Program-made: the position numbers and the translations under genes | Assembly (NCBI GenBank): GCA_032249395.1 | Contig: JAVVFY010000001.1 | Location: 77,476-141,475 of the forward strand | Length of the DNA: 64,000 nucleotides | Origin: Candidatus Aenigmatarchaeota archaeon | GTDB lineage: Archaea; Aenigmatarchaeota; Aenigmatarchaeia; CG10238-14; SpSt-28 | Direction: 5' to 3' | Part shown: piece after piece, positions 1 to 64,000 of the stretch | How positions within the stretch are numbered: the first letter of the stretch is position 1 | Layout: every line of letters starts with the position of its first letter | The notes under the pieces: model-generated | Told to the model about the DNA's origin: nothing | Seen by the model: the letters and a program-made list of their open reading frames with translations, nothing else | Database searches by the model: none

Positions 1-1123
1 GTACACCGTATTTTTTCCCATACTCATCGTTTATTCTTTTCATTATTTCTCTAACAACATTATCTACAGATGGCTCGATTGGTAACGCTTCAATCATTTC
101 GTCTTCGCCTATTTTACCTTTTTTTTTGAGTATTTCTATTTCTTCTTCTGTAAATCCAGCCTTTTTTGCATGTATTTTATCGAAATATTCTCTACTTGCT
201 TTCCATTTCTCTTCTGGAGCAAAAGGTTTCCAAGCCCATATTGTCATAGAATCTATTGAGAATGCTTGAGCTTCTGGTCTAAAAAATAGTTTCACCATCG
301 CTGTTCTTCCTCCAGATGAAGAAAGCATATCGTTTATCATTTTGTACCTAGCTATTAGTGGTTTTATCATTTCTTTATATTCTTTTACGGAATTTTCTCT
401 TGCTACAGCGAGTTCTTTTAATCTTTCATATCTTTGCCTTACTGTTGTTTCGAACATTTCTAGCCAACTCAAAAATAGTTTATTTTTTGTAGCAAGCACA
501 ACCTTTTCTGCATAAGAGACATCTAACTTTATCTCTTCGGGAGATTTCTCTTTATCCAATTTCATGAAGTCAGAAATTATAGTTGGCCATCTCGAGACTA
601 TTGAACGAAGAGCTATTGGTGTATTTGGAAGGTCTGTATGAATATCTACTTGGTCTATAAATATGGATCTTAGAGTTTGAATTGCTCTCATTCTCTTATT
701 TTTTGCTTCTTCAATCTTCTTCTCATCTTTTTCTCTTTTTATCGTTTCTTCTGCTTCTCTAATTTCATTAAAAATTTTTAAATATTCTCTGTATTTTCTT
801 AAATCGTGCAATATCAATTCTAAATCTGCATAAGCTTGAGCAATGCTTGCTAATCCATTCTTTATTTGTTGCATAAGTCTTTCTCTTTCTCCCAAAACCA
901 AGTCATAATATCCTTTGTTTATTTGAGAAACAAAAATACTCTCACTTACTTTAAATCTCTCGAAGCCCCACTTTCCTAGTTGAAACATTAGCCCATAATA
1001 AACTCCTGTACACTTACCCAGTGGAGCTGTAAAGTCGAGCAATATATTTTGATCTGGAGGATTTGCGTTTATTCCTTCTCCAGGTTTCATTCCTCTCCCA
1101 GGATATTGAGGATAATCAACCAT
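1..1123 (-). CDS. Hypothetical protein, partial (runs off the window start), helical/charged
   Basis: Manually read ORF from ATG at 1123 (MVDYPQYPGRGMKPGEG...LHDLRKYREYL...LRSIFIDQVDIH...); appears open to the window edge; not in the ORF track. Confidence 0.8.
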   Translation of the reverse strand, partial: MVDYPQYPGRGMKPGEGINANPPDQNILLDFTAPLGKCTGVYYGLMFQLGKWGFERFKVSESIFVSQINKGYYDLVLGERERLMQQIKNGLASIAQAYADLELILHDLRKYREYLKIFNEIREAEETIKREKDEKKIEEAKNKRMRAIQTLRSIFIDQVDIHTDLPNTPIALRSIVSRWPTIISDFMKLDKEKSPEEIKLDVSYAEKVVLATKNKLFLSWLEMFETTVRQRYERLKELAVARENSVKEYKEMIKPLIARYKMINDMLSSSGGRTAMVKLFFRPEAQAFSIDSMTIWAWKPFAPEEKWKASREYFDKIHAKKAGFTEEEIEILKKKGKIGEDEMIEALPIEPSVDNVVREIMKRINDEYGKKYGV

Positions 1124-1146
1124 ATTTATTTTTTGTTTTCAAGATA

Positions 1147-1305
1147 TTAGCTTTTTAAAAGAAAGATTCCAATACCTGTTAATATTATTCCTATTATTGT
1201 TGTTGCCTTTGCCATACCTTCTGGTTGATATTTATCCAAGAATGGAAAAAATATTATTAGAGAGAGACCAACTAAAATTAAAAAAATTCCCAATATTTTT
1301 CGCAT
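1147..1305 (-). CDS. Small membrane protein, 52 aa, two TM helices
   Basis: MRKILGIFLILVGLSLIIFFPFLDKYQPEGMAKATTIIGIILTGIGIFLLKS; AGGTGA SD upstream. Confidence 0.7.
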   Translation of the reverse strand: MRKILGIFLILVGLSLIIFFPFLDKYQPEGMAKATTIIGIILTGIGIFLLKS

Positions 1306-1310
1306 ATACT

Positions 1311-1454
1311 TCACCTAAAAATAAGCGCTAAGTATAAAAAAAGCATACCTAATAATAAGGCTATTTCAAATCCTCTCCTTTTGGTTGAGTAAATCGCAAT
1401 AAAAGTGAATAAGATGCCTAAAGTAAGAAATATGGAAAATATCAAAGCTCTCAT
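1311..1454 (-). CDS. Small membrane protein, 47 aa
   Basis: MRALIFSIFLTLGILFTFIAIYSTKRRGFEIALLLGMLFLYLALIFR; two hydrophobic segments; abuts the next small gene. Confidence 0.6.
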   Translation of the reverse strand: MRALIFSIFLTLGILFTFIAIYSTKRRGFEIALLLGMLFLYLALIFR

Positions 1455-1487
1455 AACACTTTTTTATTGATAGAGTAAATAAATATT

Positions 1488-2036
1488 ATGCCGATATTTG
1501 CAAGAACTAAGCTCGTTATTCATGAAGATTGTTTAGAAGTTCCGGGAAGTCCGTTGCCTGGAAAGAAATTCTTAACTTTAGAATATTACGGTCCAAATCC
1601 ACAAGCAGCATATTATTATGTCAAGAAGCTTCTTTCTCAAGTAACAAAAGTCCCGGAGAGCGAAATAATAGAGAGAGATTTTTCATGGAATAAAGAAGGA
1701 GATAATGAAAGTTTTAGTGTGACTTTTGATGTCATAAAGGATATGGATAGATTTAGTTTCATACAAATAAGTGTTAGTATGAAAGGGGAGATAAAAAAAA
1801 GTAAAGAAGTTGGTAAAGAAGGCAGTTTAAAAGTAAATATTGATGGATCGTTGAGGACAGAATATCCCCAAGACACTTTATGGCAAAGAAGCTTACTTTA
1901 TGAAATTTTTAGAGCTTTCTATCATAAATTCATATATGAAGATAGTAGAAAGAAATATAAGCAGGAGTGTTTAAATTTGATGAATGAGATATACTCTTCT
2001 CTTAAACAATTTCTTAATGTCCTACCACAAAGATAA
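1488..2036 (+). CDS. Hypothetical protein, paralog of 2039-2536
   Basis: 182-aa ORF sharing DCL, YxGPNP, ERxFxW and LxTEY motifs with the next gene. Confidence 0.75.
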   Translation: MPIFARTKLVIHEDCLEVPGSPLPGKKFLTLEYYGPNPQAAYYYVKKLLSQVTKVPESEIIERDFSWNKEGDNESFSVTFDVIKDMDRFSFIQISVSMKGEIKKSKEVGKEGSLKVNIDGSLRTEYPQDTLWQRSLLYEIFRAFYHKFIYEDSRKKYKQECLNLMNEIYSSLKQFLNVLPQR

Positions 2037-2038
2037 TT

Positions 2039-2536
2039 ATGGCGTCTTGGATTTTAGAAGACGATTGTCTTGCCCCAGAAAGATACGTAAGAATTGTTTA
2101 CAATGGTCCGAATCCATTTCACGCTTATCAGTCTTCTTACGCTATTTTTAGAAAAGTTATGGAAATCGATCCATCCGATTATCAAGAAAGAGAATTTAGA
2201 TGGGATATAACCGATGATCCTAGAGATTTTTATGTTAGAGTTATAGTCCAAAAGAATTTAGATTCTCGAAGCTCAATATATTTTGAAATAATAATGCAAG
2301 GCAAACAACCAACAGACCCTTCCAAAAATGGAACTTTAACTATATTAATTGGAGCGAAGCTTAAAACTGAATATGCGCTTAACACCCCATTTCAACAATC
2401 TTTTTTTTACAGGACGCTTCTTTGGTTTTATAATCATTTTTTCTATTTTGGTGTTAGAAGAAGATACATAAAGATGTGTAATGACTGGATGACAAATATA
2501 GTTAAAGCTTATAGAAAATTATTAAAACTTGAATAA
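2039..2536 (+). CDS. Hypothetical protein, paralog of 1488-2036
   Basis: 165-aa ORF with the same motifs, 2 nt downstream. Confidence 0.75.
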   Translation: MASWILEDDCLAPERYVRIVYNGPNPFHAYQSSYAIFRKVMEIDPSDYQEREFRWDITDDPRDFYVRVIVQKNLDSRSSIYFEIIMQGKQPTDPSKNGTLTILIGAKLKTEYALNTPFQQSFFYRTLLWFYNHFFYFGVRRRYIKMCNDWMTNIVKAYRKLLKLE

Positions 2537-2568
2537 AATAATTTTTAATTGCGAAAATAAAACTAAAA

Positions 2569-2847
2569 ATGCTGAGAATAAAGCTTCCATTCATAAGAGA
2601 AAATAAAGAAAGTAAGGAAACAAAAGAGACATTTACTCAATTTCAAGTACCTCAAAAAGAAACAAAAGAAGAAATAAACCAAACATCAATAAAGCAAAGA
2701 GAGGAAAAGAGTATGGAATTAGAAGTTATTTCAGCAAAAATTGATGCTTTGAAATTTCAGTATGAGGCTTTAAGCGAAAAAATAAATAATATAGAAAAGA
2801 TGGTAAAAGAAATTTATGAGATGGCTAAAAATTCTTCAAGTGTATGA
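2569..2847 (+). CDS. Hypothetical coiled-coil protein
   Basis: 92 aa with heptad-like C-terminus. Confidence 0.6.
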   Translation: MLRIKLPFIRENKESKETKETFTQFQVPQKETKEEINQTSIKQREEKSMELEVISAKIDALKFQYEALSEKINNIEKMVKEIYEMAKNSSSV

Positions 2848-2866
2848 AATTAAAAAATGATTTTAA

Positions 2867-3460
2867 ATGCTAAAACTAATAATAAATATGCCTATAACAC
2901 TAAAAAAACTAAAGGATCTTTTAACAAGTCCGCATGAAATACTACCAAAAATAGCAAAAGAAAGAAATGTGAATGAAGCGACAGTAATGCTAGTTATCAA
3001 CTGGGTTTTGATATCAACAGGGCTAGCATTATCATCACAAAACTATTCAATAATTCCAGCAGTTCTCGTTTTCGGTATAATAGCAACATTAGCTACCTCT
3101 TTCTTAATCCAACTTTCCCTAACAATACTCGGTGGAAAGGGGGATTACTCAAGCGCTTTAGCAGCGTCTACTTATCCCTTCTTCGGACTAGCTCTATCTT
3201 CATTAATAGTTTCTATAATATTCTTTTGGTCAGACAAGATTGCAGTAATTCTAGGGACTTTTCTCTTTGTGCTTTACTTAACAGTTGCCTTAACGGGAGC
3301 TTTTAGGGTTCTTAAAGAAAGTTTCAAAGTAGATATAATCACAGTTTGGATAGTAACAAGCTTATTAATGTTAGCAATATTTGGAAGTATGTATATAATG
3401 GTTGCAATTTATGTTCTTAAAGTAGGAACAACTCCTTTGCTTCTAACTTCAGTAGCTTAA
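2867..3460 (+). CDS. Yip1-like multi-pass membrane protein
   Basis: About 5 TM helices; LGGKGDY loop; start may be the ATG at 2888. Confidence 0.6.
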   Translation: MLKLIINMPITLKKLKDLLTSPHEILPKIAKERNVNEATVMLVINWVLISTGLALSSQNYSIIPAVLVFGIIATLATSFLIQLSLTILGGKGDYSSALAASTYPFFGLALSSLIVSIIFFWSDKIAVILGTFLFVLYLTVALTGAFRVLKESFKVDIITVWIVTSLLMLAIFGSMYIMVAIYVLKVGTTPLLLTSVA

Positions 3461-3504
3461 ACTTCTAATGCCTTCTTTTTATTTTTTCTTTTTAATTTGA
3501 GATA

Positions 3505-4665
3505 ATGATAGAAGTTGGTTTAATTGGTAAACCAAATGCAGGCAAATCTTCTTTTCTTAAAGCAGCCACATTACAAGATGTTAAAATTTCTCCAATACCA
3601 TTCACAACACTTAAACCAAACATAGCTTTAGCTTATGTGACAAAAGAATGTGCTTGTAGAGAATTTAACGTTAAATGTAATCCCAGACAAGGAGCTTGTA
3701 TAAACGGAATAAGATTTGTTCCAATTGGTTTATGGGATTTGCCAGGAATTGTTCCTGGAGCCCATGATGGTAGAGGTTTGGGATTGAAATTTTTAGATGA
3801 TATAAGAAAAACAAAAGCCTTAATCCATGTTGTGGATTTTTCTGGTTTGACAGATGCAGAAGGAAAGCCAACAGAAAACTATGATGTAGAAAAAGATATA
3901 AAGTTCGTTGAGGATGAAATAAACAATTGGTTTAGAGAGGTTATTAATAGAGGACTAGAAAAATATAAAAGAAATTTAAAAAATCTTTCAAAAGAAGAAC
4001 TAGTTGATATTTTAGTAAAACAGTTAAGCGGCTTAGAAGTAAAGAAGGAAGATATAGAAAAAACTTTAGATGCAGTTGGAATAGAAAATTTAGATGAATT
4101 TTCCAAAAGTTTAAGAGAAATTTCTAAACCAATTGTCATAGTTGCAAATAAAATAGATTTGGAAAGTGCTCAAAAAAATTATGAGAGAATAAAAACCAAA
4201 TACAGAAATATAATTCCTGTTAGCGCGGAGAGCGAAATTGCTTTAAGACTAGCGAGTAGTAAGGGTTTGATTGAATATTTTCCTGGAGATAGGGATTTTA
4301 TCATTAAAGGCAATTTAAGCAAACAACAAGAAATGGCTCTAGAGTTAATAAGAGAGAATGTATTAAAAAAGTTTGGTTCTACAGGAATACAAACTGCATT
4401 AAACTACACAGTTTTTGAAGTATTAAAATATATAGTTGTTTACCCTGTCGCTGATTCAAGCAAGCTTACAGATACTAAAGGAAATGTTTTGCCAGATGCT
4501 TTTCTAGTTCAAAAAGGTACTACACTAAAAGAATTTGCATTTTATATTCATACGGATATTGGAGAAAAGTTTATTTGTGGAATAGATGCAAGAAGCAAAA
4601 AGAGATTGTCAGCAGATTACGAACTTAAAGATAATGACGTTTTCGAGATAATATACAAAAAATAA
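3505..4665 (+). CDS. ychF: YchF/OBG-family translation-associated GTPase with TGS domain
   Basis: GKPNAGKS, PFTT, DLPG, GRGLG, NKID, C-terminal HTD/TGS. Confidence 0.9.
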   Translation: MIEVGLIGKPNAGKSSFLKAATLQDVKISPIPFTTLKPNIALAYVTKECACREFNVKCNPRQGACINGIRFVPIGLWDLPGIVPGAHDGRGLGLKFLDDIRKTKALIHVVDFSGLTDAEGKPTENYDVEKDIKFVEDEINNWFREVINRGLEKYKRNLKNLSKEELVDILVKQLSGLEVKKEDIEKTLDAVGIENLDEFSKSLREISKPIVIVANKIDLESAQKNYERIKTKYRNIIPVSAESEIALRLASSKGLIEYFPGDRDFIIKGNLSKQQEMALELIRENVLKKFGSTGIQTALNYTVFEVLKYIVVYPVADSSKLTDTKGNVLPDAFLVQKGTTLKEFAFYIHTDIGEKFICGIDARSKKRLSADYELKDNDVFEIIYKK

Positions 4666-4666
4666 A

Positions 4667-5542
4667 TTAGGGAGCGATATTAAAGTAAAATGTTTTTGAT
4701 TCTAGATAATTGCAAGACAATTCAATATTAGATACAACACTATCAAAATCTTTTTCTTTTAAGTAGGAAATCGTGTAGTTGCATGGAATTTCGACCTTGT
4801 TTCTGAGCTTCACATATACTTCGAAAGGTGCAATAAGCCTAGTATTGTTGTAAGAGCAAATTAAGTTGTTGTTGGATTGAAGTTTTATGCCAATTACACT
4901 TATACACGTCCCCCCACCCAAATTTTCAATAATTAATTTAAATGGTGCAACATTTCTTTTCCCTTCTTCGAAAACAAAATTCTTTGAATCGAAAGAAAAT
5001 GAAATATCTAAAGGAGATTTACCTATTTTCTTTTCTTTTATTCCCATGTTTTCTATTCCACCATACAATTTCAAGCTATTGTTGTTGACTGCATTTATAG
5101 TGAAATTTTTAGAAATACGCGGATTATAAAGCAGTTTCAATAATATAGGTATATTTTTCATCTCGCTGTTCACTTTTTCAATTTTAACATTTCCAAAAAA
5201 GTAAGTTATGTTTGCTTTTGGAGGAATTTTGGAAAACGTTTTTAAAGTTGTTGTGTTTGTCAAATAGTTTGAAGATATTGAAAATAGCTTCCCAGCTTCC
5301 ACCCAAACTTTAACGTTTTCTAATGGAACGTCATAAGTATTAACAATCGTAAAATTTAAGTTAAAATAATTATTAGACTTTAGGCTGGTATTTCCAATAA
5401 ATTTTATTGATAAGCCACCTTTAGGGGATTGTGAAGAAGGGGTTGAGGAAAACAAAGCAAAAATTATTAACACAAAAACAATTGCTATACCAATAATTAA
5501 AAAGATGGTAGTAGTGCTTATTTTTTTCTCGTTTCCATTCAT
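4667..5542 (-). CDS. Membrane-anchored extracellular beta-rich protein
   Basis: N-terminal TM helix, many N-x-S/T sites. Confidence 0.65.
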   Translation of the reverse strand: MNGNEKKISTTTIFLIIGIAIVFVLIIFALFSSTPSSQSPKGGLSIKFIGNTSLKSNNYFNLNFTIVNTYDVPLENVKVWVEAGKLFSISSNYLTNTTTLKTFSKIPPKANITYFFGNVKIEKVNSEMKNIPILLKLLYNPRISKNFTINAVNNNSLKLYGGIENMGIKEKKIGKSPLDISFSFDSKNFVFEEGKRNVAPFKLIIENLGGGTCISVIGIKLQSNNNLICSYNNTRLIAPFEVYVKLRNKVEIPCNYTISYLKEKDFDSVVSNIELSCNYLESKTFYFNIAP

Positions 5543-5585
5543 TTTATTTTTTTGTTTGTGAAATTAAAACCATTTGAAAAATAAA

Positions 5586-5677
5586 TGGGCTCGGTGGGAT
5601 TTGAACCCACGACCCCCCGCTTTCTTAGGAGCATCGCCATATAAGGCGGGTGCTCCACCAGGCTAAGCTACGAGCCC
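5586..5677 (-). tRNA. tRNA-Ile(UAU) with 18-nt intron at 37/38 (5622-5639)
   Basis: GGGCTCG/CGAGCCC acceptor stem; CCCGC-CT-TAT-A[intron]A-GCGGG; canonical BHB with CTTA/TAAG helix and TAT and AAA bulges; TTCAAAT T-loop. Confidence 0.9.
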
Positions 5678-5733
5678 ATTTTTAAAATTTTTGATAAGCA
5701 TTATTTATTTTTTAATACATACATAATAGTAAA

Positions 5734-7353
5734 ATGAGGGCTTTAATATTTATCAACTACTATTTTTTTCTTTTATTATTTATAATTTCAGTTCCTGCTT
5801 TTTCAGAGTGTTCCGGAAATCTTCAGATGTCAATAATTCCTAATCACATATATGGAGATGGATGGTTTACTGATCCTACGTCGATACTACTTCATTTTAG
5901 TGGCTTTAGTGGATGCCAAGGAAAATACGTTAGAATAAAAATGCCATCAGTAGAGGGCAACAGTTGCGAAAGTGGTACTTTACTTTTACATTGCGGAAAT
6001 GAAACATGTTCATTTTATGTTTCTCCTCCGAATAAGCCCGGAGAATACAAGTATTATGCTTGCATAGACATGAATGGAGACAACGATTATGATGATGAAG
6101 GAGAAAGAGCAGAAGCAACTTTAATAGTTGATTCATGTATGTTTGATGTAATGACTTTTGAATTATCTCCGTCTGAAGTTTATCCTTTAGTTGATGTTAG
6201 TGCTTATATTTATTTAGTTAAATGGATAAAGTGGAACGGATATATAACTCCTTCTAAACCTAATTGTACTGGTCAAAAGGCATACATAAAGGATTATAAA
6301 GGTTGTGACGAAGGATTGACTATAGCTGAATGCACATTTGATAAAAATGAATGTTTTGCGCAATTTAGAGCACCATCTCAAGCCGGCGAATATTTGTATT
6401 ATGCTTGCTTTAAGGGTTCTTCTAAAAGCAAAATTTTAAAAGTAAAAGAGTATCCAACTCCAACCCCATCTTGCGAAGGCTCAGTCAACCTATCATTATC
6501 TCCAAATCCTTCTAAAATTTTAGAGAATATAACTGCAAACATAAGCGGATTATCAAATTGCGACTGGAAGATAGCATACGTAAAAGATTATTTGGGTTGT
6601 ACAAGCGGAGAGACAATTGCTAAATGTACTTTAGGTTCATCAGGTTGCGTAACTAATTTTACAGCTCCTTCTCAAGAAGGAGAATACGGATATTATGCCT
6701 GTATAGATAAAAATGGCGATCAAGACTTCAATGATTCTGGAGAACAAAGCAACAAAGAGGTTTTAATTGTAACGCTACCAGCAAAATATTGTAAAGACGT
6801 TAGACCAGACATATTTTTACCGACAAAAAGAGTAACTTCAGAATCTAGTTTAACAGTTTCCATATATTTCAGATGTTTTGATTGGAACGTAAGTGTCAAA
6901 GATTTGGAAATTTTGTTGAAAATAGATGATTATGAATGGGGAGAATGTTTCGTCAATAATAAAAAAATATTAAGCTATTTTGGTTGGGATGGTAGTTGCG
7001 ATGAGAAAAAAGATGGTAGTTGCGGGAAAGATGGTGTTTGGGTTTGCGATTCTACATTTACTTGCAAGCATAGAGATTATGATATATGGATATCTTCAAA
7101 TTTTTCTGATTACTTTTTCAATTTATCATTTTTGTGCAAACTACCTTACTTATCTTCCGGCTATCATACTTTAGGTGTTTATGTAAAAATTTACCACAGT
7201 GAAACTTACCTTAAAGACGGAAAGGTCGCTTTTTATGTAGAAAATAGGTGGAAGGAAAAAGTTATGGAAATTTTATATCGTCCAATAAATTTTGTTGGTA
7301 ATTTTGTTAAAATTTTTATAAAGATTTTTAATTTTTCAAGTAATAATGTCTAA
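5734..7353 (+). CDS. Secreted cysteine-rich repeat surface protein
   Basis: Signal peptide; three ~105-aa repeats (KDYxGC..G.TIA.CT, GEYxYYAC). Confidence 0.7.
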   Translation: MRALIFINYYFFLLLFIISVPAFSECSGNLQMSIIPNHIYGDGWFTDPTSILLHFSGFSGCQGKYVRIKMPSVEGNSCESGTLLLHCGNETCSFYVSPPNKPGEYKYYACIDMNGDNDYDDEGERAEATLIVDSCMFDVMTFELSPSEVYPLVDVSAYIYLVKWIKWNGYITPSKPNCTGQKAYIKDYKGCDEGLTIAECTFDKNECFAQFRAPSQAGEYLYYACFKGSSKSKILKVKEYPTPTPSCEGSVNLSLSPNPSKILENITANISGLSNCDWKIAYVKDYLGCTSGETIAKCTLGSSGCVTNFTAPSQEGEYGYYACIDKNGDQDFNDSGEQSNKEVLIVTLPAKYCKDVRPDIFLPTKRVTSESSLTVSIYFRCFDWNVSVKDLEILLKIDDYEWGECFVNNKKILSYFGWDGSCDEKKDGSCGKDGVWVCDSTFTCKHRDYDIWISSNFSDYFFNLSFLCKLPYLSSGYHTLGVYVKIYHSETYLKDGKVAFYVENRWKEKVMEILYRPINFVGNFVKIFIKIFNFSSNNV

Positions 7354-7828
7354 GTTTTCTTGCTATTAAATTATCTAAACGAAAAGCTGTGATTAGTGTT
7401 GTTAAAGCATCATAGATTAGCTTTTTAGTATAGTTACCAACGTTTACATATTTTAAATCTATTTCATTTATACTCTTCCCCTCTATTATTCTTGCTCTTA
7501 TAGAATGCAAATAGTCAGTAACTACAACTAATTCTTTTATTCCGTATCCCCTCTCTTCAAACTTCTTTAATATGATCTCTAAGTTTTGAAGGTTTTCTCT
7601 AGTAGTTGTAGATGATTTTTCTTCCATTATTTGATATCCATGTTTTTTTAACTTTTCTACCATCATTTTTACTTTTTTATCAACTATAGTATCATATCCA
7701 CAAAAAATTATTATAGGTTTATTTCCCAAGGAACGTTCATAAATATAAAGTCTTATCGCCCCTAGAAGTCGGTTTTTTACTCTATCAAAATCGGATCCCA
7801 AAACTGCTATGATAGTTAGCATGTTCAT
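7328..7828 (-). CDS. YdcF/ElyC (DUF218) family protein
   Basis: IAVLG, IIFCG, EEKSSTTTREN, VVVTDYLHSIRA motifs. Confidence 0.7.
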   Translation of the reverse strand: MNMLTIIAVLGSDFDRVKNRLLGAIRLYIYERSLGNKPIIIFCGYDTIVDKKVKMMVEKLKKHGYQIMEEKSSTTTRENLQNLEIILKKFEERGYGIKELVVVTDYLHSIRARIIEGKSINEIDLKYVNVGNYTKKLIYDALTTLITAFRLDNLIARKLRHYYLKN

Positions 7829-7924
7829 AACTACTTTTAAGTAGTTTAAATTTAAATGTCTCTCTTAATAAAGACATCAACAAATATTTAATATTTATTG
7901 GGAGAATTTTAGAATGGTGAGAAA

Positions 7925-10284
7925 ATGAAGTTAGAGCCTAAGCTTGAGGAAATAAGGTGGAATATAGCAAAAGAAAAGGAAATACTTGAAGAATGGGCCA
8001 AGAGAAAAGTTTATAAGTTTGAATTAAATAATAAAAAAGTCTTTTCTATAGACACGCCACCTCCCTACCCGAGACCATTTTAAATGGCGGTAATGGGAGG
8101 CCGTGGCACGTAGGTGCAGCTTCTCACTACTCTCAAATAGATATGATTGCTAGAGCAGCTCGAATGTTAGGTTTTTCTGTTTATTTTCCAATTGGTATGG
8201 ATAGGAATGGAATACCGGTAGAAAGATACGCAGAAAAGAGATTTAATATAAACATAAATTCTACTCCACGAGAAGAATTCTTAAAGTATTGTAAGATGGC
8301 TCTAGATGAACTAGAAAAAGAAATGATTGAAATAATGAAAAGACTTGGATTAAGCGGAGATTTTGATAATTATTATAGAACCGATAGCGAAGAATACAGA
8401 GCTTTAACACAAGCAACTTTTATCGAACTTTGGAATAAGGGTTTAATTTATTTTGATACTCGACCAAACAACTATTGCCCAGTTTGTAAAACAACTATCG
8501 CTGATGCTGAAGTTGTTTATGAGGAATTGCCGACCAAATTGGTTTATATTAAGTTTAGAACGACAGATAATGAAGAATTCATAGTAACAACCACAAGACC
8601 AGAACTTTTATGTGCATGCCAAGCGATTTTAGTTAATCCCGAAGATTCTAGATACAAGCATTTGGTTGGTAAAAAAGCATTAATTCCACTATATAATAGA
8701 GAGGTACCAATTTTGGCACATCCTATAGTTAAAATTGATTTTGGAAGCGGAATAGAAATGGTTTGCAGTTACGGTGATTATAATGATGTTATGCTATTTA
8801 GAGAGTTAGGTTTGAAGGAAATTGTATCAATAGATGAAGACGGAAGAATGACGGAAGCTTCAGGGAAATATGCAGGTTTAAAAGTTGAAGAGGCTAGAGA
8901 AAAAATTATTGAAGATTTAACGAATGCAGGTCTCATTGTTAAGGTAGATGAAATAATACACAGAGTACCCACTTGCGAGAGAAGCCACAACCCCATAGAA
9001 ATAATTCCTATGCAAGAGATTTACTTAAAGCAAATAGAATTTAAAGATAAGATGATGGAAATTGGAAAAGAATTAGAATTTTTGCCAGAATTTCATAGAC
9101 AACTTTTATTGAATTGGATAAATTCTATAACAAGGGATTGGCCTATATCTAGGAGAAGATATTATGCAACGGAAATCCCTATTTGGTATTGTAAGAAATG
9201 TGGCAAGCCGCATATTCCAAAACCAGGAAAATATTACATCCCTTGGAAAGAGAAAGCACCATTCGAGAAATGCGATAATTGCGGTTCGGGAGAATTTTAC
9301 GGAGAAACAAGAACTTTCGATACCTGGTTCGATTCTAGTATAACACCCCTATTTATCTCTAAATTTGGTAAAGACGAGCAATTCTTCAATAGAGTTTTTC
9401 CTGTAACAGTGAGACCACAAGGAAAGGATATAGTTAGGACCTGGCTATATTATACTTTACTAAGATGTTATCAATTAACTAATAAAAGGGCATTCGAAAA
9501 AGCATGGGTTAGTGGCTATTGTGTAGATGAAAAAGGAGAGAAGATGAGCAAAAGTAAAGGAAATGTTATTGATCCTGTTCCTTTAATTGAAAAGTATGGG
9601 GCCGATGCATTTAGATTTTGGAGTGCAAGCGAATCAAGCTTAGGCTTCGACTTTAGAGCCAGCGAAAAAAGAGTAGAAAATGCATATAAATTTATAACAA
9701 AGCTATGGAATATAGCGAGATACGTTTCTCAATTCCCGATAATAGAAGAATTTGATGAAACAAAACTTTTGCCTAGCGATAAATGGATTTTAAGCGAGTT
9801 AAGAATAGCATATGAGAAATGTATAGATGGCTATAAGAAGTTCAATTTTTTCATTCCTTCTAATTGTATGAGAGAGTTTCTATGGAACTTATTTGCTTCT
9901 AATTATGTAGAAATGGTTAAAAAGAGGGCCTATGGTGAAGGTTTTAGCAAAGAAGAGCAAAAAGCCGCGTGGTATACTTTACATAAAGTCATGAAAATTT
10001 CTTTAAAGCTACTCGCACCAATAATACCTTTTATAACTGAGTATATTTGGCTTAAGTTGTATAGCAAAGATAGCCTTCATACTCAAAAATTCGACGATAA
10101 GATAGAGGTGGAAGACTTTTCGAAATATACTTCCATTTTATTGGAGTTTAACTCGTTAGTGTGGAGAAAGAAAAAGGAGTTAGGCATTAGCCTAAAGGAG
10201 AGAATAAAAATTGAAATTCCCGAAGAGCTAAAGATATTTGAGAATGAACTAAGAATTATGCATAATATTGATACTTCTACTTAG
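7925..10284 (+). CDS. valS: Valine--tRNA ligase; exon 1 7925-8073, intron 8074-8093, exon 2 8094-10284 (779 aa spliced)
   Basis: GGTGA SD before ATG 7925; spliced FSIDTPPPYPSGRPWHVG (HIGH region), GMDRNG, TTTRPE, WPISRRR, DTWFDS, KMSKS. Confidence 0.9.
8074..8093 (+). other. Putative 20-nt BHB/BHL-type mRNA intron in valS
   Basis: ACCATTTTAAATGGCGGTAA; contains in-frame TAA and shifts frame; removal restores the conserved motif; splice sites AG|A and AA|T flank a CCG/CGG helix. Confidence 0.85.
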
Positions 10285-10396
10285 TAATAACTTGTATCTA
10301 ATTTTTTAGACGATCTCATCACCACTAGTTTATATCCATTTTGTGTTATTAATAATCTTTAAATAGCACATTTTTAACTATAAAGAAGGTGATGGT

Positions 10397-10459
10397 ATGG
10401 CTAAGAAGAAGAAAGAAGAAGAAAAGAAGGAAGAAACACAAACTGCTACCACTCAATGA
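10397..10459 (+). CDS. Putative 20-aa charged micropeptide
   Basis: MAKKKKEEEKKEETQTATTQ; AGGTGAT SD; T-rich tract downstream. Confidence 0.45.
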   Translation: MAKKKKEEEKKEETQTATTQ

Positions 10460-10554
10460 ACCAAAATAAAAATCTAAACCAAAATACACCTTTTTACTTT
10501 CTTTTTTAGAGATAAAATAAAAAAAGAAAGAAAAAGAAAGCTTATTTTAATTTC

Positions 10555-10671
10555 TTAGAATCTCAACACTCCAAAATACCACAATGCTAATACTACTAAC
10601 ACTAATACTACAACGGCCGCTACTGCCATTCCTGTTCTTGTTTGTAGGAATTCAGTTAGTGTGTCCAACAT
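10555..10671 (-). CDS. 38-aa single-TM small protein
   Basis: MLDTLTEFLQTRTGMAVAAVVVLVLVVLALWYFGVLRF; AGGTG SD; U-rich tract downstream. Confidence 0.6.
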   Translation of the reverse strand: MLDTLTEFLQTRTGMAVAAVVVLVLVVLALWYFGVLRF

Positions 10672-10742
10672 ATACACACCTAAACATTTTTTGTAGGTTA
10701 AGTATAAAAAGATTACTAGAGATAATTTTTAAGCTAAAAGAA

Positions 10743-11711
10743 TTACTTCTCTCCCATTAGTTCTTTTTCCTTTTCTCTGATTTCACTTTCTATACCCAAT
10801 TTGCTTACTATTTCTTTGAATCTGTTTCTTATTGTTACCTCTGTTATCCCCAAAGTATCCGCTATTTCTCTTTGTGTTCTTCTTTCTCCAACAAGAACGC
10901 TAGCTATGTAAATAACTGCAGCAGCAATTCCAGTAGGTCCCTTACCACTACTTATTCCCGCTTTTTTGGCTTTTTTAAGAATCTCCAACGCTTTTGCTTG
11001 TACTTTGTCGCTTAATCCTAATGTAGTGCAGAACCTTGGAATAAAGCTTGCAGGATCAGCAGGCAAAATTCTAATTCCCAACTCCCTAGCTAAATATCTA
11101 TAAGTCCTACCAACTTCCCTTTTACTTACGTTACAAACCTCTAAAATTTCTTCTAATGTCCTAGGAGAATTCATTTCTCTTGTAACCGCGTACGTTAGAG
11201 CAGCGATAACAGCTTCTATGCTTCTCCCCCTTATCAACCCTCTGTTAACTGCCTCATTATAATACTTTGCTATTTTCTCATGAATTGCTCTGGATAAACC
11301 CAAAAATGAAACTACTCTTTGTAATTCTGATAGCGCATATGATAAATTTCTATCTTTACTTCTTATTAATCTCTTATGCCACTTTAACATTCTATAGTAT
11401 TGGGTTCTTTTAGTTGGTGATACTTTATAAAGTTCTAAAACCCCTTTCCCAATCTCTGTGGTCAAACCCAAATCGTGTTTACTGAATGTTAATGGTGCAC
11501 CACCTCTTGCTCTTCTTACCATTTGATCTGTATCAAAAGCTCTCCAATCTTGAGAGGTATCTATAAGACTCTCTTCAATGACATAACCACAATTTTGGCA
11601 AACAAGTTCCCCTCTAACCGGATCTTCAATAATATTATTACTACCACACTCTGGGCAAGGTAGCCCAGCTTTTGTTTTAACTTTTGGTGATTCTATTTTC
11701 TTTTTTACCAT
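10743..11711 (-). CDS. tfb: Transcription initiation factor IIB
   Basis: CPECG..CQNCG zinc ribbon, DWRAF, cyclin repeats, GKGP, TEVTIRNR. Confidence 0.95.
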   Translation of the reverse strand: MVKKKIESPKVKTKAGLPCPECGSNNIIEDPVRGELVCQNCGYVIEESLIDTSQDWRAFDTDQMVRRARGGAPLTFSKHDLGLTTEIGKGVLELYKVSPTKRTQYYRMLKWHKRLIRSKDRNLSYALSELQRVVSFLGLSRAIHEKIAKYYNEAVNRGLIRGRSIEAVIAALTYAVTREMNSPRTLEEILEVCNVSKREVGRTYRYLARELGIRILPADPASFIPRFCTTLGLSDKVQAKALEILKKAKKAGISSGKGPTGIAAAVIYIASVLVGERRTQREIADTLGITEVTIRNRFKEIVSKLGIESEIREKEKELMGEK

Positions 11712-11802
11712 ATTTATCACTTTTAAGTGGTTTTACACTACCTTTAAAAGTTTTGTATAGAAATCTATTTAAATATTTATACTGAAAGGATAAATTTACT
11801 TC

Positions 11803-12333
11803 ATGAAAGAATGGTTTTTATGCTTGATTGAGATAAAAGGGAATTTCTATATAAATGTTGGAATTAGGAATAAGAGAATTTTTGTTCAACCGATTTTTTA
11901 TCTTTTTATGAAAAAAGAAGACGCAAATGTTCTAAATGAACTTAAGAAAGAAGTTGGGGTGGGGGATATAGTAATAGGAAAAAATGCTTCATTTATTGTA
12001 AGGGGCTTCTCCAACGTTATTAAATTTATAGAAAGGATTAATGAAGAAAACTTTATTACGAGTAAAAGAAGGGATTTTCGTTTATGGTTGGAGGCTATTA
12101 ATTTGATAAAAGAGCAGAAACATATAACGAAGGAAGGTTTTCTAAGGATTTGCGAAATTAGAGATAAAATGAACTTAAAAAAGAAAAAAAAGAATTACAA
12201 AGATAAGAAGTTTTTTGAAAAATTAATCGAGAAAGAAAATATAAAATTCGAAAACGAAGAAAGAAGAAAAAAGATTAGCAGAAGTTTAAGAGTTACTTGT
12301 GCTTTAAAAAAGAAGACTGTTAACGTTACTTAA
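11803..12333 (+). CDS. Degenerate single-motif LAGLIDADG homing endonuclease-like protein
   Basis: LCLIEIKGNF (LAGLIDADG-like), GVG.I, TSKRRDFRLW, HITKEG...I...MN pattern of the LAGLIDADG_1 family. Confidence 0.6.
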   Translation: MKEWFLCLIEIKGNFYINVGIRNKRIFVQPIFYLFMKKEDANVLNELKKEVGVGDIVIGKNASFIVRGFSNVIKFIERINEENFITSKRRDFRLWLEAINLIKEQKHITKEGFLRICEIRDKMNLKKKKKNYKDKKFFEKLIEKENIKFENEERRKKISRSLRVTCALKKKTVNVT

Positions 12334-12369
12334 AACTTATTTTGTTTGCAATCTTAATTTTAAATAGAA

Positions 12370-12470
12370 GCCCGGGTGGCCGAGTGGCGAGGCAACCGGC
12401 TGCAGACTGGTATTTTGATTGAATGATAGGTAAATACCGGTTTACAGGGGTTCGAATCCCCTCCCGGGCT
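12370..12470 (+). tRNA. tRNA-Cys(GCA) with 30-nt intron (most likely 37/38, 12406-12435)
   Basis: GCCCGGG/CCCGGGC acceptor stem, U73, ACCGG-CT-GCA-G..A-CCGGT, TTCGAAT T-loop. Confidence 0.9.
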
Positions 12471-12653
12471 ACACTTTTAGCTGCAGTTTTAACCAGAATA
12501 AAAAACCATTTTTAACTGAGGTGGTTTTGGGTTACATAGACAAATCAAAAAGTGTGAGGGAATTTCTCAGAATGATTTAAAAGAAAGATAACATACTAAA
12601 TTGATTAAGACTAAGTAATTAATTATTGAGTAAGGAGTTCACTTTTCTCTATT

Positions 12654-13274
12654 ATGATAAAGAATTTAGTTTATATTTGTATATTTGTAAGTGTCATTTG
12701 GGTTATAGATATGGATGAATCAATTATAGATAACAAAAATGCAAAAGAAAATGACAAAGTACCGGAAGATAGAAAAGTAGAGCTACCAGGGTCAGAGGAT
12801 ATATGTTATTTGGCAGTGGAAAAAGCAACCCAACAAGCACTAACTATACTTAATAATAATGCTGTAAGGTATACCTTACTAGATCTAACGACATGGAGAG
12901 ACATATTAAAAAAATATGAGCCAGTAATACACTCTATTGGTGAGGATGTTAAAATAAAAGTATGTAGGAGTGGAATAACCCCAGAAGAAGCAAATAAAGA
13001 AACGCTTATAAGAATTGCCAAATATCTTAAAGAGGAAGTAGAGTATCTCCTAAGAAGATTAAAAGAAATAGAGAATAATATGATTAGTACGAGAAGATAT
13101 GATGAATTTCTTCGATTATTTAGAAGAAGAGAAATTATATTGAGAGGTTTTGCATCTGTTAGAGAAACAGCTAAAGAACTTTACAGTAGTGTCGGATTAC
13201 TTTATGAAGAAAATGAATCAAGAGAATATGTTGAAAGATACGAAAGAATGTACAAGGAAATAGAAATAAAATAA
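12654..13274 (+). CDS. Hypothetical helical protein (start probably ATG 12711)
   Basis: ORF only, no recognised motif. Confidence 0.55.
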   Translation: MIKNLVYICIFVSVIWVIDMDESIIDNKNAKENDKVPEDRKVELPGSEDICYLAVEKATQQALTILNNNAVRYTLLDLTTWRDILKKYEPVIHSIGEDVKIKVCRSGITPEEANKETLIRIAKYLKEEVEYLLRRLKEIENNMISTRRYDEFLRLFRRREIILRGFASVRETAKELYSSVGLLYEENESREYVERYERMYKEIEIK

Positions 13275-13474
13275 TAACTAAACTCTTTTAACACTTTATC
13301 TTTTCTTTATTTGTTTTTGATTTATTGTTGGTTTTTAATATAAAGAGAAGGAAGATTCATCTGTCGCTAGATAAAATGAAGCTTATTTTATTCCAATTGA
13401 TATCTTAAATTAGTTTTTGAGAACAAAATAGACCACCGGCTTAATTAACTCCAATTTGATGTTGGAATTTAACT

Positions 13475-14962
13475 CTATTTTAACCTTCTAAACTCTTCTA
13501 TAACTCTGTTGGTAAGAACAGAATATGTTGATAGACAATTTTTAATCATTTCTGCCCATCTATCATTATCGCCATAAATTTCTAAAGCCAATCTCGCCTT
13601 ATCTTTCAAATTTTTTAAGTTGTTGTCGACGATAAATCCGTTGTATCCATCTTTAACAAATTCAGAAACACTTCCTGCCGACGTGGTTATTGGAATTGTT
13701 CCATTCATCAACGCTTTCATAAAACTTGTTCCACTGGCCTCTCTTTCTGAATATGGGATGTTCAACCAAACATAACCTTTCAACAAGTTTTCTGCAGTTT
13801 CCAAATTATAGTTCAAAACATAAACTATTAGATATCCTGTTTTACTTAGTTTTTTAATTTCTTCTGTCATTCTTCTACCAGTTTCATCAATAGGAAAACC
13901 CGAAACTACCAAGTTTATTCCCAAATCCAAAAGAGAAAGAGTATATTCAGGTCTTTTGTATTCGGTCAATCTTTTTGCATAGATGTAACTTGGTTTTTTT
14001 GGATCGAAGTTTCCAAGGGCTTCTCTTCTTTCTATTTTATTCCCTATGTATTCTTCAAAAGCTTTAATTTGTTTTTCTTTCGTTTTTATAATTTTTTCAT
14101 TGCTTATCTCTTTAATTTTTTCTAAGCTTCTTACATCATGCTTCCAACCTGGTATTTCTTTGTCATAAAGTCTTTTCCATTCTTCTCCTATCCACTCTTT
14201 GCTTATCCCATTCGTTATATAATTTGTTTTAAAGGCAAATTCTGGATATATTTTTTCTTTTGTAATTTCGTAATGTTGCTTAGAAACGCAAATTATTCCT
14301 TTGGAAATTTCAGCTAGATATTTTCCTAAATTAATCATATCACCAACTCGAGCTATTTCTAGCTTTCTAATCTCATCTTCACTTAAAATGTCTAACAAAT
14401 CATTAATTCTATAAGATTTATGCCCCCAAATCTCTGGAGTATGGGAGTGAAAATATATATTAGAGAAGGGGAAGAAAAGAGCTAGAAATGCTGTGTCGCT
14501 TTCGTTAAGATGTAATATATTAGGTGTTAAATTATTTTTTGTCAAAAATTCTTTTGTAGCTAAAGCGAAACAATATCTAGTTTTTATTTCTTTTTTTGCA
14601 TTCCCTTCTCCATAAACCGGATGATTAAAGCACTCTGAGTTCAAAAAGTAGGCCTTTGTATTTTCTGTGCTGAGGTTATGCTCGTAGACTTTAACGTTTA
14701 TTTGTTCATCTTTTATCTGAATTTTAAATTCATCAACTAACTTCAAGTTCTCTTCAATTTTAAATTCTTCTACTTTGGTTACTATTTCGTTATATTCGTA
14801 TTTTTGTTTTTCAATTTTCGAGTAAAGAGGAGAAAGAAAAATTTTCTTATCATCATTAAACTCTCTCCATTCTAAAAAAAGGTCTCTTATTAGGCATCCT
14901 AACCCGCCTTTATGCGAACTATCAACTAAAGAATTTTCTAGGCTAGCTATTACTCTTATCAT
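13475..14962 (-). CDS. glgP: Compact alpha-glucan (glycogen/starch) phosphorylase
   Basis: GGLG, HLNESD, HTP..GH, ITNGI, AKRLTEYKRP, EASGTSFMK PLP-lysine motif. Confidence 0.8.
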   Translation of the reverse strand: MIRVIASLENSLVDSSHKGGLGCLIRDLFLEWREFNDDKKIFLSPLYSKIEKQKYEYNEIVTKVEEFKIEENLKLVDEFKIQIKDEQINVKVYEHNLSTENTKAYFLNSECFNHPVYGEGNAKKEIKTRYCFALATKEFLTKNNLTPNILHLNESDTAFLALFFPFSNIYFHSHTPEIWGHKSYRINDLLDILSEDEIRKLEIARVGDMINLGKYLAEISKGIICVSKQHYEITKEKIYPEFAFKTNYITNGISKEWIGEEWKRLYDKEIPGWKHDVRSLEKIKEISNEKIIKTKEKQIKAFEEYIGNKIERREALGNFDPKKPSYIYAKRLTEYKRPEYTLSLLDLGINLVVSGFPIDETGRRMTEEIKKLSKTGYLIVYVLNYNLETAENLLKGYVWLNIPYSEREASGTSFMKALMNGTIPITTSAGSVSEFVKDGYNGFIVDNNLKNLKDKARLALEIYGDNDRWAEMIKNCLSTYSVLTNRVIEEFRRLK

Positions 14963-15068
14963 AGATTTTATTTTCCAGAAATATTAAATTTTTAAATTGA
15001 AAAATGTTTTTTAGAAGATTTTTAGGAAATTTTAGACACAGTAGCAAAAGTAAGTATAAAATAAAAAA

Positions 15069-15983
15069 CTACTCAAGGAAAAAGCAATCATCAATGATGC
15101 TGTCCGAATCTTTATCAACGCCTCTAACAACTCTTGCGATACCATCTTTAAACTTATTCTCCTCTTCTAATTCCTTAGAATGCTTTATCAATGCTAAAGT
15201 TGCCGCTCTTGTTCCTTTGAATCTTCTTCCACAAAATAAAAAAACGTAGTTTTTGGGATTAAAAGGATTTTTCATTTTTATTATCAAACCGACGTCTTCG
15301 TCTCTATAAACAGTCTTAGTTAAAGTCGATACGATTTGCCAGTCGTTTTTTTCATCAAAGTATATTGGTAAGAATTTGTTAAGCTTATCGACAACCATGT
15401 TTGCTTTTGGCCCACCAACTAAAATTAAATTGTTTTTTAGATCTTCCTCGTCGATTTGGGTATCCAATTTGTAGTTTATTTCAACTTTTTTTAAGAAGCT
15501 ACCAAGATAGAGAGCCAAATCAATAGCCGCATAACCATCGCTAGAGGCAGCGCCAAACCTTCCATGTGGATCTGGCGAACTTACAACAATTATCGAGTTC
15601 ATTCTTCCATTTTTGATAAAAGGATGTAAGATTTCTGTTTCTTTTGGTCTTACAAAATGTTTTAATGGTTCGCCTTCAAATAGTTTAACCGCTAAATACG
15701 GATATTCAATTTTATAAATTTTTGTGAGCGCTCCAGCTCTTACTTCAGTTCTTTCAAGGGAGATCATTCCTGCTTTTTCTAATTTTCTTAAATGATAATA
15801 TATTTTCTGCTCATGTTCGTTCAAAATTCTAGCTAGATCCATCGCGCAAGCTGGTTGTTTCGCCAATTCTCTTACTATTTTAATAGCTAGTTCGCTTCCA
15901 AAAACATTTAATTTTTTTATTTCCATCTCTTTTGCTCTATATATTTTTTCTTCGTTTTTGCTCTCTTTTATAAAATATTCCAT
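15069..15983 (-). CDS. ArsR-like HTH regulator with C-terminal NLILVGGPxAN domain, divergent from glmS
   Basis: LARIL..HEQKIYYHLRKLEKAG wHTH. Confidence 0.75.
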   Translation of the reverse strand: MEYFIKESKNEEKIYRAKEMEIKKLNVFGSELAIKIVRELAKQPACAMDLARILNEHEQKIYYHLRKLEKAGMISLERTEVRAGALTKIYKIEYPYLAVKLFEGEPLKHFVRPKETEILHPFIKNGRMNSIIVVSSPDPHGRFGAASSDGYAAIDLALYLGSFLKKVEINYKLDTQIDEEDLKNNLILVGGPKANMVVDKLNKFLPIYFDEKNDWQIVSTLTKTVYRDEDVGLIIKMKNPFNPKNYVFLFCGRRFKGTRAATLALIKHSKELEEENKFKDGIARVVRGVDKDSDSIIDDCFFLE

Positions 15984-16248
15984 TGGTAAAATTGAATTTT
16001 TAACGTTATAAATATTTTTTTAATAGTTTTCATATAAAATTTTTAATTTAATGCGAATTTTTATTCGTCTTAAAAAAATCCATTTAGTAATGATTTTTAT
16101 AGTAGATATTCATTCATTTTTATGAATTGTTTAAGATGTAACTCGTTAAACGTAACTTCATTAACATCCACATTTCCATTCGTGTATATCTGTAAAGATT
16201 GTGGCCTTACGTTTAACAAAAATTCAAATCCTTGGATAGATGAGTAGC

Positions 16249-17997
16249 ATGTGTGGAATAATTGGCTATATTGGCAATAAAAATGCAAACGTGATTGTAT
16301 TAGATGGAATAAAGAGGCTCGAGTATAGAGGTTATGATAGTGTAGGAACTTGTTTTATAAGCAATGAAAGGCTTGTTATCAAAAAGGACGTTGGAAAGAT
16401 AGAAGAGGTTCATAAGAAATTAAACTTTCTTGAACCTAAAAGCAATATTGGGGTGGCACACACAAGATGGGCAACCCATGGTGGTGTAACTAGAGAAAAC
16501 GCTCATCCCCACTCAGATTGCAACGAAAAAATAGCAATAGTTCACAATGGAATAATAGAAAACTATCAAGAAATAAAAGAGTTCTTAGAGTCAAAAGGCC
16601 ATAAGTTCAAAAGTCAAACTGACAGCGAAGTTGCAGCTCATTTGATAGAAGAATTTAATAAAAAACTTGATTTTGAAAATGCTTGTAAAAAAGCTTTTTC
16701 AATGCTTCGTGGAAGTTTCGCAATTATAGCAATAAAAGAAGATGAGGAAAAAATTGTTGGAATAAGAAAAGATTCTCCTCTTGTTGTTGGAATAAACGAA
16801 GGTGAAAGTTTTGTAGCTAGTGATATTTATGCATTACTTCCTTTCACGAAAAATTTCATCTTCCTTCAAAATTACGATTTTGTAGTTTTAGAGAAGGGGA
16901 AAGTTAAGATAGAGAATTTGATTGATGGAAAAGTTGAGAGAAAAGTTGAGAGAATTGATATCAATGTTGAAGAAACGGATAAAAAAGATTTTCATCATTA
17001 CATGATTAAAGAAATTTTGGAACAAGCAGATGTTTTTGAAAGAGCATTCTATCAAGATGAGAAAAAGATTGAAAAATTTATCGAAGAGATAAAAAGAGCT
17101 AAAAAAATATTTCTCGTTGCTGCTGGAACTTCTTACCATGCTTCTCTAGCTGGGAGTTATTTATTTTCAAAAGCAGGTATTCTTGCGAAACCTGTTATTG
17201 CTTCAGAATTTAACAATTTTTTGAATGTTGTCGATGAAAACACTCTAATAATTGCTGTTTCTCAATCTGGAGAGACTGCAGACGTTCTTGATGCGATAAG
17301 AAAAGCAAAAGAAAGAAAAGCAAAGATATTTTCAATAGTTAATGTTTATGGCTCTAGCTTAACAAGAGAAAGCGACGAGTTTTTGCTAACGAATGCTGGT
17401 TTTGAAATAGGCGTTGCCGCTACAAAAACATATATTGCTGAGTTGACAATCTTTCTTTTACTCTATTCAAAATTGACAAATAAAAAAATAAACAAAGAAG
17501 AAATAAAGGCAAAAATTCTTGATTTGCTTTCAAGAAGTAGGAGAGAACATGTAGAAAAGGTTGCTGAATTGTTAAAAGATAAGCAACATATATTTTTGAT
17601 TGGAAGAGGTCTAGAATATGTAACGGCTTTGGAAGCTGCATTAAAAATAAAAGAAATTTCTTACATACATGCTGAAGCTTTTCCGGGAGGAGAAATAAAG
17701 CATGGAACAATCGCTCTTATAGAAAAAGATACCCCTTGCATTGTTTTTGTTGGTGAAGAAAAAGAGAAAATATTATCAAATGCTGAAGAGTTAAAGGCAA
17801 GAGGAGGTTTTATAATTGGCGTTTCAGAAGAAAAAGAGAAAATTTTCGACATTTGGATTAAAGTTCCGCAAGATGGAGAAGCCTCTCTAATATATCAAAT
17901 AATTCCGATGCAACTTTTAGCTTATAGGCTAGCTGTTTTAAGAGGATTCGATCCTGATAAACCGAGAAATCTTGCAAAATCTGTTACGGTTTTGTAG
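16249..17997 (+). CDS. glmS: Glutamine--fructose-6-phosphate aminotransferase
   Basis: MCGIIG, HTRWATHG, SQSGETAD, KPRNLAKSVTV. Confidence 0.97.
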   Translation: MCGIIGYIGNKNANVIVLDGIKRLEYRGYDSVGTCFISNERLVIKKDVGKIEEVHKKLNFLEPKSNIGVAHTRWATHGGVTRENAHPHSDCNEKIAIVHNGIIENYQEIKEFLESKGHKFKSQTDSEVAAHLIEEFNKKLDFENACKKAFSMLRGSFAIIAIKEDEEKIVGIRKDSPLVVGINEGESFVASDIYALLPFTKNFIFLQNYDFVVLEKGKVKIENLIDGKVERKVERIDINVEETDKKDFHHYMIKEILEQADVFERAFYQDEKKIEKFIEEIKRAKKIFLVAAGTSYHASLAGSYLFSKAGILAKPVIASEFNNFLNVVDENTLIIAVSQSGETADVLDAIRKAKERKAKIFSIVNVYGSSLTRESDEFLLTNAGFEIGVAATKTYIAELTIFLLLYSKLTNKKINKEEIKAKILDLLSRSRREHVEKVAELLKDKQHIFLIGRGLEYVTALEAALKIKEISYIHAEAFPGGEIKHGTIALIEKDTPCIVFVGEEKEKILSNAEELKARGGFIIGVSEEKEKIFDIWIKVPQDGEASLIYQIIPMQLLAYRLAVLRGFDPDKPRNLAKSVTVL

Positions 17998-18008
17998 GAA
18001 GTGGTTAA

Positions 18009-18341
18009 ATGGATTTTAAAGAAAAAACAATTGAAACTGTGGGGGTAAGAATCTATGTTGAGGAAAATGGTATAGAGATCGGAAGATGCTTCATCTACTT
18101 AATTAAAAATGATCTGCATGAAGAACCATATGCCTTGCTTGAAGATGTATATGTTGATGAGAATTTTAGAGGAAAAGGAATTGGAACGGAATTGGTGAAG
18201 AGGGCAATAGAACTTGCAAGAAAATTGAATTGTTACAAAATAATTGCAACAAGCAGGTTTGAAAGAGAAAATGTTCACGAATGGTATCAAAAACTAGGAT
18301 TTAAAAAATTTGGTTATGAGTTTAGAATGGATTTAAAGTGA
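18009..18341 (+). CDS. GNAT acetyltransferase (possible glucosamine-6-phosphate N-acetyltransferase)
   Basis: LEDVYVDENFRGKGIG, CYKII, WYQKLGF; directly follows glmS. Confidence 0.8.
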   Translation: MDFKEKTIETVGVRIYVEENGIEIGRCFIYLIKNDLHEEPYALLEDVYVDENFRGKGIGTELVKRAIELARKLNCYKIIATSRFERENVHEWYQKLGFKKFGYEFRMDLK

Positions 18342-19025
18342 GAAAAATACAGACAATAATTTTAGCTGTAGGAGAAGGAGTAAGATTAAGACCTTATACT
18401 CAATTAATTCCAAAGCCCCTGATGACTATAAATGGTATTCCCTTGTTAACTTTTCATATAGATAAATTAAACTCATTGGGAATTCCAAATGAAAAAATAA
18501 TTGTTGTTGTTTCACATCTGAAAGAAGAGGGATTGTGTTTTCTCAATAGATTTCATAAAAGAGTGAGAGTTGTTGCACAAGGGGAGAAAAAAGGTACAGC
18601 AGCTGCTGTAAGCTATGCAAAAAATCTTATCGACGATAATGAAATAGTAATTGTTTATATTGACATAATTTTTTAAGGCGATCTTAAAGATTTTATTCGA
18701 GAAGAAAATGCTATTGGTGTTTATGAAGTTGGAGAATGTTTCTCATTTGGGTTAAATAGTTTTAGAAGATGCTTATTTAAAGGAAATTAAATAAAAAGCT
18801 GAAACCGGAAGAGTATTCATATTTGTTGGCTTAGTTAAAACGAAAAGAGAATTCTTAGAAGAAGTAGATAAAGTTAAACGAAGTGAAAAAAGTGGAGAAT
18901 ATTATCTGAAGTATGCTATAGTGTCTTTTAATCAGAAACATATCTTCAAAATTTATTCATTAAAGGGAAGATGGTTTGATGTAGGAAAAGAAGAAAGTCT
19001 AATAAAAGCAAGAAGAGTTTTTAAT
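18338..19025 (+). pseudogene. Sugar-phosphate nucleotidyltransferase (GlmU/RmlA-like) pseudogene
   Basis: ILAVGEGVRLRP..PKPL, GTA; stop at 18674 then further stops/frameshifts; GEYYL and GRWFDVG remnants downstream. Confidence 0.8.
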
Positions 19026-19045
19026 TTTCTAGACAATTCTTTTAA

Positions 19046-19810
19046 ATGATTGATGTTCATTGCCATTTAGAACATGAAAAATTTAGAAACAATAAAGAGA
19101 TTATCCAATCTTTTAGAAAATATTTAAAAGCTATAATAACTTCTTCCCCACATCCAAAAGATTTCGAATATACACTAAATTTGAAAAAAGAGTTTGAAGG
19201 CTTTGTATTTGCATGCGTTGGTTTACATCCAGAATATATTGAAGAATTTTCTGAAGAAACTTTAGATAACTTTGAAGAATTTGTAAAGACTAACAAAAAC
19301 GATATAATTTCAATTGGTGAAATTGGCTTGGATTATTTTTGGATAAAAGATGAGAAATTGAGAGAAAAGCAAAAATGGTTGTTTGAAAAATTAATCGAAT
19401 TTGCAAAAAGTGTTAGCAAACCAATAACTGTTCATATAAGAGATGCTTACGAAGATGCATTAAAGATTTTGGAAGGTATAGACTATCAAAAGGTTCATCT
19501 TCACATGTTTGGAGGAGATAAATTTTTGGATAAAGTTCTTGCAAACGAATGGAAAATTTCAGTTGGACCGATACTGCTAAGAAGTAAAACTCATAAGAAA
19601 ATAGTAAAAAAATTACCATTAGAAAGAATAATGTTAGAAACCGATTCGCCTTGGATAAAAATAGATGGAAAGGAAAGCATGCCAATAGATGTTAAAATTG
19701 TTGCTGAAAAAATTGCTGAGGTGAAAAATGTTTCATTAGAAGAAGTAGAAAGAAAAACTGATGAAAATGCAATTTCTCTGTTTAAATTAGAGCTACTTTA
19801 CAAGCCCTAA
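19046..19810 (+). CDS. tatD: TatD-family nuclease
   Basis: DVHCHL, GLHP, IGEIGLD, HIRDA, LETDSP. Confidence 0.92.
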   Translation: MIDVHCHLEHEKFRNNKEIIQSFRKYLKAIITSSPHPKDFEYTLNLKKEFEGFVFACVGLHPEYIEEFSEETLDNFEEFVKTNKNDIISIGEIGLDYFWIKDEKLREKQKWLFEKLIEFAKSVSKPITVHIRDAYEDALKILEGIDYQKVHLHMFGGDKFLDKVLANEWKISVGPILLRSKTHKKIVKKLPLERIMLETDSPWIKIDGKESMPIDVKIVAEKIAEVKNVSLEEVERKTDENAISLFKLELLYKP

Positions 19811-20488
19811 ATTTTTCAATCCTTCAATTATTTTCTCCACAATTATTTCTGGTGGTCTATTCATCCAAACCTCAACAAAAGGAACTTTATTTTTTCTCTT
19901 TCTTTCATAATACTCCAAAACAGGCTTGCTTTGCTCTTCGTAAATTCTCAATCTCTCTTTAACAACTTCTGGCTTATCATCCTCTCTTTGAATCAGAGGC
20001 GAACCACATTTATCACACTTCATATCTTCTTTTGGCAACAAGGGAGGTAGTATGTATTCTATCCCATCTATCGTTTTATGAATATCGGCAATATTGTAAT
20101 TGCCGTCACATTTCGGATTTGAGCAAATTCTTCTGCCGGAAATTTTTTCTATTAAAACCTCCGGATGGGCGTTAATTTTTATTATTGCATCTATTTTTAC
20201 CATCTTGTCTAAAGCTTTGGCTTGTTTAACAGTTCTAGGGAAACCATCAAGTATGAAATTATTTAAATTCTTTATTTTTTCTTTAACCACTTCTATAACT
20301 ATTTCATCTGGAACTAATTCTCCTTTTTTCAGATAATCTTCTACTTTTCTCCCCAATTCACTTCCTTTTTTCACTTCCTCTCTAAAAATATCTCCAGTTG
20401 AAATTTTTTCTAAGCCAAACCTTTCTTTTAGATGAGAAGAATAAGTTCCTTTTCCTGAACCGGGGGGACCAAAAATTATTAACTTCAT
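19793..20488 (-). CDS. adk: Adenylate kinase (bacterial type with zinc LID)
   Basis: GPPGSGKGT, STGDIFR, LDGFPRT, QREDD. Confidence 0.92.
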   Translation of the reverse strand: MKLIIFGPPGSGKGTYSSHLKERFGLEKISTGDIFREEVKKGSELGRKVEDYLKKGELVPDEIVIEVVKEKIKNLNNFILDGFPRTVKQAKALDKMVKIDAIIKINAHPEVLIEKISGRRICSNPKCDGNYNIADIHKTIDGIEYILPPLLPKEDMKCDKCGSPLIQREDDKPEVVKERLRIYEEQSKPVLEYYERKRKNKVPFVEVWMNRPPEIIVEKIIEGLKNLGLVK

Positions 20489-20627
20489 TACAAATATTAA
20501 TTCAGTGCTTAAAAATTTTATCTGTTTTGAAAAAATAAGAACGACGTCTGTTGTATAGATACACCTGATTTTCAATTTTCATCTTCTAACTTTCTTTGCT
20601 TATTAAATTCTTAGCAACAAAGAAAAT

Positions 20628-20762
20628 TCAAGTTTTAGTGAATTCAGTATAATGACATTTTCCACAATACCATCTGTTTACATGTTTAGCCATTATGCTG
20701 TTACATTTTGGGCATCTTTTATTGCTTAGCGCTTTGCTCACTTTTGACTGGCTATGTTTCAA
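20628..20762 (-). CDS. rps27ae: 30S ribosomal protein S27ae (eS31), short form
   Basis: Manually read: TTG start after GAGGTGA; ...[27 protein letters not shown]; follows S24e. Confidence 0.85.
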
Positions 20763-21003
20763 CTTTCTTCACCTCTACATTTTCATCGTAAATTTTTGCT
20801 TTTATTAAACTTTCAGCTAAACCAACTTTAGAAAGGATAAAGTCTATTTTTATTTGAGACTCGTCTACTTTAAACTTCTCCTTTAAGAAATTTTTTATTG
20901 TTTCTTTTGATGGTGTTGCTTCATTTTCATGTCTGACTAAAATTTTTAGTTCTCTTCTTTTCAAGAAGGGATTATATTTCTCTTCTTGAATTGTTATCTC
21001 CAT
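20752..21003 (-). CDS. rps24e: 30S ribosomal protein S24e
   Basis: [25 protein letters not shown]. Confidence 0.9.
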
Positions 21004-21007
21004 TTTC

Positions 21008-21193
21008 TCAACCCACATATATAGCATATCTTCCTTTTTCTTTAATTTCCAACGTCTTTGCGATTTCACTTTCCGGATCTAAAATTATTAAAGAACCCTT
21101 CCAACTTGTTGTTAAATCTGTAGACCCACAGTATGGGCAAACTTTTTCTGTTGTTATTCTTTTGCATTTTCTACAAGCTTGTAATCTTTTCAT
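21008..21193 (-). CDS. spt4: Transcription elongation factor Spt4 (RpoE'')
   Basis: ACRKC..CPYCG..WKG..GRYA. Confidence 0.92.
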   Translation of the reverse strand: MKRLQACRKCKRITTEKVCPYCGSTDLTTSWKGSLIILDPESEIAKTLEIKEKGRYAIYVG

Positions 21194-21198
21194 GTTTA

Positions 21199-21729
21199 TC
21201 ACTTCCTCTTAAACCAATGTAAAGCCCCTAAGCCTTGTTGCCTCATTGTTAATCCAATCTTATTTTGTTCTTTCCATGAAATAGAAATTATCCTAGCTAA
21301 AACTTTATCGCCAATTTTCAAAGTCTTTTTTGTTTGCTTACCAAGGAATACAGAATTTTTTTTGTCGAAAGAAACATAATCATCCATCAATTGAGAAATG
21401 TGAACCAAACCATCTATAGGCCCAATCCTAATGAAAGAACCAAAATCTACATTATCAACAACTTCCCCTATTACTAGCTCATGCAATTCTGGTTTAAAGA
21501 CCAGCATTTTAAAAGTCGTTTGGTAATAAACGTTAGGGTCTGCTGGATAAATTTTTCCTTCTTCAATTTTATCTATCGAAACCAAAGATAGAAAAATCAA
21601 ACCGCTTTTTGGATCAATTTTCCCTTCTAAACTTTCTTCTATCGCTTTTTCTATCGCTTCTCTAGCGGACAAACCAAGTTTTTCTGGGGTTACTTTAATT
21701 TTTTCCTTAATTGTAACTATTTTATACAT
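21199..21729 (-). CDS. rpoE1: RNA polymerase subunit Rpo7 (E')
   Basis: FGSFIRIGPIDGLVHISQ, IGLTMRQ.GLG. Confidence 0.95.
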   Translation of the reverse strand: MYKIVTIKEKIKVTPEKLGLSAREAIEKAIEESLEGKIDPKSGLIFLSLVSIDKIEEGKIYPADPNVYYQTTFKMLVFKPELHELVIGEVVDNVDFGSFIRIGPIDGLVHISQLMDDYVSFDKKNSVFLGKQTKKTLKIGDKVLARIISISWKEQNKIGLTMRQQGLGALHWFKRK

Positions 21730-21734
21730 TCTAA

Positions 21735-22259
21735 TCAACCAAACTTCTTTTTATAAGCTTCTTTTGCTTTTTCAATAATTTCTTTCGCTTTTTCCACACC
21801 TTGCCACTCTTTAAACTTAACAAATTTTCCTGGTTCTAGTCTCTTGTAACTCTCGAAGAAATCTTGAATTTCCTTTTTCAAATGTTCATTCAAATCGTCT
21901 ATTGATTTAATATTCTTAAATCTCGGATCCTTTACAGGAACAGCGACAATTTTATCATCAATTCCTTTTTCATCCTCCATTATTATAACTCCTATTGGTC
22001 TTGCCTTAACTACACAACCAGGAAAGGTTGGATAGGTTGTTAGCAAAACAACATCAACAGGATCTTCATCTTCGTGCCAAGTTCTTGGAATAAAACCATA
22101 ATCAAACGGCCAGAAAACCGGAGAATATAAAACTCTATCTAAAGAAAAATATCCCTTTTCATTGTCATATTCAATTTTATTGGAGCTTCCTTTCACATTT
22201 TCAACAACAACATTTATTTCCTCGCTACTGCCAGCATCAATATCGTGCATAAGATTCAT
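21735..22259 (-). CDS. ppa: Inorganic pyrophosphatase
   Basis: LDRVLYS, YGFIPRT, DEDPVD, DDK. Confidence 0.95.
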   Translation of the reverse strand: MNLMHDIDAGSSEEINVVVENVKGSSNKIEYDNEKGYFSLDRVLYSPVFWPFDYGFIPRTWHEDEDPVDVVLLTTYPTFPGCVVKARPIGVIIMEDEKGIDDKIVAVPVKDPRFKNIKSIDDLNEHLKKEIQDFFESYKRLEPGKFVKFKEWQGVEKAKEIIEKAKEAYKKKFG

Positions 22260-22637
22260 TCACATCACCTCTATCTTCTTTTTATTTCTTAGACAAATAA
22301 TTCTTACATTTTCCTTTTTTAATTTCTCCTTTAAATCTTTATCGTTAGTGGCAACAATAAAACCTTCTTTTTTCGCTAACTCAAGCAAATCTTCATCGAC
22401 TTCCTTTTTTAAAGATTGAACAATCTTAATTTTTTGAGTTTCTATTAGCTTTAAAACAACTATAGCCAATCTTCCCTCTTTCGTTTTTCTATTTGCCATT
22501 GATGTTATCTCTCTCAAAGTTTCTGAACTTATGAATAGCTCTACACTTTCATCAAGTTCTTGAAAGATTGAAAAATCTAATTTATAACGAAGCATATCTA
22601 GCAAAAAGTTTGTATCAAGCAAAATTTTTAATGTCAT
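22260..22637 (-). CDS. PIN-domain protein (Fcf1/Utp24-like)
   Basis: LLDTNFL, VD, VATND; conserved position next to aIF2-gamma. Confidence 0.85.
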   Translation of the reverse strand: MTLKILLDTNFLLDMLRYKLDFSIFQELDESVELFISSETLREITSMANRKTKEGRLAIVVLKLIETQKIKIVQSLKKEVDEDLLELAKKEGFIVATNDKDLKEKLKKENVRIICLRNKKKIEVM

Positions 22638-22671
22638 TAAACTATTTAAATGCCAAAAATAAGAAAATTTT

Positions 22672-23061
22672 ATGAAAGGTATAAGCGATGTAATTGCTAT
22701 GCTTTTGATGCTAGTAATAACAATTGGACTAGTGGGGCTAGCTTATTCTTATATTAGTGGAGTTTTTACATCAAAGACGGCAGTAGTTTTAAGCATAGTA
22801 CCTGAGGCTTCATCTTGCACGCCAAGCACTCTAAACATTGCGGTAAGAAATGACGGAACTACTGCTTCTGGAGGTGTTACCGTTACTGTTACTAGCCCAG
22901 GTGGAGCTTCTGGAAGCTGTAGTATTGCAAGCATTCAGCCTGGTCAGCAAGCAAGTTGTAGTGTAAGTAGAGGTACTACCCTAACAGGTTCTGGTTATTA
23001 TAGAATTGTAGCTACCACAAGTGGTTCAACAGCAAATGGAATAGTATATTGCGCTTCTTAA
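22672..23061 (+). CDS. Archaeal type IV pilin, copy 1
   Basis: Class III signal MKG|ISDVIAMLLMLVITIGLVG; S/T/G-rich body. Confidence 0.88.
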   Translation: MKGISDVIAMLLMLVITIGLVGLAYSYISGVFTSKTAVVLSIVPEASSCTPSTLNIAVRNDGTTASGGVTVTVTSPGGASGSCSIASIQPGQQASCSVSRGTTLTGSGYYRIVATTSGSTANGIVYCAS

Positions 23062-23259
23062 GTCTCTTTTTTATTTTTTATTAACAACGTTTTCATATCT
23101 AGATTTTCTTATTTTTATGGTTTGTAAATTTTCATAATTAAGAAATTATGCAAGAAGTGACGGAACTACTGCTTCAGTACCATCTAACATAAATTGACTG
23201 TGCCTAATAGGATTCTCAATGTCATTAAACTATTTAAATGCCAAAAATAAGAAAATTTT

Positions 23260-23649
23260 ATGAAAGGTATAAGCGATGTAATTGCTATGCTTTTGATGCT
23301 AGTAATAACAATTGGACTAGTGGGGCTAGCTTATTCTTATATTAGTGGAGTTTTTACATCAAAGACGGCAGTAGTTTTAAGCATAGTACCTGAGGCTTCA
23401 TCTTGCACGCCAAGCACTCTAAACATTGCGGTAAGAAATGACGGAACTACTGCTTCTGGAGGTGTTACCGTTACTGTTACTAGCCCAGGTGGAGCTTCTG
23501 GAAGCTGTAGTATTGCAAGCATTCAGCCTGGTCAGCAAGCAAGTTGTAGTGTAAGTAGAGGTACTACCCTAACAGGTTCTGGTTATTATAGAATTGTAGC
23601 TACCACAAGTGGTTCAACAGCAAATGGAATGGTATATTGTGCTTCTTAA
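23260..23649 (+). CDS. Archaeal type IV pilin, copy 2
   Basis: Identical to copy 1 except I->M near the C-terminus. Confidence 0.88.
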   Translation: MKGISDVIAMLLMLVITIGLVGLAYSYISGVFTSKTAVVLSIVPEASSCTPSTLNIAVRNDGTTASGGVTVTVTSPGGASGSCSIASIQPGQQASCSVSRGTTLTGSGYYRIVATTSGSTANGMVYCAS

Positions 23650-23767
23650 ATTTAATATTTTTCGTTTTTTTTATCTATCTATTTTAAATTATGTATGAAG
23701 GAGGTTTCGGAAATACTCTCTTATCTTTTTTTGTAAATAAATAGACCTCGGAGTTGTAAAAATCTTT

Positions 23768-26554
23768 TTATCCTAAAATTCCATAACCAACTAATCTCCA
23801 TCTTCCAGCAACTTGCCTCAAAACAGCTATTTTTGTTTTTACACCTTGTTCAAATATCAGTGGAATGCTCAACTGACAACTTATAAAGTTCTTTCTTGCT
23901 TCTTTAACAACACCAACACTTCTTTGATTTGCTAAATGAATCAAAATCTTTTCCCCAATTTTTATTGGAGGCAAAGCTTGAATTTCTCTAGCTCCATAAA
24001 CTCTCTCAAACTCGAAATACTCAAAACTTATTTCATGAGTCTCTTTTGGCAATGTTCCCTTCAAACCAACAACACTTCCAACTAGACCATCAGCTTTCGT
24101 TAAGCTTGGATCTAGTTTTGTTAGAACACCAAGCAATCCTCCTGGACCAGCTTCTTTTATATCTTTATTAGCTTTTCTCAATCCAACAATTTCAGTTTCT
24201 AAAGGCTGATATTTATTTTCAATTTTTATTCCAGGTTTAATTTCTATATTGTCGCCAACTTTAAGTCTTCCTTCAACAACACTTCCCCCTAAAATTCCAC
24301 CAACAATTTTATCTATCTCTGTCCCTGGTTTATTAACATCAAAGCTTCTTATAACTAAAAACTTTGGATTTTTAGTTTCATCTCTTTTTGGTGTTGGTAT
24401 ATACTTCTCTATAGCTTCAAAAACTCTATCAATGTTAACTCTTTGAGTAGAAGAAACAGGAATTATTGGAGCATTTTCCGCAATTGTTCCTTTCACAAAT
24501 TCCTTAATCTCTTGATAATTCTTCAAAGCTTGTTCTTTTGTTATAGTATCAATTTTTGTTTGAACAATAACAATTTTATCAATACCAACAATTTCCAATG
24601 CTTTCAAATGCTCAACAGTTTGAGGTTGTGGGCATTTTTCATTCGCAGCAATAACAAGTAAAGCACCATCTATAACACCAGCTCCCGTTAGAACAGTTGC
24701 TGTTAGAATTTCATGACCAGGAGAATCCACAAAACTAACAGTCCTTTGAATTTCTGTATCTGCAAAACAAAAAGGACATTTCTTGCTGTTAGAATATCTT
24801 CCACATTGAGGACATTTATAAATTGTAGCATCAGCGTATCCAAGCTTTATAGTTATTCCTCTTTTCAATTCTTCAGAATGTTGCAAGGTAAGCTTTCCTG
24901 TTAAAGCTTGAACTAAAACTGTATTGTGCAGAAGGAAGAAACCTAAACCTCCAAAGAAAGTGTGAGTTTGGGGAACACTCAAATCAAAAATTATTTCATC
25001 TTTCACTTCTTCATACTCAACTTTCTTAACTTTTTCCACTCTCAAACTACCAAAGTAAAGAGTTTTAATCCTTTGTATTTCTTCTTTAGCCTCCCTTATT
25101 TTTTCATTCAAATAATTCCTAAGCAATTTCAAAGCTTTCTTGTCTTTTCTCTTAACCATTCTCGAGAAAGAAGTAGGTGGTATATTAGTAGTTATTGCTA
25201 CCTTCCTGAGCGGAACGACTTTTTCTAAATCTTCGTCTTTTAAACTACCCAAAAATTTAATTCTTTCTTCAACAAACTCGATAATTCTTTCTAGCAACTC
25301 ATAGGTGATTCTCCCTTTTTTCCTGACCTCCTCTATTGCTTTGTAAATCTTTTGCTTCTTAAATCCGTCACCTTTTCTTTTATCGTTAATAAGAAGGAAA
25401 GTTAACCTCTTAATGTTTTCTTTATCCATTTTTATAGAGTCGTATGTTTTCATTCTTGTCTTATGATTTTCAAAAAGTTCTAAAAGTTGTAAAGCCTTTA
25501 ACTTCTTTTTTCCCTCCAGCCCTATTTCTTTTAGAAACTTTTCTGCCTCTTTACCATATAATGCCAACCTGAAATATTCTTTACCCTTAACTTTCCTCTT
25601 ATAAATTTTAGGAAATATTCCAAATTCATATAAAGAAATTAAGATGAAATTAACCAAAGTTTGAGATACTTGAGACAGTTCTATCCCTCTAGCCTTGAGG
25701 TTTATATGCCCGTCTAAAGAGAAAAACCACTTAAGATAAGTTTTTCTGAGTTCTTTTGGTAAATATAAAAACCAACCCTTTAAGCTTTTGCTACTTCCCC
25801 CCAAGATCTTCTTAAAATAATAGAAAGCTATTTTAGGTTGTATTATGTAGTCTTTCCCCTTTTCCAAATGAAAAGAATAACCTAGTGAGCTTAAATATTC
25901 TAACACTTCAGTTAGCATTTCCTTTTCTTCTTTTTGAGATAACATCAATCTCTTTCCTACATGTCCTTCTGCATTAATGAAGGCCAACAATTTTACAAAA
26001 TCTTCATCCAATTTAAATCCCTTTACTTTTGCTTTCTTACCATTCTTAAAAACAATCTTGTAAAACTCTCCATCTTTTTCCAATATCTTACAAAACTCCT
26101 TTATGTTTTCCTCGAAGTCTATTTGCTTCTGAGCTTCCTGAATATTTGAATTTAAATTTATCCTTCCGAGCACAAAAACCTCATCTCCTTCTTTAATTTC
26201 TGATGCTCTTCTCCATTCACATCTACCATTCTCGTGAACTAAAAGAGGATGATCTGGCGAAACTTCCACCTCTCTTCCATTAGAGGTTGTGATTTTTACA
26301 AGCTTACCAGAATACCTTTGAAAGAATCTTTTAGCTTCGCCCACATATATTTTCCCATTGTCATCCAATGTATATGTCCTTATTTTGTCATTTTCTAGAT
26401 AAACCTCATCTTTAAAATTAGGAATACCTGTTAGCAACTCTTTACCAGTCAAAATTTCGTTGTTTAGCAAAATAGGTGTATTTATTCTTACACACTTCCC
26501 ATGGCTTACGTGACCCAAGACGCCTATGTTAACCTCTGGTAATTCTTTGTCCAT
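23768..26554 (-). CDS. eif2g: Translation initiation factor aIF2 gamma, intein-containing
   Basis: GHVSHGK|intein|TVLVQALTG, EELKRGITIKLGY, DSPGHE, QPQT.EH, RSFDVNKPG, WRLVGYG. Confidence 0.95.
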   Translation of the reverse strand: MDKELPEVNIGVLGHVSHGKCVRINTPILLNNEILTGKELLTGIPNFKDEVYLENDKIRTYTLDDNGKIYVGEAKRFFQRYSGKLVKITTSNGREVEVSPDHPLLVHENGRCEWRRASEIKEGDEVFVLGRINLNSNIQEAQKQIDFEENIKEFCKILEKDGEFYKIVFKNGKKAKVKGFKLDEDFVKLLAFINAEGHVGKRLMLSQKEEKEMLTEVLEYLSSLGYSFHLEKGKDYIIQPKIAFYYFKKILGGSSKSLKGWFLYLPKELRKTYLKWFFSLDGHINLKARGIELSQVSQTLVNFILISLYEFGIFPKIYKRKVKGKEYFRLALYGKEAEKFLKEIGLEGKKKLKALQLLELFENHKTRMKTYDSIKMDKENIKRLTFLLINDKRKGDGFKKQKIYKAIEEVRKKGRITYELLERIIEFVEERIKFLGSLKDEDLEKVVPLRKVAITTNIPPTSFSRMVKRKDKKALKLLRNYLNEKIREAKEEIQRIKTLYFGSLRVEKVKKVEYEEVKDEIIFDLSVPQTHTFFGGLGFFLLHNTVLVQALTGKLTLQHSEELKRGITIKLGYADATIYKCPQCGRYSNSKKCPFCFADTEIQRTVSFVDSPGHEILTATVLTGAGVIDGALLVIAANEKCPQPQTVEHLKALEIVGIDKIVIVQTKIDTITKEQALKNYQEIKEFVKGTIAENAPIIPVSSTQRVNIDRVFEAIEKYIPTPKRDETKNPKFLVIRSFDVNKPGTEIDKIVGGILGGSVVEGRLKVGDNIEIKPGIKIENKYQPLETEIVGLRKANKDIKEAGPGGLLGVLTKLDPSLTKADGLVGSVVGLKGTLPKETHEISFEYFEFERVYGAREIQALPPIKIGEKILIHLANQRSVGVVKEARKNFISCQLSIPLIFEQGVKTKIAVLRQVAGRWRLVGYGILG
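24923..26494 (-). mobile_element. Intein (524 aa) with LAGLIDADG endonuclease in the aIF2-gamma P-loop
   Basis: Starts CVRINT; block B VSPDHPLL; LAFINAEG and FFSLDG endonuclease motifs; ends FDLSV...LLHN before T. Confidence 0.93.
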
Positions 26555-26604
26555 CTTAAATAATCAAAATCCAAAGTTTTAAACTTTAGCAAAAAATAAC
26601 TTTA

Positions 26605-28080
26605 ATGGAAAAAACGCTAGAGCAAATAAGAGCAGAAAGGTTGAGAAAACTTGAAGAGTTAAGAAAACTTGGTTTAGATCCTTTTGCTATAACAAAATAT
26701 GATAAAAAGGAAAATCTAAAAGAGATTAAAGAGAGATTTGGAGAAAAGTTGAAAGCTGGAGAAAAATTAGAAAATGAAAAAGTTTCTACTGCCGGAAGAA
26801 TCTTAGCAATAAGAGAACATGGTAAAGCGAGTTTTGCCGATTTGTTTGACGGAGAAAAAATTCAAATTTGGTTCGATGAATCAACTCTTAGAGAAAAATA
26901 CCAACTTTTCAAAAAGTATGTTGATATTGGAGATATTATTGGAGTAAAGGGATTTCCTTTCAAGACTATGAGAGGAGAATTAACAATTTGGGTAGAAGAT
27001 TTCCAAATATTAGCAAAATCTTTAAGGCCTCTGCCATCAAAATGGTACGGATTGAAAGATGAAGATTTGAGGTACAGAATGAGATATGTTGATTTAATTG
27101 TCAATCCAAGAGCTCGAGAAATTTTGTTAACAAGAGCAAAAATTGTTAAAGCAATGAGAGAATTTCTGGAAAGCAAAGGGTTTGTTGAAATAGAAACTCC
27201 AATTTTGCAGCCAATTTATGGTGGAGCTTTTGCGAAACCATTCATCACTCATCATAACGCTTTAGATATGGATTTGTATTTGAGAATATCTGATGAGCTA
27301 TATTTGAAAAGATTGATTGTTGGTGGCATAGAAAAAGTATATGAGATTGGAAGAGATTTTAGGAATGAAGGAATAGATACAAAGCACAATCCAGAATTTA
27401 CGATGATGGAATGCTACTGGGCTTATGCTGATTACAATGATATAATGAAATTGACTGAAGAAATGATTGCTTACATTGCTGAAAAAGCTATTGGCAAATT
27501 GGAAATAGAATATGCGGGACATAAAATAAACTTGAAACCACCTTGGAAGAGAATTAGAATGGTTGATGCTGTAAAAGAAGAAGGAATAGATGTAGAAAAA
27601 TTGAGTAGAGAAGAGTTAATCGAAATAGCAAAAGAGAAAAAATTAGAAGTCAACGAGAATTTTAGTAAAGGTGATTTAATCAATTTGTTTTTTGAAGAGT
27701 TAGTTCAACCAAAATTGATACAACCAACTTTTGTTTATGAATATCCAATAGAAATTTCTCCTCTTGCAAAGAAAAAAAGAGACAATCCGAATTTTGTTGA
27801 GAGGTTTGAAGGTTTTATTGCTGGTATGGAAGTTGCAAATGCTTTTTCTGAATTAAATGATCCAATAGATCAAAAAGAAAGGTTTTTAGAACAAGCGAAA
27901 AGAAGAGGTTCCGGCTTAGAATATCATGAAATGGATGAAGATTTTATTAGAGCATTAGAATATGGAATGCCTCCTACTGGCGGATTGGGAATTGGTATAG
28001 ATAGGTTAACGATGATTTTGACAAATGTTCAATCGATAAGAGAAGTTATTGCATTTCCAACTTTAAGACCGGAAAAATGA
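26605..28080 (+). CDS. lysS: Lysine--tRNA ligase, class II
   Basis: [37 protein letters not shown]. Confidence 0.96.
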
Positions 28081-28108
28081 GTTTAAAGTAAAATTTCGAA
28101 TAAAAATT

Positions 28109-29113
28109 ATGAGTGTCTTCAAAAGAGAAGAAGCTTTATACCCAGAATATTTGCCATTGAATTTACCTCATAGAGAAGGTCAGATAAAACTAATATCTGA
28201 AAATCTTTCTTTGCTATTAAAAAACAGCAAACCCATGAACATTTTCATTTATGGTCCTCCTGGTGTTGGGAAGACAGCAGTTGCGAAATTCATTTTGAGA
28301 GAATTTGAACAATATTCTGGAATAAAGAACATTTACATAAATTGCTGGCAATACAACACTTCTTTTGCTGTTCTTTCCGAAATTGGAATAGCTATTGGTG
28401 CTTTTGTTTCTAGAAGAGGGTGGGCAAAAGATGAAATATTCAGCAGAATCGTACAAAAAATGGAAAACAACAGATTAAATTTGATTATCGTTTTAGATGA
28501 AGTTGATCAACTTATAAAAAGAGATTCAAACGTTTTATACGATTTGCTAAGAATAGAAAATTACACAAAACAGAAAATTGGTTTAATTTTTATATCGAAT
28601 GACAAGTATGTTTTCAGAAATGTTGAAGATAGAATAAAAAGTAGTTTGAATCTGGAAGAAATAGAGTTCAAACCCTATACTTTTCTAGAAATGAAGGATA
28701 TTGTTGAACAAAGAATGAAAGAAGCTTTTGTTGCTTATGAAGAAGGAGTTTCCGCTTTAGTTGCTGCAAAAGCTGCTGAAAAAGGTGATGTTAGAATTGC
28801 TTTAGAGATTTTGTTGAAAGCAGGAAGAATAGCAAAAGACAAGCTAAGAGTTGAAGACGTGAAAAAAGTTATAAAGGAAGAAATTAATCCGAAAATTCAA
28901 GAAATAATGAAAGTTTTGAGCGAAGAAGAGAAAAGAATTCTCGAAATATTGGATAAACCAAAAGCAACAAAAGAGATTTTTGAGGAATTGAAGAAAAGTG
29001 TAAGCATAAGTCGTGCAAAATTCTATAGAGTTTTAGATGAAATGATTAGAAAGGGTTTAATTAAAATTCTTGGAAAAGAAAATCGCTTATCTCTTTTGTA
29101 TAAAGCTTTGTAG
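28109..29113 (+). CDS. cdc6: Cdc6/Orc1 AAA+ ATPase
   Basis: LPHRE, GPPGVGKT, YINC, LDEVD, RIKS, GDVR, C-terminal wHTH. Confidence 0.88.
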   Translation: MSVFKREEALYPEYLPLNLPHREGQIKLISENLSLLLKNSKPMNIFIYGPPGVGKTAVAKFILREFEQYSGIKNIYINCWQYNTSFAVLSEIGIAIGAFVSRRGWAKDEIFSRIVQKMENNRLNLIIVLDEVDQLIKRDSNVLYDLLRIENYTKQKIGLIFISNDKYVFRNVEDRIKSSLNLEEIEFKPYTFLEMKDIVEQRMKEAFVAYEEGVSALVAAKAAEKGDVRIALEILLKAGRIAKDKLRVEDVKKVIKEEINPKIQEIMKVLSEEEKRILEILDKPKATKEIFEELKKSVSISRAKFYRVLDEMIRKGLIKILGKENRLSLLYKAL

Positions 29114-29178
29114 GGTTTATAAGAATCTCGATAAATATAAAAAACAGAGAATATATTATATAGGGTAGCGGGGTTTAT

Positions 29179-29297
29179 AGCGGGGTAGGGCAGCCTGGAG
29201 TGCCCGCCGACGACAGGGCGGAGGGCTCATAACCCGGAGGTCGTTGGTTCAAATCCAAAGAGGGTAAGTCTAACTTGCCTTCGGGAAACCCCCGCTA
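29179..29297 (+). tRNA. Initiator tRNA-Met(CAU) with two non-canonical introns (29/30: 29210-29223; 64/65: 29259-29288)
   Basis: A1-U72 AGCGGGG/CCCCGCT; spliced anticodon stem CCGGG/CCCGG with three G-C pairs; T-stem GTTGG/CCAAC restored by removing intron 2. Confidence 0.88.
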
Positions 29298-30241
29298 TTA
29301 TCCCGCTATCCTAACCCACTCTCTTCCTTCTTTCTTATATATTTTTAGCCACTCCTAAACTCTCGAATTAGTTGGGAAGTTTTCAATTATATAAACTGCA
29401 TCTTCCAATTTTTCTCTTTTCCTTATGATTGAAGAAGAAATAAATCTCAAGAATTTTTTAACATTATTCAAACCTGAGGAGGTTAATCCATAAACTGTCT
29501 CATTCGCAGTATAAATTTTACCCCATATCTTTACTTTATGTCCTTTTTTGATTTTCGGATAAATTTTTGAAGTAATACCAAAATTATCTCTTAGCAGATT
29601 CTTCACAAATTTCAGAATTTTTATATTAGTATTAACAATACCAAAACCAACTCTAAAATTTTTACCACATGAAATAATAGTAAATCCATCTGAATCGAAT
29701 AAACCTCTAATAAAATCAGTTGGATATTCTTTTACATAATTCATTAGATATTCGGTTTCTTTCGAAAGAAAATGAAAGAGCATCTTATTAGAAACTGACA
29801 CCACATAACCTTTTCCACCTTTACGAAGGAAACCATTTTCTGTTCTTATTTTGTAGCCACCAGGAAAGTTTAACAACTTTGATATTTGATTTGAAAAATA
29901 CTCAGCAAAATCTCTATCTTTAGTTCTAAGAATAAACTTATATTGATAATTTTTCTTCTCATTCTTCAACGTCCCATCACCAAATAAAACTCCTATTATG
30001 TAGCTAAGCTCCTTAGAGGGGTGGGTATAAAAATTCTTAGCTGTTTGCAGGTTTTATGTCTATTAGATATCCATCGGTATATTGTCTTCTTTCTGATTAA
30101 TAGATTGTATTTTTTCAAAATCTCATTCCTAATTTCTGACGACTTCAAACCTTTTTTATTAAGAAGGAGAGCATACTCATAAATTTTCAGCCTCAAATCA
30201 ATTGACAATTTTCTGACATCAATCTCTTTCATTTTAATCAT
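29298..30241 (-). pseudogene. Free-standing LAGLIDADG homing endonuclease, frameshifted (~30020) with a premature TAG (29355)
   Basis: N-terminal HTH-like ORF; other frame gives SKELSYIIGVLFGDG; FIRGLFDSDG; after the TAG the frame continues EWLKIYKKEGREWVRIAG-stop. Confidence 0.8.
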
Positions 30242-30512
30242 CTTAATTTGTTTGGTGCTTGAAACTAATATTTATTCATTTTTTATCTATTCTTTTCTTT
30301 CGGGAAAGAGTACATGATAGTGTATGCAATTTATCTTTAGTTTATGAAGAATTTCGAAAAAAACTTAGAATTATCTTATGACAAAGGTTATATACTACTT
30401 CAGCAACTACTAAAGTCCCATTTCAGTGAAAATTTGAGCTTTAGAATACATAATCTCGAATTTAACAAAATCGAATTTTTGAACTTTAATTTTTCAATTT
30501 TCAAATTCACAA

Positions 30513-31370
30513 ATGCCGGCAAATTTACCAAGGGAATGGTACATTTTAGAAGAAAAATTTAGAAATGAAAAAGATCTGGAGAAAAAGATAGAGCTTCTTA
30601 GAGAGTTGATTGGAATTACACCAAAACATAAGGGAACTGAAAATTTGTTAGCCGAATTAAGAAGAAGATTGGCAAAATTAGAAGAAATGCTCGAGAAAAG
30701 GAGTAGGAAAACTGGCAAAAAAATAAAACTAATAGAAAAAAGTGGTGACATTTTGGTTTCTATTCTTGGATTCACACAGGTTGGTAAAAGCACGTTGCTA
30801 AAACTTTTAACGAATGCTAATGTGGAGATTGGCGACAACCCATATACAACAAAAGAGCCTGTGACTGGGGTTTGTTTTTACAAAGGCGTTTATATTCAGT
30901 TTGTTGAGATTCCATCGTTCTTTCTTAGAGAACATTTAAGCATTTGTCACTCCTCTGATTTGCTAATTTTATTAGTCAGAAACGAAGATGAGTTAAAAGA
31001 AATGGATAAAATTCTTGAAGCAAACAGACTAAAAAATAAGCCTAAGATTGTCATGATGAAGTCAATTAATAATAGCGTTTTATTCGAAAATATTGAAGCA
31101 AACAAAGAGCTTTCTGAACTTTTAGATGGAATATTGAAGCAAGCAAATATTGTTAGAGTTTTTATGAAACCTCCTGGAAAAGAAGTCGAAAAGAGGGCTG
31201 TAGTTCTTAAGGAAGGTGCAACGATAAAAGACCTTATAGAAAAGCTTAATTCAGCTTGGTTAAAAACTTTTAAATTTGCAAGAATTTTTGATAATACAGA
31301 ATTTTCTAGTAGAAGAGTTGGTTTAGAGTATAAGCTAAAGGATGAAGATATTGTTGAATTACACTTTTAA
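30513..31370 (+). CDS. Shortened DRG/OBG-family GTP-binding protein with TGS domain
   Basis: PKHKGTE, GFTQVGKS, PYTT, RVGLEYKLKDEDIVE. Confidence 0.8.
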   Translation: MPANLPREWYILEEKFRNEKDLEKKIELLRELIGITPKHKGTENLLAELRRRLAKLEEMLEKRSRKTGKKIKLIEKSGDILVSILGFTQVGKSTLLKLLTNANVEIGDNPYTTKEPVTGVCFYKGVYIQFVEIPSFFLREHLSICHSSDLLILLVRNEDELKEMDKILEANRLKNKPKIVMMKSINNSVLFENIEANKELSELLDGILKQANIVRVFMKPPGKEVEKRAVVLKEGATIKDLIEKLNSAWLKTFKFARIFDNTEFSSRRVGLEYKLKDEDIVELHF

Positions 31371-31392
31371 TTTCTCTAAAATAATTAATTAG

Positions 31393-32475
31393 ATGATAGT
31401 TAGAGAGTTGATGACAAAAAACGTTTACACTCTTAAAAAAGATGATACAGTTTCGAAGGCTATTTCATTAATGAAAGAAAAGAGATTTCACCAAATACCT
31501 ATAGTGGATGAAGAATATGAAGGAATGGTTTTCTTAAAAGAGTTAATAAAGTCTAGAGGCGATCCCACAAGGACGAAACTGGAGAATTTCATAATTTATA
31601 CACCAGTTCTTAGAGAAAGAATGGGAATCGAAGAAGCAGTAAAAATTTTAGTAGAAGCTGGGTTGCGTGCTTTACCAGTAGTTGAAGAAGATAAAATTGT
31701 TGGAATATTGAGCGAAACAGATGTTGTATTGAAATTAAAAATTAAAAGATTTAATGAAATCAATGCTTCAAACATTATGAATAAACCAATAGTTGCAAGA
31801 GAGGAAGAAAAACTTAAAACTATTCTTAGGATTATGCAGAAAAATAACATAAGCTCAGTTCCTTTAATAAATTGGAAGGAAGAACTTTCCGGTTGTATAA
31901 ATCTTTTCACTTTAGCTAATTTTCTTTATAAAGAGAAAGAAAGAATAGAATCTTTTAGATTAGCCAAAGAAAGAGAAAATATTTTAAATTCGCCTGCAAA
32001 AAACTTTTCATTTTTTCCGCAGATTATAGATAAGAACGATACACTGGAAAAAGTAGTAACTCTCTTTAAATACGGAGAAGAGGTAATAGTTACAGAAAAT
32101 AAAAAGCCAATAGGAATAATAAAACCAAGGGATGTATTAGAAATTCTAGTAGTTAAAGAGACCATACCAATAATAGTTGCTGGTGTTGAAGAAAGAGAGA
32201 ATATAATAAGTTTTTTTGAAAGAAAATTAGAAAAGTTTAAAAGGCTTGGAGTAGAAAAAATAATTGCTCAGATAGAAAAAATTGGAGCTAGAAACAAATA
32301 CGACGGGAAAATAAAAATTATTATCAAAGGAGAAAGTTTAACGGCACATTCTCAAGCGTTTGATATTTACTCATTGTTAAGGGATATGAAGGAAAAGATC
32401 GAGAGAGAAATAGAAAAGAGAAAGGGGAAAATTAAAGTAAGAAGGAGGAGAATACTTAAAGCAAAAGGTGAATGA
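31393..32475 (+). CDS. Four-CBS-domain protein with possible C-terminal HPF/RaiA-like domain
   Basis: Four CBS motifs; C-terminal ~95 aa with beta-alpha-beta3-alpha pattern and basic tail. Confidence 0.75.
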   Translation: MIVRELMTKNVYTLKKDDTVSKAISLMKEKRFHQIPIVDEEYEGMVFLKELIKSRGDPTRTKLENFIIYTPVLRERMGIEEAVKILVEAGLRALPVVEEDKIVGILSETDVVLKLKIKRFNEINASNIMNKPIVAREEEKLKTILRIMQKNNISSVPLINWKEELSGCINLFTLANFLYKEKERIESFRLAKERENILNSPAKNFSFFPQIIDKNDTLEKVVTLFKYGEEVIVTENKKPIGIIKPRDVLEILVVKETIPIIVAGVEERENIISFFERKLEKFKRLGVEKIIAQIEKIGARNKYDGKIKIIIKGESLTAHSQAFDIYSLLRDMKEKIEREIEKRKGKIKVRRRRILKAKGE

Positions 32476-33039
32476 ATGAACCTTACCATTTTCTTTGTTA
32501 CAATAATGAGTTTAATTTTCATTCTACAACATCCTTTAGAGTTAGTCGAGTATTTTTCTTTTATACCCAATGAAGCGTTATATAGACCGTGGACTTTCAT
32601 AACTTCTATATTTTTGCATGCAAACTTTCAACACTTATTCTATAACATGCTCGCTCTTTTCTTTTTTGGTTCATATTTAGAATCTTTGGTAAGTAGAAAA
32701 ACTTATTTGATAATATTTTTTATTTCAGGAATTTTTGGTAACATATTTTTTCTTTTTGTAACTCATAACCCTTCAATACCTGCGGTAGGTGCTTCTGGAT
32801 CAATCTATGGAATAATAGGTGCGTTGGCGGCAATAAAGCCATATGCTATAGTTTATGTTTATTTTGCTCCTATGCCTCTGATAGTTCTAGCATTTTTATG
32901 GGGTATTATTTCTTTTATTGGTGTTTTCGTTCCTAGCAGTATTGCACATGCTGCTCATCTTTCTGGGTTAATAACTGGTTATTTAATTGGATTGATTATA
33001 AGAAAAAGAGGAGCAAGAAAATACAAGAGAATTATTTAG
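32476..33039 (+). CDS. Rhomboid intramembrane serine protease
   Basis: PWTFITSIFLH, HLFYNM, GASG, AHLSG. Confidence 0.92.
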   Translation: MNLTIFFVTIMSLIFILQHPLELVEYFSFIPNEALYRPWTFITSIFLHANFQHLFYNMLALFFFGSYLESLVSRKTYLIIFFISGIFGNIFFLFVTHNPSIPAVGASGSIYGIIGALAAIKPYAIVYVYFAPMPLIVLAFLWGIISFIGVFVPSSIAHAAHLSGLITGYLIGLIIRKRGARKYKRII

Positions 33040-33332
33040 CTTGATTTTTGTATCTCCCCCTTTGACACTTCTCCTTCTTGTGGCGTTGAAGTTACTATGT
33101 GTTTTGTTATTACAACATCCCCAACTGCTTGAACCACTGAATAAGGAACTATTACTCTTCTGGCACCTAGAAGGCGACCCATTTCACTATTTGGTTGTGT
33201 TTCAATTACTATTGATTTTAATCTAAAGCTAGTGAGGTCGATTTCTAGGTCTTTTATCCTACCTAGATAATATCCTTTGTTAGTGAAGACATCTTTTTCC
33301 AAAACTTCGGTAACTTCTTTAACAGTAACCAT
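33036..33332 (-). CDS. PRC-barrel domain protein
   Basis: VFTNKGYYLGRIKDLEID...VIVPYSVVQAVGDVVI. Confidence 0.85.
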   Translation of the reverse strand: MVTVKEVTEVLEKDVFTNKGYYLGRIKDLEIDLTSFRLKSIVIETQPNSEMGRLLGARRVIVPYSVVQAVGDVVITKHIVTSTPQEGEVSKGEIQKSS

Positions 33333-33400
33333 TTTGTCCCCCTCCAATATTCTTATTGATTTTTAGTATTTAAAAAACAACTATGAAAATTAGAATTAGT

Positions 33401-33485
33401 GCTGGGGTCGCCTAACCTGGTAGGGCACCAGCCTGCTAAGCTGGTGGGGTTTATCCCCTTGCGGGTTCAAATCCCGCCCCCAGCG
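33401..33485 (+). tRNA. tRNA-Ser(GCU)
   Basis: GCTGGGG/CCCCAGC acceptor stem, CCAGC-CT-GCT-AA-GCTGG, long variable arm, G73. Confidence 0.95.
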
Positions 33486-33494
33486 AGGGAGAGA

Positions 33495-34118
33495 ATGAAA
33501 ATATTAAGAATAGAGGATGTATTGAGGAATAAAAAAATCTCTCCTATTTCTCCCCCTTGTCTAATAGCAAAAGAACTAAAAATTAAGTATATAATAAAAG
33601 AAAACGGAAGAATAACAGGTCCAGCAGTAGGTTTATCCATATTAGTAGACAAACTGACAAGAAATTTACCCATAAAATCAATGCTCGATCTATGCTGCGG
33701 AACTGGAGCTTTGAGTAAGATTGCTAAAAGGAATAATGTTCCTAAAGTTGTTTGTGTTGATAAAAACATAGAAGCAGTTAAGAGAAATATTGATAATAAA
33801 GCTAATGTTATAATATTGAAGGCCGATGTGTTAAAATTTGAAATAAATCAATTCTTTGATTTAATAGTGTTGGACGCACCTAAAGAGTTACTTCCAAAGT
33901 TGTTTAAGAGATTCGAGTATTTTGTATCTAATTCAAACATTTTTGTCATATGGCATGGTAGTTGTGAAGAGGTCGAGTGGAATGAAAAGGTTAGAGAAAG
34001 ACTTAGAAGTATTTCTAGGGTAGTTTATTCTTTTTCAATATACGGAGAAGAAATATCAGCATCTTCATCAACAGAAAAGGGAATAAGTTGGTTAAGAAAA
34101 TTTTACACAAAGTGGTAA
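33495..34118 (+). CDS. Class I SAM-dependent methyltransferase
   Basis: LDLCCGTG, VCVD, DLIVLDAP; start moved to ATG 33495 because the longer ORF overlaps the tRNA. Confidence 0.8.
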   Translation: MKILRIEDVLRNKKISPISPPCLIAKELKIKYIIKENGRITGPAVGLSILVDKLTRNLPIKSMLDLCCGTGALSKIAKRNNVPKVVCVDKNIEAVKRNIDNKANVIILKADVLKFEINQFFDLIVLDAPKELLPKLFKRFEYFVSNSNIFVIWHGSCEEVEWNEKVRERLRSISRVVYSFSIYGEEISASSSTEKGISWLRKFYTKW

Positions 34119-34120
34119 AA

Positions 34121-34570
34121 ATGGAGTGCGAGATTTGTGGATGTGAAACAAAAAAAATATTTATAGCAAAAATTGATGGAGCAGTTCTCAGGGTTTGTGA
34201 AGAGTGTTCTAAAGGAGGGGAAATATTGAATATAATAATCAAAAATAATGAGCCAAAGAGAGAAAAACCTCCACTATATTACGAAGAAGATGAATATGAA
34301 TTAATAGAAGGTTACGGAAAGATAATTGAAGAAGCTAGAAAGAAAATTGGAATATCTTTAGAAGATTTGGCAAGAAGAATAGGAGAAAAAGAAAGCCTTA
34401 TTAGAAAAATTGAGCGTGAGGAGATCAGACCATCTGATAAAATTATAGAAAAACTAGAAAAATTCTTAAAAATAAAACTTAGAGAGAAATTTGATTATAG
34501 ACCAAAAGAAAATAATAAAAAATCATATAAAAGATTGCGAATCGCAGATGTAGTAAAAATAAAAGATTAG
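34121..34570 (+). CDS. mbf1: Archaeal multiprotein bridging factor aMBF1
   Basis: MECEICG..VCEEC zinc ribbon plus Cro-type HTH. Confidence 0.9.
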   Translation: MECEICGCETKKIFIAKIDGAVLRVCEECSKGGEILNIIIKNNEPKREKPPLYYEEDEYELIEGYGKIIEEARKKIGISLEDLARRIGEKESLIRKIEREEIRPSDKIIEKLEKFLKIKLREKFDYRPKENNKKSYKRLRIADVVKIKD

Positions 34571-34839
34571 AGAGCTTTTTTGAACTTTTCTCTGAATTCT
34601 TTAGTAGTTTCTATCAAATTTTCTATTGCTTTTTCTAGAGCTTCTTTGACATTGCCTTTCTTTACTTTAACCCATATTTTTGGTTCGCTTAAGTAGGGAT
34701 GTTCCCTAAAAGAAGCAGCCTCGCTAACATTTTTATCTTCCCATAACTGTTCTTCTATGGCACTGGTTAAAGTAAAAGTTTCTTCTTTCACTTCAATCAG
34801 TGCGCTTTTTTCATCACCTTTAATTTTTACCAGTTCCAT
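34567..34839 (-). CDS. rpoL: RNA polymerase subunit Rpo11 (L)
   Basis: EETFTL..V..A.F.EHP..P.I. Confidence 0.8.
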   Translation of the reverse strand: MELVKIKGDEKSALIEVKEETFTLTSAIEEQLWEDKNVSEAASFREHPYLSEPKIWVKVKKGNVKEALEKAIENLIETTKEFREKFKKAL

Positions 34840-34881
34840 GCTTTATAGTTGTATATTTACTTATTTATAGTTTTTCCATAC

Positions 34882-36117
34882 CTAAGGATATGATATTCTG
34901 AGAATTACTCTATAGACTTCATACATGTCGTAGCTTTCTACATTCAAATAAGGAATTTTATAAATGCTGTAAGGTTCTGTAAGGTAGGGGTTTTTATTAG
35001 AGACTGTCAGAATGAGGGAAAGAAGAGCAAGCTTTTGGTCATGAGTAGCATTATTGTCTCTGTCGAAGTCTACTATCCAAGCCACTTTTGAAGTATTAAG
35101 AACAGAGATAGGTATTTTTTTTAAAGGAGAGGCTTCGTATAGAAAGATTCGTTGTTCATTGCCATCAGTTAAAATAACATTATTATTTCCTCTAAAATTA
35201 GTGAAATTATAGACTTTCTTAAAAGACAAAGAAAAGCTAGTGTTTGATAAAATGTAAGAAAGAAAGAAATTATAGTTTTCTAATGTAAAACTTTCTCTTT
35301 CTCTGACTATCTTAACTTCCCCAGAAGTTCTAAAGTATACAGATTTAGAATTATAGTCGATTTCAAAAGGTATTATGTAATTTCTGAATGTGAAATTACC
35401 AATGTAGTTTCCAGAAGTTTGGTTAAAAGAAGTAGCGTTTATGATTATTGGAACGTTATAAAAAAACTTGTAGGGATTGTAGATTTCGACATAGGTGTTT
35501 ATAGGGGTGCTTATGTTTATATCATAAGATGGTTGTGTTGGAGAAGTCACATCTATTCCGAATATTTCTTTTGTTGTATCATCTATAACATTTCCTAGGT
35601 CTGAAATCTCTATTATTCCCCTGTTTTTAGATATATAATTTAATATCTCGGATCTATAAAGTGTTAGATTAGTGTAGTTGCAAATTATTAGCAAATCTGA
35701 ATATAAAGGAATGTTTGTTAAGTTTGAAGGAATAAAGAAAATATTAACAACTCTTTTGTTTATAACAACAGAACTATACCATGTCGAAAACTTATTTATT
35801 CTCTCTCTAGTACAGTTTGCTGCAACTATTATGGTATCTTTTATAGTTTCTTCTGGATATATAGATATAATAATAGATTCGTTTGCTATCGAAGTTTTAG
35901 ATATAAAATCTTTCAAAAAGTTATTAGAGAAAGAAGCGTTGTAGAGCTTCTCAACATAATCTAGAGAATTGAATAAATCTCTGCCAATAACAGCGAGATT
36001 TGCCAACTGCCAGTTTGTTTTTAATACTACTGGTTTAAAAATGAAGTAAAATGCTACAAAGAGCAATACTAATGCTGAAATTACTTCCAACATTGTGGCC
36101 TGCCCTAATAAAGCCAT
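34882..36117 (-). CDS. Large pilin-like/type IV pilus accessory protein
   Basis: GQ|ATMLEV class III-like N-terminus; in the T4P operon. Confidence 0.6.
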   Translation of the reverse strand: MALLGQATMLEVISALVLLFVAFYFIFKPVVLKTNWQLANLAVIGRDLFNSLDYVEKLYNASFSNNFLKDFISKTSIANESIIISIYPEETIKDTIIVAANCTRERINKFSTWYSSVVINKRVVNIFFIPSNLTNIPLYSDLLIICNYTNLTLYRSEILNYISKNRGIIEISDLGNVIDDTTKEIFGIDVTSPTQPSYDINISTPINTYVEIYNPYKFFYNVPIIINATSFNQTSGNYIGNFTFRNYIIPFEIDYNSKSVYFRTSGEVKIVRERESFTLENYNFFLSYILSNTSFSLSFKKVYNFTNFRGNNNVILTDGNEQRIFLYEASPLKKIPISVLNTSKVAWIVDFDRDNNATHDQKLALLSLILTVSNKNPYLTEPYSIYKIPYLNVESYDMYEVYRVILRISYP

Positions 36118-36581
36118 ATTATGATCTCTCCATAGCTTTTGTTGCTAAATGAAATTATTCTACTCATTTTTGCAATTTTTTCTCCAACAGCTTTAGAACA
36201 ATTTGCTATTAGATTTCCCTCTAAATAAACAACAAAATTTATATCATTTTTTAAATCTAGCAAGGTTTTAAATCTGTTATAATCTGAGTTGCAGATATCA
36301 TTAGCATACGATACTTTTAGTATTGATACAACGTTTGTTATGTTTAAACTTTCGTCAAGTAGACCAATTCTTTTTACATTTAATGAATTCCAATTTGCCG
36401 GTTCTCCGACATCATTTATCAAAAGCTCTGAAATTTGATAAGCTTCAACTAGTAGTGCTTGTCTTCTAATCTCGTTAATGTAATTAGGATAGTATGAAAT
36501 AAGTTCGTAAATCAAAAATAAAACTGAAACTACAAAAAGAGATAGAGCTGCGAATTGTTCAAATCCTACTTGTGTTTTCAT
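36105..36581 (-). CDS. Minor pilin-like protein
   Basis: MKTQ..E plus TM helix; GEPANW..RIGL motif. Confidence 0.65.
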   Translation of the reverse strand: MKTQVGFEQFAALSLFVVSVLFLIYELISYYPNYINEIRRQALLVEAYQISELLINDVGEPANWNSLNVKRIGLLDESLNITNVVSILKVSYANDICNSDYNRFKTLLDLKNDINFVVYLEGNLIANCSKAVGEKIAKMSRIISFSNKSYGEIIIWLY

Positions 36582-37493
36582 TCAAACACCTATAAGCCCT
36601 ATTCTGAAAAGAAGTAAAAAGGCACCAATTACTATAGCAGTTAGAATTATAGAATGCTTAATTCCTGCTTTAACAGAACCTTCTGCCACTTGACCGGCAA
36701 CAAGGCCGCCAAATATTGCTTGAATAAAAGATAGCAAAAAGAAAATAGATACGTAATAATAAGGTTTACCCTCCTTTAGTCCTATAAAGTTGTAAGAAAT
36801 AAAAGCCAAACCATTACAAACGTTGCAAGATATTCCAGCACAAGTGGAGCATGGATCTAAAATACCTCCAACTCCAGATATTTGTGGGTTGCTGAAAATT
36901 GGAATCAAAAGTTTGTTTATCATAACAACAACCCCAAGAAAAATAAAAGAAATTGCGTATATCATAACAGTATACTGTCTAAGAATTGAACTTCTTTCTT
37001 TTTCCATTTGATTAATCATTTCTAAAGATTCGGAAAGAGAAGTTAAAACAGAAACCAGGTTTCCCCCAGACATTTGTGATTCTTTTAATATTCTGAATGC
37101 TGTCGAGATTCTTTTATTATCTTTAGTTTTTTCTGCGAATCTATCAAAAATTTTAATAATAGGAATGTTCCAACTTATCTGATTGGCAATAGGCCTTACT
37201 ATTTTATTCAAACTTCCGTAATCATATTTGCTAACAATCTTTATTGCTTTGTGTAGTGGAACTCCTGTGGCTAGAGTTTGTGTTAAATCGTGTAAAAATA
37301 TTGGAAACTTCTCTTCCATTTCTTTTCTTTCTCTATACTTTCTGTATTCGAAGAATGCAAACACTGAAAAAGAAAAGAAAGCAGAGAGGATTAATGTATT
37401 GGCAAAAATTCCAGAATCTTTAGATAAATAACCAAAAAGAACTAATAGCAAAGAAAAGACTAAAACGCTAGCTTTAATTTTGTTTTCTTCCAT
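36582..37493 (-). CDS. Type II/IV secretion platform membrane protein (TadC/FlaJ-like)
   Basis: EEKFPIFL..G.PL..YGSL; QAIFGGLVAGQ..EGS..GIKHS. Confidence 0.85.
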   Translation of the reverse strand: MEENKIKASVLVFSLLLVLFGYLSKDSGIFANTLILSAFFSFSVFAFFEYRKYRERKEMEEKFPIFLHDLTQTLATGVPLHKAIKIVSKYDYGSLNKIVRPIANQISWNIPIIKIFDRFAEKTKDNKRISTAFRILKESQMSGGNLVSVLTSLSESLEMINQMEKERSSILRQYTVMIYAISFIFLGVVVMINKLLIPIFSNPQISGVGGILDPCSTCAGISCNVCNGLAFISYNFIGLKEGKPYYYVSIFFLLSFIQAIFGGLVAGQVAEGSVKAGIKHSIILTAIVIGAFLLLFRIGLIGV

Positions 37494-37521
37494 AGATTAT
37501 ATTTTTTTTTATAGTTAAAAT

Positions 37522-38391
37522 CTACTCCCAGAATGGTTGGGCTCTTTTTATTAAGAATAGAAATAATGTAGAAATAGAGGGAAGAAATACGAAAATCATA
37601 AAAAGTTGTAAGCCTAGCACGTTTTGAGCTTCTCCTAAAGCTGCAACTACTGAAGTTAAAATTATGAAAAATATGGTCCCCAAGAAGACTGCGACTAAAT
37701 ATATCTCTGTGTAGATTGTCATCGAATGAGAAAATTCTGAAAGCTTCCTTCTGTACTCAATAAAGAAATCTGTCGTCCTTTCTTTAACAAAGGTATAAAT
37801 ATTTCCCCCACTTCTCATAGTTGCTAAAATTCCATATAGAAATTCTCTAAATTTTCTAGAGGGGGTCCTATTAATTGCTCTTTCTAGTGCAGTTTCAATG
37901 TCTAGACCAAAAAATTCGATGTCATTAACGATTTTTTTTATTTCTTCGTATATTGCTTCATGTTGACTAAATTCAGTATATGTTTTTATAGCTTTGTGGA
38001 GCGGTAAACCAGAGCTTAATATTGAGGAAAGATACAAAGAAGAAAATGGCAAATATTTGTCGATCTCCTTTTCCCTGTTTTTTATTATCCTTTTTGGATA
38101 ATTCAGATATATAATAAAAACAATTATCGGCAAGATTATTGTTAATGTTATAGATGTTAGATAGCCAAAAAGAAAAGAACCAAAAGTAAACGAAATAGAA
38201 AAAGATACTACAGGAAGAATAAGCATGAAAGTAATAAGGCTTGCGAATAGAGCGTTTGCAAGGTATTCTTGAGGAGAGATTTTTAAGTCGGCTCTTTTTA
38301 ATTCTTCTTTTAAGAATGGAAAATAGGGCTCTATTTTTTTTGCTAAGTCTCCAAAAAGTCTAAAGGCGTATCTAGAAAACATGTTAGTCAC
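37522..38391 (-). CDS. Type II/IV secretion platform membrane protein (TadB/C-like)
   Basis: IDKYLPF, SSGLP, RTPS..F.EFL..SGG. Confidence 0.85.
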   Translation of the reverse strand: MTNMFSRYAFRLFGDLAKKIEPYFPFLKEELKRADLKISPQEYLANALFASLITFMLILPVVSFSISFTFGSFLFGYLTSITLTIILPIIVFIIYLNYPKRIIKNREKEIDKYLPFSSLYLSSILSSGLPLHKAIKTYTEFSQHEAIYEEIKKIVNDIEFFGLDIETALERAINRTPSRKFREFLYGILATMRSGGNIYTFVKERTTDFFIEYRRKLSEFSHSMTIYTEIYLVAVFLGTIFFIILTSVVAALGEAQNVLGLQLFMIFVFLPSISTLFLFLIKRAQPFWE

Positions 38392-40171
38392 TTTCTACTA
38401 AAGCTAAAACTCTATTTGGCATTGTATAATATGCAGAAATTATGGCGTAGACATCTTTAAAATCAACTATGTTTTTTTCTTTCATCCATTTTAAAATCGC
38501 TACTCTTCTTTGAAATTCATCAATAACTTCTTTTTCTTTTAATCCAGTTGTTTGGGAAATTTTCTTCAAAATAGCGCTCTTTTCTCCTATTTCGAACGCG
38601 TCTTTAAACGGATCCCATTTAAAAACATAATTAATAATTGGCGATTTTTCTCCTGGTGGGAAGCCAATCATTTCTATCACTTCTGTAACTCTTCTTACAA
38701 ACTTTTCTTTATATCTTATTCTTTGCATAAAAACAACAATATCCAAACTTCCTATTAGACCTTCAGGCAGTGAGATTGGAGGAGATGTTAATCTATCTAT
38801 TAATTTTTGGAAGTTTTCTGCATGTATTGTTGCTAAGGAGGGATGTCCGCTAGCCATTTGTTGGAATAAAACGTATGCTTCCTGCCCTCTAACCTCTCCC
38901 AGAACTATGTAGTCTGGTCTTTGTCTCAGACTTTCTTTTAGCAACTGGAACAAATCTATTTCGCCCTCTTTTCCTGTAGAAATTGGAGTTCTTGCTACAT
39001 GAGAAATCCAGTGAGGATGAGGCAAAACCACTTCTGCGGTATCTTCTATCGAAATTATCTTCTTTTCTGGTCTTATGAAAAGCGATAAAACGTTTAGCAT
39101 GGTTGTTTTTCCACTTGCCGTACCTCCAGCAATTAATATACTTCTACCATAATCAACTGCTAACCAAAGGTAAGCTAAAACTCTTTCATCTACTGTTCCA
39201 AAATTTATTAGATGAATAGGTGTTAGAGGCTCCTCCATGAATTTTCTTATGGTGAAATTGCTTCCTCTTCTAGCTATGTCGGTGGCTAAAGTTGCTTGCA
39301 GTCTAGAACCATCCGGCAAAGTACCATTAACTAAAGGTTGTGAAATTGATACAGATTTCCCGGCTAGTTGAGCAAGTTTTATTATAAATGAGTCAAGTTC
39401 CTCGGCGTCTTCAAATATTATGTTCGTCTCAACAGAACCGACTCTAGGATTCCTGTGGAAAACAAAAATTGGTATGTTTACCCCATCGCAACTAATGTCT
39501 TCAATGTTCGGGTCTTTCATCAATGCTTCAATTTTTCCCAAACCAATAAAATCTCTTTCAACATAATATCTTACAATTTCCACTTCTTCTTGAGAAAGTT
39601 TAAACTTGAAATATTTAATAACATCTTCTATATGAACTTTTAAATATTCTTTCGCTCTAACTAAATTTAGTTTTGATAAATCTACATCAAGTCGTTGCTC
39701 TATAAGATCTTTAACTTTTTTAATTATCTCTTTCATTCTTTCATCTAGCTTCGGTTCTACAAGCTCATAAATGTATCTTTGCTTTCTTTTATCCCAGTAT
39801 ATTCTTGCGTAGGCAAAAACTTTTTCTCCAGCTTTCGGCTCTCTTGGTATTAATGGATAGGAAAGTGAAAATTCCTCAGGTTGAATAAAGGGAGGTGGAG
39901 ATGGTGTTACTTTAAGTTGTTTGGGTATCTGTATTCCTTCTATTTCAATTTTTGTTTTTCCTTCGTCCTTTTTTTCAATTCCAGTTTCTATCGGTATATA
40001 AATAGGTATTGTTGCAGGTGAGACAAGAGGAGAAATCTTTACGGGTAGATATAACTCTTTTTCTTCTTGCTCTTTCTTTTTTTCATTTTCTTCTTTTTCC
40101 TGTGAGATTTTTTCCCATCCCTCGATTGCTTTTTTAAAAAATTTTCGCATCGCTAACTTCATTTTATCCAC
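38384..40171 (-). CDS. Type IV pilus assembly ATPase (TadA/FlaI-like)
   Basis: IEDISCDG, LPDGSR, GGTASGKT, IEDT, LRQRPD..GEVRG, ATIHA. Confidence 0.93.
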   Translation of the reverse strand: MDKMKLAMRKFFKKAIEGWEKISQEKEENEKKKEQEEKELYLPVKISPLVSPATIPIYIPIETGIEKKDEGKTKIEIEGIQIPKQLKVTPSPPPFIQPEEFSLSYPLIPREPKAGEKVFAYARIYWDKRKQRYIYELVEPKLDERMKEIIKKVKDLIEQRLDVDLSKLNLVRAKEYLKVHIEDVIKYFKFKLSQEEVEIVRYYVERDFIGLGKIEALMKDPNIEDISCDGVNIPIFVFHRNPRVGSVETNIIFEDAEELDSFIIKLAQLAGKSVSISQPLVNGTLPDGSRLQATLATDIARRGSNFTIRKFMEEPLTPIHLINFGTVDERVLAYLWLAVDYGRSILIAGGTASGKTTMLNVLSLFIRPEKKIISIEDTAEVVLPHPHWISHVARTPISTGKEGEIDLFQLLKESLRQRPDYIVLGEVRGQEAYVLFQQMASGHPSLATIHAENFQKLIDRLTSPPISLPEGLIGSLDIVVFMQRIRYKEKFVRRVTEVIEMIGFPPGEKSPIINYVFKWDPFKDAFEIGEKSAILKKISQTTGLKEKEVIDEFQRRVAILKWMKEKNIVDFKDVYAIISAYYTMPNRVLALVESD

Positions 40172-40622
40172 CTATTTTGAATTTATTTTCAGTTTTATTA
40201 AAATAGAAGTTGACTATTGATGTTTTGTTTAAATCATGAATAGAATATGTTTCGCCTGTAGAATAAAATCCGATAAAGTCAACTGTTAAATTAAGGTTAT
40301 GTGAAGATACGAAAGTTTGTTTTTGAAGTGGCATGCTTCTAACGTAAATTAGTTTATTCGTCGCATTAATTTCATGAAAGTTGTCAAACACTTGGTAAGG
40401 TATTCCATATGATACCTTTGAATAATTGCAATACTTACAACCTGCATAGGTATAAATTAAAAAAGCAGAAGTATAAGAAGATAGCAACTCTCTAAAATAA
40501 GATAAAAGCCTATCTTTTGATGATAGAGAGAATGAGAAAATGTAATTAGAGACTATGGCAAATATAGAAATAGAAATTACTAAGTAGAGCATGAAATTAA
40601 TAACTTGAGTCTGAGCCTTCAT
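40164..40622 (-). CDS. Pilin-like protein
   Basis: MKAQ class III-like signal plus hydrophobic helix. Confidence 0.65.
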   Translation of the reverse strand: MKAQTQVINFMLYLVISISIFAIVSNYIFSFSLSSKDRLLSYFRELLSSYTSAFLIYTYAGCKYCNYSKVSYGIPYQVFDNFHEINATNKLIYVRSMPLQKQTFVSSHNLNLTVDFIGFYSTGETYSIHDLNKTSIVNFYFNKTENKFKIGG

Positions 40623-41251
40623 GATATTTCTATTTTAACTTTTGTTACTATAAAATTTTCATTCTTTTCTATGTTTTCTCTACTAATCCTAATGGTCTTT
40701 CCAGTGCTAGTTTGTTTAATTCCAGTTGGTGAAACTAATTGTATAGAATAGACTTCTCCTGTTGGAGACGTCAAGTTCCTAAAATGCACAAAATAAGTTA
40801 TGTTGAAACCGTTAAACACAGAGTCTCCTTTAAGGCAGACGACAGAAAAAGAATCTTTTCCTACAGTTCCTGTTGTGGGCGGACATGAGGCTCCAGAAGT
40901 TAAAGATATAGGTTCGCTAACGTTAATATTAGTTACCCTTGAAAAAAACGAAAATACTATTGAATTGTTAAAAGGAGAATTATCATTAAAAGGGTAAACT
41001 TCCCATATTCCTTGAGTATCTAAAGTTAAAACTTCGGTAGAACCGGTATTAGCTACAAACTCTATTTTTCTAGGCAAAGAATTATGATTATAATAGTCAA
41101 AGAAACTTATAGTTCTTTCTAACATAGACCTATCTTGAGACTTTTGAAGAAGCGGCAACCCATAAAGATAGGCGGCAGAAATTAATCCGATAGAAATAGC
41201 TACAATCATAACTACTGAAATTATTTCTGCGACCGCCTTTATTCTAACCAC
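40619..41251 (-). CDS. Pilin-like protein
   Basis: KA|VAEIISVVMIVAISIGL..YGLPLL. Confidence 0.7.
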   Translation of the reverse strand: MVRIKAVAEIISVVMIVAISIGLISAAYLYGLPLLQKSQDRSMLERTISFFDYYNHNSLPRKIEFVANTGSTEVLTLDTQGIWEVYPFNDNSPFNNSIVFSFFSRVTNINVSEPISLTSGASCPPTTGTVGKDSFSVVCLKGDSVFNGFNITYFVHFRNLTSPTGEVYSIQLVSPTGIKQTSTGKTIRISRENIEKNENFIVTKVKIEIS

Positions 41252-41261
41252 CTCTTTTTAT

Positions 41262-41747
41262 TTATTGTGTAGAAGGTATCTTTGGTATTGTTGGTGGTTT
41301 TGGAGGTATTGGTAATGGAGGTTTTGATAATTTTTTAGAAATATCTTCAAGTAGAGCTATTAACGCTTCATTATTTTCCAATATTTTGTTATTTATTTCG
41401 GCTAGTTTTTCTATTTTTTCAATTAGTGGCTTATTGTCTATGGTTGGTCTTGTTTCTTCCTCCCCAGCGGCTTTAATTAATTCAAGTAGCTCATCTATCT
41501 TTTTAGTCAATTCTTCTATTTTTAATGGGAGTTTAGAAAGTTCTATTCTTAAAGAATCATTAGCTTTTATTAAAGCATCTACAATTTCTTGGTTCATCCT
41601 TATTATTTGAATAATTTCTCTATAAAGTTCTCTTTCGTTTATTGATGCTTTTTTTTCAAGTTCTTCTATTCTTCTTTCCAACCTTCTCAAAGGAGTCAAA
41701 GGAATTAATTCAAATTCTTCTTGAGTTTTTTCGTTTTCAGCTTCCAT
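41262..41747 (-). CDS. Hypothetical coiled-coil protein with proline-rich tail
   Basis: Heptad repeats; PPLPIPPKPP. Confidence 0.65.
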   Translation of the reverse strand: MEAENEKTQEEFELIPLTPLRRLERRIEELEKKASINERELYREIIQIIRMNQEIVDALIKANDSLRIELSKLPLKIEELTKKIDELLELIKAAGEEETRPTIDNKPLIEKIEKLAEINNKILENNEALIALLEDISKKLSKPPLPIPPKPPTIPKIPSTQ

Positions 41748-41810
41748 AAATCTAATTAATTTACACTAATTTAAATATTGATTAAAAAAGAAAAAAAAGA
41801 GAATTAAAAT

Positions 41811-43475
41811 TTAATATTCTTCGCTAGGAGTTTCTGATTTTTTATCCTTGCCCTTTTCTTCTTTACCTAGTTTACTTGCCGCTATAATATCATCAATCCT
41901 TAAAATCATTTCAGCCGCTTCTGCAGCACTTTTTATAGCTTGGGATTTCACTTTTAGTGGCTCTATTATTCCAGCTTCCAAAGCATCAACTATTTTTCCT
42001 GTAAAAACATCAACTCCATAAGTTGTTTTTCCTTGTTCGTGAGCAGCTCTTAATTCAACTAAAATATCTATTGGATCTAACCCAGCATTTTCTGCTAAAG
42101 TTCTTGGAATTATTTCTAAAGCATTTGCAAATTCCTGAATTGCAAGTTGTTCTCTACCAGAGAACTTTTCAGCAAACTCTCTTATCCTTTTTGCCAATTC
42201 TTCTTCAATAGCCCCAGCTCCAGGCACTATTTTACCGCTTTCTAAGGCAGATATCAAAGCTCCTATTCCATCTTCAACATTTCTGTCAATTTCATCAACA
42301 ACGTGTTCTGTACTTCCTCTAACCAAAATTGTTACTGCTTTTGGGTTTTTGCAACCAGTAACAAAAGTCATTGCTTCTCCAGCAATCTTTCTTTCTTCTA
42401 CTAATTCTGCATAACCTAGGTCTTTTTCTGTCAAATCATCAAGGTTGCTAACAATTCTTGCTCCAGTAGCCTTTGCTAAAGCTTCTAGATCAGAACGCTT
42501 AATTCTTCTGCAGGCAGCAATTCCTTTCTTAGCTAAGTAGTGTTGAACTAAATCATCGATTCCCTTCTCGCAGAAAACTACATTCGCTCCAACTGAAGCA
42601 ATTTTATTTACCATTTCTTTCAACATTTTTTGTTCTTGCTCCAAGAAAGCTTGTAGTTGTTCAGGTGAGGTTATTCTTATTTGAGCGTCAGTTTCCGTTT
42701 TCTCAATCTCTAGTGGACAATCTAGCAATGCAATTTTTGCATTTTTAATGGTTTTTGGCATTTGTGGGTGAACTATTTCTTTATCAACGATTATTCCTTT
42801 TACAAGTTGGGTTTCCTCTACAGAAGCCCCATGTTTCTTTACTCTTTTTATATTGTCTTTATCAATTTTTATTTTTCCATCCTTTACTTCTGCTACGCTT
42901 CTAACAGCTTCAATTAACAACTCTGCTATCTTTGGTGCTGCTTCTTTTCCAGATTTTCCGGACATGGATGTAACTACAATTTTCTTAAGAGTTTCTGTAT
43001 CATCTATGTTTATTGGAATAGCAAGCTCATCCAATACTCTTAATGCTTCTTCTTTAGCAAGTTGATAACCTTTAGTTATTACTGTTGGATGAATTTCTTG
43101 ATCTAGCAAACTTTCTGCTCTTTTTAATAGCTCTCCTGCAAGAATTACAGCACTTGTTGTTCCATCTCCAACTTCTTCATTTTGAGTTTTGGCAACTTCT
43201 ACCATCATCTTTGCCGCTGGATGTTCAACCTCCATTTCTTGGAGAATTGTTACTCCGTCGTTTGTTATTGTAATGTCGCCAATAGAATCTACTAACATTT
43301 TGTCCATTCCTTTTGGTCCTAGAGTAGTTCTAACAATATCTGCTATTGCTTTGGCTGCAGCTATGTTAGCCTTTTGCGCATCTCTTCCTGTAGATCTAAC
43401 AGTTCCTTCCGGAAGTATTAATACAGGCTGACCGCCTATTTGAGCTATATATGCTTGTTGAGGCATCTCCATCAC
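41811..43475 (-). CDS. ths: Thermosome subunit (group II chaperonin)
   Basis: [25 protein letters not shown]. Confidence 0.97.
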
Positions 43476-43573
43476 CTTCTAACATTTAGCTTATAATTTG
43501 ACTCAATAAAAGGTTATTCATCTAAAATTATTATGTAATGTTAAGTTTAAAAGCTTTAGGTGGAATTTTTAAA

Positions 43574-43858
43574 ATGGAATTCTATAAGCCAAGAAAAATA
43601 GCTTCTATAGAAAAAGATGATAACAAGTTTTGCTTGTTAGGAGTGGTCGAAGAGACAGGTGAAGGATACTTTATACTTTCCGATGAAACAGGAAAAGTTA
43701 AAGTGAATAGTAATTTTAAAGTTAACAAAGGTATGCTTGTTAAAGTTTTCTGTAGCAAGTTGGATGAAGAAATATTTGCAGATTTCATTCAAAATAAAGA
43801 AGGCTTGGACTTGAATCTTTGGAAGAAAGCGGAAAGCTTATATTTAAGGCTTATATAA
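43574..43858 (+). CDS. Small OB-fold protein (RPA14/RPA3-like)
   Basis: LLGVV..LSDETGKV..VKVF..IFADFIQ..LDL.L. Confidence 0.6.
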   Translation: MEFYKPRKIASIEKDDNKFCLLGVVEETGEGYFILSDETGKVKVNSNFKVNKGMLVKVFCSKLDEEIFADFIQNKEGLDLNLWKKAESLYLRLI

Positions 43859-43875
43859 CTTAATATGGTGGTTGA

Positions 43876-44619
43876 ATGAAAGTAACGATAGCCGAGCCTG
43901 AGATCCTTATAACTAGCGTTTCTACTGCAGCAGAAATAATTGATGAGGGAATTTTTAAGTTTGGAAAAGAAGGAATTAGCTTGACTGCAGCAGATAGAGC
44001 AATGGTTGCTGTTATAGATCTATTAATTTCTAAAGACGCGTTTGAAGAGTATGACGTTGTTGAAGAAAAAGAGATAGGAGTGAACATGACAAATTTATTA
44101 TCTTTGCTAAAAAGAGCAAGAGGTTCTGATAAAATTAGTTTGGAGTTTGCTGAAAATAGATTAATTCTTACTATTTACAATAGTACAAAAAGAAGATTTA
44201 CAATACCTATTCTTCAGCTAACTAGAGAAGAGATTCCTCCAATAGATCAATTAGAATTTAAAGCTAGCGTGACCTTAAAGCCAGATATTTTAGAAGATGC
44301 GATAAAAGATGCAAGTATTATAACAGACGCTATAACATTTCAAGCAACCAAAAATTTATTTAAAATAAGTGCAGAGGGCGATGTTAGTCAGAGCGAGTTA
44401 GAGTTGATGCCTGGCGATGAAGGTTTGGTAGACCTTCAAGTTAAAGAAGATAGCAAAGCAAAATATCCTTTAGACTATTTAGAGAAAATATTGAAAGCAG
44501 CAAAAATTTCTGATGAAGTCAATTTAAAGTTCGCGCAGGACTATCCAATGAGAATTGATTTTAAGTATGAAGGAAAAGCAAGAATTTCAATGGTTCTAGC
44601 TCCTAGAGTGAGTGAGTAA
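43876..44619 (+). CDS. pcn: PCNA sliding clamp
   Basis: DRAMVA, GVN, YPLDYL, DYPM, LAPR. Confidence 0.95.
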   Translation: MKVTIAEPEILITSVSTAAEIIDEGIFKFGKEGISLTAADRAMVAVIDLLISKDAFEEYDVVEEKEIGVNMTNLLSLLKRARGSDKISLEFAENRLILTIYNSTKRRFTIPILQLTREEIPPIDQLEFKASVTLKPDILEDAIKDASIITDAITFQATKNLFKISAEGDVSQSELELMPGDEGLVDLQVKEDSKAKYPLDYLEKILKAAKISDEVNLKFAQDYPMRIDFKYEGKARISMVLAPRVSE

Positions 44620-44986
44620 AGTAGAATTTTTTTAAGAAACTTTAATTTCATTGCAAATCGAGGTGCAAAAGATAACCTCTATTCAAAGGGCTTTTCTGAA
44701 AATTTTTGAAACCTGTTAAAGAAATTCCTTACTTTTTGAGGTTAAATATAATTATATTTGTTCAGATAAACACCTATAGAAACATCACTCGTAACGTGTC
44801 ACTAATTACTTTAAATAGTTTAATATCAACCACTATCTACATATAATTATGTATCGTGTATTTAAAAGCTTTTCGGCCTATATGCTTATAGACTCTACTA
44901 GCAGAAATGGAAAACAAAAATCTACTTAAATTTGTTCCAACTTTTATCTCAAAATCGTAAATAAATACATATAAAAAATAAAAAAT

Positions 44987-45412
44987 TTATCGCTTCGATC
45001 TTTGTTTATGTCTCCTACTCCCGCGTTTACTAGCTCCCTTTCCGCTTGCGTGATGCGGCTCATTCCTTCTTGGATCATAAACTAAAAGGTTTCTATCATA
45101 CTCCAAAAACTTTTGCTTGAGTTTCTTGTCTTTTGAATATCTAACTAACGCTTTAGCAATCGCCTGTCTAACAGCTTCCGCTTGCCCAACAATCCCTCCA
45201 CTTCTAACATTAACATGAATATCAACTGCTTTAGCTAAATCGCCAGCTAAAATCAAAGGCTCTTTAACCCAAAGTCTTAAAACAGGAGTACCCCAAAAAT
45301 CTAAAGGCTTAGAATTAATGAAAACTTTACCTGTTCCTTCTTTAATAACAGCTCTAGCTATGGCAAGCCTTCTTTTTCCAACTTCTAATATCGTTTTCTC
45401 TTTCTTCACCAT
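44987..45412 (-). CDS. rps9: 30S ribosomal protein S9
   Basis: GKR..AIARA, GGIVGQAEA, YDRNLLVYDPRR. Confidence 0.95.
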   Translation of the reverse strand: MVKKEKTILEVGKRRLAIARAVIKEGTGKVFINSKPLDFWGTPVLRLWVKEPLILAGDLAKAVDIHVNVRSGGIVGQAEAVRQAIAKALVRYSKDKKLKQKFLEYDRNLLVYDPRRNEPHHASGKGASKRGSRRHKQRSKR

Positions 45413-45828
45413 CTTTTTTCAGCCCCGAGCATTACAGACAAATCACCAAGTGTAATATATTTACATTTAAGCTTACTTACATCTGCTTCTTCTATTCTAA
45501 TTTTCTCCTTGTTCTTAAATTCTTCTGGCTCACCAATATAAACTTTAAGCCTTCTATAAGCTTTTCTTCCCTTATCCTTATGCCAAGGCAACATTCCTCT
45601 AACAATTCTTCTTAAAATTAAATCCGGATATCTTGGATAAAAAGGTCCCTTTTTTGGATCCCCCCTGTCTCTTTTTTGTTTGAATTCTCTAAATTTCATT
45701 TTTGGATTTCCGGATAATACGGCTTTTTCGGCATTAACAATCACAACTTGTTCACCATTAAGCAAATCTTTTGCTACATAACTTGCTAGTCTTCCGGCGA
45801 TTTGATTTGTGGCATCGTATATCTTCAT
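45406..45828 (-). CDS. rpl13: 50S ribosomal protein L13
   Basis: GRLAS, VNAEK, GPFYPR, VRGMLP. Confidence 0.95.
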   Translation of the reverse strand: MKIYDATNQIAGRLASYVAKDLLNGEQVVIVNAEKAVLSGNPKMKFREFKQKRDRGDPKKGPFYPRYPDLILRRIVRGMLPWHKDKGRKAYRRLKVYIGEPEEFKNKEKIRIEEADVSKLKCKYITLGDLSVMLGAEKRW

Positions 45829-45830
45829 GT

Positions 45831-46196
45831 TCACACCATTATTCTAACATTGCTTCCTTTTGGATTTTCTTTAAGCAATTCTTCAATAGAAATTGCTCTC
45901 GAGCCTGCTTTTTCAATTTTTTGCCTGGCTTTAGCAGAGAATCTCCACGCAGCTATAGTTACTTTCTTTTTCAACTCACCTTCACTCAAAACGACCCCCG
46001 GAACAACAATTGTTTCCCCATCTTTTGCTTCTCTTTCTATGTGTTTAAGATTTATCTCGGCTCTTCTTCTTGTTGGTCTCTCAAGAATTTCTGCTACTCT
46101 TTTCCAAATTTTTGCATTTTCCTCTAAAGATTTCTTTTTAAGTTCCTCAATAAGCCTTTTCAACATGGGATTTGTCGGTCCAGTTCTTTTTACCAT
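45831..46196 (-). CDS. rpl18e: 50S ribosomal protein L18e
   Basis: TGPTNP, IW.RVAE.L.RP.RRR, VVPG.VL. Confidence 0.95.
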
Positions 46197-46228
46197 AAGC
46201 TTTAATTTTTGATTTTAAGATTTAAAAA

Positions 46229-47098
46229 TTAAGCTACCCTTATAGCTTCGCTTAGTCTAAAAAGAAGTCTAACAATTTCCTTCCAATTTTCTATGTTATG
46301 TGTGTGATCTTCTAAAACCCTTTTTCTAAACTTTGCTTCAACCACCTCGCAACCCTTAGCAACTTCTTCAAAACCTTTTTTATATTTATTCAAGGATAAA
46401 CCTACGCTTCTAATCCTATCCGCACTTTCTTCTAGTTTTTGTTGAAGGTAATTCAAATCGATATTATCATTTGATACTGATGCAAAGAAGGCTCTTTTTA
46501 TTCTTTCACCATTATAAGTTAGTGGACTAATATGTGTAGCCAACTGGGTTTCTAGCGGTAGTGAATGAATATATCCTATTGTTGCGCGTTTCATAAAATC
46601 TTCTTCGTATAAAGAAATTGGACCTATTCCAGTTTCTATGTCAAAAATATCCAGCTTTTCTAATTCAATATGAGAACTTATTTTAATTGGATAAATGAGG
46701 AGTATATAAGCTTCAAAAGGAGAATGTACTATCTCGTAATTATTACTAACTATTCCTCGAATTCGTTTCTCTTTTTCGATGAGTCTTTCTTTTTTTATTC
46801 TAAAACCTTCAAAGTTACTAATAGAAGAAACAGCTAAATCTATATCATAAGATAAATTTATCCATGGTCTATAAGAAGAATGAATAAAAGATTTTATACC
46901 AATGTTACCTACATATCCGTAAATACTGCCCTTTAAGATACCTAACTCATTAATAGTCCAAGTCGCTACGACCTCCCCTTTACTTAAGGCGGTTTCTTCC
47001 AAAACTTTTGAAACTATGGATTGGGATGCTATTTTGTGATATAAACTTCTACTAATTGTTTGGTCATGCGATTTCATATAATTTCCTCTAAACAACAT
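46229..47098 (-). CDS. Hypothetical protein, possible nucleotidyltransferase (AbiEii-like)
   Basis: LKGS...R...SYDID motif. Confidence 0.45.
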   Translation of the reverse strand: MLFRGNYMKSHDQTISRSLYHKIASQSIVSKVLEETALSKGEVVATWTINELGILKGSIYGYVGNIGIKSFIHSSYRPWINLSYDIDLAVSSISNFEGFRIKKERLIEKEKRIRGIVSNNYEIVHSPFEAYILLIYPIKISSHIELEKLDIFDIETGIGPISLYEEDFMKRATIGYIHSLPLETQLATHISPLTYNGERIKRAFFASVSNDNIDLNYLQQKLEESADRIRSVGLSLNKYKKGFEEVAKGCEVVEAKFRKRVLEDHTHNIENWKEIVRLLFRLSEAIRVA

Positions 47099-47482
47099 TT
47101 AAAAGCTCAAACTATGTAGTTTTGAAAGGTGATTTAAACTTGTAGAGTTTAATTTCTTTATCTCAAAAAGATCTTCATTTTTAGCTTTTTGCTCAAAATG
47201 TTTTTTTCGCTTATAAAAGTTGTTACTCTTCATTATTAAAGCTTCTAATTCTTGTTCTGATTTATTTTTTATCAAGTCAAAACTGTTTTGTTATTCTAAT
47301 TGCCTCTTTCCCCGTCTTATACTTTTTCTATTTTTTAGTTTTAAAAAATGTGTTAGTTTGATTTTTTATTTTTGTGGCGAATTTTTTGTGTCATTTCCAT
47401 AGGCATCAAAATATTAAACTACTACTTTTTATAAGTATTTTTAACTTTCTCATTCATACGGCTCATCGTGGTATTTGTAAAT

Positions 47483-48037
47483 TTAGTATCTTGCTAGGTA
47501 TAGATACCTTGTTTTTTCTATTATTTCTTTAACAGCTATTTTTAAGTCGCGTAGATCTTTTTCCATTCTTTTAATATAGTAGTGTTGATGCTTTCCCTCA
47601 ACAGAAAAAACAATGCTATAGAAAGGTAGTTTAATATGCTCAGGAAGATTATGTAGAACGTTACTATATTTTTTAACTATTTTTGAAACTATACTATATA
47701 CTTTGTTTAGAGTTTTATCAGGACTGTAACCTTTTCTGCTGCACTCTTCTAGTAGGTAATCGAGCTCATGTATATGGTGCAAAAATTGGTTTGGAAGATT
47801 ATATAACTTATCGTAGAAGTCTTTTTCTTTTCTTTCACTTATTATTCTGGCCAAATATAAAGTAATAAAAGGTACGCAAAAAATAAGCAACACTGTAAAA
47901 TAATTTTTTGTAACAATTGTATAAGATGAAGTATTTGGCTTAATAAAATATAAAAGAACAAAGATATAGCTAAAGCAAAAAAATAGAAAAAATAAAACAA
48001 AAATTCTAGGCTTCATACTATATATTGAAGTGTTCAA
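47483..48037 (-). CDS. Hypothetical two-TM membrane protein
   Basis: Two N-terminal hydrophobic helices and a soluble tail. Confidence 0.55.
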   Translation of the reverse strand: MNTSIYSMKPRIFVLFFLFFCFSYIFVLLYFIKPNTSSYTIVTKNYFTVLLIFCVPFITLYLARIISERKEKDFYDKLYNLPNQFLHHIHELDYLLEECSRKGYSPDKTLNKVYSIVSKIVKKYSNVLHNLPEHIKLPFYSIVFSVEGKHQHYYIKRMEKDLRDLKIAVKEIIEKTRYLYLARY

Positions 48038-48071
48038 TAAAATCTTAAATTTGTTTGTTCATACTTAACAA

Positions 48072-49100
48072 ATGTACTCAAAAGTGCGCAATAATGAAGA
48101 TGAAATTTATGATAATCTTGAGACAGAATTGATAGAGAGAATAAGAAGACTTCAATATGAGTATACTAGAAGCGAGGAGAAGAAGAAAGAATTTGTTGAT
48201 AGTTTAAAAGAGTTAATAAGTATTTTAGGAAATAGAGGCGATTATCATGGTCTAATAGAAATTGCACAAGGAATATACGAAGAAGTTCATCATATACCAC
48301 AAGAAATAAGAGAAGAAGCAGCATATTTAGCTAGTGATATGGTATCTAGCATAGGTCGTTGTGATATTTTAGTCCAACACATTTTTATTAACAGTGGATA
48401 TCCCAAAGAGAATAGAGTTAAAAAATACTATTTGAGTATTTGCCTAGAAAATGTCGCACTTAAAGGAGATCATCTTCACCTTGTGAAGTATTTAGAAGAT
48501 CCTAATATAAATATATATTTAGACCAACAAACACAAGATAAAGCTAGAGAAATATTACTTCCAAATGCAATAAAGGAGGATATTATTAAGAGTTTAGAAG
48601 ATGGTGATTTCATACGTCTTACTCGGATTGCAAGCGGAAGTTATAATTATATTCCACAAAGTCTTAGAGAGTTAGCACGAAAAAGTATAGAATCGGCAGC
48701 TAGTAGAAAGTTAGAACTTTTAAAGGAAAAAGTTAGAAGCCATCCAGAAACTATAGAGACATTCCACTCGTTATTATACCTTTTATTCAATCCATATATT
48801 CCTCAATATTTCAAAGAAAAGTTTCTAGAAGAAATAATCTCCGGACCTTATGAAGTAAAATCAAAAATAAAAGATTTTCTAAAAGAATTACAAAATATTG
48901 TTGAAAAATATAGAAGAAGTTGCTCAGAGGATAACAGGGTAAATCGTTGTTTGAAGAATATAGCTCGAGAGCTGTTTCAAAAATACGATTATACGAGTTT
49001 GTGGTCTGATTTGGATTCCATTTACGAGTATACTAAAGATGAACTTACTAGAGTTTTTGATGAATTAGAAAGTTTAATAAAAAATTATGAAAGTTTGTAA
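48072..49100 (+). CDS. Hypothetical alpha-helical repeat protein
   Basis: Repeated GDxxxLxxIAxG..IPQx(I/L)RE.A. Confidence 0.6.
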   Translation: MYSKVRNNEDEIYDNLETELIERIRRLQYEYTRSEEKKKEFVDSLKELISILGNRGDYHGLIEIAQGIYEEVHHIPQEIREEAAYLASDMVSSIGRCDILVQHIFINSGYPKENRVKKYYLSICLENVALKGDHLHLVKYLEDPNINIYLDQQTQDKAREILLPNAIKEDIIKSLEDGDFIRLTRIASGSYNYIPQSLRELARKSIESAASRKLELLKEKVRSHPETIETFHSLLYLLFNPYIPQYFKEKFLEEIISGPYEVKSKIKDFLKELQNIVEKYRRSCSEDNRVNRCLKNIARELFQKYDYTSLWSDLDSIYEYTKDELTRVFDELESLIKNYESL

Positions 49101-49163
49101 AAGCGTGAAATGAAAAAGTTTGATTTTTTAGTTTTTTTATAGTATGAATTCTACATTTTTCTA

Positions 49164-50414
49164 ATGAAGATTGAATTTTTGGGTGCGATGGGATGCGTAG
49201 GAGCAAGCGGAGTTTTAGTAGAAGAAAATAATGATAGAATTGTTTTAGATTATGGAACAAAGCCAAGAGAAATTCCACCAAAATTTCCTTTACCAGTAGA
49301 AAAACCAAAAGCTTTACTGCTTTCACACGCCCATTTAGATCATTCGGGCGGAATCCCTTTGCTTGTTAAAGAATATTCAACTCCAATTTATGCTTTAGAT
49401 GTAACAAAAGATTTAACTGAACTCTTGCTAGAAGATTCAATAAAGGTTTCGAGAGAAGAAGGGGTAGAATTACCTTTTAATGAGTTCGACATTAAGCAGA
49501 CTATAAAAAATTTTGTTTTAGTTAATTACAACAAGCCTTTCAAGATTGGCAATTTCCAAATAACTTACTTTGACGCCGGTCATATTCCAGGATCGGCAAT
49601 GATTTTTGTTGAAACAGATAAAACTAATTTGCTATATACAGGAGACTTTAATGATATAAACACAAGGCTGTTAGAAAAGTGTGAAGAAGATTTACCAAAA
49701 ATAAAAAATTTGATAATAGAGAGTACCTACTCTGATAGAGAACATCCTGATAGAAAAAGAGAAGAAAGAGAACTAGTAAAAATGATTGAAGAAACAATTT
49801 CTGATAATCAACCAGCAATAGTTGCAGCTTTTGCTGTTGGAAGGGCTCAAGAAATTTTATTAATACTAGCAAAGCATGGAGTTTCGTATCCTATTTTCAT
49901 GGATGGAATGGCAAAAAAAGCAACAACAATAATAAACAAATATAAAAAGTATTTGAGAGAACCTGAAGATTTTGAGGAAGCTTTAAGGCTCGTTACTTAT
50001 GTTAAAGGGAGAATGAGGAGAAGATTGGTAAAGGAAGCTGCTTGCATAATAACAACTAGTGGCATGTTAACTGGTGGACCTGTTGTTAAATACATTGAAA
50101 AACTTCATAAAAAGGAAAGAGCGAGCTTGATTTTGACAGGTTGGCAAATTGAAGGTACGCCAGGAAGAACTTTACTAGAAACAGGCAGGTTTATTTACGA
50201 AAATTTTGAATTAGAAGTTAAAATGAGAGTTAAAAGATTTGATTTTTCAGCTCATGCAGGAAGAAAAGGATTATTTGAGTTTGTTAAGAGAATTAACCCT
50301 GAAAAAGTTTTCTGCATTCATGGCGATCATACAGAAGAGTTTGCCGAAGAATTAAAAAGAGAAGGTTTTGACGCTATAGCTCCTTTAGCAAACAATAGAA
50401 TTTTTGAGTTATAG
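49164..50414 (+). CDS. Beta-CASP metallo-beta-lactamase ribonuclease (aCPSF2-like)
   Basis: SHAHLDH, AGHIPGS, YTGD, ESTY, FSAH, HG. Confidence 0.92.
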   Translation: MKIEFLGAMGCVGASGVLVEENNDRIVLDYGTKPREIPPKFPLPVEKPKALLLSHAHLDHSGGIPLLVKEYSTPIYALDVTKDLTELLLEDSIKVSREEGVELPFNEFDIKQTIKNFVLVNYNKPFKIGNFQITYFDAGHIPGSAMIFVETDKTNLLYTGDFNDINTRLLEKCEEDLPKIKNLIIESTYSDREHPDRKREERELVKMIEETISDNQPAIVAAFAVGRAQEILLILAKHGVSYPIFMDGMAKKATTIINKYKKYLREPEDFEEALRLVTYVKGRMRRRLVKEAACIITTSGMLTGGPVVKYIEKLHKKERASLILTGWQIEGTPGRTLLETGRFIYENFELEVKMRVKRFDFSAHAGRKGLFEFVKRINPEKVFCIHGDHTEEFAEELKREGFDAIAPLANNRIFEL

Positions 50415-50786
50415 GTAAGGAAAGCCTAATTCCCTAGCTTTTTCAATTATTTCCTCGTAGTTTGTTAACTCTCCTTCTATTTTTATTTTAATAATGTTGA
50501 TTTTTACTTTCCCATTTCTCTCTTTTCTATTTTCTCCATCCAAGAAGTATATCTTTGCATACGGGCAAGTAATGCAATTTCCATTATGGTTTACAAAAAG
50601 TTGAGTATATTTTTTAATTGACAAATATTCTTTATTTCCTTCTCCAACAGCTATTATCGTTTCCCTGGAAGAGTATGGGTCATGATACCCATTTCTACCA
50701 TTATGGTATTTGCATGTTATTACTACTGTTTGGTAATTCCCTTTCATATTTTTAAATAGATTTTTGGGTTTAAAAATATTTACCAT
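50409..50786 (-). CDS. Hypothetical protein
   Basis: ORF only; scattered C/H residues. Confidence 0.45.
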   Translation of the reverse strand: MVNIFKPKNLFKNMKGNYQTVVITCKYHNGRNGYHDPYSSRETIIAVGEGNKEYLSIKKYTQLFVNHNGNCITCPYAKIYFLDGENRKERNGKVKINIIKIKIEGELTNYEEIIEKARELGFPYL

Positions 50787-50841
50787 CTAATAGTAATGAA
50801 AAGTAGAAAGCTTTAAATACTTTAACTACTAAAAAGTAAAT

Positions 50842-51117
50842 ATGAACAGATTAGATTTAAAGCAACAGCTTGAAATTTGCTATAGGAACTACAAAAAATG
50901 GAAAGAGTTAGCTTTTTCTTCTGATGGAATAGAATCTAAAAAGGCTATGGAAAGGGCTTTTTTCTGGCTGGAGATGCATTCTGCTTTTTTTGCTGTTGGG
51001 ACTTTAGAAAAAAGCAAAAATATGGACAAAGAGGATATTTTAAAACTAATTCAACTGAAATCAAAACTTGTTGAAAGATTGGCAGAATACGCAAAAACTT
51101 TGATAGAAGATTTCTAG
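50842..51117 (+). CDS. Hypothetical protein
   Basis: 91-aa helical ORF with TATA-like TTTAAATA upstream. Confidence 0.6.
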   Translation: MNRLDLKQQLEICYRNYKKWKELAFSSDGIESKKAMERAFFWLEMHSAFFAVGTLEKSKNMDKEDILKLIQLKSKLVERLAEYAKTLIEDF

Positions 51118-51168
51118 AGAATGAATTTTTAAATTCCCCATCTTAATTCTAATTGGAGGTGCAAAAAA

Positions 51169-51351
51169 ATGGCAAAGAAAGAAGAAAAGGCACTAGTTGT
51201 TAAGTCTGCTGTTAGAGAACTAGTTGGCAACTTAAGAGTATCAGAAGACTTTTGGGAAGCTTTGAATAAGAGTGTATCAGAACTTGTTAAGAAAGCTGTA
51301 GAGAGAGCTAAAGCAAACGGAAGAAAGACTGTTAGAGGAGCCGACCTCTAA
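51169..51351 (+). CDS. Histone-fold protein (short alpha-3, DUF1931-like)
   Basis: VVKSAVRE..RVS.DF.EAL..A.ERAKANGRKTVR..DL; GGAGGTG SD. Confidence 0.85.
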   Translation: MAKKEEKALVVKSAVRELVGNLRVSEDFWEALNKSVSELVKKAVERAKANGRKTVRGADL

Positions 51352-51930
51352 ATGAAAATAATAGGAATAACAGGAACTTTAGCAAGTGGCAAAACAAGCG
51401 TTAAAGATTTTTTCCTCTCCCGTTTTTCTTCTTCTTATTTTATTTCTTTATCTGACATAATTAAAGAGGAACTTCTAAAAGAAGGTAAAGAGCTTAAAAG
51501 AGAGAATTTTATAGAAAAAGGTAATGAATTAAGGAAAAGGTATGGATTCCAAATTCTTGTGGAAGTGGCAACTTTAACTCTTCCGAAAAATACTAATAAC
51601 CTAATCGTTATTATTGATGGTGTAAGAAATCCAGGTGAAGTAGAGTATCTAAAGAAGAAATTTGGAAAGAATTTTGTTTTAATTGCTGTTGATGCTCCAA
51701 AAGAGCTTAGATTTAAAAGATTGTTAGAACGAAAGAAAGAAGGAGACCCCCAAACCTTTGAAGAATTCAATGAAATAGATGAAACAGATAATGGCAAAAA
51801 TCAGCCCGAGTATGGGCAAAGAGTTGGGGAGTGTTTAAAGCTTGCTGACTATTTGATAATCAATGATGGTTCTTTAGACGAACTGAATAAAAAATTGGAA
51901 AAAATATCAAAGCTTATTCTTTCTTCATAA
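51352..51930 (+). CDS. P-loop kinase (UPF0200/dephospho-CoA kinase-like)
   Basis: GTLASGKT, IDGVRN, ADYLIINDG. Confidence 0.8.
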   Translation: MKIIGITGTLASGKTSVKDFFLSRFSSSYFISLSDIIKEELLKEGKELKRENFIEKGNELRKRYGFQILVEVATLTLPKNTNNLIVIIDGVRNPGEVEYLKKKFGKNFVLIAVDAPKELRFKRLLERKKEGDPQTFEEFNEIDETDNGKNQPEYGQRVGECLKLADYLIINDGSLDELNKKLEKISKLILSS

Positions 51931-52579
51931 GAACAACTTTCGTATAGGCCGATGCCAATTGTTCAAATTTTTCAGCATCTTTTTCGCTACCAACAATGCT
52001 ACCATAATGCATTGGTATTGTGTATTTTGGCTTTATTGTTCTAACTGCTTCTACAGCCTCTTCAACATTCATCGTATAAGTTCCGCCTATTGGTAGCATA
52101 GCTATGTCGATTCTTCCTAAATTGTTCATTTCTGGAATGAAATCTGTATCTCCGGCGTGATAAATTCTTATCTTATCTATTTCTATAACATATCCAACGT
52201 ATCCCATTTCCTTTGGATGAAAAACAACACCAGGGGCTCTAAACTTGTTAACATTATATGCGGGGACTGCCTCTATTTCCGCATTGTTAACTTTTGCCCT
52301 ATCTCCTGGAATAAAATACAATATTTTTGCTACATCCGCTTTGAAATTATCAACTTTTGCTCTGCACATTTTTGAGGCAATAATTACTGCTTGTTTGTTG
52401 ACTAACATTTTAATATCATCTATGCTGCAATGATCGAAGTGGTCGTGAGTTATTAAAATTAAATCTGCATCCTTCTCTGGGATTCTAATCTGAAAAGGAT
52501 CTATAAAAATTTTTTGTTCTTTTTCTATTTTGAAAGAGGCATGACCAAGCCACTTAATTTCTATACCAAGAATCTCCAT
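51914..52579 (-). CDS. Metallo-beta-lactamase fold hydrolase (UPF0173-like)
   Basis: WLGHASF, THDHFDH, YHAGDT, PMHY. Confidence 0.9.
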   Translation of the reverse strand: MEILGIEIKWLGHASFKIEKEQKIFIDPFQIRIPEKDADLILITHDHFDHCSIDDIKMLVNKQAVIIASKMCRAKVDNFKADVAKILYFIPGDRAKVNNAEIEAVPAYNVNKFRAPGVVFHPKEMGYVGYVIEIDKIRIYHAGDTDFIPEMNNLGRIDIAMLPIGGTYTMNVEEAVEAVRTIKPKYTIPMHYGSIVGSEKDAEKFEQLASAYTKVVLMKKE

Positions 52580-52768
52580 ATTCAGTTTTTTAGATAATAT
52601 TTAAAAGCTTTAAACTTTAAACCATTATAAAGGAAAGGCTCTCTTTTTGTATTTTTTCGCGTGACACAATTTATATACATCGGTTTTCAAGGTAAGAATC
52701 ACCCTTCTATTAATTAAAAATGTAGCAAATTCTATAAAACTTTTAAATACAAGAAATCAATAAACTCT

Positions 52769-53104
52769 ATGGCAATAAGCGATTTTCTACCTTTTAGCAA
52801 GAAAGAAAAAGAAGTTGAAGTTAGTGAAGTAGAGGAGTTAAGAATTCCAGAAGAAAAGGAAAAGATAAAAATAAAAGTGGAAAAGATTTTAAAGTCAGAA
52901 GATGTTGATAAAGTTGTTAGAGTTGCTAAGCAGTCTATAGTAATTGTTAAAACTCAAGAACTGCAAAAGAAAGATTTTGGATACACTCAAACACTTATAG
53001 CTAAGCTTAAAAGAAATTGTAAGCAAAACAATATTGATTTAGTTGGTACCTCGGATGGTTATTTGATTCTGGCTCCACCATTCGTTGAAATAATTAGAGA
53101 ATAG
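52769..53104 (+). CDS. sepF: Cell division protein SepF
   Basis: N-terminal amphipathic stretch; core pattern DV..V...IVIV..L..LK....D.VG....LILAP..VEI. Confidence 0.7.
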   Translation: MAISDFLPFSKKEKEVEVSEVEELRIPEEKEKIKIKVEKILKSEDVDKVVRVAKQSIVIVKTQELQKKDFGYTQTLIAKLKRNCKQNNIDLVGTSDGYLILAPPFVEIIRE

Positions 53105-53115
53105 GGTGAATTTAA

Positions 53116-54735
53116 TTTAGCGAAGACCTTCTAAGGTTAAAGAAACTAGTAAAAGAGTTAGAAAAAATAAAAGGTAGGCATACCGAATTAGTCTCGGTTT
53201 ACATACCAGCGGGCTATAATCTTTACGAAATTATCAATCAATTAGTTCAAGAAAGGTCTACTGCGGAAAACATTAAAAGTAAGTCAACTCGAAAGAACGT
53301 GATTTCTGCATTAGAAAAGATAATTCAGTATTTGCGTTTGCTCAAGAGAACTCCAGATAATGGTTTAGCAATTTTTGCGGGGAATGTTTCCGAGTTTGAG
53401 GGAAAAGAGGACATAAGGCTTTGGGCTATCGAACCTCCAGAAAAATTAGAAACCAAAATTTATTGGTGCGATCAAGTATTTGTTCTAGATCCGCTTAAAG
53501 ATATGTTAAGAGAGAAAGATGTCTATGGGCTAATAGTTTTAGATGCTCGAGAAGCAACGATAGGTATACTAAAGGGAAAGAAAGTAATAGTAAGGAAGAA
53601 GTTAGATTCGACGGTCCCAAGCAAAACAGTTAAAGGTGGTATGTGTTTACATAAATCTACATTGGTGAAGCTTTCAAACGGTAAGGAAGTTCCAATAAAT
53701 AAGATAAAGAAAGGAGATGAAGTACTTTGTTTCGATTTTACAGAAATGAGAATAAAAACGGGTATAGTAGAAAATATTTACAAAAGGAAAGTGGAGAAAG
53801 CAAGAAAAATTTTCTTCGAAAAAGATTCGCTAATAGCTAGTTACGATCATTTAATTTTCGTAAAAAAAGATAAAGATAAAATTGAAGAAAAATTCGTTAG
53901 GGATTTAGAAAAGCAAGATACAGTTTTTGTGTTGGATGGTAATGAGGTCATAGAGGCAAAAATAAAAAATACTAACGAAACTTTTGTTGAGGCTTCAATA
54001 TTCTTTTATGACTTAGAGGTTAAGCCGTATGGGAATTATTTTGCCAACGGTTTGTTGGTTCACAATTCTCAAGGAAGATATGACAGACTAAGAGAGGATG
54101 CCATTAACGATTTCCTAACTAAAGTTGGAGAAGTTGCATCAAATGTTTTCCTAGAGGAAAAGGTCAATGGAGTGTTAATAGGCGGTCCAGGCCCTATAAA
54201 AGAAAGGTTAGTTAAGGAAGACTATTTAAATTACCAAATTAGAAATAAGGTGCTTACTGTAAAAGATGTTGGATATACTGATGAATACGGTTTGGAAGAA
54301 CTAGTCAAAAGGTCGGAAGACGTCCTTCAACAAGCAGAAATATTTAAAGAGAAAAAATTGCTAAACGAGTTTTTCGTTAAGTTGAAAGATAAAGGGAATG
54401 TTGTAGTAGGATTGGATAAAACTATTAAAGCATTAGAGGCGGGAGCAGTTAGCGATTTGATAATTTTGGAAGATTTCGAGTATGTTAGAAAACGTTTAGT
54501 TTGCGAAAATGGACATAAAAAAGAAGTTATAGTTAAAAAGGATGATAGAGTCAGTTGTGATTTATGTGGTAAAGAAATGAGTGTTGAAAAAGAAGAAGAA
54601 ATACTTGATGATATAGTGATAAAAGCGGAAGAGTTGGGGGCAAGAGTCCATTTTGTATCTCATGATACTGAAGAGGGTAAGGGATTTAAAAGCATGGGCG
54701 GAATTGGAGCTTTTCTAAGATTTAAGATCGAGTGA
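53116..54735 (+). CDS. prf1: Peptide chain release factor aRF1, intein-containing; true start unresolved
   Basis: Open frame from 53116: KGRHTELVSVYIP, NIKS, YWCDQVF, GGM|intein|SQ, GGPG, GGIGAFLRF. Confidence 0.92.
   Translation, partial: FSEDLLRLKKLVKELEKIKGRHTELVSVYIPAGYNLYEIINQLVQERSTAENIKSKSTRKNVISALEKIIQYLRLLKRTPDNGLAIFAGNVSEFEGKEDIRLWAIEPPEKLETKIYWCDQVFVLDPLKDMLREKDVYGLIVLDAREATIGILKGKKVIVRKKLDSTVPSKTVKGGMCLHKSTLVKLSNGKEVPINKIKKGDEVLCFDFTEMRIKTGIVENIYKRKVEKARKIFFEKDSLIASYDHLIFVKKDKDKIEEKFVRDLEKQDTVFVLDGNEVIEAKIKNTNETFVEASIFFYDLEVKPYGNYFANGLLVHNSQGRYDRLREDAINDFLTKVGEVASNVFLEEKVNGVLIGGPGPIKERLVKEDYLNYQIRNKVLTVKDVGYTDEYGLEELVKRSEDVLQQAEIFKEKKLLNEFFVKLKDKGNVVVGLDKTIKALEAGAVSDLIILEDFEYVRKRLVCENGHKKEVIVKKDDRVSCDLCGKEMSVEKEEEILDDIVIKAEELGARVHFVSHDTEEGKGFKSMGGIGAFLRFKIE
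53644..54066 (+). mobile_element. Mini-intein (141 aa) in aRF1
   Basis: Starts CLHKST; ASYDH block B; FYDLEV..NYFANGLLVHN followed by S; no endonuclease domain. Confidence 0.93.
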
Positions 54736-54796
54736 AAAACATAAAACAAAACTAAATATATTATTAGAGAATACAGTCTCTCCCCAAAATAGAATT

Positions 54797-55219
54797 TTAA
54801 ATGTCCAGAACTACTTGAGCCTTCCATATATTATCTTCTTTCCAAATTTTCATGTGGTGGTAAGTGGCAGCTTTAACAACAGTTCTAGTTTGATGTTTTT
54901 CGTGGCTAATCTCCTCCCCTTTACAAACTGCTTCTAGCTTATAATTTTTTTCGTCGACATTAACGTCGAACTCAACAAAAGCCAGATTTTTGCTATCAAC
55001 AACATAGAGTAATTCATTTAGCCAGTTAAACATTAGAGATTCTAAGTCGTGACCTTCGGCAAAAATTTTTTCTTCCACTCTTTTTTCTATTTGATTAGTA
55101 TCTATCATTACTTCAAACATAGCTAGTGCTGCGTTAGCAAAAAGCTCGTTTAAATTTTTACCATAAGCTATAAATGCTACATCTGCGGTAGTTATATCGA
55201 CAAATTCAAATTGTTTCAT
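54797..55219 (-). CDS. Archease (RtcB RNA ligase cofactor)
   Basis: TADV, LFANAA, WLNELLY, VKAATYH, LDI. Confidence 0.92.
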   Translation of the reverse strand: MKQFEFVDITTADVAFIAYGKNLNELFANAALAMFEVMIDTNQIEKRVEEKIFAEGHDLESLMFNWLNELLYVVDSKNLAFVEFDVNVDEKNYKLEAVCKGEEISHEKHQTRTVVKAATYHHMKIWKEDNIWKAQVVLDI

Positions 55220-55245
55220 AAAAAAATTTTAAACACTTTTATAAA

Positions 55246-56226
55246 TTGTTTAATTCTTTTCATTCAGAAAATTTTAATGTTTTACCTCCTAATCCTCTTA
55301 TGAGTGCAGATATAAAAGTAGAAATAGAAGAAATACTAAATAAATTAAAGAATTATAGAGAGGTTAACGGAACTTCTATTATTTTGGTGGATGAAACTGA
55401 AATTCTTTATGAGGGGATAGAGGAGAGTAGGTTTTGGTTGGGAGTATACGATCCAGAAGACAATAGAATATACATTCGCCCTTTTACACCGCTTCCTATA
55501 TATGAATCTGAGGGGAATATAGCATTAGAGAAAAGTTATCCGCAATATTGGGAGGAGATAAAAACTAGTTTGATGCGTATCATAAAATATCCGTATAACT
55601 CCGAGTATGAAGTCAGAGAACTAAAATTGTTACTCAAGAAAATTGAAGAAGATGCGAAAGCTAAAGAAGATAAAATAAATGATTTTCCCATTATCGTAAG
55701 GAAGATTAGGCAGATTATCGAATTTTTAGATTTATCACCAGAGTGGAGATTATATGATTTATTAAAGCAATTATCTACCGAAGCACATGAAACCGGACAT
55801 TCTATTTTACATCATTCGATCTTAGGAAAAGAATACTACGATAGTGTTGCGAGACTTCCGCTATTTGAGTTATTAGATGAGGGTTATGCTGAAGCCTTCT
55901 CTTTTAGATTCTTACTAGAAATGATAATAAAAGGGTATTTACCTTATCATTTTACAAAAGAGTATATACTAGGTAGAGTTAGCTCATGCTTGAGAGATAA
56001 TTTATGTGAAGCTAAAATAAAGCTGTTTAGCATCGATAAAGCAGCTAAGAGAATAAAAAGTATAAGTGAAATAGATTTTAAAAGTGGATTGCAAGATGCA
56101 TTAGGCGTTGTAGATAGAAAAATGAAGTATATAGAATATGAATTGATATCTTCTATCCCTTTTGAAGACGAATCTAGAATTCTAGCAAAGATAATTTTCA
56201 GTATGATAGAAAAGGAGAGACAATGA
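55246..56226 (+). CDS. Putative zincin metallopeptidase-like protein
   Basis: LGVY, HETGH, EGYAE; start may be ATG 55300. Confidence 0.55.
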   Translation: MFNSFHSENFNVLPPNPLMSADIKVEIEEILNKLKNYREVNGTSIILVDETEILYEGIEESRFWLGVYDPEDNRIYIRPFTPLPIYESEGNIALEKSYPQYWEEIKTSLMRIIKYPYNSEYEVRELKLLLKKIEEDAKAKEDKINDFPIIVRKIRQIIEFLDLSPEWRLYDLLKQLSTEAHETGHSILHHSILGKEYYDSVARLPLFELLDEGYAEAFSFRFLLEMIIKGYLPYHFTKEYILGRVSSCLRDNLCEAKIKLFSIDKAAKRIKSISEIDFKSGLQDALGVVDRKMKYIEYELISSIPFEDESRILAKIIFSMIEKERQ

Positions 56227-57215
56227 ATTGTGAAGTTAAAATATATATATCACTTATCGATGAAATGCTAGGAAAATATATAGAGAAGTATAGTATTGGG
56301 AGGGAATTCGAATTAAACACAACTACTCCTTTTGGTAGATATCTTCCTGGACAAAATAAAATAATCATCTCAAATCCTCCTATTTTTATGGTAGAAAAAA
56401 GAATGGAAGAATTAGAAAGAGTATTTCCATATGAAGGAGAATTAATAAGAAGGATAGCAATAAAGGCTATCCAATGCCCATATTCTATAACCGGAGGACA
56501 TGTATCTATATTTAAAAAATTGATGGATAGCATATCGGAAGAGATAAAAAACAACGATAAATTAAATATTGAAGATATAAAGAAAATAAGAGATATCGAA
56601 GACATGCTTAATAAATTGAACAAATTTTTAAATGTAGAACCTAGATATAGGTTATATGTATTGAGTGAGTACATTTACAATAATGTGTTTGCAATTGGTG
56701 GCGCTATTTTTTACAACTCACTAATAAAAGGTTATGAAGATGAGCTTTTCTTATCAGAAATTAAGAGACGTAAATTATTTGATATTTTTTATGAGACTTT
56801 TCAAATTCTTTTTTCACTATATTTCTTAACAAAGATTTTTGAGCGATCATACATACCATTAGAAGTTTTAGAAAATGTTTACATATTATTAAAGAAGCAA
56901 TTTGAAGAGATGACGAAGATTAGTAGTGATGAGAAGTTAGTGCTGTATGGTTTTGGAATTAAAGAAATATTAGATGAAATAGGAAATTTATATCGAGATA
57001 AAGCTTCATACTGCTTGCCAGACGAGCAAATAAAAAGAAGAGTTAAACGTGTAAGAAAGGATATAAGAAGAAGAATTGAATACTTAGTTGGAATTGTGAA
57101 ATCTAAAAAATCCACAGAGGTAAAAATAAAAAACATATATAAGATTATCGAAAACAATTTAAAGAAGTCTGAGATGTGTGACTACATTTCACTACTTTAT
57201 CAAAAAATTATGTGA
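56223..57215 (+). CDS. Hypothetical protein, probable inactive paralog of 55246-56226
   Basis: Colinear motifs (FGRY, FLNVEPRYRLY, SLIKGY, LF.IF.E, SYIP) but no HExxH. Confidence 0.55.
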   Translation: MNCEVKIYISLIDEMLGKYIEKYSIGREFELNTTTPFGRYLPGQNKIIISNPPIFMVEKRMEELERVFPYEGELIRRIAIKAIQCPYSITGGHVSIFKKLMDSISEEIKNNDKLNIEDIKKIRDIEDMLNKLNKFLNVEPRYRLYVLSEYIYNNVFAIGGAIFYNSLIKGYEDELFLSEIKRRKLFDIFYETFQILFSLYFLTKIFERSYIPLEVLENVYILLKKQFEEMTKISSDEKLVLYGFGIKEILDEIGNLYRDKASYCLPDEQIKRRVKRVRKDIRRRIEYLVGIVKSKKSTEVKIKNIYKIIENNLKKSEMCDYISLLYQKIM

Positions 57216-57538
57216 GGACCTTTTACATAACGAATAATAAAAAATATTCTAATAATGAAATAATAGCTACAAATTTTTGTTTTAAACAACTTTAGTTCCT
57301 CCAGGTAGTATTTATACATATTGAAGCAAATATACAAATACTTCCATACCATCAGAAGAGAAAATAATAAATAGTTTAAAGATGCAGAATTTTCAAAAGG
57401 ACAATATTAATTTTACAATATTAAATTTATGCAACTTTTATACAACTTCATATAATAAGTTTTTCAAAATGAAAGAGAAACAAAGGTAAAACTTTTAACA
57501 CAACAATAAAGTTAAAATTAAAATTACAATAATTCTTT

Positions 57539-58294
57539 ATGGTTAAAAAGAAAGGACTGCCAAACGTTCACGAACTGGTAGTTGTTAAGGTCACAGAGGT
57601 TACTCAATTTGCTGCTTGGTGCGATTTGCTAGAATATGATGCAAAAGGAATGATACCAATTTCTGAGGCATCGGGAAAATGGATTTTCGATGTGCACGAG
57701 GTTGTTAAAGAGGGAGAAGTTAGAGTTGCAAAGGTCATAAAAGTTGAAGAAGATAAAAATCTTGTTCACTTAAGTTTAAAAAGGGTTTCTAAGACTGATG
57801 AAAAAGAAAAGATGAATGAATTCAGAAAAGAGGAAAGAGGAGAAAAATTGTTAGAAATGGCAGCCAAAATGTTGGGTAAAGACTTGCGTCAAGCTTATGA
57901 AGAAGTCGGTTTCATATTACAGCAGAAATTTGGTAGCTTGTATGAGGCAATAGTAAATGTAAAGAAAAATTATAGCAAATTAGAAAAACTGAAGATTCCA
58001 AAAGAATGGATTGATGCTATTGTTAATATTGCTGAGAAGAATGTGAAGGAAAAAGAAGTTGAGATTAAGTTTGAGATTGAAATAAAAAGCGTGGAACCAA
58101 ATGGTATTGAGATTATAAAAGACGTTCTAAAAGAAATAGAAGAAAAAACTGGAGGAAAGATTAAGTACGTGTCTGCACCAATTTACAGACTAGAATTTAT
58201 AACTAACGATCCAAAAAAGGATGAGAGAAGAATTTTAAGTGCCTTAGAAAAATTAAAAGCAAAATTTTCTAATTTGTCTTTTAGGAGGATTTAA
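57539..58294 (+). CDS. eif2a: Translation initiation factor aIF2 alpha
   Basis: S1 domain LLEY..GMI.ISE, LSLKRV, YVSAP.Y; followed by nop10. Confidence 0.93.
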   Translation: MVKKKGLPNVHELVVVKVTEVTQFAAWCDLLEYDAKGMIPISEASGKWIFDVHEVVKEGEVRVAKVIKVEEDKNLVHLSLKRVSKTDEKEKMNEFRKEERGEKLLEMAAKMLGKDLRQAYEEVGFILQQKFGSLYEAIVNVKKNYSKLEKLKIPKEWIDAIVNIAEKNVKEKEVEIKFEIEIKSVEPNGIEIIKDVLKEIEEKTGGKIKYVSAPIYRLEFITNDPKKDERRILSALEKLKAKFSNLSFRRI

Positions 58295-58476
58295 TGAAAT
58301 TAAGAAAGTGTAATAATTGCAAAAGATATACGCTCAAGGAAATTTGTAACTATTGTGGGAGCAAAACTAGTTATCCACATCCGCCTAGGTATTCGCCAGA
58401 AGACAAGTTTGGAGAATTTAGAAGAAAAACACTTAAAGAAATAGAATCTAGCCAAAAAGAGAAAAGTTTATTATAA
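58294..58476 (+). CDS. nop10: H/ACA RNP protein Nop10
   Basis: KC..C.RYTLK..C..CG..PHPPRYSPEDKFGEFRR. Confidence 0.93.
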   Translation: MKLRKCNNCKRYTLKEICNYCGSKTSYPHPPRYSPEDKFGEFRRKTLKEIESSQKEKSLL

Positions 58477-58815
58477 ATTTCCAATAAAATCTTTTTCTCT
58501 CTCAATATATTTTTAAAAATAAATGTTTGTTAATCAAGTATTACTCATGCATAATATTTTTAATTGAAAATTGCTTTTGTTTCTAGTTTTGATTAAAGGC
58601 TAAGTGTGATTAAAATGGCTCGAGAAAAAAAAGTAAGTTATTATTTATAGAAAGTGCTGTGTTTTACTTCGTTTTAGATAATTGGTTAAGAAATTAATTC
58701 AATACCTTTAAAAAATGGGAAATCACAAACGCTCGTTTAGAATAGAAAAACAAGGATTTGTCTATATTTTTTATGGATTTAGATTCAAAATTTCATTTAT
58801 TTAATCAATCTCTGT

Positions 58816-61749
58816 TTAGAAATTAAAAACAATCTTCTCGTTGTATATTTCAACCTCTTTTCCCTCAACATCCTTCTCAACTAAAATACTTTCTGCTCCA
58901 ACTTCTTCCATTAGTTTATCTCCAAATCTCTCAAGAATATTTAATGAAGTTTCACTTTCTCTGATTTTCAACTTAATTTTATCCCAAACGTTCATCTTTC
59001 TTTTCTTTCTCTCTTCTTGTATCGTTCTTACTAATTCTCGAAATGCCCCCTCAACTAAAAGTTCTTTATCTAAGCTAGTATTCAAGTATACTTTACCGAA
59101 TCGTGTTTCACCTTCAAGAAGTCCTTCTTTCACCCCCACCTTTACCTCTTTTATGTTTGCTAGTGTTTCTATCATACTCTTTGCATCTCCAACATCAAAT
59201 GGTATGTACGCTTCTCTTAAGGGTTGCCTAATCTTTATTTTAGCCTTTTCTCTCAATGCGAGAATTCCTTCTAAAAATTCTTTCGCATATTCGAAATTCT
59301 CTTCAAGTTCTTTATTTATAAGATTTTCATCAAAACTAGGCCAACCTACTTCAAACACACTCTTTTCATATTTTCCTTCTAATCTTTGATAAATCTCTTC
59401 AGAAATAAAAGGCGAAATTGGAGCCAAAATTTTCGAAACACTTAATAGACAAACTTTTAAAACTGATAAAGGTGTGTTTCTTTCTTTTGAATAAATCCAT
59501 GCTCTATCTCTTATCAACTTAATATATGTCCGGCTTAAGTCCTCAACAATAAAATTAACAATTTTTCTTCCAGCTTTTTCAAACTCAAAATTCTCTAAAT
59601 GATTAGTAACTTCTTTTATCACCGAATTTAATCTAGATAATATCCATCTATCTTCTACTTTTAAGTTCTCCATAGTAAATGAAAAGTTCTCCATTGAATA
59701 AGTTTCGAAGAAAAGTAAGGCGTTCCAAAGAATGTTTAAGGCTACCTTAACTTCTTCTGCAGTCTTGAAGCTAAAGTTTTGCTGTTCCCAAGGAGAACTT
59801 TCCCAGCAGTAATAAAGTCTTAACGCATCAGCCCCCAACTTTTCTAAAGCATCTTTCGCCCAGATCACATTTCCTAAACTTTTGCTCATCTTTTCTCCCT
59901 TCTCATCTAAAACCCAACCATTCATTGCAACAGCTTTATAAGGAGCTCTATCAAAAACTGCAACGCTTGTGAACATTAAACTGTAAAACCAACCTCTAAT
60001 TTGATCCTGACTTTCATCTACCAAATCTACAGGCCATAATCTTTCAAAAACTTCTTTGTTTTTATAAGGATATCCTAAGGATGCCCAAGGAGCAATTCCA
60101 CTGTCAAACCATACATCTATAACATCCGGAACTCTCTTCATATCTCCCCCGCAATTCGAGCATTTTAGTACAATTTTATCGACTTGATGTTTGTGTAAAT
60201 CTATATTTTCTGGGATCTCCGTTTTTGATTTATTTTTCAGCTCTCCCAAACTTCCTATTACTTCAAACTTTCCACACTTCTCACAAATCCAGATTGGTAG
60301 CGGAATTCCCCAATATCTTTGTCTAGAGATGCACCAATCAACAGCGTCTTTCAACCAATTATAAAATCTTTTTTTACCAAAGTCTGGTAACCATCTAACT
60401 TTTTCATTTTCTTCAATCATCTTGTCTTTAATTTCATCAACGCTCAAGAACCATTGTCTAGTTAATATAAATATCAAAGGAGATTTGCATCTCCAACATA
60501 ATGGATATGAGTGTGTGATCCAACCCTCATAAAGTAAGTAATTACTTTCTTTCAGCTTCTCTATTATTAACTTATCTGCATCTTTAACAAACAATCCTGC
60601 TAAGAATCCTGCCTCGTTAGTAAATTTTCCTTCCGCATCAACTGGAGAAAGAGCAGGCAAATTATAATGTTGACCCAAATAGTAATCTTCTGGTCCATGA
60701 CCAGGGGCCACGTGTACGCAACCAGAACCTTCTTCAACATTAACGAAATCGAAGAAGTCTTCCTTCATTTTTTCTATTTTTTCTAAAATTCCATGTTTGT
60801 AAGATTTAGATTTTAAAACGGGAATCGAAAGATAAACTCTTCTTGAGTTTTCAATATCATCCAACTTTCTTTGAATAGGAACGTCTAAAACAGGCTCGTA
60901 TTTTAAGCCTGCCAGTTCTTTACCTAAGAATCTTTCTTCAACTTTTAGGTCTTTTTTCAAAAGATCTTTTATTGCTTCTAATCTTTTTTCAGCAAAAATC
61001 AACTTTTCTCCATTTAGAGAGACCTTAACATAATATTCATCCCCTTTAACAGCAATCGCAACATTACTAACTAAAGTCCATGGAGTTGTTGTGAAAATTA
61101 CTATGTATTCCTTATCTCTCCCTTTAATTGGAAACTTAACGTAAACATATGGATCTTTAACGTCAGCATAGCTATCAGTAACTTCATACCCACTCAAACT
61201 CGTTTGACAATGAGGACACCAATATGTAGGTTTTTCACCTTGATATAACATTCCTCTTTCGTGCATTTTTTTAATCGTCCACCAAGCGGATTCTATGTAA
61301 TAATTCTCAAGCGTTAGGTATGGTTCGATGTATCCTCGCCATGCTCCAAGCTTTTTGTAAAGTTCTAACCATACTTTTTCATTTCCTTTGGCTTTCTTTC
61401 TACATTCTTCAATGAACTTCTCTATTCCGAAATTCTCAATTTCTTTTTTTGATTTTAGACCTAGCTCTTTTTCAACCATGTTTTCTATGGGTAGCCCATG
61501 ACAATCAAATCCTGGTTGAAACCAAGAAAAGTATCCTTGCATTAACTTAAACTTAGACCAAACATCTTTGAAAGTTGTAGTTTTTATATGACCTACGTGA
61601 GGTTCTGCATTTACGTAAGGTGGACCATCTAATAAATAAAATTTTGGTTTATGTTTGTTTGTTTCAAAATCAGTTAACCTTCTTACAACATTTTTCTCTT
61701 CCCAGAACTTTCGAATTTTCTCTTCTATTAGCTTACTATTTAGTTGCAT
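58816..61749 (-). CDS. ileS: Isoleucine--tRNA ligase
   Basis: DGPPY, HVGH, GFDCHGLP, TTTPWT, WCISRQRYWG, DQIRGWF, KMSKS. Confidence 0.96.
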   Translation of the reverse strand: MQLNSKLIEEKIRKFWEEKNVVRRLTDFETNKHKPKFYLLDGPPYVNAEPHVGHIKTTTFKDVWSKFKLMQGYFSWFQPGFDCHGLPIENMVEKELGLKSKKEIENFGIEKFIEECRKKAKGNEKVWLELYKKLGAWRGYIEPYLTLENYYIESAWWTIKKMHERGMLYQGEKPTYWCPHCQTSLSGYEVTDSYADVKDPYVYVKFPIKGRDKEYIVIFTTTPWTLVSNVAIAVKGDEYYVKVSLNGEKLIFAEKRLEAIKDLLKKDLKVEERFLGKELAGLKYEPVLDVPIQRKLDDIENSRRVYLSIPVLKSKSYKHGILEKIEKMKEDFFDFVNVEEGSGCVHVAPGHGPEDYYLGQHYNLPALSPVDAEGKFTNEAGFLAGLFVKDADKLIIEKLKESNYLLYEGWITHSYPLCWRCKSPLIFILTRQWFLSVDEIKDKMIEENEKVRWLPDFGKKRFYNWLKDAVDWCISRQRYWGIPLPIWICEKCGKFEVIGSLGELKNKSKTEIPENIDLHKHQVDKIVLKCSNCGGDMKRVPDVIDVWFDSGIAPWASLGYPYKNKEVFERLWPVDLVDESQDQIRGWFYSLMFTSVAVFDRAPYKAVAMNGWVLDEKGEKMSKSLGNVIWAKDALEKLGADALRLYYCWESSPWEQQNFSFKTAEEVKVALNILWNALLFFETYSMENFSFTMENLKVEDRWILSRLNSVIKEVTNHLENFEFEKAGRKIVNFIVEDLSRTYIKLIRDRAWIYSKERNTPLSVLKVCLLSVSKILAPISPFISEEIYQRLEGKYEKSVFEVGWPSFDENLINKELEENFEYAKEFLEGILALREKAKIKIRQPLREAYIPFDVGDAKSMIETLANIKEVKVGVKEGLLEGETRFGKVYLNTSLDKELLVEGAFRELVRTIQEERKKRKMNVWDKIKLKIRESETSLNILERFGDKLMEEVGAESILVEKDVEGKEVEIYNEKIVFNF

Positions 61750-61874
61750 AAAATCACTTTAGCAATTTTAATATATAAATGCTTCAAGAAATTATAATTC
61801 AATCCGACGATCCATTTTTTTATTTGAAGCAAAAGTATTTAAAACTTTAAAAAAACTGAGTAGAAATATAATCG

Positions 61875-62120
61875 ATGAGAATTAGCAGTGAAGAATATTA
61901 TCTTAAAATAACAAAAGCAGTTGATTCAAGATGTCTTAGCCTAATAAGAAAGTATGGAGAAATATTTTTTAAGAACGATACCATTGTTTCTGGCTATAAG
62001 ATGCTCACTAAGAAAAGCGCGAATTGCGAGGAGGCAGAATGTATAAGAGAAGTTGTTACAATTGATAAAAATGGCAAGAGGACAAAAGAAGGCATAGAGA
62101 ACTATTTAAAGATTGTTTAA
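61875..62120 (+). pseudogene. dCMP deaminase remnant
   Basis: MRIS.EEYYLKI.KAV.SR...RKYG...KND.IVSGY..NC...CIRE; the HAE and PCxxC zinc motifs are absent. Confidence 0.6.
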
Positions 62121-62170
62121 ATGTCAAAGAAAATCAACTTTAATTCGCACTACATCAAATAAAAATGAGT

Positions 62171-62242
62171 GCCCCGGTAGCTCAGCGGTAGAGCAACCGG
62201 CTGTTAACCGGGAGGTCGTGGGTTCGAATCCCACCCGGGGCG
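62171..62242 (+). tRNA. tRNA-Asn(GUU)
   Basis: GCCCCGG/CCGGGGC acceptor stem, CT-GTT-AA loop, TTCGAAT T-loop. Confidence 0.95.
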
Positions 62243-62302
62243 TCCGGAAAAACGTTCATCGCCCAACCACCTCATTTAAATAACCTTCAGTCATTCTCAC
62301 AT

Positions 62303-63532
62303 ATGAAATTAGAAGAAGCTTATTTCAAGAAAATTGTTGAGAGAAAGCTAGAGAAAATAAAGAATGATTCAAACATAAACCAAAAGTCTAAAGAGGTTTT
62401 TCTTAAGTTTGTCGAATTTAAGCAAACGGAAAGAATCTCTTACCATCGATTATCGAGAGTTCTAGACTTGTTTTATCACATCCTGAAAAATTTCAAAGAT
62501 TTAGATTTCTCAACTTTAACTCAAGAGCAAGCCGATAAGATATGGATTTGGATAAGCCAACAGGATTGGAAGGAATGGACTAAATACACCTATTCTCGAA
62601 TTTTCAAGAATTTTGTCGGATGGCTTAACGAAAATTACGGCTTAAAAATAAAGACAAAGGATTGGAAGGTTCAGAAGCCTAAAAACAGCATAATGCCTGA
62701 GTATTTGATAACTAAAGAAGAATTCAATAAGCTATTTAACGCAACTGATGACATTCAGGAAAGGCTTTTGATTGGATTGCTTTATGAATCAGGATCTAGA
62801 ATCGGCGAAATTTTGTCTTTAAAAATCAAAAATGTTAGCTTCAATAATTATGGTGCTAAGCTTATCGTTAAATGGAAAACAGGACAAAGAGTTATTCCAA
62901 TTGTTTGGTTTGCTAATCTGTTGAGACAATTTATTGAGGCTCATCCATTCAAAGACAATCCTGAAGCATTCCTATTTTACTACAAAAACTCAAAAGGGCA
63001 AATTGTTCCGATGAGTTATCCTGTTTTTAGAATGCGATTAAAGAGATTGTGTAAAAAAGTCGGAATCAACAAAAGAATCCATCCTCATTTGTTCAGACAT
63101 ACGAGATTAACTGAGCTAGCAAAAGAATTGCCTGAGCAAATCCTTAAACAAATAGCCGGGTGGGTTCCCGATTATAAAATGGCTCAGACTTATCTTCACC
63201 TAAGCATGCGTGATGTTGAGGAATCTCTTTTAACTAAAGTTTATGGCATAAAAACATCAGACAATGAAAAGAAAGAGAAGTTTGTTGTTTGTCCGAAATG
63301 TGGCGAATTAAATCCGCCTAATGCTACAATTTGTTGGCGATGTAAAACCGATTTAAAAGAGAGCAAACTGATTGAGAAAGTATTGAGTGAGGAAGAAATG
63401 AAAAAGCTAGAGGATTGGTCTGATGTGCTTGTTGAATTTTTCAAGAGATTGGAAAAAGCAAATCCTCAGTTATGGCAAATTCTGAGAGATGTGTTGAAGG
63501 AAAAAGGAAAAGAGCATTTGTTGATTGGCTAG
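62303..63532 (+). CDS. Tyrosine recombinase/integrase with C-terminal zinc ribbon
   Basis: ESGSRIGE (R), KTG (K), HLFRH, GW, TYLH (Y); CPKC..CWRC; 60 nt after tRNA-Asn. Confidence 0.9.
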   Translation: MKLEEAYFKKIVERKLEKIKNDSNINQKSKEVFLKFVEFKQTERISYHRLSRVLDLFYHILKNFKDLDFSTLTQEQADKIWIWISQQDWKEWTKYTYSRIFKNFVGWLNENYGLKIKTKDWKVQKPKNSIMPEYLITKEEFNKLFNATDDIQERLLIGLLYESGSRIGEILSLKIKNVSFNNYGAKLIVKWKTGQRVIPIVWFANLLRQFIEAHPFKDNPEAFLFYYKNSKGQIVPMSYPVFRMRLKRLCKKVGINKRIHPHLFRHTRLTELAKELPEQILKQIAGWVPDYKMAQTYLHLSMRDVEESLLTKVYGIKTSDNEKKEKFVVCPKCGELNPPNATICWRCKTDLKESKLIEKVLSEEEMKKLEDWSDVLVEFFKRLEKANPQLWQILRDVLKEKGKEHLLIG

Positions 63533-64000
63533 TTTCTAGCATTGATTGTTTATTTTTAATTCACTACAAACTCCTTGACAATCATTGCTACAAAACTATT
63601 ATTTTATCTACTAAACCATAACTTGGATAATATTACTTTCATAGTTTCTTAGCCAACTGGTTTTTAATTTTTTGTGTTCAATCTTTTTAAATCTTTAAGA
63701 AACTTTAATTTCGTTACAAATTAAACTGCAAGCTTTAGAGCAAACTTTTATTTTATCTATAGCAACATTAGAATTTAAGCTAATAGTTGATTTTCCTAGA
63801 ATGCAATCTTTTCCTAAGTTGCAATTATTATCCAAAGAAAAATCTTTTTGATTATTGTTCCATTTGTTAAATAAATTAATGATGTAAATTGATTTCCCAT
63901 AGAAGCTGAAGGATTTCCAGAAGAAATCAAATTAATTGTAATATTTTCTTCATTTCCAACGCTTGTTGATGGTTCTGGAGAAGCGTATTTTCTCACTCTA

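Follow-up and report, generated by a model that had tools for sequence, protein, structure and literature searches.

A putative tRNA-type micro-intron in the valS mRNA of a small hot-spring archaeon, with homologous inserts in related genomes

Archaeal pre-mRNA introns and the interrupted valS gene

The archaeal tRNA-splicing endonuclease EndA follows a geometric rule: its substrates present 3-nt bulges around a helix of 3-4 bp, and the cut falls two nucleotides into each loop. The best known case in a messenger RNA, the cbf5 pre-mRNA intron of Crenarchaeota, was reportedly described by Watanabe in 2002 and Yoshinari in 2006. According to Yokobori 2009 (PMC2738675), splicing of the cbf5 intron was shown experimentally, and relaxed motifs, cbf5 pre-mRNA included, are cut by hetero-oligomeric or loop-bearing endonucleases of broad specificity, as PMC5829648 also states. 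EndA papers of 2018 and 2025 cite the cbf5 work alone for pre-mRNA. Across the full-text literature searched, with subscription journals outside its coverage, crenarchaeal cbf5 was the sole archaeal pre-mRNA BHB intron named, and nothing turned up on introns of this kind in DPANN, valS or infB.

Here we analyze a 20-nt insert in valS, the valyl-tRNA synthetase (ValRS) gene of a small hot-spring archaeon, for which we presume the same mechanism as for cbf5; what is new is the host gene, the lineage and the very small size. The window, a stretch of 64,000 nucleotides, comes from a metagenome-assembled bin of 752,806 bp in 25 contigs that is 89.5% complete. The gene is laid out as follows, with the basis of each feature in brackets:

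7916..7920, + strand: Shine-Dalgarno-like GGTGA, 4 nt ahead of the valS start codon (sequence)
7925..8073, + strand: valS exon 1, 49 codons plus the AG of a Ser codon (ORF list, NF009687 profile, orthologue alignment)
8074..8093, + strand: 20-nt insert, proposed BHB-type micro-intron (absent in orthologues, homologous inserts elsewhere, independent DNA contig)
8094..10284, + strand: valS exon 2, last base of the Ser codon plus 729 codons and the stop (NF009687, 877 bits)

Placed after valS codon 49, the insert brings an in-frame TAA and a frame shift. The first ORF (7925..8083) reads to DTPPPYPRPF and stops at TAA 8081-8083; the sequence and the ORF list thus agree with the initial annotation, which had described a GGTGA Shine-Dalgarno, a start at ATG 7925 and a premature TAA. 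The frame downstream, open from 8029, matches ValRS over the stretch that begins with GGG at 8095 and ends at 10284. The NCBIfam valS model NF009687 places the N-terminal piece on profile positions 5-49; the downstream piece, which scores 877.5 bits (cut-off 738), joins the profile at position 53. Without 8074-8093 the gene measures 2340 nt, that is, 779 codons and a stop, with the Ser codon divided AG/T; the computed frame agrees with the earlier reading that excision joins AG and T into Ser and yields a single ORF of 779 aa.

Split genes are known in DPANN archaea, and this precedent, together with the two ORFs found in the DNA as it stands, leads to a reading of the locus as a split or decaying valS, either a pseudogene or a 52-aa N-terminal piece plus an internally started C-terminal piece. 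Several observations make this very improbable. The gene is the sole valS of a largely complete genome, in which the remaining matches belong to paralogues (the Ile, Leu and Met enzymes) and no second, intact copy was found; the remainder of the gene is intact by its score to the valS model; and the downstream frame contains no ATG, GTG or TTG between 8029 and 8142, while a start at 8143 would remove the WHVGAA segment of the HIGH region. Moreover, the insert divides a Ser codon, and an interruption with conserved structure is found in seven species (below).

The insert 20-mer has a single match in the 752,806 bp when both strands are searched with up to four mismatches, hence it is not a dispersed repeat, and we ruled out a repeated mobile DNA element (MITE-like) on this ground. 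That the assembly is a bin of 25 contigs could favour a sequencing or assembly artefact, or a functionless strain-level lesion, and DNA run X5 also contains relatives that look intron-less (a loose end before 8123). The same run, however, includes a 3979-nt contig that covers 7925-8400, insert included, with four substitutions and gap-free; the X5 sample differs from the possible source samples and shares its study with one of them. The 20 nt are therefore present in DNA from another sample. Homologous but different inserts also occur in independent assemblies of six species and in one metagenome contig, and we assign an artefact or lesion a negligible probability.

Distribution of the insert among orthologues

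Our first comparison covered 41 related genomes and returned 30 valS loci. As had been anticipated for orthologues, PPPYPSG(R/K)PWH was read without interruption, the full motif being DTPPPYPSG(R/K)PWH(V/I)GAA or a variant, in 28 of the 30; the exceptions were the window and G033. None of the eight genus mates (G001-G008) has the insert. We then searched the whole order with the intact valS N-terminus of the orthologue in one of these, G006, which matched 108 of 118 genomes. Seven of the 108 carry an insert at the valS site, with lengths of 19, 20, 21, 21, 22, 22 and 23 nt:

G000 (window): family f1, genus g1, insert 20 nt
G064: family f2, insert 23 nt
G115: family f2, insert 22 nt
G083: family f2, genus g15, insert 21 nt
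G033: family f2, genus g15, insert 21 nt
G057: family f2, insert 19 nt
G072: family f2, insert 22 nt

An eighth allele, with an insert of 21 nt, was found on a metagenome contig (L289). It was the sole yield, among the loci listed, of pattern scans of genome and metagenome contigs, for which the pattern was too loose given collections of that size: 237 of at least 238 loci were chance matches, mostly bacterial. A class-wide protein search gave no further interrupted valS among the matches listed (150 of 344). The insert thus varies in presence among genomes and has precise borders, in line with the presence/absence pattern that had been proposed as a check, and its distribution suggests a recent gain.

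All eight inserts break the frame or contain a stop. In the seven genome alleles every insert has an in-frame stop and the lengths span all three phases, so that no single recoding event rescues all of them, while excision can. A rival reading is translational bypass. In bypass of the T4 gene 60 type, take-off and landing codons match and a stop directly follows the take-off codon; applied to the window, the ribosome would take off at AGA 8072-8074, skip hairpin and stop, and land on the AGG or AGA codon that follows the insert. Five alleles (type A, below) do have such candidate codons, an AGA directly preceding the hairpin and an AGR shortly past the insert (AGG in two, AGA in three), with the stop and the hairpin between them. 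The other two alleles (type B), however, have no matching in-frame take-off and landing codons, and the stop lies three codons past the take-off codon rather than adjacent to it. The product would also lack the Ser-Gly kept in all uninterrupted PSG(R/K)PWH orthologues, and bypass leaves unexplained the 3-nt bulge, the central helix, the exon-exon co-variation and the exact orthologous junction. We consider it extremely improbable.

RNA fold and co-variation at the insert

The minimum free energy (MFE) fold of 8050-8112 has -22.9 kcal/mol (z -2.5), a value equalled by 3 of 200 shuffles. This single-sequence statistic is weak, the predicted fold being only mildly better than chance, and it is the comparison with seven other alleles that raises the observation above chance. 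The fold contains the following elements:

8056..8065, + strand: exon-exon helix, 5' strand, pairing with 8095-8100 and 8104-8107 (MFE fold)
8069..8071, + strand: central helix H, 5' strand CCG, pairing with CGG 8088-8090 (MFE fold)
8072..8074, + strand: 5' bulge AGA, 3 nt, with the inferred cut at 8073/8074 (BHB rule and frame restoration)
8075..8087, + strand: inner hairpin CCAUU / UUA / AAUGG, arms 8075-79 with 8083-87 (MFE fold)
8091..8094, + strand: 3' loop UAAU, opposite UAC 8066-8068, with the inferred cut at 8093/8094 (MFE fold)

The exon-exon helix consists of GCCA/UGGC plus CCUCCC/GGGAGG. The in-frame TAA at 8081-8083 straddles the border between the hairpin loop and the 3' arm, with two bases in the loop and one in the arm. 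All the helices that the initial annotation had drawn recur in the MFE fold, as GCCA/UGGC, CCUCCC/GGGAGG, CCG/CGG with the AGA bulge, and CCAUU/AAUGG. The annotation's placing of both cuts in 3-nt bulges stands at the 5' site, the AGA bulge, and falls at the 3' site, which lies in an asymmetric loop (UAC/UAAU) rather than in a clean bulge.

The window allele accordingly departs from the strict hBHBh' motif of two 3-nt bulges with a 4-bp helix between them: H has 3 bp, with C8068 opposite U8091 as a mismatch in the fourth position. The same MFE architecture is predicted in all seven genome alleles. In five of them H consists of 3 bp and a mismatch, and a 4-bp H is present in two only, namely G064 (one pair being U.G) and G072, where the full central helix AUCC/GGAU accompanies an inner helix of 6 bp. 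Type A alleles have two extra unpaired nucleotides opposite the 3' cut site. A relaxed HBh'-type motif keeps an intact 3-nt bulge between H and the inner helix at one splice site and has the other site in a loop at the symmetric distance. This arrangement, with an H of 3-4 bp, is found in 7/7; the inner helix measures 4-6 bp in six alleles and 2 bp in G057. In the predicted fold, then, the insert is a relaxed (HBh'/BHL-like) motif rather than a strict BHB, which the original label (BHB/BHL) permits.

When cuts are placed two nucleotides into each bulge, the junction reads Y-P-S-G-R and the motif YPSGRPWH is restored in each of the seven genome alleles. Five of them split the Ser codon as AG/U (type A) and two as A/GU, with the intron shifted by 1 nt (type B). 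The helices co-vary, and both the inner hairpin and one exon-exon pair show compensatory changes: three alleles have C-G as pair 1 of the inner helix and two have U-A; pair 4 occurs as U-A, G-C or A-U; and the exon-exon pair of alignment columns 12/51 is U-A in five alleles and G-C in two, a switch in which a synonymous Pro change (CCU to CCG) goes together with a change of Arg AGR to CGU. Alignment A1 has 87.9% paired cells and a covariation score of 0.148, and for either value 0 of 500 shuffles did as well, while the count of pairs changed on both sides, three, was reached by 16 of 500; these statistics overstate the support and are indicative only, since the alleles are just seven to eight and related. 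Slid controls gave 33-49% of paired cells. The unpaired cells of A1 are mostly those of the type B alleles, two rows shifted by one column in this alignment.

Pro (CCN) and Gly (GGN) codons in part force the exon helix. Thr ACG, Pro CCA and Gly GGG, the codons that form it, occur together in 7/7 intron alleles vs one of 44 intron-less alleles (G036). Over most of the gene, valS of the window genome is closer to its genus mates, whereas within ~8053-8095 the f2 intron alleles are its nearer match (83-92% vs 57-83% identity). This flank pattern would fit selection for the splice helix and co-conversion during lateral gain alike.

Splicing enzymes and a second interrupted gene

Two EndA paralogues are encoded in the genome, one of 223 aa (contig C2, 53.6 kb) and one of 400 aa (contig C3, 60 kb), both with an N-terminal and a catalytic domain (PF01974 and PF02778), as well as one RtcB (PF01139, 573 bits), which bears out the supposition that EndA is encoded here. 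Among the assembled contigs of RNA runs X18, X19 and X20 none spans 8027-8103, be it spliced or unspliced. Separately, run X20 holds a 135-nt contig that is a closed cycle of 105 nt, running from 8094 to ~8198 and back to 8094. Its starting point is therefore precisely the base predicted to open exon 2, and it may be a fragment circularized by RtcB after cleavage or an artefact; we regard it as a weak hint.

Given a tRNA-intron-like insert and co-varying versions of it at the same site in relatives, the valS mRNA is very probably spliced, and from sequence we consider it highly likely that EndA and RtcB do so. In the mechanism that we propose, the exon sequences coding for TPPP and GRPWH would pair with each other, the intron would fold on itself into a 5-bp hairpin, and a helix of 3 bp would tie exon 1 to the 3' part of the intron. 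Both exon-intron borders would thereby sit in unpaired loops, as the borders of tRNA introns do. We infer the cleavage sites, the ligation and the action of the two enzymes on this mRNA: the tRNA-splicing endonuclease would cut the pre-mRNA after G8073 and after A8093, and RtcB would ligate the exons, creating an AGU Ser codon within the 779-codon ValRS frame. On an unspliced transcript, translation would end at the intron TAA after 52 codons.

The possibility of other frameshifted core genes, raised along with the valS insert, led to a second case. We compared the whole genome of the genus mate G006 with that of G000, using all ORFs of at least 80 aa and tblastn both ways, a comparison that is blind to introns common to the two genomes. 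Against G006, interruptions show in two G000 genes: valS, by 20 nt, and aIF5B/infB (contig C9, ~24557-24588), by 32 nt. The aIF5B insert lies between G and K of VGHVDHGKTTLLD (the P-loop) and has the same BHB-like anatomy as that of valS. Its predicted fold has an inner helix of 9 bp, a central helix of 3 bp plus one mismatch, and the bulges AAU and AAA, and applying the BHB cut rule restores VGHVDHGKTTLLD exactly, with an H-G-K-T junction. We found inserts at this site in five further genomes, G001 (32 nt), G005 (31 nt), G028 (18 nt), G094 (18 nt) and G082 (27 nt), a count that excludes G013, G113, G020, G011 and G078, where the motif search gave no resolution; the G094 allele, read by hand, fits the cut rule poorly. 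The site is intact in the candidates G030, G027, G043 and G101.

In G000, metK, cbf5 and rtcB are uninterrupted. Two longer differences from G006, with 215 extra nt on contig C6 (~32078-32316) and 43 extra nt on contig C3 (~4350-4419), are intergenic and were rejected as introns. Structure-first scans of the genome (BHB plus ORF fusion) gave 62 loci, and 291 with looser settings, which beyond valS mostly lay at AT-rich junctions between genes or in chance ORFs that were out of frame. The aIF5B intron escaped the first of these scans owing to its requirement for 40 open codons upstream.

The valS insert might also be removed from RNA by other means, for example by another nuclease and ligase or by self-cleavage. 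The departure of the valS 3' site from a strict BHB speaks for this. On the other side, the geometry is the one that EndA measures, and the identical anatomy recurs in aIF5B. Endonucleases of broad specificity, moreover, accept relaxed motifs according to PMC5829648 and PMC2738675. Removal by such other means is in our view unlikely.

Going beyond splicing by EndA and RtcB at a single site, the order may carry a family of micro-introns, 18-32 nt long, that move laterally and are located in catalytic-motif codons of translation genes (the HIGH region of valS and the P-loop of aIF5B). They would have an in-frame stop within the first five codons, and exon codons of the splice helix that were either chosen or co-converted; the valS intron of G000 would have been gained from a distant family. 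The latter point is drawn from its absence in all eight genus mates and from flanks of which only ~25 nt on each side of the insert resemble the f2 intron alleles. We put this forward as a tentative proposal, somewhat more doubtful than probable. If it were true, the synthesis of core translation factors would be coupled to the enzymes of tRNA splicing.

Comparison with known introns

With two host genes added to cbf5, both of them essential translation genes and in another superphylum, splicing of mRNA by the tRNA machinery would turn out to be no crenarchaeal oddity. Annotation pipelines will label such genes as frameshifted or as pseudogenes, and inferences on the completeness or metabolism of DPANN genomes will undercount them. 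The presence/absence pattern, together with the similarity of the exon flanks, also offers a testable case of intron gain in prokaryotes.

The cbf5 intron of Desulfurococcales and Sulfolobales and the valS insert are alike in being short, in lying inside an archaeal protein-coding sequence and in leaving a restored ORF upon removal. PMC2738675 describes the BHB of the cbf5 intron as often relaxed, its patchy distribution as the outcome of gain and loss, and the intron itself as linked to non-homomeric splicing endonucleases; the valS insert has a likewise relaxed motif and is also patchy. In contrast to cbf5, the hosts here are valS and aIF5B, in a DPANN-type lineage with a genome of 0.75 Mb; the valS introns have only 19-23 nt and fall within the catalytic HIGH-region motif; and the intron is present in one of nine species of its genus, with its nearest relatives in another family. 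While cbf5 splicing was shown by experiment, the valS intron is known here from DNA alone.

The other close parallel is with archaeal tRNA introns. Those with a relaxed BHB (HBh', hBH, BHL) occur at non-canonical positions and are cut by broad-specificity EndA, according to PMC5829648. The valS insert resembles them in presumed enzymes, cut geometry and size range. What sets it apart is the substrate, which would be an mRNA: here coding sequence itself makes up the outer helix, and excision must restore a reading frame.

The P-loop insert of aIF5B and early stops in both genes

The P-loop of aIF5B/infB in the genome from which the window derives (G000) is split by a second micro-intron with a BHB-like fold, which lies outside the window:

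G000, contig C9, about 24557-24588, + strand: aIF5B/infB BHB-like micro-intron, 32 nt, between G and K of VGHVDHGKTTLLD

Homologous inserts of 18-32 nt were found at the same site in two genus mates of G000 (G001 and G005) and in three further genomes of the same order (G028, G094 and G082). As read from the sequences, every one of the eight valS inserts contains an in-frame TAA or TGA within its first five codons, and so does each of the confirmed aIF5B inserts (6 of 6). The stops are located as follows:

Window 8081-8083: in-frame stop of the valS insert
Loci L067-L072, L118, L119, L125, L126 and L129, and the metagenome contig L289: in-frame stop at the corresponding places

Since the stop comes this early in all valS and aIF5B inserts, translation of the unspliced mRNA would terminate immediately. 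In valS of another genome from the order, G077 (loci L063 / L073, G077:C101:1969-2547), we found one in-frame TAA in the first 197 codons, with the length unchanged.

A circular RNA-library contig at exon 2

Among the assembled contigs of the RNA run X20, a library contig of 135 nt proved to be a closed cycle of 105 nt covering window positions 8094-8198. Its first base lies exactly at 8094, where valS exon 2 is predicted to begin, and from about 8198 it runs back to this base. It may be a piece released by cleavage and then circularised, or an artefact.

tRNA genes and EndA paralogues

The window contains four tRNA genes, two of which, at 92-101 nt, are long enough that they probably contain introns:

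12370-12470, + strand: long tRNA gene, probable intron
5585-5678, - strand: long tRNA gene, probable intron

When the first of these was read by hand, a candidate intron of ~30 nt after position 37 would share the AG|A 5' bulge of valS. The tRNA-splicing endonuclease EndA, the presumed cutter of the valS intron, is encoded in G000 by two different paralogues, both outside the window:

G000, contig C2, 53.6 kb: EndA paralogue, 223 aa
G000, contig C3, 60 kb: EndA paralogue, 400 aa

The 400-aa protein has an extra, weak C-terminal match to the catalytic domain.

Other comparisons of G000 with G006

Compared with its genus mate G006 (G006:C1, about 383,980-384,660), G000 has an extra 31 and 62 nt at G000:C13, about 950-1320, and G006 has an extra 226 nt. 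The region shows nucleotide-level conservation in several frames, and the extra nucleotides may be rRNA introns. Also outside the window, G000:C3 carries a giant gene (reverse-strand positions 55203-89507), a single open frame of ~34 kb and ~11,400 codons, to which its G006 counterpart is 35% identical.
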